Shown here piece after piece: positions 1 through 8,958 of a stretch of 8,958 bases of DNA. The stretch comes from a virus (taxonomy: Duplodnaviria > Heunggongvirae > Uroviricota > Caudoviricetes). Positions within the stretch are counted from its first letter, which is position 1, and the number at the start of each line of letters is the position of its first letter. The DNA lies in the IMG/VR virus record IMGVR_UViG_2703718848_000007; one strand, given 5' to 3'. The notes under the pieces are model-generated. The model made no database searches. It saw nothing but the letters and a program-made list of their open reading frames with translations, and was not told the DNA's origin. Made by a program: the position numbers and the translations under genes.

Positions 1-20
1 CCCGCCTCGCCCGCCCGCTT
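1..20. other. partial cos site (cohesive-end sequence runs off the left edge of the window)
   Basis: Reverse complement of 1-11 is GGCGAGGCGGG, the first 11 nt of the P2/P4 19-nt cohesive end GGCGAGGCGGGGAAAGCAC as I recall it. Position next to the variable region downstream of A fits P2 architecture. Confidence 0.45.
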
Positions 21-136
21 CATGGGTCGATTTCAATGCAGTTGCATGAGTCCATTAAAAGCACATCAGTACTGGCAAAATAAAGATGCAGAAATTAATC
101 CTTGAAGATGCAAAAAAATGCAACGCAACGCACCTC

Positions 137-835
137 TTACGGCTTCGTCAATACAGACTTAAATTTATCATTAAATGGCTTAATTTGAGGTAATGTTAAT
201 TTTTTTACAAATGTTTTTGTCGTTGTGTGAACTACGACGCTACCTTCTCCAAGAGTATTCCCCTGACATTCTTTTACGAACCCCTCATCAGTTACTGATG
301 CGGTAATGCTCTCTGGAATTATAAGCGTCAATATATCACCATAGTCTTCTAAAACATGCGGTAACTTACCATCTATAAGCTTATGCGGGTTTACATAAAT
401 ATCTAAGGATTTATTGTTAGAAAATCGCAACCTCACCGACTGAATGTTACTCCTAACTTGTCTTTTGTTTGTTATAGTTATTGATATCGCTGTATTTTTG
501 ATACTCGGCAAGTGCAATGATGGAATTAACACCATACTATATCGAATGTCAATCTCCTCTGAATTTTCCTTTGCCGAACGGAGTGCTAACAACAATGATA
601 TCGCAGCAGCAGAAAATGCTCCCAACCCAGAAACCCAAGTACCCAACATAGTTAAAAAAGGTATTGTAATTGATTGGAATTTAGTGTCCCCATTCAAACC
701 AACACCACTATAGCCCACATAACACCCTATAAAAAAGAATAGACAAGCCGTTATTAAAACAAAAAATAAATGAATAGAGCTTATCCTTTTAAATTTCAAC
801 AAAAAATCTTTCAAAATAATTTTACATCTCTTCAT
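137..835 (-). CDS. two-helix membrane protein with about 145-aa C-terminal domain predicted cytoplasmic; unknown family (cargo gene 2)
   Basis: 232-codon ORF in clearly AT-rich DNA. AGGA lies 7 nt upstream of the ATG at 835. Translation has a strongly basic N-terminus (MKRCKIILKDFLLKFKR), two hydrophobic helices (IHLFFVLITACLFFFIGCYVGY and ITIPFLTMLGTWVSGLGAFSAAAISLLLAL) and a beta-rich soluble C-terminal domain. No family recognised by eye. Confidence 0.7.
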   Translation of the reverse strand: MKRCKIILKDFLLKFKRISSIHLFFVLITACLFFFIGCYVGYSGVGLNGDTKFQSITIPFLTMLGTWVSGLGAFSAAAISLLLALRSAKENSEEIDIRYSMVLIPSLHLPSIKNTAISITITNKRQVRSNIQSVRLRFSNNKSLDIYVNPHKLIDGKLPHVLEDYGDILTLIIPESITASVTDEGFVKECQGNTLGEGSVVVHTTTKTFVKKLTLPQIKPFNDKFKSVLTKP

Positions 836-892
836 TTTCTAATCCTGTATTAAAATCAGACACCAAGCTTTATTAATCACTATTTTTATGAT

Positions 893-917
893 TGCCAGCA
901 TAAATACTGGCATTTTT
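893..917 (+). terminator. candidate intrinsic terminator on the plus strand (antisense to the cargo genes)
   Basis: Stem TGCCAG (893-898) and CTGGCA (907-912) with 8-nt loop, followed directly by TTTTTATTATT. On the minus strand the same hairpin has no U-tract after it. Confidence 0.35.
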
Positions 918-933
918 ATTATTCTGGCAGAGT

Positions 934-1665
934 TCACTCACTTATAATTGATACAACCTCACCTGTTTCTACATTGACACGCGCAGCAATCGTCTGTTTC
1001 ACCACTCCGCCATAAGCATTAGTTCCGCGAAACGTGGTTTTCACAATGGCATGCGGGTCTTTATTCAAAACCAGATGATATACCGTTGACACATGTTTAT
1101 AAGATGAATCATCGTTCATATTATCTTTAATTAGTTTTTCCAAAGGACGATAAGAACCATCCCAACCACTAAAATTACTCTGAAATGTATCAAGATTGAT
1201 TTTATTGTTTAGTGAATTCGGGTCATTTTCATAATCATTAAAGCACCACCCAAGAACATCACCGAGTTTCAACTCATCATCTTTGGTAAATGTATACTCA
1301 CTCATGCAGGCATAAAACGCATCTGACGCGGTGGCTGGAACTTCCTTAAAATCAATGTAACTATTCACAATATCGTGTCGTGTTTTCTTTGACTCGTTCC
1401 GATATTCCTTGAGTGTTTTTTCACCATATTCGAATGTTTTTTGGACTTTGTGTTCTGCAACGGTTGATGTTTCAGTTTTAGCAACTGGCTGGCTTTTTTC
1501 TGTTGGATAGAGTATTGAACCAATTATGCCCAATACAAAACCTCCTCCGAGATAAACCGCACTTGCACGTTTGCGGCTTGGCATTCGCACCAGTGATGGT
1601 TTGATTAACCCGATGAAAAAAGCAACGAAAAAAGCGAGTGATAGAAAAGCGATTACAGTATCCAT
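934..1665 (-). CDS. two-helix membrane protein with about 190-aa C-terminal domain predicted periplasmic; unknown family (cargo gene 1)
   Basis: The ORF track extends to 1689, but that codon is GTG. The in-frame ATG at 1665 has AAGGAT about 5 nt upstream, so 243 aa is preferred. Helices TVIAFLSLAFFVAFFIGLI and VYLGGGFVLGIIGSILY are separated by a basic loop KPSLVRMPSRKRASA (positive-inside rule puts the loop in the cytoplasm). The C-terminal domain has two Cys (FYACMSEY, LGWCFNDY). DNA is AT-rich. Confidence 0.7.
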   Translation of the reverse strand: MDTVIAFLSLAFFVAFFIGLIKPSLVRMPSRKRASAVYLGGGFVLGIIGSILYPTEKSQPVAKTETSTVAEHKVQKTFEYGEKTLKEYRNESKKTRHDIVNSYIDFKEVPATASDAFYACMSEYTFTKDDELKLGDVLGWCFNDYENDPNSLNNKINLDTFQSNFSGWDGSYRPLEKLIKDNMNDDSSYKHVSTVYHLVLNKDPHAIVKTTFRGTNAYGGVVKQTIAARVNVETGEVVSIISE

Positions 1666-1686
1666 AGCTATCCTTTTTGCATCATC

Positions 1687-1715
1687 CACATAAAAAATCG
1701 ACCTTATGTTAGCAA
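1687..1715 (-). promoter_or_regulatory. tentative sigma70-type promoter for cargo gene 1
   Basis: On the minus strand TTGCTA (plus 1710-1715), a 17-nt spacer, then TATGTG (plus 1687-1692), about 20 nt upstream of the ATG at 1665. Weak -10, by-eye call only. Confidence 0.25.
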
Positions 1716-1746
1716 CAGGAAGCTTACTTTTGAATATTTGTAAGTT

Positions 1747-1771
1747 GTTAGCTTGAGCTCTCCGAGCTAAC
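1747..1771. repeat. inverted repeat GTTAGCT / AGCTAAC around a GAGCTC-containing loop, at the AT-rich to GC-rich transition
   Basis: Read directly: 7-bp arms at 1747-1753 and 1765-1771 with an 11-nt loop; no U-tract on either side. Confidence 0.5.
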
Positions 1772-1851
1772 TCCTTTCAACCGTCAAAAAACAGCACCAT
1801 CACAGTAAAAATATGAATGTCAACTAACGCCTCGCTTCGCTCGTTGTTCAA

Positions 1852-1890
1852 CGCCGCCAGCCCTGAAAACAAGTTTCACGACTGGCGGCG
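1852..1890. repeat. 39-bp imperfect palindrome (about 17-bp arms, 2 mismatches)
   Basis: Left arm CGCCGCCAGCCCTGAAA pairs with right arm TTTCACGACTGGCGGCG; central loop ACAAG. Lies in the spacer between cargo gene 1 and the small gene downstream of A. Confidence 0.5.
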
Positions 1891-2100
1891 TTCTCTATCG
1901 TCTGCGTGGTGGTGGCGTAACTCTGGATTGACTGATATGGTTAAACCGCCCGTAATTATCCCGGACTATTTCGGCACACCCGACCAGCTCATCGGGCGTC
2001 AGATTTTCGTTGACCATAATCCGCTGTAAACGCTGAACAATAGCCATCAGCTTGATATTTTTAGTTTTATGGTGCGGTATCTCACTTGGCATTCTGTGCA

Positions 2101-2556
2101 TTATCCAAGCCACCCGTTTTGCTGTGCACGCCCCATCTGTTCATCTGAATAGTGCCATGCTCCATCCGTGGCAACCATTGCCCCGCCAGACATCCCCGTC
2201 TCTGGTTCATACATAACAGCAAGGCCGAGTTGATGCATAATTTCATGATTAATTCTGAATACCAGACCACGCTCACTAAGTTCTTTCCAGTTCACAATCT
2301 CATATGCGCCTGTATTAAGCCGCTCAATACTTAGCAAGACATAATCTTCCAGCCAGTCTGACAGGTCAGTAACATCTGTTATCCGGGCTTCAACCTTTCG
2401 CCCCGTATACACACCCTGCACCCATTCATGCAAAATCAACGTGTCCCCGCGCTCATAATTACGGTCATTTTTCCGAAACTCTGCGCGTTTCTTTCCTTCC
2501 AGCACAAGGTCGAAATATTTTGCGTGCAGCTTTACCTCGTGAATTTTTGCCATCAT
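2101..2556 (-). CDS. small protein with N-terminal ASCH/PUA-like (DUF3850-type) domain and a C-terminal segment carrying an HExxH motif
   Basis: Start ATG at 2556 overlaps the A stop codon (ATGA, plus 2553-2556), with GGAG 6-7 nt upstream. N-terminus KIHEVKLHAKYFDLVLEGKKRAEFRKNDRNYERGD matches the pattern I associate with DUF3850. C-terminal part contains NHEIMHQLG. The ORF track start at 2589 would overlap A by 37 nt and is less likely. Confidence 0.6.
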   Translation of the reverse strand: MMAKIHEVKLHAKYFDLVLEGKKRAEFRKNDRNYERGDTLILHEWVQGVYTGRKVEARITDVTDLSDWLEDYVLLSIERLNTGAYEIVNWKELSERGLVFRINHEIMHQLGLAVMYEPETGMSGGAMVATDGAWHYSDEQMGRAQQNGWLG

Positions 2557-4838
2557 GTCCACTCCATTACTGTTGAAAATCCCGGCCATTCATCAGCGAC
2601 CGGATACGTGAATTTTTTCCCGTCATAATTTACGGTTGCCCCACGCGCCAGCGCCTCAATCTCCCATCGCTGAGGCCTGATACCGTTCTGAGCAAGGTCA
2701 ACGCGGATACGGGTAATTTGCATTCGTTCCGGCCGGGTCAGTCTGGCCGATGGCGCTATTTCATGTGGTTTTAACGGGCTTCCGTTTCTTTGCTGGCGAT
2801 TTGGTCTTCTCAGTCCGTGTTTTAATGCTCCCCTGAGCGCCCTCACAACCTCCGGGTCATTCCATTCGATAACACCGTCATCTACCAGATTAAGCACTGC
2901 TGCGGCGTGTTCAGAAGGTGTGGGAGCCGGTAACGAAGCATCACCACCGGTGAGTTTTCCACAGTTATTGACAGGACTCCGAGGCGCGGCGATGCCGCTT
3001 TTTAAAGTCAAAGGCTCAACGACCGGAACTTTCGGCACAATGCGCCAATCCGTGGTTCTGGTGATATGAATATGACGCGCGCCGAGATGCGGTGCGTAAA
3101 TGCCGACCACTCTCTCGACTTCTTCCTCGTACTCGTTAACGTCATCCGACGGGCTACGGGCGACTCTGACAGTCTGACAATCGCGCGGAACATTTGCCCC
3201 ACCCTGCGCGCTGATATACAACGCAAAATCACCACTGTCTGCGGCGGCGCGTGCAGCCTCGACGCGCTCGTCAAACTCATCAGCAATGCTGACGCCGCGC
3301 GGCAATTTGCGTAGTTCACGGTAAGCCCCCATTGTCGGCAGGCCAACCGTTTTAAATTGCGGGATGCGCCACGTTGACGCCCATGCGGTAACAGCCGCTG
3401 CAGTGTCTTTCAGCGGCCTGCCGGTGTCGTTATCGAGCTGACCATCCAGTGCATAGCCGTCGATGTTTTTTGAAATGTATTTCGCGATATATCCCGCAGC
3501 ACCGCCCCGGTTAAGGTGTTTTGCCTGAAAACGGTTTCGCGCAGCTCCTCTTTCGTCTCCATCCTCTTTGAGCGCGTAGCGACGCATGATTTCGATAATC
3601 TGGTTACGCTGGCGTGGATTACAAAAAAGCATCATATGCCAGTGCGGCGTTCCGTCGTGGTGTGGCTCGACGACACGCAAACCGTAGACCTGTAAATCAT
3701 TATCCTTGAATGCCGTGCGCATCAGGCTCCAGATGCGGCAGAGATAACGCTGCGCATCCTTTGGATTAAATGCCTCATCGTTCCAGCCGTGATTAAGCTG
3801 AACGGTTTTACTTTCGCCTTTTCTGACCTGACGTGTCGGGTGATACTTTGACGGCGCGGTCAGCGTGATAAACATCCCCACATCACCCTCTGCGGCGGCG
3901 TAACGCTCAATACCGGCAATGGTGTTCATCAGCTCCATCCGGCGAATTTCAGGATTAGAAATACTGCCCATCACCTTACTGATAAGGTCGATGCGCTCGC
4001 CGGTTTCCCTGTTTTCGAGGTCACACGATTTAAGAAATTCCAGATTTGCCTGGCGGCGCGCACGCACATCACGAATGGCATGTTTACTGGCATAAGGAGA
4101 ACGGTCTTTATTGACCTCCCCGACAGCAATCAGTAACGCCTCATGCCAGCGCATACGCTGGCCTTTAAGCTGATGAGTCCACCACTCATCGTTAAACAGG
4201 CGGGCAATGGCAGAATATGCCTGCCTCGTGGTCATCTGCCCTTTACGGTATTTTTTCCAGTAAAGCGGGGAAATATTGAAAGCACGTGCAGCGCCAGCAA
4301 CATGACCATAGAGGTGAGCCTGCGCCTCATCCGTAAACAGCGATTCTTTTTCGCCATGTGCATCAACCCAGGCATCGCAGAGTTCCTCATACATCATGAA
4401 AAGCTGCGATGAGATACGGGCAGCAAACTTTTTCAGCTCCTTGTCATTCATCCCCGGCAGGCGCGCATACTGGTCGCGCTCTGCCAGAAACAGCAACGAC
4501 GCGTCGGTGTTCATTTCATGGCGCTGATTCACACGCTCAATGCGCGGCCATAAACGACGCTGAAAAGTGGATGTGAGGAAATAAAACCCGTGCACCGGGC
4601 TTTTATTGCGCCGGATGTAGTCATAGCGTGAAGTAAACAGCGAGCGCAAAAAGTAAGGCAGACGGTTAATCGTGGATAAAACCCCTTGCACCTGACGCAT
4701 CTCGTCACGTGTAAGGGGTCTTTCGCGCCCGACAGCCTCGCGTGGCGCGTTCCATGCATAAGCACCGGTAAACGCCTTACCGGTGCCTGCGGCAAATGCT
4801 GACGGAGGGACAAAACGCCCGGAGGCTTTAACGGCCAT
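2553..4838 (-). CDS. A: rolling-circle replication initiator (HUH endonuclease), phage P2 gpA family
   Basis: Translation contains the HUH-type motif PHWHMMLF and the paired-tyrosine motif GYIAKYISK. Starting at the in-frame ATG at 4838 gives 761 aa, matching the P2 gpA length as I recall it; the codon at 4880 used by the ORF track is TTG. Confidence 0.9.
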   Translation of the reverse strand: MAVKASGRFVPPSAFAAGTGKAFTGAYAWNAPREAVGRERPLTRDEMRQVQGVLSTINRLPYFLRSLFTSRYDYIRRNKSPVHGFYFLTSTFQRRLWPRIERVNQRHEMNTDASLLFLAERDQYARLPGMNDKELKKFAARISSQLFMMYEELCDAWVDAHGEKESLFTDEAQAHLYGHVAGAARAFNISPLYWKKYRKGQMTTRQAYSAIARLFNDEWWTHQLKGQRMRWHEALLIAVGEVNKDRSPYASKHAIRDVRARRQANLEFLKSCDLENRETGERIDLISKVMGSISNPEIRRMELMNTIAGIERYAAAEGDVGMFITLTAPSKYHPTRQVRKGESKTVQLNHGWNDEAFNPKDAQRYLCRIWSLMRTAFKDNDLQVYGLRVVEPHHDGTPHWHMMLFCNPRQRNQIIEIMRRYALKEDGDERGAARNRFQAKHLNRGGAAGYIAKYISKNIDGYALDGQLDNDTGRPLKDTAAAVTAWASTWRIPQFKTVGLPTMGAYRELRKLPRGVSIADEFDERVEAARAAADSGDFALYISAQGGANVPRDCQTVRVARSPSDDVNEYEEEVERVVGIYAPHLGARHIHITRTTDWRIVPKVPVVEPLTLKSGIAAPRSPVNNCGKLTGGDASLPAPTPSEHAAAVLNLVDDGVIEWNDPEVVRALRGALKHGLRRPNRQQRNGSPLKPHEIAPSARLTRPERMQITRIRVDLAQNGIRPQRWEIEALARGATVNYDGKKFTYPVADEWPGFSTVMEWT

Positions 4839-5103
4839 ATGAGCCAAAAGCCTCTGAACAACGCCTGCTGAGTTGCTCAACCTGCGCGTTTAAATCAGCA
4901 AAAGACTTTGCGCTTCCGGTCAGAATATCGTGATGCATCAGGCCGGAAACGAGCTGGCTTAATTTCGGATAATAACCAACCACCGCCAGCCATTCCTGAC
5001 CGGCGTTTTTACCGCTTTCCGCTCTCTTTTTCTCGTGGAGAATAAACTGAAAGCTGTCACTGGTAACGACATAACGTTCGCCAATTTCAATACGAATACT
5101 CAT
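4828..5103 (-). CDS. P2 orf83-like early protein, function unknown
   Basis: 91-aa ORF; its ATG overlaps the stop of the upstream gene (ATGA at 5100-5103) and its end overlaps the A start by 11 nt. Position immediately upstream of A as in P2. Confidence 0.7.
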   Translation of the reverse strand: MSIRIEIGERYVVTSDSFQFILHEKKRAESGKNAGQEWLAVVGYYPKLSQLVSGLMHHDILTGSAKSFADLNAQVEQLSRRCSEAFGSYGR

Positions 5104-5324
5104 GCCGTTCTCCGGTAATGTTTGTTTTTTGCTTCAAAGACTGACTGGCAGGAAACACAACGCGTGGCTGACGGATAAGCCGCACGACGGGCAGCAGGTA
5201 TTGGCGCGTCACACTCTTCGCAAACCAGCGCAGAAGCACCGCAATGTTTTACCCTTGCCGCGTTAATCTGACGCTCCAGTAATTCAGCCTGTTGTTCCTG
5301 AATAAAATCTACGTTGTCCGGCAT
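5100..5324 (-). CDS. TraR/DksA-type C4 zinc-finger protein (P2 orf82-like)
   Basis: 74 aa with CxxC ... CxxC (CEECDAPIP ... CVSCQ) near the C-terminus, typical of the TraR/DksA zinc-finger family. Start overlaps the upstream stop (TAATG). Confidence 0.75.
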   Translation of the reverse strand: MPDNVDFIQEQQAELLERQINAARVKHCGASALVCEECDAPIPAARRAAYPSATRCVSCQSVFEAKNKHYRRTA

Positions 5325-5629
5325 TACCAGCTCCTTTTGTCGTTAAGTTTTTTAAATTCATCAGCGCAATAGCTGGCAATTTCTGTCGTTAATTTCGTCA
5401 GTTCATCCACGGAGGAGATTTGCTTGTGAAATACAGCGCGTTTAACAAGTAAATTGACCACATCAGACAGGAGATTTAATTCGTTCTGATAAATCGCGAT
5501 AACAGACTCAGTTATTTCGCGTTTTTCTTTATCAAGACCAAGTTGAATAAGAGATAAATCGCCATTTTTCATAACGGTGATTTTTAAGGCGTTATTCAGT
5601 AATACAACTGAACGAGAACAGGACATCAA
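5324..5629 (-). CDS. P2 orf81-like early protein, function unknown
   Basis: 101-aa ORF, start-stop overlapped with neighbours on both sides (ATGA at 5626-5629); same operon and strand. Confidence 0.7.
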
Positions 5630-5850
5630 AGCACCTCCCCGCGAGACAATCCGATATTGTGAAATTTTTCCGACTCCTGACTGAGCAGCTCGACTATCTC
5701 CACGCGGGATAACTCCGCCTTTGTGATGTGGCGAATCATGGCGTCAAGATGAGAAGAAAAGCGCGTCGCAGCGTCGGCCTGTGCTTCGGTTCTGGCCTGT
5801 TGCAGCAGTAATGCGTATTTACCGCACTGATTTTCAGAAACTGTATGCAT
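5626..5850 (-). CDS. P2 orf80-like early protein, function unknown
   Basis: Track ORF runs to 5883, but the in-frame ATG at 5850 is preceded by GGAGAAAG with good spacing, giving 74 aa (MHTVSENQ...). Confidence 0.65.
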
Positions 5851-5913
5851 GACTTTCTCCAGGCAAAAAGAAACCCCGCACAATTAAGTGCGTTAAAAAC
5901 TCTGGTTAATTAT

Positions 5914-6414
5914 TTAATGCAGATATTGCTCTGGTTTTACCGACGTCAGAATTGTCGGTGCATACTCAAACAGGCTGAATAATTCACGTAATGCACGGAA
6001 TAAAGCATCACGCCAGTAACATGATTCTTCATTAATTCGCCAGTATGGCTGGTTAAATTCTTTTTCTGTCAGTCGTGCGTGCATAAATAAAGTACGGCGC
6101 TGACTGACGGTTAAAAAACTAATATATGCATACTCACTTGCGCCAACCTGACGGCGTTTTGAGAATGCCCCACGCAGTTCATCAATTGCACAAACCAGCC
6201 GTTCACGTTCGACGTCGTTCATTTCTTCAAAACGCATCGTTGCGTGACGTTGTTTTAACTGCGCATGAAAGCAAACTGTTAGCCGTTCGCGCTCCATCAT
6301 CTGATTATAATAATCACATGTATCCTGCCAGCGAGGGACGGCAAGATGCTTACCAATTATCCGGCGCATAGCTGCTGGCTGTTTTTCGACGAGATTGAGC
6401 GTCATCACTGTCAT
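5914..6414 (-). CDS. B: replication protein B (helicase-loader-like), P2 gpB family
   Basis: 166 aa, the same length as P2 B as I recall, in the cox-orf78-B-...-A order. Start overlaps the orf78 stop (ATGA). Confidence 0.85.
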   Translation of the reverse strand: MTVMTLNLVEKQPAAMRRIIGKHLAVPRWQDTCDYYNQMMERERLTVCFHAQLKQRHATMRFEEMNDVERERLVCAIDELRGAFSKRRQVGASEYAYISFLTVSQRRTLFMHARLTEKEFNQPYWRINEESCYWRDALFRALRELFSLFEYAPTILTSVKPEQYLH

Positions 6415-6581
6415 TTCCAGACCCTCCGGCTTTTCAGAAAGGTCAGAGCCTTTTTTAACGGACTCTGTTTTTTGGTGCGGATAATGATTCCCTTACGCCC
6501 CTTACCGTGGGTGATGGTGAAGTCAATCGCCCTGGGGCTTTCGTTACGCAATAACTGAGCAATACAACGAGGCTCATTCAT
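6411..6581 (-). CDS. P2 orf78-like small basic protein
   Basis: In-frame ATG at 6581 is preceded by AAGGAG 6 nt upstream; this gives 56 aa (MNEPRCIAQ...). The track start at 6605 would overlap cox by 14 nt. Confidence 0.55.
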   Translation of the reverse strand: MNEPRCIAQLLRNESPRAIDFTITHGKGRKGIIIRTKKQSPLKKALTFLKSRRVWK

Positions 6582-6591
6582 ACGGTTCTCC

Positions 6592-6867
6592 TTAACGTGG
6601 TTCACCGAGACCTAACCACATCAACCAGCCGTCACGAATCTCTTTAGGACGGCTTTCATAAGCCAGTTTTAGTCCGTTATTCCATGCCGGAAGGTATACC
6701 CAATATTCACCAGCACGCCCCGATACTGACTGAGGGTCAGTAATCTCAATAACTGGTAATTTCCCTTTCTCAATCATGCCCCTTACAGCTCTTGGAGTTT
6801 TACCAATGAGTTTTGCAAACTCCTGATAAGGCACGGCATCAGTCACGCTTACAAGCTGTCTATTCAT
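6592..6867 (-). CDS. cox: Cox excisionase / early-promoter regulator, P2 Cox family
   Basis: 91 aa, first gene of the leftward operon, divergent from C. AAGGGAG lies 8 nt upstream of the ATG. Size and position as for P2 Cox. Confidence 0.85.
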   Translation of the reverse strand: MNRQLVSVTDAVPYQEFAKLIGKTPRAVRGMIEKGKLPVIEITDPQSVSGRAGEYWVYLPAWNNGLKLAYESRPKEIRDGWLMWLGLGEPR

Positions 6868-6988
6868 CTGCTACGATTCTCCCTTAGTGCTTCTAATGGC
6901 TCCTAATGGCTAATTATTGCCTAAAAGGATAACTCCAGAAGCACAACATTTCACACTATCAGCAAGAAATTACGCAATCGGAGTAATT
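6868..6988. promoter_or_regulatory. C/cox immunity switch region (divergent early and repressor promoters) with direct-repeat operator
   Basis: 121-bp spacer between divergent cox and C. Perfect direct repeat CTAATGGCT at 6893-6901 and 6903-6911, one helical turn apart. P2-type repressors are known to bind direct repeats. Promoter hexamers not confidently mapped. Confidence 0.6.
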
Positions 6989-7288
6989 ATGTCAATAGAC
7001 GTTTCGGAGAAGTTGAAGCTAATCCGTGAATCTGAAAGGTTAAACCGTAAAGAATTCAGTGAATTAACTGGTGTAGCCTACAGCTCACTTTCGAGCTATG
7101 AGAGCCGGTCAAAAAACGCTGGAGTTGAAGCCATAATGAAGGTCTTACAACATCCTAGATTTACTAAATATACTTTGTGGTTCATGACTGATCAGGTAGC
7201 TCCAGAAGCCGGGCAAATTGCGCCCGCTCTCGCACACTTTGGGCAAAACGAAACAACGTCGCCCCACTCCGGTCAAAAGACTGGTTAA
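6989..7288 (+). CDS. C: immunity repressor C (P2-type)
   Basis: Track ORF starts at 6917, but the in-frame ATG at 6989 has GGAG 5 nt upstream and gives 99 aa, matching P2 C length as I recall. Divergent from cox and upstream of int. Confidence 0.8.
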   Translation: MSIDVSEKLKLIRESERLNRKEFSELTGVAYSSLSSYESRSKNAGVEAIMKVLQHPRFTKYTLWFMTDQVAPEAGQIAPALAHFGQNETTSPHSGQKTG

Positions 7289-7328
7289 CAATTTATCGTG
7301 AATATATTCATCACAAGTGCCTACTATT

Positions 7329-7349
7329 GGTGGCTAAATTTCAGCCACC
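7329..7349. repeat. hairpin GGTGGCT / AGCCACC in the C-int spacer
   Basis: 7-bp perfect stem with 7-nt loop (AAATTTC); no U-tract on either strand, so not called a terminator. Confidence 0.4.
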
Positions 7350-7403
7350 ACGAAAAAAGCGATTAGTAGTAGCAAAAAAAAGTACCACTCGGAGGGTTTT
7401 CTG

Positions 7404-8417
7404 ATGGCAATCAAAAAACTCGATGATGGTCGATATGAAGTGGACATCCGCCCTACTGGACGTAACGGAAAACGCATCCGTAGGAAGTTTGATAAGAAAA
7501 GCGAAGCTGTCGCTTTCGAAAAATACACGTTGTACAACCACCACAATAAAGAATGGCTATCAAAACCAACAGACAAACGACGTCTGTCGGAACTGACACA
7601 GATCTGGTGGGATTTAAAGGGTAAACACGAAGAGCATGGGAAATCTAATCTTGGAAAAATTGAAATCTTCACAAAAATAACGAATGACCCATGCGCATTT
7701 CAAATCACGAAATCCCTTATCAGCCAGTACTGCGCCACCCGAAGAAGTCAGGGTATTAAACCTTCGAGTATCAATCGTGATTTAACATGTATTAGCGGCA
7801 TGTTTACAGCCCTGATTGAAGCGGAGTTATTCTTTGGTGAGCACCCTATCAGAGGGACAAAGAGGCTTAAGGAGGAAAAACCAGAAACAGGCTATCTCAC
7901 ACAGGAAGAAATTGCCTTACTGCTTGCAGCACTTGACGGCGACAATAAAAAGATTGCGATTCTTTGCCTGAGTACAGGAGCACGTTGGGGAGAAGCAGCT
8001 CGTTTGAAAGCAGAAAATATCATCCATAACCGCGTCACGTTTGTTAAAACGAAAACAAACAAACCACGCACCGTCCCGATTTCAGAGGCTGTTGCCAAAA
8101 TGATCGCGGATAACAAACGAGGTTTTTTATTCCCTGATGCTGATTACCCTCGCTTCAGACGAACAATGAAAGCAATAAAACCGGATTTGCCAATGGGGCA
8201 AGCCACACATGCACTAAGGCACAGCTTTGCCACTCATTTCATGATTAATGGAGGAAGTATTATCACGCTACAACGGATACTAGGTCACACGCGGATTGAG
8301 CAAACTATGGTTTACGCTCATTTTGCGCCAGAGTACCTTCAGGACGCCATTTCTCTTAATCCGCTAAGAGGTGGTACTGAGGCCGAGAGTGTCCACACAG
8401 TGTCCACAGTAGAGTAA
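7404..8417 (+). CDS. int: tyrosine recombinase integrase, P2 Int family
   Basis: 337 aa. C-terminal catalytic signature HALRHSFATHF ... LGHTRIEQTMVYAHF (His-x-x-Arg box and Tyr nucleophile). GGAGGG 7 nt upstream of the ATG. Adjacent to the att core. Confidence 0.9.
   Translation: MAIKKLDDGRYEVDIRPTGRNGKRIRRKFDKKSEAVAFEKYTLYNHHNKEWLSKPTDKRRLSELTQIWWDLKGKHEEHGKSNLGKIEIFTKITNDPCAFQITKSLISQYCATRRSQGIKPSSINRDLTCISGMFTALIEAELFFGEHPIRGTKRLKEEKPETGYLTQEEIALLLAALDGDNKKIAILCLSTGARWGEAARLKAENIIHNRVTFVKTKTNKPRTVPISEAVAKMIADNKRGFLFPDADYPRFRRTMKAIKPDLPMGQATHALRHSFATHFMINGGSIITLQRILGHTRIEQTMVYAHFAPEYLQDAISLNPLRGGTEAESVHTVSTVE
8390..8408. repeat. two direct repeats of TGTCCACA (TGTGGACA on the other strand), probable Int arm-type binding sites
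   Basis: Copies at 8390-8397 and 8401-8408, 11 bp apart, inside the last codons of int (encoding HTVSTV). TGTGGACA is the P2 Int arm-site consensus as I recall it. Confidence 0.5.
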
Positions 8418-8496
8418 CGTTTAAGGGCTTTCAGTGGTAATTTATGCCGCTCAAACCCGCATTGTACCGTTGAAAGCCCCTACTGGTGACACCCTA

Positions 8497-8523
8497 AATC
8501 TCCCTTACACGGGCTTATTTTTT
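8497..8523. other. att core (27 bp) of P2-type integration
   Basis: AATCTCCCTTACACGGGCTTATTTTTT is the reverse complement of the P2 core AAAAAATAAGCCCGTGTAAGGGAGATT as I recall it. It lies 80 bp downstream of int. Confidence 0.7.
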
Positions 8524-8586
8524 ATGCATAAGCCCTATCCCTGGTCACCGTCTTCCATTGACCACATCGATAGAATCTCCCTTCAT

Positions 8587-8619
8587 AGCACGATGCCTTT
8601 CACGTAACGGCATCGTGCT
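8587..8619. repeat. perfect 11-bp-stem hairpin AGCACGATGCC / GGCATCGTGCT in flanking DNA
   Basis: Read directly; 11-nt loop; no U-tract on either side. Confidence 0.5.
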
Positions 8620-8681
8620 CGCACAGGTTCCGGCTAAGCACAACCAGAACGCGCATGTTTGACGCTTACCAAAAAATATTC

Positions 8682-8957
8682 TCACTCTCCACATTTGAAT
8701 GTCAGACGAGCGACGCCATGTAATCCTGCACCTTCTGTCTTCAGGTCAACTATCTGCATTTTTTTGCCCTGAGTAACACAGAAATGGGCTGCATCATTTT
8801 TTACTATATTTTCTGCACCAGATATTCTGCCCCTGGCTAAAGAAGCTTCGGCTTCGGTGTAGTATTGGTTATCGAGTTTACGCTGAATATTACTTTTATA
8901 TGCAAGACCAAATTTACCGATACTTGTCTCATCATTATGCACAGCACAACCAGACAT
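8682..8957 (-). CDS. partial ORF in non-phage flanking DNA, unknown product; N-terminus may lie beyond the window
   Basis: Open frame runs to the window edge; LSGC-like context at the N-terminus could be a lipobox if translation starts further upstream. No family recognised. Confidence 0.4.
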   Translation of the reverse strand: MSGCAVHNDETSIGKFGLAYKSNIQRKLDNQYYTEAEASLARGRISGAENIVKNDAAHFCVTQGKKMQIVDLKTEGAGLHGVARLTFKCGE

Positions 8958-8958
8958 A

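What the first reader, a model, noticed from the sequence alone, without database searches (positions are those of the whole stretch)
137..1715. Two-gene membrane-protein cassette in the cos-proximal variable hotspot of a P2-like phage: candidate undescribed defence or exclusion module
Seen in sequence: between the partial cos site and the replication gene A, where P2 carries old and tin, this element has two same-strand genes in AT-rich DNA (by eye about one-third G+C, against a visibly GC-richer backbone). Each encodes an N-terminal pair of transmembrane helices plus a soluble domain of about 145-190 aa that I cannot place in any family. Topology by the positive-inside rule puts one soluble domain in the periplasm and the other in the cytoplasm, which would suit an envelope sensor paired with an inner effector. 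Established knowledge: this locus in P2-like prophages is a recognised hotspot for anti-phage systems. Inference: the cassette is a horizontally acquired exclusion or abortive-infection module; it does not look like old, tin, or any of the retron, Gabija or PARIS-type occupants I know for this locus.
Basis: partly seen in the sequence, partly recalled or inferred. Interest (0 to 1): 0.85.

Follow-up and report, generated by a model that had tools for sequence, protein, structure and literature searches.

The report
Two independent prophage membrane genes
The two membrane-protein genes next to the cos site of this P2-like prophage are real, but they are not a paired system: one is the homologue of phage 186 gene orf97, long recorded as blocking 186 infection, and the other is a separate, uncharacterised cargo gene that is a reasonable but untested anti-phage candidate.

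Summary
Two minus-strand genes (137-835, 232 aa; 934-1665, 243 aa) lie in AT-rich DNA (36% GC, against 54% in gene A) between a partial cos site and gene A. Each has an N-terminal TM hairpin. One soluble domain is predicted periplasmic and the other cytoplasmic. Neither protein hits Pfam, NCBIfam or PADLOC.

The "undescribed two-gene cassette" reading does not hold. ORF2 is 79% identical to Orf97 of coliphage 186. The GenBank record for that gene says "expression from plasmid blocks 186 infection". In 186 it stands alone as the last gene before cos. The family is found across Enterobacterales.

ORF1 belongs to a separate, diffuse family (TM hairpin plus a cytoplasmic Ig-like β-sandwich). It follows orf97 in only 21 of 95 sampled orf97 loci. 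It also occurs in P2-type hotspots without orf97 and in unrelated Pseudomonas prophages. In matched phage pairs its synonymous divergence is 8- to 14-fold higher than ORF2's.

Best reading: two independent single-gene accessory modules. ORF2 is probably an envelope-level superinfection-exclusion protein. ORF1 is an untested candidate single-gene defence cargo. Interest is moderate.

The parts
1..11 (.). Partial cos site: reverse complement of the first 11 nt of the P2-type 19-nt cohesive end.
   Evidence: Window 1-11 is CCCGCCTCGCC. P2 cosL is GGCGAGGCGGGGAAAGCAC, annotated in AF063097.
137..835 (-). ORF1, 232 aa. It has an N-terminal amphipathic helix, a TM hairpin (conserved second helix MLGxWVSGxGALAAVxVSLWLA) and a cytoplasmic Ig-like beta-sandwich with a C-terminal helix. 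It is an independent cargo gene in the variable slot and its function is unknown.
836..933 (-). 98-nt ORF2-ORF1 spacer with a 7-bp hairpin (893-912). Homology between prophages that carry different cargo breaks at the ORF2 stop, around 943-959.
   Evidence: Hairpin. Breakpoints come from the hit coordinates (many hits start at query 943-959).
934..1665 (-). ORF2, 243 aa, homologue of coliphage 186 Orf97. It has an N-out TM hairpin with a strongly basic cytoplasmic loop (KPSLVRMPSRKRAS), a variable linker (~55-78) and a conserved periplasmic domain. That domain has an HdeA-like helical half with two invariant Cys (C120, C141) and a cystatin/NTF2-like alpha+beta half.
1666..1825 (-). About 160-nt ORF2 leader, specific to P2-type orf97 modules and 96% conserved among four E. 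coli prophages. It starts with a perfect TTGACA at 1824-1819 but has no convincing -10 hexamer and no LexA box. The promoter is unresolved.
   Evidence: Alignment A4. Promoter scan found nothing on the minus strand here. The LexA-box search found none in this interval. The fold is not significant, z -1.2.
1826..1893 (-). Conserved 68-nt GC-rich hairpin element (19-nt arms at 1850-1868 and 1874-1892). It marks the point where homology to P2 ends. It acts as a repeated module boundary around orf97.
   Evidence: Inverted repeat I2. The P2 match ends at 1822. Position relative to orf97 in 95 loci: downstream in 55, upstream in 17, on both sides in 4. In 186 it lies between orf97 and terminator t95b.
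1895..2589 (-). Backbone flank, not part of the cargo: a 68-aa small ORF (1895-2101) and a DUF3850/ASCH gene (2101-2589). Both are conserved with P2-type phages and lie directly downstream of gene A.
   Evidence: Pfam DUF3850, DUF7415 and ASCH. RefSeq contexts. A DUF3850 gene is also the third gene of the P2 old-tin region cloned by Rousset.

Best explanation
The region holds two independent, single-gene accessory modules of a P2-type prophage, not a two-component system.

1. ORF2 (934-1665) is a member of the Orf97 family of coliphage 186. It is an inner-membrane protein whose conserved domain of about 190 aa faces the periplasm. The most likely function is superinfection exclusion of P2/186-like phages at the envelope. 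The domain has only binding-type folds and is probably disulfide-stabilised. It would interfere with formation or use of the DNA-delivery conduit across the periplasm and inner membrane, in the way P22 SieA or T4 Imm act. In 186 the gene is switched on together with the Tum antirepressor from the LexA-controlled p95 promoter. In this window tum and the LexA box are absent, so expression must come from its own leader or from read-through of the early operon.

2. ORF1 (137-835) occupies the truly variable slot next to cos. It belongs to a diffuse family of prophage morons: a TM hairpin plus a cytoplasmic Ig-like beta-sandwich with no catalytic fold. The most likely role is a stand-alone membrane-anchored defence or exclusion protein. 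The cytoplasmic domain would bind a phage or host component and the hairpin would act at the membrane.

Shown: homology, architecture, predicted topology, distribution, independence of the two genes, purifying selection.
Inferred: the step that Orf97 blocks, any anti-phage role of ORF1, and how either gene is expressed.
For: ORF2 = Orf97:
- 78.8% aa identity over 241 of 243 residues to 186 orf97; phrog_3403 E 3.9e-145.
- The NC_001317 annotation reads 'expression from plasmid blocks 186 infection'. The operon is p95(LexA)-tum-t95a-orf97-t95b. BTP5 tum/orf97 are cited to Brumby 1996 in PMC5322425.
- The family has a constant length (~243 aa) across Enterobacterales and invariant C120/C141.
- Periplasmic orientation: the loop has 4.67 K/R and 0 D/E.

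Independence of the two genes:
- 186 has only 298 bp after orf97.
- 0 of 15 species-representative loci and 21 of 80 viral contigs have an ORF1 relative after orf97.
- About 86 complete E. coli genomes carry this ORF2 allele and 6 carry ORF1.
- At least 25 alternative cargo families follow orf97, including RT-like, DUF262-like and P-loop ATPase genes.
- The 68-nt linker lies between the two genes in 14 of the 21 loci that have both.
- dS is 0.26 for ORF1 and 0.02-0.03 for ORF2 in the same phage pairs.
- ORF1 relatives occur without orf97 in P2-type hotspots (L125, L126), in Pseudomonas siphovirus-type prophages and in an Onishia chromosome.

Prior for ORF1 being defensive: it sits in the gpA-gpQ defence hotspot. 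In addition, 6 of 8 randomly chosen unknown loci in P4 hotspots protected against phages (PMC13586616).
Against: - The Orf97 phenotype is known to me only from a GenBank note. The primary paper (Brumby et al. 1996) could not be read. A plasmid-expressed membrane protein can block infection non-specifically.
- The blocked step (adsorption, injection or later) is not documented anywhere I could find.
- No promoter could be assigned to either gene.
- ORF1 has no functional data at all. In P2, only 15-32% of unknown hotspot proteins score as antiviral by machine-learning predictors.
- Within Enterobacterales, most sampled ORF1 relatives do lie next to orf97, so facultative cooperation is not excluded.
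- PADLOC v2.0.0 dates from 2023. Newer defence catalogues were not searchable.
Confidence: 0.62

Rival explanations
1. One reading: ORF1 and ORF2 form one horizontally acquired two-gene defence cassette. The periplasmic domain of ORF2 senses events at the envelope. ORF1 acts as the inner (cytoplasmic-side) effector.
For: The genes are adjacent, on the same strand and both AT-rich. Their topologies are opposite. The exact pair recurs in E. coli prophages and in 3 phage records: 9W, and P22H4 under two accessions. The ORF1 family is the commonest single neighbour of orf97, in 21 of 89 loci. All 6 complete E. coli genomes with ORF1 also have ORF2.
Against: orf97 functions alone in 186, according to the GenBank note, and has no partner there. 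74 of 95 orf97 loci lack any ORF1 relative. ORF1 relatives exist without orf97, both inside and outside P2-like phages. ORF2 alleles that are 93-98% identical pair with ORF1 variants only 25-40% identical to each other, or with unrelated cargo. dS differs 8- to 14-fold between the two genes. A 68-nt linker separates the genes in 14 of 21 loci, and in 186 it is followed by terminator t95b.
Confidence: 0.07
2. Orf97/ORF2 is not primarily a defence gene. It serves the phage's own cycle, for example an SOS-induced envelope function during induction, lysis timing or virion release. The reported block of 186 infection is then an over-expression side effect.
For: In 186 it is co-transcribed with the Tum antirepressor from the LexA-repressed p95 promoter, so it is made at induction rather than in the quiescent lysogen. 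It behaves like a semi-core gene with strong conservation and constant length across many genera. It is not variable in the way typical hotspot cargo is.
Against: It is absent from P2 itself and from many P2-like phages, so it is dispensable. It moves as a discrete module to either side of the 68-nt element. In this window it is uncoupled from tum and LexA. Expression at induction also fits exclusion of sibling virions.
Confidence: 0.18
3. ORF1 is a non-defence moron. It could be a lysogenic-conversion or host-physiology membrane protein, or a regulator of an inner-membrane host complex. Under this reading it has no anti-phage role.
For: It has no similarity to any defence model. It has a generic Ig-like fold with no effector-like domain. 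Relatives sit at classic moron positions in Pseudomonas prophages. About a quarter of P2 hotspots carry non-defence cargo such as partition systems or the cytolethal distending toxin. Only 15-32% of unknown P2 hotspot proteins score as antiviral.
Against: The slot it occupies is elsewhere filled by defence-type genes (RT-like, DUF262-like, ATPases). Its alleles are mosaic and fast-diverging. Unknown hotspot genes had a high experimental hit rate in P4.
Confidence: 0.3

Closest known systems
Orf97 of coliphage 186 (NP_052294; PHROG 3403)
   Same: ORF2 is a full-length homologue: 78.8% aa identity, the same 243-aa length, the same TM hairpin and conserved C-domain. It holds the same general position between gene A and cos.
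   Different: In 186 it lies in the LexA-controlled p95 SOS operon, downstream of tum and upstream of the 68-nt element. Here there is no tum and no LexA box. The gene lies downstream of the element with a different ~160-nt leader and is followed by an extra cargo gene.
Inner-membrane superinfection-exclusion proteins (P22 SieA; also T4 Imm and HK97 gp15, both from my own knowledge)
   Same: This is a works-like comparison for ORF2. These are small, prophage-encoded inner-membrane proteins, sufficient on their own, that block infection by relatives of the encoding phage. SieA blocks DNA transport across the inner membrane (PMC10883804).
   Different: No sequence relationship was detected; ORF2 hits only PHROGs of unknown function. 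The step blocked by Orf97 is undocumented. Orf97 has a large folded periplasmic domain.
P2 old and tin (occupants of the same locus in P2)
   Same: Same gpA-gpQ cos-proximal hotspot, and an accessory phage-exclusion role.
   Different: The proteins are unrelated. Neither ORF has a PADLOC or Pfam hit. From my own knowledge, Old is a soluble ATPase/nuclease and Tin a soluble protein; neither is a membrane protein.
HdeA/HdeB, YmgD and Rap1a/Tai4-type small periplasmic helical proteins; cystatin/NTF2/VirB8-like alpha+beta modules
2TM-plus-beta-domain membrane effectors of abortive-infection systems (e.g. CBASS Cap15; from my own knowledge)
   Same: This is a works-like lead for ORF1 only: two N-terminal TM helices followed by a small all-beta cytoplasmic domain, about 200 aa in total.

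Membership tests
Orf97 family of coliphage 186 (applies to ORF2) | Full-length sequence homology to 186 Orf97 | tested here: met
   tblastn gives 78.8% identity over residues 1-241 (E 6e-119). phrog_3403 E 3.9e-145 covering profile positions 1-242 of 243.
Orf97 family of coliphage 186 (applies to ORF2) | Located between replication gene A and cos/portal gene Q in a P2/186-like phage, on the same strand as A | tested here: met
   Window order is A, DUF3850, small ORF, ORF2, ORF1, cos. The same placement holds in 186 and in 95 sampled loci.
Orf97 family of coliphage 186 (applies to ORF2) | Member of the LexA-repressed p95 SOS operon, downstream of tum | tested here: not met
   There is no tum/DinI gene in the window. 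No CTGT-N8-ACAG site (up to 1 mismatch) lies between 1666 and 1900. This is a feature of the 186 context, not of the protein family: 17 P2-type loci have the element upstream of orf97, as the window does, and the 21 P2-type viral contigs have the small ORF instead of tum upstream.
Orf97 family of coliphage 186 (applies to ORF2) | Expression blocks 186 infection | not testable with these tools
   Known only from the GenBank note on NC_001317. It requires plating assays.
Obligate two-gene defence system (ORF1 + ORF2) | Conserved co-occurrence of both genes across genomes | tested here: not met
   ORF1 relatives follow orf97 in 21 of 95 loci. orf97 stands alone in 186. ORF1 relatives occur without orf97 in L125, L126 and L130-L136, and in Pseudomonas and Onishia.
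Obligate two-gene defence system (ORF1 + ORF2) | Shared evolutionary history / co-transfer as one unit | tested here: not met
   dS is 0.26 for ORF1 and 0.02-0.03 for ORF2 in the same phage pairs. Homology breakpoints fall at the ORF2 stop. The 68-nt linker lies between the genes in 14 of 21 loci.
Obligate two-gene defence system (ORF1 + ORF2) | Both genes required for the phenotype | not testable with these tools
   This needs single and double deletions or clones.
Known defence systems (old, tin, retrons, Gabija, PARIS, Kiwa, CBASS/Pycsar TM effectors and others) | Match to a model in PADLOC-DB v2.0.0 or to a defence-associated Pfam domain | tested here: not met
   Both proteins have 0 PADLOC families at E up to 1 and no Pfam or NCBIfam family above threshold. 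Caveat: the PADLOC library dates from 2023.
Sie-type inner-membrane exclusion proteins (SieA, Imm and others) | Sequence homology to a characterised Sie protein | tested here: not met
   The PHROG scan returns only 'unknown function' families for ORF2 and ORF1. PDB profile searches return nothing significant. No direct pairwise comparison with SieA was run.
Sie-type inner-membrane exclusion proteins (SieA, Imm and others) | Inner-membrane location and block of DNA entry | not testable with these tools
   Membrane insertion is only predicted. An injection block needs DNA-entry assays.
HdeA/HdeB acid-stress chaperone family | Sequence membership (Pfam HdeA) rather than fold resemblance | tested here: not met

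The most novel reading that the evidence does not exclude
The ORF1 family is a new, widespread class of single-gene, membrane-anchored anti-phage proteins carried as morons by unrelated prophages, from Enterobacterales to Pseudomonas and Halomonadaceae. Its architecture is a TM hairpin with a conserved MLGxW...SLWLA helix plus a cytoplasmic Ig-like beta-sandwich. It is the commonest cargo next to orf97 in P2/186-like phages. The cytoplasmic sandwich would recognise a phage component and the hairpin would execute exclusion or abortive infection at the inner membrane.
Probability: 0.35. Interest if true: 0.6.

Novelty: new member of a known kind. Interest (0 to 1): 0.35.

Why it matters
This result corrects an attractive but wrong reading. 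What looks like a novel sensor-effector cassette is two separate modules.

It also links an almost forgotten observation to a structural and topological hypothesis that can now be tested. The hypothesis is a periplasm-facing, probably disulfide-stabilised binding domain anchored in the inner membrane.

The analysis shows that the orf97 family is widespread across Enterobacterales and that orf97 moves as a unit bounded by a repeated 68-nt linker.

It nominates one concrete, cheap experimental target. The ORF1 family is the commonest unknown occupant of the slot beside orf97 and also occurs in unrelated prophages.

If Orf97 blocks DNA entry of P2/186-like myoviruses, escape mutants would identify the phage proteins that build the trans-envelope conduit. 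To my knowledge this step is poorly understood for contractile-tail temperate phages.

Tried and rejected
- Known-family searches. Pfam, NCBIfam and PADLOC gave nothing for either protein. PHROGs gave only unknown-function families. PDB profile searches were empty or non-significant.
- Cap15-like effector idea for ORF1. Rejected as membership: there is no Cap15 hit, the fold is a sandwich rather than a barrel, and there is no partner gene.
- Regulation. The LexA-box search found no site upstream of ORF2. The sigma-70 and terminator scans gave nothing convincing on the coding strand upstream of either gene. By eye I found only a perfect -35 (TTGACA, 1824-1819) without a -10, and one weak 8/12 candidate, so the promoter is left unresolved. 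RNA folding of the ORF2 leader was not significant (z -1.2). Rfam found no known RNA in 1-2300.
- Literature. No paper in the library mentions 186 orf97 beyond PMC5322425. Accession searches returned nothing. Brumby et al. 1996 is not held. Neither Rousset 2022 nor the 2026 NAR paper tested an orf97- or ORF1-containing locus as far as text and supplements show.
- Searches that failed or added nothing. The search for related loci with the broad ORF1 alignment failed because no conserved stretch was available. Subtype queries in IMG/VR only re-found contigs already sampled.
- Plus-strand ORFs inside the region (444-713, 517-651, 1571-1693) were treated as antisense artefacts. The minus-strand frames show purifying selection and have deep homologue families.
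Full report
OBSERVATION

The window is the right arm of a P2-type (Peduovirus) prophage. Bases 1-11 are the reverse complement of the first 11 nt of the P2 cohesive end. Gene A is at 2553-4880 (Phage_GPA, E 6e-123) and the integrase at 7404-8417.

Between cos and A, all on the minus strand, lie four genes:
- ORF1 (137-835, 232 aa)
- ORF2 (934-1689 from GTG; more probably 934-1665 from an ATG with an AAGGA Shine-Dalgarno, 243 aa)
- a 68-aa ORF (1895-2101)
- a DUF3850/ASCH gene (2101-2589)

The block 137-1715 is 36.2% GC, against 53.7% for gene A. Both proteins begin with a TM hairpin.

In the ORF2 family the inter-helix loop averages 4.67 K/R and no acidic residues, while the N-terminus has 0.07 K/R. 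The loop is therefore cytoplasmic and the ~190-aa C-domain periplasmic. ORF1 has 7 K/R in its first 23 residues, which gives N-in/C-in and a cytoplasmic domain of ~147 aa.

Neither protein matches Pfam, NCBIfam or PADLOC. Both are under purifying selection (dN/dS 0.29-0.30 and 0.22-0.37).

WHAT ORF2 IS

A tblastn search of phage genomes shows ORF2 is 78.8% identical over its whole length to orf97 of coliphage 186. It matches phrog_3403 at E 3.9e-145.

It places the gene in the SOS operon: p95 (LexA site), tum, t95a (partial terminator), orf97, t95b. It is the last gene before the right end, with only 298 bp following it. Owen et al. 2017 cite the same operon for the Salmonella prophage BTP5.

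The family is large, with 159 clusters in the indexed search. It has a constant length (~243 aa) and spans Escherichia, Klebsiella, Enterobacter, Serratia, Yersinia, Photorhabdus, Pectobacterium and Erwinia. More distant relatives occur in Vibrio phage VHML (44%) and elsewhere.

The alignment shows four parts:
- a conserved hairpin and basic loop
- a variable linker
- a strongly conserved C-domain with two invariant cysteines (C120, C141)
- an NFSGWDGSYRPLEKLIK..MNDDSSYKH motif

These are periplasmic or secreted binding folds, which agrees with the topology. No enzyme fold appears. The two cysteines lie eight residues either side of the turn between helices 111-127 and 134-147, so a disulfide is plausible. 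That is an inference; I could not inspect coordinates.

WHAT ORF1 IS

The indexed search found only 14 close clusters, all from E. coli. The exhaustive HMMER search found 45 representatives at E up to 1e-3, of 110-232 aa (mostly ~190-220) and 24-43% identity apart from the close allele P0127 (79%).

They share the hairpin, with a conserved second helix (MLGxWVSGxGALAAVxVSLWLA), and a beta-rich domain with LP..L.YGE and C.G...V.TT motifs. The AlphaFold2 model is confident (pLDDT 88.6). It shows an N-terminal amphipathic helix, the hairpin, an Ig-like beta-sandwich and a C-terminal helix.

ARE THEY A PAIR?

Several independent lines say no.

1. orf97 without ORF1.
- 186 has no room for a partner.
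- None of 15 species-representative genome loci has an ORF1 relative, even by family HMM, and 21 of 80 viral contigs do.
- In complete E. coli genomes, 86 of 5426 carry this ORF2 allele and 6 carry ORF1.

2. The slot after orf97 is a true cargo slot. In 89 loci with an identifiable portal gene, the gap ranges from ~0.13-0.5 kb (empty or truncated; ~485 bp as in 186) to 3.4 kb. It holds at least 25 cargo families:
- the ORF1 family (21 loci)
- a 260-aa protein with a C-terminal TM helix (17 loci, as in IHE3034)
- several 310-430-aa proteins
- an RT-like protein
- a DUF262-like protein
- a P-loop ATPase

3. ORF1 without orf97.
- Metagenome contigs L125 (gpA-tum-ORF1fam-Q) and L126 (gpA-DUF3850-ORF1fam-Q) lack orf97. 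L130-L136 lack any P2 backbone.
- Pseudomonas relatives sit at moron positions in siphovirus-type prophages. One lies between the Mu-F-like head gene and the scaffold gene. The other lies between the late-regulator region and the lysis cassette.
- An Onishia relative lies in a chromosomal island.

4. Different histories.
- In the same phage pairs, ORF1 has dS 0.26 and ORF2 has dS 0.02-0.03.
- All ORF1 amino-acid differences fall in residues 1-155 (H10), or in 1-155 plus position 178 (P22H4). This indicates recombination inside ORF1.
- ORF2 alleles that are 93-98% identical pair with ORF1 variants only 25-40% identical to each other.

5. A module boundary.
- A 68-nt GC-rich hairpin element (window 1826-1893; 19-nt arms) marks where homology to P2 ends.
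- In 95 orf97 loci it lies just downstream of orf97 in 55 (186-type; in 186 it precedes terminator t95b). It lies upstream in 17 (P2-type, as here) and on both sides in 4.
- In 14 of the 21 loci with an ORF1 relative it lies between the two genes.
- orf97 therefore behaves as a discrete unit bounded by a repeated linker, and ORF1 as separate cargo.

A caveat remains. Within Enterobacterales most sampled ORF1 relatives do lie next to orf97. This may simply reflect that the cargo slot adjoins orf97 in these phage lineages. Facultative cooperation is not excluded.

HOW IT MOST LIKELY WORKS

ORF2. The recorded phenotype of its 186 homologue, the inner-membrane anchoring and the periplasm-facing binding-type domain together point to superinfection exclusion at the envelope. 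The most probable mechanism is interference with the DNA-delivery conduit of P2/186-like phages. This would be analogous to P22 SieA, which is an inner-membrane protein, sufficient alone, and specific for relatives of its own phage (PMC10883804).

In 186 the LexA control means the protein is made at induction. That would protect induced cells, and spare sibling virions, from futile superinfection. Here tum and the LexA box are absent. The conserved ~160-nt leader starts with a perfect TTGACA but has no convincing -10. Expression may therefore come from a weak promoter of its own or from read-through of the early operon. This step is unresolved.

ORF1. The only supported statements are these:
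- It is a membrane-tethered cytoplasmic binding module without a catalytic domain.
- It sits in a slot otherwise filled by defence-type genes.
- It is carried as a moron by unrelated prophages.

A stand-alone exclusion or abortive-infection role is the best guess, at roughly 35-45%. The priors are mixed: 6 of 8 unknown P4 hotspot loci were protective, but only 15-32% of unknown P2 hotspot proteins score as antiviral (PMC13586616).

COMPARISON WITH WHAT IS KNOWN, AND NOVELTY

ORF2 is a member of an already named family, with a recorded but mechanistically unexplored phenotype.

The locus arrangement is already catalogued as "DUF3850/ASCH + hypothetical x3" in Rousset et al. 2022, Table S5A. Orf97-type accessions recur hundreds of times in that table next to diverse cargo. 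None of them appears among the tested systems.

ORF1 is uncharacterised. If it is defensive, it would be a new family of a known kind: single-gene membrane proteins in prophage hotspots.

The finding as posed, a novel two-gene module, is not supported. What remains is of moderate interest: a testable structural hypothesis for Orf97, and a well-defined candidate gene family.

LIMITS

- The Orf97 phenotype rests on a database note. The primary paper could not be read.
- PADLOC is the 2023 release.
- afdb50 was unavailable.
- No expression data were available for this prophage type.

Noticed in passing
window 1826-1893 (minus strand); also L005 4845-4911 and both flanks of orf97 in L043, L044, L050, L051: A conserved 68-nt GC-rich hairpin element (arms 1850-1868 and 1874-1892) marks the end of P2 homology. 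It lies downstream of orf97 in 186-type phages, upstream in P2-type phages, and on both sides in 4 contigs. It looks like a repeated linker that mediates modular exchange. It is not a canonical terminator (no T-run) and has no Rfam match.
   Followed up: partly
window 104-116 and 1674-1686: A 13-nt inverted repeat (GAAGATGCAAAAA / TTTTTGCATCATC, 92% complementary) brackets the whole ORF1-ORF2 block almost exactly. It may be chance in AT-rich DNA.
   Followed up: no
window 1791-1817 and 2052-2078: A 27-nt inverted repeat (81% complementary) flanks the 68-aa ORF together with the hairpin element.
   Followed up: no
window 83-132: Short direct repeats between the ORF1 stop and cos: AAGATGCA at 83-90 and 105-112, followed by ATGCAACGCAACGCA at 118-132. 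They could be protein-binding sites near cos. Seen by eye only.
   Followed up: no
window 137-835 compared with L001 and L004: ORF1 alleles are mosaic. Residues 156-232 are identical (H10) or differ at a single position, 178 (P22H4). Residues 1-155 carry all the other 31-33 amino-acid differences (dS about 0.26). This implies a recombination breakpoint inside the gene.
   Followed up: partly
L001 3137-3718; L004 145-414 and 942-1541: Public annotations truncate both genes. RefSeq starts ORF1 of strain H10 at an internal codon (193 aa, losing TM1), although the full 232-codon frame is intact. The P22H4 record annotates only an 89-aa fragment of ORF1 and a 199-aa Orf97.
   Followed up: partly
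L003 3098-3880 (E. coli IHE3034) and 16 other loci: The second commonest cargo after orf97 is an unrelated ~260-aa protein with a single C-terminal TM helix and no family assignment. It is another untested candidate.
   Followed up: no
L087 5783-7339; L050 7321-8382; L018 6801-8528: Other occupants of the same slot look like classic defence genes: an RT-like 518-aa protein (YRDD motif), a DUF262-like protein (DGQQRL motif) and a 575-aa P-loop ATPase. These were judged from motifs only, not from HMM scans.
   Followed up: no
hit H7, NZ_CP182374.1 2156325-2159725: In one E. coli genome the matching region is interrupted by an IS3-family transposase.
   Followed up: no
window 8682-8957 (minus strand): A 91-aa ORF lies beyond the integrase at the right edge of the window. 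It is presumably host DNA or the attachment-site flank. It was not examined.
   Followed up: no

What the first reader, a model, noticed from the sequence alone, without database searches (positions are those of the whole stretch)
137..835. Cargo gene 2: basic N-terminus, two TM helices, beta-rich cytoplasmic C-terminal domain of unknown family
The N-terminus carries six Lys/Arg in 17 residues. After two long hydrophobic helices with a short loop comes a domain rich in alternating hydrophobic/polar runs (ISITITNKRQV, SVVVHTTTKTF) ending in a basic tail. It is too large and too structured to be a holin. It could be an effector or a partner-binding module.
Basis: inference. Interest (0 to 1): 0.6.

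Follow-up and report, generated by a model that had tools for sequence, protein, structure and literature searches.

The report
Phage-borne membrane protein of unknown function
This is a real gene of a P2-type prophage that encodes an inner-membrane protein with a cytoplasmic immunoglobulin-like domain; its uncharacterised family occupies the swappable accessory slots of several unrelated temperate phages, so it is a plausible but untested anti-phage gene that does not need its neighbour gene.

Summary
Window 137-835 (minus strand) is a genuine 232-aa gene: dN/dS is 0.30 and the chance of an open frame this long is about 6e-9. The protein has a basic amphipathic N-helix, two TM helices, a cytoplasmic seven-to-eight-strand Ig-like beta-sandwich and a basic C-terminal helix (AlphaFold pLDDT 89.7).

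It belongs to PHROG 16957, function unknown. It has no Pfam, NCBIfam or PADLOC match. The family has 278 cluster representatives of about 170-230 aa. The conserved core is one TM helix (invariant Trp, a stripe of small residues) followed by the sandwich.

The gene lies in the P2 gpA-to-cos variable hotspot. Its neighbour Orf97 is often upstream in P2/186-like phages, but not always. Members are the sole hotspot gene in a Serratia prophage. They fill a present/absent/replaced slot in the head module of Pseudomonas phages (30 of 79 loci). They follow the lysis cassette of a lambdoid prophage and sit beside TIR and Septu-like candidate defence genes.

The "partner of gene 1" reading is therefore weak. 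The "self-contained effector" reading is plausible but untested. My best guess is an oligomerising membrane sensor-effector used in phage-phage conflict. Interest is moderate.

The parts
137..835 (-). Complete CDS of the 232-aa protein (stop codon 137-139); member of PHROG 16957 / 23429
   Evidence: ORF list; PHROG hits of 3.4e-14 and 2e-70; dN/dS 0.30; family of 278 representatives
843..846 (-). AGGA Shine-Dalgarno, 7-nt spacer to the ATG
   Evidence: Upstream sequence read
785..832 (-). Residues 2-17: basic amphipathic N-terminal helix (7 K/R), present only in this subfamily; predicted to lie on the cytoplasmic membrane face
   Evidence: Model helix 2-17; hydrophobic moment 1.28; absent from other subfamilies
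701..775 (-). Residues 21-45: TM1, with the conserved G37-xxx-G41 motif; missing in about half of the wider family
   Evidence: Hydropathy; G37 92% and G41 96% conserved; 1-TM members
668..700 (-). Residues 46-56: short periplasmic turn (GLNGDTKFQSI); too short for a pore loop or selectivity filter
   Evidence: no TxGYG motif
581..667 (-). Residues 57-85: TM2, the most conserved part of the family. Motif M-x-G-x-W-V-S-G, W67 invariant, G65 and A76 99%, V77 93%, and a stripe of small residues at 65/69/73/76/80/84
   Evidence: Column statistics on 71 sequences
554..580 (-). Residues 86-94: basic/acidic junction continuing the TM2 helix into the cytoplasm; E93 is 98% conserved
   Evidence: positive-inside statistics
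200..553 (-). Residues 95-212: cytoplasmic Ig-like beta-sandwich domain
338..364 (-). Residues 158-166: conserved L-P-x-x-L-x-x-x-G loop (P159 and G166 93%); also the right-hand boundary of the recombination patch
146..193 (-). Residues 215-230: basic amphipathic C-terminal helix
   Evidence: Model; hydrophobic moment 1.45
361..930 (.). Mosaic patch: 70-93% identical to phage 9W and E. coli H10, inside flanks that are 98-100% identical. It covers codons 1 to about 158 plus the whole spacer up to the Orf97 stop
   Evidence: Sliding identity; dS 0.75 in codons 91-160 against 0.04 in codons 161-232 and 0.019 in Orf97
893..912 (+). 6-bp hairpin (TGCCAG-N8-CTGGCA) between Orf97 and the gene; followed by a T-run on the plus strand only
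934..1665 (-). Neighbour gene 1, Orf97-like, 243 aa from the conserved Met (the ORF can be extended to a GTG at 1689); context only, not shown to be part of the same unit

Best explanation
SHOWN: the ORF is a real, selected gene in the gpA-to-cos variable hotspot of a P2-type prophage. Its product is an inner-membrane protein with N-in/C-in topology: a basic in-plane helix, a TM hairpin, a cytoplasmic Ig-like sandwich and a C-terminal amphipathic helix. It belongs to an uncharacterised family (PHROG 16957) whose conserved core is one TM helix with an invariant Trp and a continuous face of small residues, followed by the sandwich. Members behave as autonomous accessory ('moron') genes in hypervariable slots of at least four kinds of element. 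INFERRED: the protein acts alone in conflict between phages. The small-residue (glycine-zipper-like) TM helices would pack into a homo-oligomer. The faster-evolving, recombining cytoplasmic sandwich would be the recognition module for a component of an invading phage. Recognition would change the TM bundle so that the membrane leaks or depolarises, aborting the infection. In that case it would be a one-protein sensor plus membrane effector.
For: Real gene. Location: Phage_GPA 6e-123 at 2553-4880 and DUF3850/ASCH Orf91, with portal and terminase just beyond in homologous prophages. This is the locus that Rousset et al. showed to be a hotspot carrying old, tin and other defence systems (PMC9122126). 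AT-rich cargo: 34% GC against about 52% in gpA. Structure: pLDDT 89.7. Topology: in 70 of 79 one-TM members K/R lie after the helix (3.5 against 0.7), and 83 of 91 two-TM members fit N-in/C-in. TM conservation and small-residue stripe. Variable sensor-like part: the mosaic patch and dS 0.75 in the first strands of the sandwich, and only 20-25% identity between subtypes that share the TM motif. Autonomy: sole hotspot gene in Serratia, and no Orf97. Accessory status: in Pseudomonas-type phages the site between the DnaT_2-like and scaffold genes is empty in 22 loci, otherwise filled in 27, and holds a family member of several subtypes in 30 of 79. In a lambdoid prophage the member sits after lysozyme and spanin. 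Defence neighbours: a PDC-S35-like TIR protein (9e-71) with a Phd/ParE pair, and a PDC-M01A/B Septu-like pair. Architectural precedents for channel or pore effectors with a cytoplasmic domain: Foldseek places KirBac channels first (E 7e-4, about 230 aligned columns); Hailong HalA and Rip1 are described in PMC13434031.
Confidence: 0.4

Rival explanations
1. Non-lethal exclusion or host modulation. The membrane-anchored cytoplasmic sandwich binds a host inner-membrane machine (an injection route such as a PTS permease, or a pilus or secretion ATPase platform) or an incoming phage protein. This blocks DNA entry or another early step without killing the cell, as T4 Imm, P22 SieA and HK97 gp15 do. 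The conserved TM helix would be the contact with a conserved host membrane protein.
For: It is an inner-membrane accessory gene of temperate phages in moron positions. The TM helix is far more conserved than the soluble domain across hosts from Escherichia to Pseudomonas-type phages. Co-transcription with lytic-cycle genes would suit exclusion during the phage's own growth.
Against: Only about 2-11 residues are exposed to the periplasm, so direct contact with an injecting tail is unlikely. No PHROG annotated as superinfection exclusion is hit by any of 71 members. A host partner conserved across such distant hosts is not obvious.
Confidence: 0.25
2. Two-gene unit with Orf97. Orf97 (two TM helices, probably a periplasmic C-terminal domain) and this protein (cytoplasmic domain) form a trans-membrane complex, one sensing and the other acting, at least in P2/186-like phages.
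For: Within P2/186-like elements the adjacency is strong. All six distinct phages with a member in the phage collection have Orf97 just upstream or nearby, and so do 10 of 11 P2-like viral contigs. In E. coli complete genomes, three mutually 20-25%-identical subtypes (6 + 7 + 29 genomes) can be compared with 84 genomes that have Orf97. Both genes are on the same strand, no recognisable promoter lies between them, and the two soluble domains are predicted on opposite sides of the membrane.
Against: Members work without it in many places. Orf97 stands alone in phage 186 and in Rousset's catalogue, or precedes four unrelated genes. Spacers of 83 to over 400 bp show no translational coupling. Divergence is discordant and the recombination patch stops at the Orf97 stop codon, which fits Orf97 serving as a homology arm for cassette exchange. 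The TM motif is equally conserved in members that have no Orf97.
Confidence: 0.17
3. A function unrelated to defence: lysogenic conversion of host membrane physiology, or a non-essential helper in the phage's own lytic cycle, such as lysis timing or membrane tethering of an assembly step.
For: In the Pseudomonas-type phages the position is inside the late head operon with a 4-nt spacing. In a lambdoid prophage it lies next to the lysis cassette. The N-in/C-in two-TM topology is the same as that of class II holins (my own knowledge of holin classes). P2 hotspots do hold non-defence cargo.
Against: The gene is dispensable: the slot is empty in 22 of 79 closely related phages, and members were found in at most 42 of 5,426 complete E. 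coli genomes. It shows rapid allelic diversification and has defence-gene neighbours. It is not located in the P2 lysis cassette.
Confidence: 0.15
4. Not a functional gene: a chance ORF or a decaying remnant.
For: Annotation is inconsistent: 193 aa against 232 aa in related records. No promoter was recognised.
Against: dN/dS 0.30; open-frame probability 6e-9; full-length homologues in many genera; confident fold.
Confidence: 0.01

Closest known systems
PHROG 16957 (and its C-terminal fragment family PHROG 23429), phage proteins of unknown function
   Same: This is direct family membership. The window protein scores 3.4e-14 over residues 23-219, and all 71 diverse relatives hit it (best 2.3e-81).
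   Different: The PHROG carries no function, structure or context description. The topology, fold, conserved TM motif and slot behaviour reported here are new descriptions, not new biology proven.
Inward-rectifier K+ channels (KirBac3.1, Kir2/4/6/7, GIRK2)
Archaeal type IV pilins / archaellins (PDB 8fk7, 9eq7, 5tfy) and FlaF/FlaG
   Different: No class III signal peptide is evident, and the topology is predicted to be the opposite (domain cytoplasmic). The proteins are bacterial and phage-borne and sit in accessory slots. The sequence match is not significant.
Single-protein or channel-type membrane effectors of anti-phage systems: Rip1, Hailong HalA, CBASS Cap15 (two TM + beta-barrel)
   Same: This is what it may work like. 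Rip1 is a prophage-encoded single protein that senses a phage protein ring and forms a pore. HalA is a homotetrameric channel with a cytoplasmic crown (PMC13434031). Cap15 pairs two TM helices with a beta-rich ligand-binding domain (my own knowledge; cited in PMC9122126).
TM proteins of validated P2/P4 hotspot systems (AC1 2TM + 1TM + TIR, P4 Gop, hydrolase + 3TM, RT-nitrilase + 1TM, RexB-like)
   Same: They share the genomic niche (cos-proximal hotspot) and are small TM proteins (PMC9122126 Table S2).
   Different: They are unrelated in sequence: family-HMM scores are 1.8 bits or less and BLASTP E is 1.9 or higher. There is no TIR, hydrolase or RT gene here.
Class II holins
   Same: Two TM helices with N-in/C-in topology, and phage-encoded.
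   Different: The protein is 232 aa with a folded 120-residue cytoplasmic domain. It lies outside the lysis cassette, is dispensable, and its TM helix is conserved across very different phages. Typical holin size and location are from my own knowledge.

Membership tests
PHROG 16957 | Significant match to the family HMM over most of its length | tested here: met
   3.4e-14 over residues 23-219 of 232; 71 of 71 relatives match
Kir / KirBac inward-rectifier channels (Pfam IRK, IRK_C) | Pore helix and K+ selectivity filter (TxGYG) between TM1 and TM2 | tested here: not met
   The inter-TM segment is 11 residues by hydropathy and 2 in the model; no T-x-G-[YF]-G motif
Kir / KirBac inward-rectifier channels (Pfam IRK, IRK_C) | Sequence match to the IRK / IRK_C profiles | tested here: not met
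   No such Pfam hit at E up to 1 for the protein, or at E up to 0.01 for 71 relatives
Kir / KirBac inward-rectifier channels (Pfam IRK, IRK_C) | Slide helix, two TM helices and a cytoplasmic Ig-like domain in one chain | tested here: met
   Model elements; Foldseek full-length alignment to KirBac3.1. This holds only for the two-TM half of the family
Kir / KirBac inward-rectifier channels (Pfam IRK, IRK_C) | Homotetramer with a central conduction path | not testable with these tools
   Only monomer prediction was available
CBASS Cap15-type (S-2TM-beta) effectors | Encoded in an operon with a CD-NTase | tested here: not met
   The neighbours are Orf97, a 68-aa ORF, Orf91 and gpA on one side and cos on the other. 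None of the sampled contexts shows a cyclase
CBASS Cap15-type (S-2TM-beta) effectors | Match to CBASS effector profiles or to the Cap15 beta-barrel structure | tested here: not met
Rousset 2TM + 1TM + TIR system (phage AC1) | Homology of the two TM proteins and presence of a TIR gene | tested here: not met
   HMM and BLASTP comparisons are negative; no TIR gene in the window
Rousset 'hp + hp + hp' (3HP) P2-hotspot system | Homology to its three soluble proteins (336, 353 and 227 aa) | tested here: not met
   The sequences in Table S2A are larger soluble proteins that look unrelated to the window's three small genes on reading; no formal alignment was run. No PADLOC hit
Archaeal type IV pilin / archaellin | Class III signal peptide, with the globular domain outside the cell | tested here: not met
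   One-TM members have acidic N-tails and basic residues after the helix (70 of 79), which predicts the domain is inside. The sequence match to 8fk7 is not significant (E 0.042)
Known superinfection-exclusion families (Imm, SieA/SieB, RexB and others, as represented in PHROGs) | Sequence match to an annotated exclusion family | tested here: not met
   Only PHROGs of unknown function are hit by the protein (at E up to 1) and by 71 relatives (at E up to 1e-3); RexB-like is negative
Class II holin | Small (about 70-150 aa) two-TM protein encoded in the lysis cassette and required for lysis | tested here: not met
   232 aa with a folded cytoplasmic domain; located in the gpA-to-cos hotspot; dispensable. 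Requirement for lysis itself was not testable
Anti-phage defence gene (functional class) | Confers resistance to phage when expressed | not testable with these tools
   Only contextual evidence exists: hotspot location, slot behaviour, defence neighbours

The most novel reading that the evidence does not exclude
The family is a new class of one-protein immune module. It would be a filter-less, Kir-like or MscS-like homo-oligomeric membrane channel, whose conserved glycine-zipper helix forms the pore and whose fast-evolving cytoplasmic Ig-like domain directly recognises a protein of a competing phage and gates membrane depolarisation. It would spread as a plug-in cassette among hypervariable slots of unrelated temperate phages (the P2/186 hotspot, the head module of Pseudomonas phages, the post-lysis site of lambdoid prophages) and among chromosomal defence islands.
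Probability: 0.22. Interest if true: 0.7.

Novelty: new variant of a known kind. Interest (0 to 1): 0.4.

Why it matters
If the family is antiviral, it would add a very compact (about 180-230 aa), self-contained membrane sensor-effector to the known repertoire. It offers a confident structural model, a short list of near-invariant residues to mutate (G65, W67, A76, V77, E93, P159, G166), and natural allelic series whose exchanged block (the first strands of the sandwich) points to where specificity lies. The work also shows that a site inside the head module of about 56-kb Pseudomonas-type phages is a present/absent/replaced slot comparable to the P2 hotspot. That slot could be mined for further accessory genes. 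Finally, it corrects the reading of this locus: the conserved neighbour Orf97 looks like a separate unit and a recombination arm, not an obligate partner.

Tried and rejected
- **Cap15-like CBASS effector** (my first idea from two TM helices plus a beta-rich domain): rejected. There is no cyclase, no PADLOC hit and no structural match.
- **The validated 'three hypothetical proteins' system of Rousset et al.:** rejected after reading Table S2A; its proteins are larger and soluble.
- **The AC1 2TM + 1TM + TIR system, Gop, RexB-like and other hotspot TM proteins:** no similarity.
- **True Kir channel:** rejected. There is no P-loop or filter, no Pfam hit, and half the family has one TM helix.
- **Archaeal pilin homology:** it gave the top hit by two methods, but the sequence match is not significant and the predicted topology is opposite.
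- **Core head-assembly gene in the Pseudomonas-type phages:** rejected by the slot survey.
- **Searches that gave nothing:**
  - The word-index homology search found only close E. coli relatives.
  - The search for related loci with the 71-sequence alignment failed for lack of a conserved stretch, and the genome scan gave only 3 loci.
  - The afdb50 fold library was unavailable.
  - Rfam and tRNA scans were empty.
  - Literature searches for orf97 and for the RefSeq accessions found nothing relevant.
  - The sequence motifs were absent from the Vassallo supplements, and no supplement was held for the 2026 NAR paper. The Hailong paper itself was not held.
- **Promoter and terminator scans:** inconclusive.
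- **Alternative inserts of the Pseudomonas-phage slot:** they were small and diverse, only plus-strand ORFs were examined, and I did not pursue them.
Full report
**1. What the window is**

The window is the early half of a P2-type (Peduovirus) prophage.
- The integrase is at 7404-8417 (+).
- A 775-aa replication protein at 2553-4880 (-) matches Pfam Phage_GPA at 6e-123.
- A DUF3850/ASCH Orf91-like gene is at 2101-2589 (-).
- GC content falls from about 52% in gpA to 32-38% over the first ~1,250 bases.
- In homologous prophages and phages (E. coli H10, phage 9W, Peduovirus P22H4) the portal and terminase genes lie just beyond the window's left end.
- The first bases of the window carry the GC-rich cos-proximal sequence that also appears in P2 hotspot fragments cloned by Rousset et al..

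The finding's ORF is therefore the last gene before cos. It lies in the gpA-to-Q region that Rousset et al. (PMC9122126) described as a hotspot of genetic variation holding old, tin and other anti-phage systems, and also non-defence cargo.

**2. Observation check**

The ORF at 137-835 (-) is 232 aa. It starts at an ATG preceded by AGGA with a 7-nt spacer.
- The N-terminus has seven, not six, Lys/Arg in 17 residues.
- Two hydrophobic segments (21-45 and 57-85) flank an 11-residue loop.
- The quoted beta-like strings and the basic tail are all there.
- In this composition a 232-codon open frame has probability about 6e-9.
- Against the 85%-identical allele of phage 9W, dN/dS is 0.30 overall and 0.29 in the N-terminal extension.
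- No Rfam family or tRNA overlaps the region.

The ORF is a translated gene under purifying selection. RefSeq's 193-aa annotation in a related genome would, by my arithmetic, begin inside TM1. TM1 is conserved in the family, so the long form is preferred.

**3. Family**

Pfam, NCBIfam and PADLOC give nothing for this protein. PHROGs gives two families of unknown function: 23429 (the C-terminal half, 2e-70) and 16957 (3.4e-14 over residues 23-219).
- A word-index search found only close E. coli relatives.
- A 232-aa protein at the same position in E. coli AR_0081 is 25-27% identical with E = 1e-12. Its own relatives occur in Citrobacter, Enterobacter and Serratia.
- A profile of both groups, scored against 1.84 billion representatives, found 278 proteins at E up to 1e-3 and 52 at E up to 1e-10. 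Nearly all are 170-230 aa and matched end to end, and none is a fusion to another domain.
- All 71 aligned members hit PHROG 16957. None hits Pfam above noise or any PADLOC model.

**4. Anatomy**

With the 71-sequence alignment AlphaFold gives a confident model (pLDDT 89.7, pTM 0.73). The elements are helix 2-17, helix 20-48, a two-residue break, helix 51-90, a sandwich of seven to eight strands (95-212) with two short helices, and helix 215-230.

The strongest conservation is in the second TM helix:
- W67 is 100% conserved; G65 and A76 are 99%; V77 is 93%.
- Positions 65, 69, 73, 76, 80 and 84 are almost always small residues, forming a continuous glycine-zipper-like face.
- TM1 carries G37-xxx-G41.
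- Outside the membrane only E93, P159, G166 and a few hydrophobic positions are well conserved.

About half of the retrieved relatives lack TM1. In these, the tail before the helix is short and acidic (0.7 K/R, 1.8 D/E), and the 15 residues after it are basic (3.5 K/R). This holds in 70 of 79 members. Of the two-TM members, 83 of 91 fit N-in/C-in. The basic N-terminal helix is peculiar to the window's subfamily.

**5. Fold comparisons**

- Foldseek on the whole chain puts KirBac3.1 and other Kir channels first (E 7e-4 to 3e-3, about 230 aligned columns, TM-score about 0.37).
- A profile search of PDB sequences has no significant hit; the best is again 8fk7 at E 0.042.

The Kir likeness is one of layout: in-plane helix, two TM helices, cytoplasmic Ig-like domain. 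There is no pore loop or TxGYG filter and no Pfam IRK match, so the protein is not a Kir channel. Cap15, my first idea, did not appear.

**6. Is it a partner of gene 1 (Orf97)?**

*Evidence for linkage*
- In the phage collection all six distinct phages with a family member (P22H4, 9W, P24A7b, S164, BIS20, PHB48) have Orf97 just upstream or nearby.
- 10 of 11 P2/186-like viral contigs with a member have Orf97 about 100 bp upstream.
- Two 186-like metagenomic loci have Orf97 at 77-78% identity next to members that are only about 20% identical to the window protein.
- Among 5,426 complete E. coli genomes Orf97 is in 84. Three mutually very divergent member subtypes are in 6, 7 and 29 genomes. Adjacency was verified only in the loci I sampled.

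*Evidence against an obligate pair*
- The member is the only gene between gpA and portal in a Serratia prophage.
- It follows gpA directly in Citrobacter. It also follows a SocA/Panacea pair, DinI, or a truncated gpA in other elements.
- 17 of 28 viral-contig loci have no gpA, portal or Orf97 at all.
- Orf97 is the last gene before cos in phage 186. Rousset's Table S5B lists it as a stand-alone unit with 210 occurrences.
- In E. coli it precedes four unrelated proteins of 198-429 aa.
- Spacers range from 83 to over 400 bp.
- The window differs from 9W and H10 in one sharply bounded patch, coordinates about 361-930 (70-93% identity inside flanks of 98-100%). The patch comprises the spacer and codons 1 to about 158 of the finding's gene but none of Orf97. 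dS is 0.75 in codons 91-160, against 0.04 in codons 161-232 and 0.019 in Orf97.

The simplest reading is that Orf97 is a conserved gene at the inner edge of a swappable slot and serves as a homology arm. PHROG 16957 alleles are that slot's commonest occupants. I leave about 17% for real cooperation.

**7. Behaviour elsewhere**

- **Pseudomonas-type phage contigs.** In two groups of high-GC phage contigs the member lies inside the head module. It comes after portal (DUF4055), a Mu F-like protein and a DnaT_2-like protein, and before scaffold and major capsid (Gp13-like in one group, P22-coat-like in the other). One group is related to P. syringae phages Aurca01 and Cruim01.
- **Slot survey.** I fetched 80 loci by the flanking DnaT_2-like gene (83-100% identical); 79 had both flanks. 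The site was empty in 22 (89-172 bp), held other sequence in 27, and held a family member of several subtypes in 30. The gene is therefore accessory there too, not a core head gene. Very divergent members could hide among the 27.
- **Lambdoid-type prophage.** A one-TM member follows lysozyme and a DUF2514 spanin and precedes the terminase, the position bor has in lambda.
- **Chromosomal island.** On a chromosome from marine sediment another member sits beside a TIR protein that matches PADLOC candidate PDC-S35 (9e-71), with a Phd/ParE pair nearby.
- **Degraded P2-like element.** The member is followed by a PDC-M01A/B (Septu-like) pair.

**8. Mechanism**

*Shown:* a real gene, with the topology, fold, conserved TM face, variable and recombining sandwich, autonomy and accessory-slot behaviour described above.

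*Inferred:* the protein homo-oligomerises through the small-residue face of the conserved helix. The cytoplasmic sandwich recognises something made by another phage. The output is membrane leakage or depolarisation that aborts infection. Precedents for this logic are Rip1, a prophage-encoded single protein that is both sensor and pore, and Hailong HalA, a tetrameric channel with a cytoplasmic crown, as summarised in PMC13434031.

*Against:*
- No member has ever been tested.
- Only 3 of 8 further P2-hotspot systems protected in Rousset's assays.
- Only 15-32% of unknown P2 hotspot proteins are predicted antiviral (PMC13586616).
- I found no promoter.
- In the Pseudomonas phages the gene starts 4 nt after a late gene, which suggests expression during lytic growth.

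*Rivals:* non-lethal exclusion or modulation of a host membrane machine (0.25), a pair with Orf97 (0.17), and a non-defence role (0.15).

**9. Novelty and verdict**

The gene belongs to a catalogued but wholly uncharacterised phage family. Its locus type appears in Rousset's tables as 'DUF3850/ASCH + hypothetical x3'. I found no paper that treats it. If it is antiviral, it is a new variant of a known kind: small membrane effectors carried in phage hotspots. Its architecture has no characterised counterpart. For now it is a well-described candidate, not a discovery. I score interest at 0.40.

Noticed in passing
window 934-1665 (-), ORF extendable to a GTG at 1689: Orf97-like gene (PHROG 3403, unknown function; no Pfam, NCBIfam or PADLOC hit). 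It has two hydrophobic segments separated by a basic loop (RMPSRKRAS), so its roughly 180-residue C-terminal domain is probably periplasmic. It is 77-98% conserved across P2/186-like phages, is orf97 of phage 186, has 44%- and 32%-identical relatives in Vibrio phage VHML and a Helicobacter prophage, and is present in 84 of 5,426 complete E. coli genomes. It is always followed by a variable slot.
   Followed up: partly
window 361-930: A sharply bounded recombination patch (70-93% identity within flanks of 98-100%) relative to phage 9W and E. coli H10. One breakpoint lies at the Orf97 stop codon. The other lies at the conserved L-P-x-x-L-x-x-x-G motif inside the finding's gene.
   Followed up: yes
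window 893-912: A hairpin (TGCCAG-N8-CTGGCA) in the spacer. It has a T-run only on the plus strand, which is antisense to both cargo genes. It could stop transcription entering from the cos/portal side; its role was not resolved.
   Followed up: partly
L002 4137-4718 (E. coli H10, WP_187655781.1): RefSeq annotates the orthologue as 193 aa. By my arithmetic that form starts inside TM1. GenBank phage 9W annotates 232 aa. This is probably a start-site mis-annotation in several RefSeq records.
   Followed up: partly
L061-L140 (viral contigs related to Pseudomonas phages Aurca01/Cruim01), between the DnaT_2-like and scaffold genes: A hypervariable insertion slot inside the head-morphogenesis module: empty in 22, occupied by PHROG 16957 members in 30 and by other short inserts in 27 of 79 loci. 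The other inserts were not identified.
   Followed up: partly
L003 3099-3881 (E. coli APEC O78); L027 1654-2328; L028 1800-2396; L030 1057-2346: Four unrelated proteins occupy the slot after Orf97 in other E. coli prophages. One is a 260-aa protein with a single C-terminal hydrophobic tail. Another (198 aa, L028) has an FRG-domain protein beyond it, where other loci have the portal gene. None was analysed.
   Followed up: no
window 2101-2589 (-): The Orf91-like protein here is 162 aa with DUF3850/ASCH plus a C-terminal DUF7415. P2's own Orf91, as cloned by Rousset et al., is 109 aa with a different C-terminus.
   Followed up: no
window 1-60: The GC-rich sequence cccgcctcgcccgcccgcttca... closely resembles the cos-proximal stretch seen in the P2 hotspot fragments cloned by Rousset et al. 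The window therefore starts at or next to cos.
   Followed up: partly
L141 6951-7847 and L022 7026-9534: Family members sit next to a TIR protein matching PADLOC candidate PDC-S35 (9e-71) and next to a PDC-M01A/B (Septu-like ATPase plus partner) pair, respectively.
   Followed up: partly
window 8682-8957 (-): A 91-aa ORF beyond the integrase and the presumed attachment site is probably a host gene flanking the prophage. It was not examined.
   Followed up: no

Follow-up and report, generated by a model that had tools for sequence, protein, structure and literature searches.

What does a membrane-anchored protein of 243 residues do for a P2-type prophage that carries its gene between the replication and packaging genes? 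Rousset et al. (2022, PMC9122126) described the interval between replication gene A and portal gene Q as the P2 hotspot. In this study, we analysed an 8,958-nucleotide window (the whole stretch of DNA under consideration; IMG/VR record IMGVR_UViG_2703718848_000007) in which such a gene lies at 934..1665 on the minus strand. A preliminary description had taken it for novel cargo of the hotspot and had proposed a hairpin-anchored protein with a cysteine-containing periplasmic domain, acting by blocking phage DNA entry or by sensing injection.

Results

Gene order in the window and identity of the gene

The window corresponds to the right arm of a prophage of the P2 type (Peduovirus). An integrase gene (7404-8417, plus strand) and a repressor-like gene (6917-7288, plus strand) are followed in order by the early genes and then, all on the minus strand, by replication gene A (2553-4880; Pfam Phage_GPA, E 6e-123), a DUF3850/ASCH gene like P2 orf91 (2101-2589) and a small conserved ORF (1895-2113). 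Next come, again on the minus strand, a conserved boundary element of ~74 bp with a 9-bp inverted repeat (1822..1895), a leader (1666..1821), the gene under study and its downstream neighbour (137..835), a separate, independently mobile cargo gene encoding a protein of 232 aa with two transmembrane (TM) helices and a cytoplasmic C-terminal domain. Related phage and E. coli records go on with cos and portal gene Q and, together with the gene order in the window, they confirm the proposed location in the gpA-Q hotspot.

The reading frame can be opened at a GTG (934..1689, minus strand, 251 aa) or at the ATG at 1665, which had been preferred from the outset and gives 243 aa. The ATG is borne out by the Shine-Dalgarno sequence AAAGGA 7 nt 5' of it, by the phrog_3403 profile (243 positions), which aligned over residues 1-242 (E 3.5e-145), by the length of the homologues, 243 aa almost throughout the Enterobacterales, and by the annotation of orf97 in phage 186, which begins at the same ATG. 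The product is the orthologue of Orf97 of coliphage 186, with 190 of 241 positions identical (79%, E 1e-150, BLASTP), and the family architecture is present: 243 aa, the GLIKP...MPxRKR hairpin, the Cys pair and a C-terminal WDGSYRPLE...FRGTNAYGG module. In a tblastn search of phage records the protein was detected in 33, mostly P2/186-like (Peduoviridae), coliphage 186 among them. Thus, the gene at 934-1665 is a further member of a known, poorly understood family.

It is also a genuine gene under constraint, beyond chance. Across 75 distinct nucleotide alleles, dN/dS was 0.11 for the whole gene, and the fastest-evolving region was the linker that follows the hairpin (0.36 versus 0.07-0.12 elsewhere, namely 0.08 in the hairpin, 0.12 in the helical part and 0.07 in the sheet part). 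Purifying selection of this strength sets the gene apart from many defence genes and would also suit a function in the life cycle of the phage itself. No model in Pfam (E<=1) or NCBIfam matched the protein, a sequence-profile search of the PDB gave no match, and no component family of PADLOC-DB v2 matched at E<=1. Of the two findings that had been named as speaking against the proposal, a match to a housekeeping family was seen neither in Pfam nor in NCBIfam, and a cytoplasmic C-terminal domain was not what the charge distribution predicted.

Architecture and predicted fold of the protein

Hydropathy analysis gave two hydrophobic segments, at residues ~3-21 (TM1) and ~37-53 (TM2), which flank the loop KPSLVRMPSRKRASA (residues 22-36) with five K/R and no D/E (+5); the predicted hairpin with a very basic loop is thus present. 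The N-terminus reads MDT and is predicted to lie outside. The core of the hairpin and the basic loop are encoded at 1504..1608 (minus strand; residues 20-54, motif GLIKPxxVxMPxRKRSS). In an alignment of 40 sequences, F16, G19, L20, P23, V26, M28 and R31 are invariant, and the hairpin recurs as a module among other phage protein families.

TM2 is followed by a linker of ~23 aa (residues 55-77), rich in Thr, Lys and Glu and modelled as disordered (pLDDT <50 at 56-73), a helical part (~79-155) and an alpha/beta part (~160-242). The preliminary description had foreseen a Lys/Glu-rich linker at the head of a C-terminal domain of roughly 190 aa; the linker was found as described, but the folded part is smaller, comprising ~165 aa (79-243). 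AlphaFold2, run with the family alignment, gave a mean pLDDT of 82.6, with values >90 across most of 80-243, and the last ~85 residues were modelled as a helix and a four-stranded antiparallel sheet. The domain combines a helical part that may be HdeA-like in fold with a widespread alpha/beta module of ~80 aa. For the sheet part (~160-242), a Foldseek search of the PDB returned a weak NTF2-like match (best 3er7, E 0.085, probability 0.75) and nothing at E<=0.001, and the structural matches in BFVD were uncharacterised proteins and a phage lipoprotein only. The suggested structure prediction and similarity search yielded a confident C-terminal model, with no characterised exclusion or defence protein among its listed matches.

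The cysteine pair

The protein has two cysteines, C120 and C141, and no others; both are invariant across the Enterobacterales in the 40-sequence alignment. Their codons delimit 1243..1308 (minus strand), and the putative disulfide would bridge helices 111-127 and 134-147, since in the model each cysteine sits 7 positions to its side of the turn that joins these helices. Among homologues, both cysteines are present in 190, neither in 30 and a single one in 1, and a lost pair is typically replaced by F/A. A disulfide between two cysteines about 20 residues apart had been considered possible; with the pair kept or lost together, a C120-C141 bond is likely.

Topology and the wider domain family

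The loop carries five K/R, compared with a net charge of 0 after TM2. By the positive-inside rule, a basic loop and a neutral flank after TM2 therefore place the loop inside and both ends outside, and the C-terminal domain of the Orf97 protein is predicted to face the periplasm. A whole-library HMM search matched 2789 cluster representatives at E<=0.001 and 1286 at E<=1e-10. Homologues of residues 79-241 occur behind lipoprotein signals (P0128, P0133) and behind a cytoplasmic zinc ribbon with one TM helix (P0122, P0127, P0165), and further homologues of the domain carry other single anchors. In 184 of 216 homologues with the WDGS[HY] motif a signal or anchor lies N-terminal of the domain, whereas a TM segment after the domain was found in 1; the other 32 are for the most part visibly truncated or carry a signal under the threshold used. 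These anchors bear out the extracytoplasmic C-terminal domain of the preliminary description. Because the co-variation of the cysteines, their modelled positions and the anchor types all fit, we infer an oxidised periplasmic domain.

No model in Pfam or NCBIfam covers the alpha/beta module of ~80 aa. The settings of distant homologues with the short domain were uninformative: they lay beside an AbiJ-like gene and a transposase, beside an integrase or amid housekeeping genes.

The SOS operon of phage 186 and the P2 hotspot

In the phage 186 record (GenBank U32222.1; source reference Brumby et al., 1996, Virology 219:105), orf97 (AAC34191.1) is annotated with 'expression from plasmid blocks 186 infection', a phenotype known from this database note alone. 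The same record annotates a LexA-repressed promoter p95 with 'SOS-dependent transcription of SOS operon', followed by the antirepressor gene tum, a terminator t95a ('partial termination of p95 transcript') before orf97 and a second terminator, t95b, after it.

We classified 89 related loci by their flanks, the window included, into 66 that are 186-like and 23 that are P2-like. In the 186-like loci, tum precedes orf97, a LexA box (CTGT-N8-ACAG) lies ~558 nt upstream and a strong t95a hairpin lies ~30 nt before the start (RNA fold z-scores -3.7 and -3.9); the ~74-bp element is found 14-48 nt past the orf97 stop in most of them, and variable cargo lies beyond the element. In the P2-like loci, the ~74-bp element precedes orf97, only the last ~25 nt of tum persist, t95a has decayed and the LexA box is absent. 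Four loci have the element on both sides of orf97. The proposal of novel hotspot cargo did not survive this comparison, as the gene was already named in 1996 and in 66 of the 89 loci belongs to a backbone SOS operon upstream of the hotspot boundary.

The window follows the P2-like pattern, with the boundary element upstream of orf97. Homology to phage P2 ends exactly at 1822. The leader (1666..1821, minus strand), which travels with orf97 in P2-type loci, contains the Shine-Dalgarno sequence, a degenerate form of the t95a terminator of 186 with its surroundings, and the final ~25 nt of tum, all that is left of tum in the window. Upstream of orf97 in the window, a search that allowed up to 3 mismatches gave no LexA box, and a consensus promoter scan gave nothing convincing. 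A weak candidate promoter spans the junction (TTGACA at 1823-1818, 13 nt, TGT-GATGGT), but it failed the consensus scan. The simplest reading is that recombination at the ~74-bp element brought orf97 from the SOS operon of a 186-type phage into the P2 hotspot, and that its regulation was lost on the way.

The arrangement of the genome arm is otherwise stable. In 76 of 80 IMG/VR loci gpA lies upstream of orf97 (the other 4 are truncated upstream), and portal gene Q lies downstream in 78 of 80. Elsewhere, orf97 is placed between a 186-type CI repressor gene and int in Brenneria prophages, after a C-like repressor gene and before int in Mixta prophages, and next to an S24 repressor gene in a Vibrio prophage. 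Placements of the repressor-int and S24-repressor kind are typical of exclusion genes expressed in lysogens.

Among complete E. coli genomes, 84 of 5426 carry orf97. The E. coli allele of orf97 appears in the list of Rousset et al. (2022) as P2-hotspot system #12, recorded in 210 of 18,150 P2-type loci, with no domain and '2 TM'; system #12 is not in the table of tested systems (Table S2) of that study. The Orf97 protein was likewise not found in the text supplements of the DefensePredictor paper.

Autonomy from the downstream gene

In complete E. coli genomes exactly one further gene follows orf97 in every case, and the S164-type and IHE3034-type downstream genes are always accompanied by orf97 among the matches listed (60 of 87 and 60 of 84 records, respectively, being listed). 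The 2-TM family of the neighbour occurs in five or six divergent forms (23-39% identity) behind a near-identical orf97. This linkage in E. coli suggested a two-gene system, a candidate that we rejected because each gene was found without the other in IMG/VR loci. There, orf97 is the sole hotspot gene before Q in 10 of 78 loci and is followed in the others by ~20 unrelated families, one of which is a reverse-transcriptase-like ORF that resembles, by eye and at its N-terminus, RT-Abi-P2 (Rousset et al., 2022, Table S5B). The 2-TM family, in turn, lacks orf97 in 22 of 40 loci (4 P2 hotspots and 18 non-P2 contexts). Therefore, orf97 is autonomous. In the list of Rousset et al. (2022), too, orf97 (#12) and the neighbour (#30) are entered as two single-gene systems. 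The best account of the linkage in E. coli is that orf97 provides the left homology arm when cassettes are exchanged.

Discussion

Orf97 as a probable envelope-level exclusion factor

The best explanation overall is that the product of orf97 is an envelope-level superinfection-exclusion factor, and we regard this as probable. We read the gene in this way because of the block of 186 infection noted for the orthologue, the extracytoplasmic tether, the autonomy of the gene and its placement at sites of the lysogen type. The protein would be inserted into the inner membrane in the manner of leader peptidase, with a short N-terminus outside, TM1, a basic loop in the cytoplasm and TM2, and a two-part domain of ~165 aa would be held in the periplasm on a flexible tether of ~23 aa. 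The first part of this domain would be a small helical bundle pinned by C120-C141, and the second a helix with a four-stranded sheet. Infection by 186/P2-type phages, and perhaps others, would be stopped at the envelope after adsorption. The domain would probably bind a conserved partner that is needed for penetration of the tail tip or for passage of DNA through the periplasm and inner membrane; this partner may be a host component of the inner membrane or periplasm, or a conserved part of the phage tip or tape measure. In 186, inactivation of LexA switches on orf97 together with tum; as Tum then lifts CI immunity, Orf97 would shield the induced cell in its place. In the prophage of the window, where orf97 is out of the operon and in the hotspot, expression probably depends on read-through or on a weak promoter of its own.

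Envelope-level action against phages, as the preliminary description had it, agrees with the note on orf97 in the 186 record, but its two particular mechanisms, a block of DNA entry and the sensing of injection, found no support. Sensing of injection also fits poorly with uniform purifying selection (dN/dS 0.11), which argues against a fast-evolving sensor. The uniformity of selection points to a conserved target or partner rather than to a sensor engaged in an arms race.

Several small, phage-encoded proteins that act alone resemble this picture: Sie2009, Ltp of S. thermophilus, Imm and Sp of T4, gp15 of HK97, Llp of T5 and Cor of phi80 and N15. They are anchored to the cytoplasmic membrane with their working part outside, and they block infection. 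Lactococcal sie2009 sits between the repressor and integrase genes, as do some members of the Orf97 family. Judged from its sequence, the Orf97 protein would share with these proteins a phage origin, a membrane tether and a working domain outside the cytoplasm. However, Orf97 differs from them in its two-helix hairpin and, in 186, in being SOS-induced and not constitutive in the lysogen. No homology to Sie2009/Ltp, Imm, Sp, gp15, Cor or Llp was detected in annotated PHROG, Pfam and NCBIfam families, and none of them was among the listed structural matches in the PDB or BFVD.

Leader peptidase of E. coli (LepB) has an outside N-terminus, a first helix, a positively charged cytoplasmic loop, a second helix and a large periplasmic C-terminal domain. 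It is an analogue of Orf97 in insertion only, as sequence and function are unrelated. The closest known system is 186 Orf97 itself, which resembles the protein of the window in its 243 aa, full-length identity of 79%, hairpin, cysteines and domain, and whose gene lies in the same genome arm, between replication gene A and cos/portal and on the strand of A. The two genes differ in their immediate surroundings. In 186, orf97 occupies second place in the p95 operon, with tum and t95a ahead of it and the boundary element behind, whereas the gene of the window lies downstream of the boundary element, within the hotspot, and has another cargo gene behind it.

Alternative explanations

Orf97 might instead serve the induction or lytic cycle of its own phage and not a defence. 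A partner of Tum in the SOS operon might ready or protect the envelope of the induced cell, for example in lysis timing, in buffering envelope stress or in preventing the loss of progeny on cell debris, and the block of 186 would be a side effect. Such a role is in keeping with the LexA-controlled operon that orf97 shares with tum, on the upstream side of the hotspot boundary, in 186 and in 66 of the 89 loci, with its dN/dS of 0.11 and with its conservation between lineages (78-80% aa), which is close to that of the portal (~80%) and far above that of gpA (42%); the helical part, with a possible fold like that of the periplasmic chaperones HdeA/HdeB, may also fit. Yet orf97 is an accessory gene, present in few complete E. 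coli genomes (84/5426) and P2-type loci (210/18,150; Rousset et al., 2022), and it persists and spreads in P2 hotspots and repressor-int modules where tum and LexA control are absent, which makes a role tied to induction hard to reconcile with its distribution. As the 186 record notes an infection block and no induction defect, we consider a primary role in the phage's own cycle unlikely. The same putative chaperone-like fold could instead point to lysogenic conversion for the benefit of the host, in which a periplasmic HdeA-like chaperone would aid stress survival with no relation to phage. The protein is probably periplasmic with a disulfide, and the gene is carried by extraintestinal pathogenic E. 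coli such as IHE3034 and APEC O78. HdeA and HdeB (1bg8, 4xvv) are periplasmic and have one disulfide, features that Orf97 probably shares, but identity is 5-16%, the cysteines occupy different positions within the fold, and Orf97 is membrane-tethered and fused to a second subdomain. Membership in the HdeA family was rejected: no Pfam model matched, and an hhalign comparison of the family alignment with E. coli HdeA, its sequence verified against 1bg8, gave a probability of 0.3%. Moreover, orf97 is almost exclusively phage-borne and the 186 record reports a phage phenotype, and we therefore give a host-stress function very little credence.

The block of 186 could also arise from the membrane itself. 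When a membrane protein is over-produced from a plasmid, infection can be blocked non-specifically, and the 186 phenotype was obtained by plasmid expression; mere over-production toxicity or, alternatively, a membrane-acting abortive-infection effector whose hairpin perturbs the membrane has thus to be considered. The hairpin is conserved beyond the needs of a passive anchor (7 invariant residues, dN/dS 0.08) and is reused as a module in other phage families, and many transmembrane proteins of the hotspot are regarded as suicide effectors (Rousset et al., 2022). Against this stand the small number of TM helices, only two, with most of the conserved mass in the folded periplasmic domain, the lack of a cytoplasmic sensor domain and the occurrence of orf97 as a solo gene (10/78 loci). 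The domain also occurs in lipoproteins and behind single-pass anchors, where the hairpin is missing, and it is therefore the soluble domain that appears to carry the function. Altogether, killing or toxicity through the membrane seems improbable. A two-gene membrane system, with orf97 as one half and the 2-TM gene at 137-835 as the other, would be suggested by the E. coli matches listed, in which the downstream gene never occurs without orf97, by the five or six diverged 2-TM variants that all follow a near-identical orf97, and by the fact that most downstream partners are membrane proteins. However, orf97 also stands alone in several genomes in addition to the 10 viral loci, ~20 unrelated families take the downstream place, the 2-TM family occurs without orf97 in both P2 hotspots (4) and non-P2 contexts (18), the boundary element separates the two genes in 186-like loci, and the genes count as separate single-gene systems (#12 and #30) in Rousset et al. 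(2022). The E. coli linkage is explained if orf97 is a homology arm for cassette exchange, and an obligate pairing is accordingly very hard to uphold. Exclusion at the envelope by Orf97 alone thus continues to be the reading that we prefer.

Conclusions

This study identifies the gene of the window with 186 orf97 and ties it to an unnamed hotspot system, #12. It further provides an architecture, with comparative support for a periplasmic site and a disulfide, evidence for the relocation from SOS operon to hotspot, and the size of an uncurated domain family. With hotspot system #12, a recorded 186-blocking phenotype and a concrete architecture brought together, the role of orf97 becomes directly testable; the practical value would be modest unless the mechanism is general. 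The locus also offers a clear case in which a gene of a regulated backbone operon has moved into a defence hotspot.

It is tempting to speculate further that the ~80-aa module (WDGS[HY]..L..IK..MNDPDSYEHV..TTFRGKNAFGGVVK), with or without the helical part, is the working unit of a large extracytoplasmic family and blocks entry of the phage genome by occupying a conserved component of the envelope, although we hold this extension to be doubtful. If it were true, the module family would comprise at least 2789 clusters at 50% identity from many phyla, so far unannotated, and all of its members would be tethered outside the cytoplasm, by a hairpin, by a lipid anchor or by a zinc ribbon and a TM helix. 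Orf97 would then be the first member of the family with a phenotype, and the GLIKP hairpin a second, reusable module for targeting. In summary, the analysis flags a widespread extracytoplasmic domain that lies outside all curated libraries.

Genomic setting of orf97

The place occupied by the antirepressor gene tum in 186-type phages is held in the P2-type lineage by two genes, which in the window are a P2 orf91-like gene (2101-2589, minus strand), whose product carries DUF3850/ASCH and DUF7415 domains, and, next after it, a conserved ORF of 68-72 aa (1895-2113, minus strand). An element of about 74 bp with a 9-bp inverted repeat (CGCCGCCAG...CTGGCGGCG) lies at 1822-1895 and is kept in P2, 186 and their relatives. 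It is located before orf97 in the window and after orf97 in 186-like loci, and in loci L040, L041, L047 and L048 it flanks the gene on both sides. The homology of the window to P2 ends exactly at 1822. The element is probably the left boundary of the hotspot between replication gene A and portal gene Q, and a recombination anchor.

Among the IMG/VR loci L028-L107, a gene was present after orf97 in 68, in most of which it encodes a membrane protein. The gene belongs in 21 of the 68 to a family with two transmembrane (TM) helices, in 18 to a tail-anchored family of 260 aa, and in six to a family of 311 aa whose TM helix is C-terminal. The window harbors a member of the 2-TM family (137-835, minus strand; phrog_23429 / phrog_16957), a 232-aa protein with a basic N-terminus followed by two TM helices and a cytoplasmic C-domain of about 145 aa, for which Pfam and PADLOC gave no match. 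This family is extremely diverse, as near-identical orf97 genes precede six subclusters of less than 60% identity, and it is also carried by non-P2 viral contigs. Hotspot system #30, observed in 119 loci and untested in that study (Rousset et al., 2022), is the S164-type variant of the same family. Between orf97 and this gene, an inverted repeat able to form a hairpin (TGCCAGCATAAATACTGGCA) is located at 893-912; its T-run would suit an intrinsic terminator on the plus strand, opposite to both genes, and on their coding strand it has no U-run.

Modular architecture of the orf97 protein

The C-terminal module of about 80 aa (residues ~160-243; 934-1185, minus strand) has the motif WDGS[HY]...MNDPDSYEHV...FRGKNAFGG, is also present in P0216, P0237 and others, and has no model in Pfam or NCBIfam. 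Among the 2789 cluster representatives (E<=0.001), which span many phyla, the majority of the more distant ones match the profile at this module, and very often a zinc ribbon and a TM helix are fused N-terminal to it. Two members of the orf97 family are anchored differently: a Xenorhabdus sp. member (L019, 6869-7618) with a zinc ribbon and one TM helix adjoins ogr, gpD and tail genes, and an Oxalobacter MAG member (L020, 6938-7522) is a lipoprotein followed by two more small lipoprotein genes.

The N-terminal 'GLIKP' two-helix hairpin (residues 1-54; 1504-1665, minus strand) is a reusable module in its own right. The matches of phrog_28655 and phrog_23546 to the orf97 protein are confined to it, and in P0268 two tandem copies precede an unrelated C-terminal domain. 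With a dN/dS of 0.08 and seven invariant residues, the conservation of the 'GLIKP' hairpin exceeds what a passive anchor would need.

Follow-up and report, generated by a model that had tools for sequence, protein, structure and literature searches.

A variable locus close to cos in phage P2, the 'TO region', was reportedly dealt with by Nilsson et al. in 2004 and by Odegrip et al. in 2006. In P2-like prophages, the interval from gpA to cos is a major reservoir of anti-phage systems, and, delimited as the gpA-gpQ hotspot, it has been found in 1,650 gene arrangements among 18,150 E. coli loci (Rousset et al. 2022, PMC9122126). How the systems can be swapped so fast without leaving pseudogenes behind has been called unclear, and the mechanism of exchange was left open (PMC13586616, NAR 2026). 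Both of these hotspot papers delimit the locus by its flanking genes and make no mention of a stem-loop at its boundary, the terms 'hairpin', 'inverted repeat' and 'terminator' occurring 0 times each in PMC9122126 and PMC13586616.

Stem-loops that lie at the borders of variable genes are known from the T4-type phages, where the promoter-early stem-loops (PeSLs) have been described as mobile regulatory cassettes (Arbiol et al. 2010, PMC2839356; Comeau et al. 2014, PMC4122927). They are short conserved intergenic motifs in a hyperplastic genome region, at which the replacements and indels that distinguish close relatives start and end, and portable homology and modular shuffling have been proposed for them. 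Integron attC sites are imperfect palindromes just past the stop codon of a cassette gene and give exact cassette junctions; REP/ERIC repeats are palindromic and occupy transcribed intergenic positions past stop codons; and rho-independent terminators, such as t95a and t95b of phage 186, are GC-rich stem-loops directly past the last gene of an operon. The 69-nt element described below, which we call E, is like each of them in these respects.

The window (the whole stretch of DNA that was analysed, 8,958 nucleotides of the IMG/VR record IMGVR_UViG_2703718848_000007) comes from a P2-like (Peduovirus) prophage, of which it forms the right end, in the order A, orf91, cargo, cos, these genes being all on the minus strand. 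As judged by gene order and homology breaks, variable genes lie between gene A and cos or the portal gene Q; this is the same locus as the defence hotspot or TO region near the P2 cos, and an Orf97-type exclusion gene is among the window's cargo. The features of the locus are as follows.

2101-2556, minus strand: orf91 homologue with DUF3850/ASCH and DUF7415 domains (Pfam PF12961, 8e-18; PF24187, 2e-14)
1895-2101, minus strand: ORF68, annotated by PGAP as a CDS in a relative, phrog_11386
1824-1892, minus strand: element E, 69 nt, a stem-loop and conserved tail delimited by alignments
1850-1892, minus strand: stem-loop of E, from its fold and covariation
1824-1849, minus strand: tail of E, 26 nt, GAACAACGAGCGAAGCGAGGCGTTAG, from alignments, with cargo from the next base
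1666-1823, minus strand: cargo-specific leader, 158 nt, found only in loci that carry an orf97-like gene
934-1665, minus strand: cargo gene 1, homologue of 186 Orf97 by sequence match, phrog_3403
137-835, minus strand: cargo gene 2, an ORF for a 232-aa protein, with homology breaks at 943-976
1-122, minus strand: conserved region next to cos, the right border of the hotspot, from 40 distinct loci compared

The region next to cos contains ATGCAACTGCAT, a palindrome of the CGCCAG-NN-CTGGCG type (window ~63-77) and TTGCAT motifs; it is conserved in all 40 loci, those of 186 and PSP3 included, and phage records stop here. Cargo gene 2 varies between loci that are otherwise identical, and its product gave no match in PADLOC. 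Cargo gene 1 starts at the ATG at 1665, which is preceded by the Shine-Dalgarno sequence AGGA, and not at the GTG at 1689. Its product carries an N-terminal transmembrane helix and resembles 186 Orf97 over its full length (79% identity over 241 aa, E-value 3e-150); of orf97 the 186 record says that 'expression from plasmid blocks 186 infection'.

The initial annotation had seen between the orf91 homologue and the cargo a spacer of ~435 bp without convincing genes. This supposed spacer is made up of the ORF68 gene, element E and the leader of the first cargo gene; ORF68 fills about half of it, and the non-coding part comprises only the 229 nt from 1666 to 1894. The 'possible 50-aa ORF' that had been read from an ATG at 2047 on the minus strand turned out to be the C-terminal two thirds of ORF68. 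The sequence at 1895-2101 on the minus strand is a real and conserved gene for a 68-aa protein of the family of PSP3 gp37 and SW9 gp43 (phrog_11386, matched at 3.5e-39 by residues 1-67, that is, in full length). Read from 2101 to 1895, it is the final gene of the early operon, of which the orf91 homologue, annotated as a DUF3850 protein in relatives, is the last large gene, and its start codon shares one base with the stop codon of orf91 (TAATG), as is typical of translational coupling. In E. coli H10, PGAP has the CDS WP_000554772.1 at the corresponding coordinates. Homologues make up 178 protein clusters from Escherichia, Salmonella, Citrobacter, Klebsiella and Buttiauxella; the core M19-Y50 is near-invariant across them in the family alignment, and the frame is open in 39 of the 39 ungapped loci. 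The genes for PSP3 gp37 and SW9 gp43, which translate into members of this family, stand in a different context with an upstream region of their own. Pfam and PADLOC gave no match for ORF68, the best matches of its sequence in the PDB had E-values of at least 0.38, and its AF2 prediction, a two-helix hairpin only (pLDDT 79), found 0 matches in the PDB with Foldseek. A plus-strand ORF at 1817-2029, which has a PHROG of its own, was considered and rejected: it starts in cargo-specific DNA, and in most loci its frame is broken by stops and extends for 15 aa or less. Simple counts of synonymous and non-synonymous changes do not separate this ORF from the frame antisense to it.

Element E has fixed ends on both sides. 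At its 3' end, the identity across loci falls from 1.0 in the last three bases to ~0.28 (0.26-0.30) from position +1 onward, where 27 distinct and unrelated downstream contexts begin, and at its 5' end the identity rises from 0.31 to 1.0 over 9 unrelated upstream contexts. By alignment, E marks the start of the cargo to the nucleotide, with the boundary at 1823/1824, right after GTTAG. The same junction occurs in Escherichia, Enterobacter, Scandinavium and Trabulsiella, the Peduovirus and Eganvirus backbones have the same cargo junctions in common, and E is conserved from the P2-like phages of Escherichia to 186, PSP3 and phages of Erwinia and Klebsiella. In every case it is oriented in sense and lies 0-16 nt past a stop codon; it precedes every first cargo cassette and often also lies between cassettes. 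Seven loci have the order ORF68-E-orf97-E-gene; PSP3 has tumB-E-gp37-E-gp38, SW9 has DinI-E-gp43-E, two loci (L069 and L070) have E-ORF68-E, and in phage 186 E follows orf97. Most loci contain a single E and the maximum is 2, the whole genomes of W-phi and 186 having one copy each; the copies are 75-100% identical, and the distance from E to cos ranges from ~0.2 to >3 kb across phages.

The distribution of E is narrow. Among 50,697 phage records it occurs in Peduoviridae only. Of 5426 E. coli genomes, 511 contain it, at 534 places altogether and never more than 2 in one genome, with every sampled context being a P2-like prophage. No E was detected at Z/fun, the other P2 hotspot, where a 12-bit match was non-significant and came without a matching fold. 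Neither a target duplication nor terminal repeats were seen around E. Canonical P2 lacks the element, and E must therefore be dispensable for phage growth. In the Peduoviridae, E constitutes a module at the junctions of the accessory region beside cos.

The element consists of a stem-loop and the conserved 26-nt tail that ends in GTTAG. The stem-loop begins 2 nt past the TAG of ORF68, and its two arms of 19 nt each (1850-1868 and 1874-1892), complementary at 17 of 19 positions, enclose a loop of 5 nt. The large palindrome that had been noticed here in the initial annotation is real: as minus-strand RNA it folds with -38.8 kcal/mol (z = -4.96, with 0 of 200 shuffles as good), as compared to -27.1 kcal/mol for the plus-strand RNA, the sense strand being more stable by ~12 kcal/mol. 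Among variants, both sides have changed in 8 of the 19 pairs; 89.3% of cells are paired, against at most 52.6% when slid, and 0 of 500 shuffles matched the observed score. There are 59 G.U cells against 7 A.C cells, although 28 of the 59 are supplied by a single, probably inherited, pair. With its covariation, its excess of G.U over A.C and its strand-asymmetric fold, E is a structured element. A second helix, predicted in the tail by RNAalifold, was rejected, having no pair with changes on both sides. Rfam gave no matching family (best E-values 0.76 and 4.6, far under the gathering scores).

The apical stem-loop, in which UGAAAC-UUG-UUUUCA is nearly invariant, and the tail are conserved in sequence and not in structure alone. 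Such conservation of loop and tail at the level of sequence suggests that they may be recognised by a sequence-specific protein. Two other candidate signals were rejected. The recombination hotspot Chi is GCTGGTGG, from which the 3' arm of E (GCTGGCGG) is one base off, and Chi was found in 0 of 35 variants; and the tail, compared by eye with the nick region of the A-protein origin (~2967-2990), showed no similarity to it.

In one respect E has the looks of a terminator, namely a GC-rich stem-loop (19-bp stem) directly after a gene, 2 nt past the ORF68 stop. The U-tract of the rho-independent terminators is lacking in E: the stem is followed by GAACAACGAG, and the tail stays non-U in 35 variants. 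A scan of 1500-2300 found 0 intrinsic terminators, in keeping with the earlier remark that neither palindrome of the region has a U-tract. In the GenBank record of 186, the terminator of the p95 transcript, t95b, is annotated as a separate feature 24 nt past E. The gene that follows E begins 2-27 nt away in some loci and would there have to be co-transcribed through it, and in at least 2 contexts a convergent gene lies just past E (3 nt away in P2-EC67, ~70 nt in EC93). The tail starts with a -35-like TTGAAC, without a -10. With its U-tract absent and t95b annotated downstream in 186, E is not a canonical intrinsic terminator, and the earlier view of the large palindrome as no canonical terminator, placed at a recombination junction of the cargo, has held up.

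We give about an even chance to the explanation that E, as a junction module, lends portable homology to the exchange of cassettes and in addition folds into an RNA hairpin. E would form the 3' end of the transcript of the upstream unit and fold as an RNA hairpin, a role to which only the strand asymmetry points; such a hairpin could be a 3' barrier, a stabiliser or a weak insulator, as distinct from a canonical intrinsic terminator. The 69 conserved bases would be the final shared homology before the variable DNA and, together with the conserved region at cos or with a second E, could serve homologous recombination between co-resident genomes of the P2 and 186 types. Recombination at E would then exchange, remove or stack cassettes and leave exact junctions. 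Exchange of this kind would resemble that proposed for the PeSLs of T4-type phages, and as with these, the motif flanks variable genes (knife-edged in 27 contexts on the downstream and 9 on the upstream side, with copies on either side of cassettes). PeSLs have a promoter and dozens of copies, whereas E has no demonstrable promoter and only 1-2 copies per genome (one each in W-phi and 186, and not more than 2 per locus); E differs from them also in its conserved 26-nt tail, in its single locus adjacent to cos and in belonging to the temperate Peduoviridae.

Some observations do not sit easily with portable homology. Exchange that is driven by homology needs no sequence-specific protein recognition of the E loop or tail, and the presence of a single E in most loci likewise speaks against it. 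Homologous recombination would account for the reuse of a junction, but not for ~27 unrelated DNAs having first been joined exactly past GTTAG.

It is unlikely, in our estimation, that E is instead a site for site-specific recombination or insertion, similar to integron attC/attI or to sites that act as folded hairpins. E would then be where cassettes attach in a system peculiar to phages of the P2 and 186 types, a hairpin with a cleavage and joining point exactly past GTTAG that is used by a phage or host enzyme, such as a recombinase or HUH nuclease joining cassettes 3' of GTTAG. The title of the 2004 work of Nilsson et al., as cited in PMC9122126, suggests that a site-specific proposal exists for the P2 locus near cos. 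The knife-edged ends of E among ~27 unrelated downstream and 9 upstream contexts are in favour of such a site, and the invariant apical loop and tail are what protein recognition would predict. The integron core consensus is GTTRRRY, with which a stem that starts with AAC and ends with GTTGAAC is compatible. GTTGAAC or GTTAAAC does stand at the stem end in most variants, but the E junction lies 26 nt further on, past GTTAG, so that there is a conserved tail beyond the GTT, where the integron crossover would fall (the attC junction being at G/TT). The inverse core RYYYAAC and extrahelical bases are absent from E, the upstream bases being AGAGAAC, GACAAAC or TTAACAAAC and the stem having mismatches and no bulges. 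Unlike attC, E has kept its sequence along with its structure, with copies that are 75-100% identical, and its arrays reach 2 units at most. There is, in addition, no candidate enzyme: no IntI was found near E, the window and its annotated relatives have integrases of the phage type only, and the prophage integrase is the sole recombinase of the window. E is also common to phages that differ in integrase and att site (P2-like phages, W-phi, 186 and PSP3).

We think it quite improbable that E serves the early operon solely in transcription or at the 3' end of its RNA, be it as a terminator without a U-tract, as an insulator or as a target of RNase. In that case, the sharp border would arise as selection for a small genome trims the remnants of cargo to the edge of a useful element. 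This would suit the sense orientation of E at 0-16 nt past stop codons and the greater stability of its sense-strand RNA, and at the cos end, too, the hotspot stops fairly sharply at a functional site. Trimming should, however, give remnants of varied length, whereas the 27 contexts diverge at the same base. Internal cassettes are flanked by E copies that have diverged from each other, the 186 record annotates a separate canonical terminator after E, and canonical P2 manages without the element, all of which weigh against an RNA function alone.

The initial annotation itself had pictured a non-coding spacer that might hold a promoter, a small RNA or the scars of gene replacement, with its boundary at a 7-bp inverted repeat near 1750. 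As an explanation of the locus, this is very doubtful, although the leader retains parts of it. The leader is non-coding and cargo-specific, has a perfect -35 hexamer and contains a remnant of the 3' end of 186 tum and of t95a. The inferred gene-replacement event fared well: ~1690-1775 is homologous to the tum-orf97 intergenic region of 186, with a degenerate t95a and a T-run at ~1695-1720, and is a scar of that event. For 1824-2101 the picture is refuted, as 1895-2101 is coding and the boundary lies at 1823/1824. The change in composition does exist (GC rises from 0.37 at 1601-1800 to 0.525 at 1801-2000), but the cargo boundary is ~70 nt to the right of where it had been drawn. The initial annotation would have been refuted had alignment shown the spacer to be ordinary conserved P2 sequence with no link to cargo boundaries, and this applies only by half: 1824-2101 is indeed conserved backbone, yet its end is the exact cargo boundary. 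The 7-bp repeat is present at the place given for it (GTTAGCT at 1747-1753, AGCTAAC at 1765-1771), and among orf97-type loci its arms are retained, with a loop that shrinks from 11 to 5 nt; but it lies inside the cargo-specific leader and is at chance level, a rough estimate giving ~2 perfect 7-bp inverted repeats within 60 nt in every 600 nt. The fold of the leader is not significant (z = -1.19, with 24 of 200 shuffles as good), and there is no Rfam match. Nor could a cargo promoter be demonstrated: the leader has a perfect TTGACA at 1818-1823, for which the best -10, GATGGT with an upstream TG, is unconvincing and weaker in relatives, and no candidate in the leader passed a promoter scan. 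A LexA box would be expected there because of the SOS control of 186, if this has been kept; the candidate CTGT-N8-TGTT lacks the ACAG half-site and was rejected.

An action of E on DNA, either in rolling-circle replication, where it would be a single-stranded hairpin that primes the lagging strand, or in packaging, as an auxiliary terminase site akin to the palindrome on the cos side, seems to us most improbable. At its base, the stem of E (CGCCAGTGCTG...CAGTGCTGGCG) does resemble the conserved CGCCAG-NN-CTGGCGCG palindrome that lies ~30 nt from ATGCAACTGCAT at cos, and a single-stranded DNA hairpin would tolerate G.T mismatches too. Canonical P2, however, can replicate and package its DNA in the absence of E, the element lies anywhere from ~0.2 to >3 kb from cos, and some phages have two copies. 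That E is a small non-autonomous mobile repeat (MITE- or REP-like), inserted after different genes, is scarcely credible despite its discreteness and unrelated flanks. It is confined to the stretch between A and cos in Peduoviridae, never changes orientation, does not exceed 2 copies per genome and shows neither target duplication nor terminal repeats; E. coli genomes have it at 2 places at most, in P2-like prophages wherever contexts were sampled, as against the chromosome-dispersed REP/ERIC repeats.

The analysis corrects the annotation of a conserved small gene, ORF68, which is unannotated or placed on the wrong strand in many phage records. E could serve as a precise landmark for the computational delimiting of cargo. 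If E should be an attachment site, the best-studied prophage defence hotspot would acquire an integron-like, site-specific mechanism; in any event, E is a concrete and testable candidate for the mechanism by which the cargo of these prophages may be swapped.

The window covers the right-hand end of a prophage of the P2-like (Peduovirus) type. It corresponds to the variable locus between gpA and cos/gpQ, already described under the names 'TO region' and P2 defence hotspot (PMC9122126). With the integrase and repressor lying further right, its features are:

1-~120, cos region
137-835, minus strand, cargo gene 2, AT-rich
934-1665, minus strand, cargo gene 1 (orf97-like), AT-rich
1666-1823, leader of cargo gene 1, only in loci with an orf97-like gene
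1892->1824, minus strand, E, a conserved 69-nt unit
1895-2101, minus strand, ORF68, a PGAP-type CDS in a relative, with homologues
2101-2556, minus strand, orf91 homologue with DUF3850/ASCH and DUF7415 domains
2553-4880, minus strand, replication gene A

The interval 1690-2100 had been read in the initial annotation as a spacer without convincing genes, a reading that proves partly sound in its general idea but mistaken about the anatomy: much of the interval is demonstrably occupied by ORF68. The NCBI pipeline calls a 68-aa CDS at the equivalent of 1895-2101 (minus) in E. coli H10, where it and the DUF3850 gene overlap by one base; the window's own junction reads TAATG, the orf91 stop being at 2103-2101 and the ORF68 ATG at 2101-2099. 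The protein matches phrog_11386 (3.5e-39), its homologues fall into 178 clusters from Escherichia, Salmonella, Citrobacter, Klebsiella and Buttiauxella, and its frame is open in 39 of 39 ungapped loci, the core being unaltered although nucleotides are substituted. Across 18 diverse aligned members there is hardly any change at residues 19-50, the first 18 residues are semi-conserved, and the C-terminal tail varies in length and usually ends PPPRR(R/P). Gp37 of phage PSP3 and gp43 of phage SW9 are the same protein and, since both retain the start MHRLPGE with no fusion to orf91, the ATG at 2101 is the likely start; the 50-aa ORF formerly proposed from an ATG at 2047 is an internal piece of ORF68. 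Searches of Pfam, PADLOC and PDB sequences gave no match to ORF68, and its AlphaFold model, a two-helix hairpin (pLDDT 79), has no match among PDB structures. A plus-strand ORF at 1817-2029, which some annotators called and which therefore has a PHROG, was rejected: in most loci no more than 15 codons of it stay open, and it starts within cargo-specific DNA. N-terminally truncated ORF68 calls of 50/51 aa (P0090, P0097, H67) bear the NCBI name 'meiotically up-regulated 80 protein', a fission-yeast name that is almost certainly an artefact. The W-phi record AY135739 leaves the real ORF68 and E unannotated; in it, orf91 seems to be divided into gp91, the DUF3850 half, and gp92, the DUF7415 half (L002 3662-4177; AY135739 28508-29023), by small indels, namely insertions of 5 nt and 1 nt when compared with the window.

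Beyond ORF68 lies E, a 19-bp stem-loop with a 26-nt tail ending GTTAG. The large palindrome noticed initially is real: its arms (1850-1868 and 1874-1892) are complementary at 17 of 19 positions around a 5-nt loop, and as minus-strand RNA it folds at -38.8 kcal/mol (z = -4.96), far better than shuffled sequences. The structure is demonstrated by an alignment of 35 distinct variants, in which pairing holds in 89.3% of stem cells, whereas sliding the 3' partners gives 52.6% at most, and in which changes on both sides occur in 8 of the 19 pairs (29 cells); none of 500 shuffles attained the observed pairing and covariation. On the gene-sense strand 59 G.U cells stand against 7 A.C cells, 28 of the 59 belonging to one pair and being probably inherited, and the sense RNA exceeds its antisense counterpart in stability by ~12 kcal/mol. 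Hardly any variation is seen in the apical part (UGAAAC-UUG-UUUUCA) or in much of the tail, and no compensatory changes support a second helix that was predicted for the tail. There was no family match in Rfam, and the tail has, by eye, no similarity to GCGCCTCGGAGTCCTGTCAA, which is read within gene A at ~2967-2990 (minus) and which matches the P2 ori nick region, the ori of the P2 and 186 records being at the equivalent position. A variant in four loci (L025, L052, L054 and L055, ~3657-3729) is ~20 nt shorter in the apical stem-loop (AACGCAGCCAGCTCAGGATTGGCGGGGG...) and retains a tail ending ATTAG; E can therefore be remodelled.

The ends of E were located by comparing 61 IMG/VR loci found through orf91, 8 loci of other species found through ORF68 and several annotated phages. 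Conservation spans the palindrome and 26 more bases (GAACAACGAGCGAAGCGAGGCGTTAG), after which all similarity is gone: in most loci with other cargo, homology to the window stops at 1822-1824, and in a few at 1805, 1843, 1858, 1882, 1929, 1703 or 2324-2333. Mean pairwise identity falls from 1.0 over the last three bases of E to 0.26-0.30 from the next base (27 distinct downstream contexts), and rises from 0.31 at -1 to 1.0 at the first stem base (9 distinct upstream contexts). Because identity collapses at these demonstrated ends, the cargo boundary is 1823/1824 and not ~1750, where it had been placed by composition; GC rises from 0.37 in 1601-1800 to 0.525 in 1801-2000.

Profile and covariance-model searches for further copies demonstrated that E recurs between cassettes, always in the sense orientation and 0-16 nt past a stop codon. 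Seven P2-like loci have the order ORF68-E-orf97-E-next gene, with the second E after the orf97-like gene; in phage 186, E lies 8 nt past the orf97 stop. On 186-type (Eganvirus) backbones ORF68 is itself a cassette between two E copies, after a DinI/TumB gene, as in PSP3 (tumB-E-gp37-E-gp38; copies at L082 2090-2171 and 2495-2576) and SW9 (DinI-E-gp43-E; L080 2995-3076 and 3400-3481). ORF68 likewise lies between two copies in Escherichia sp. E1V33 and Enterobacter chuandaensis; L070 (2810-2891) and L069 (2803-2883) show this arrangement. On P2-type backbones the 5' end of ORF68 is instead joined to orf91. Where one locus holds two copies, they diverge by ~10%, and changes in the stem compensate each other. 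Identical cargo with an identical junction behind E is found in both Peduovirus-type and Eganvirus-type backbones (L078 with PSP3 gp38; L009 with L069 and L072; L042 with P2-EC67 and L070). The whole W-phi and 186 genomes have one copy each and none at Z/fun, E. coli genomes have at most two E places, and the only ones of 50,697 phage records to contain E are Peduoviridae from Escherichia, Yersinia, Salmonella, Klebsiella and Erwinia. ORF68 and E are both missing from canonical P2, in which tin and old, on the opposite strand, come straight after orf91; E is therefore dispensable for phage growth, replication and packaging.

The cos-proximal border of the hotspot (window 1-122, especially ~36-49, ~63-77 and ~113-121) has an architecture shared by 40 distinct loci, 186 and PSP3 among them, in the order TTGCATGC ... 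CGCCAG-NN-CTGGCGCG ... TCATGCAACTGCATT. Its palindrome is similar to the E stem at its base (CGCCAGTGCTG / CAGTGCTGGCG), so that related palindromes stand at both cargo borders; the window's copy is degenerate (GCCAGTACTGATGTG).

The leader (1666-1823) is found only in loci carrying an orf97-like gene. Over ~1690-1775 it can be aligned with 186 sequence from the end of tum through the tum-orf97 intergenic region, with a degenerate t95a hairpin and a T-run among the matched features; the cassette was thus acquired from a 186-type SOS operon, and the gene-replacement scar suspected initially is borne out. The 46 nt adjoining E are unique to this cassette and open with a perfect TTGACA (1818-1823), plausibly part of a candidate cargo promoter; its best -10 partner, TG-n-GATGGT at a spacing of 16 nt, is weak, even more so in relatives, and no site passed the promoter scan. 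The 7-bp inverted repeat (GTTAGCT 1747-1753 / AGCTAAC 1765-1771) is present as described, but such a perfect 7-mer within 60 nt is, by our own estimate, about the chance expectation over 600 nt, and the leader containing it has z = -1.19, 24 of 200 shuffles folding equally well. Its arms are kept among loci around a loop of 11 or 5 nt, compatible with a small hairpin or operator. Of the two palindromes initially proposed as protein-binding or recombination-junction sites, that of E recurs at cassette borders and the 7-bp repeat lies inside cargo-specific leader. Cargo gene 1 is 79% identical to 186 Orf97, of which the 186 record states 'expression from plasmid blocks 186 infection'; given this, its N-terminal TM helix and the lack of a PADLOC model, it may serve in exclusion or defence without having been catalogued. 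Cargo gene 2, of 232 aa, matches only PHROGs of unknown function (phrog_23429, phrog_16957) and is swapped independently: against loci with the same first and a different second cargo gene, homology breaks at 943-976, within the last codons of gene 1. Between the two genes, at 893-922 (plus), where S164-type loci have their second E, lies the sole terminator match in 1-1000, a plus-sense hairpin resembling an intrinsic terminator (TGCCAGCATAAATACTGGCA + TTTTTATTAT).

Because of its strand asymmetry and its position after stop codons, E would be transcribed with the upstream gene and fold as an RNA 3' structure. Paired with the conserved cos region or another copy of E, the 69 conserved nucleotides would supply the homology for exchange, deletion and stacking of P2/186-type cassettes: two direct copies would recombine to release a circle of cassette plus E, able to re-enter any other E, and homologous recombination between copies would give exact junctions again without a dedicated enzyme, as has been proposed for the PeSLs of T4-type phages (PMC2839356, PMC4122927). 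Exchange by homology leaves unaccounted for both the first joining of unrelated DNAs exactly after GTTAG and the sequence conservation of loop and tail, and for these reasons a site-specific mechanism joining cassettes at E keeps a low but real probability.

A convergent gene after E in at least two contexts, ending 3 nt (P2-EC67) and ~70 nt (EC93) beyond it, argues against E being simply a promoter cassette. Nor does E have the character of a canonical intrinsic terminator: as had been noted, neither palindrome is followed by a U-tract, and a scan of 1500-2300 found no terminator; in the 186 record (U32222), which has no annotation at E, the p95 terminator t95b, a classical hairpin with T7, is annotated 24 nt beyond E; and in S164-type loci the next gene begins 2-27 nt after E and must therefore be transcribed through it. 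E also lacks several of the features that define integron attC sites and dispersed REP/ERIC repeats.

The two recent systematic studies of the hotspot mention no boundary hairpin (PMC9122126, PMC13586616), and the mechanism of exchange has been stated to be unclear (PMC13586616). The evidence so far marks E as a junction module, built on a conserved stem-loop, within a phage hyperplastic region.
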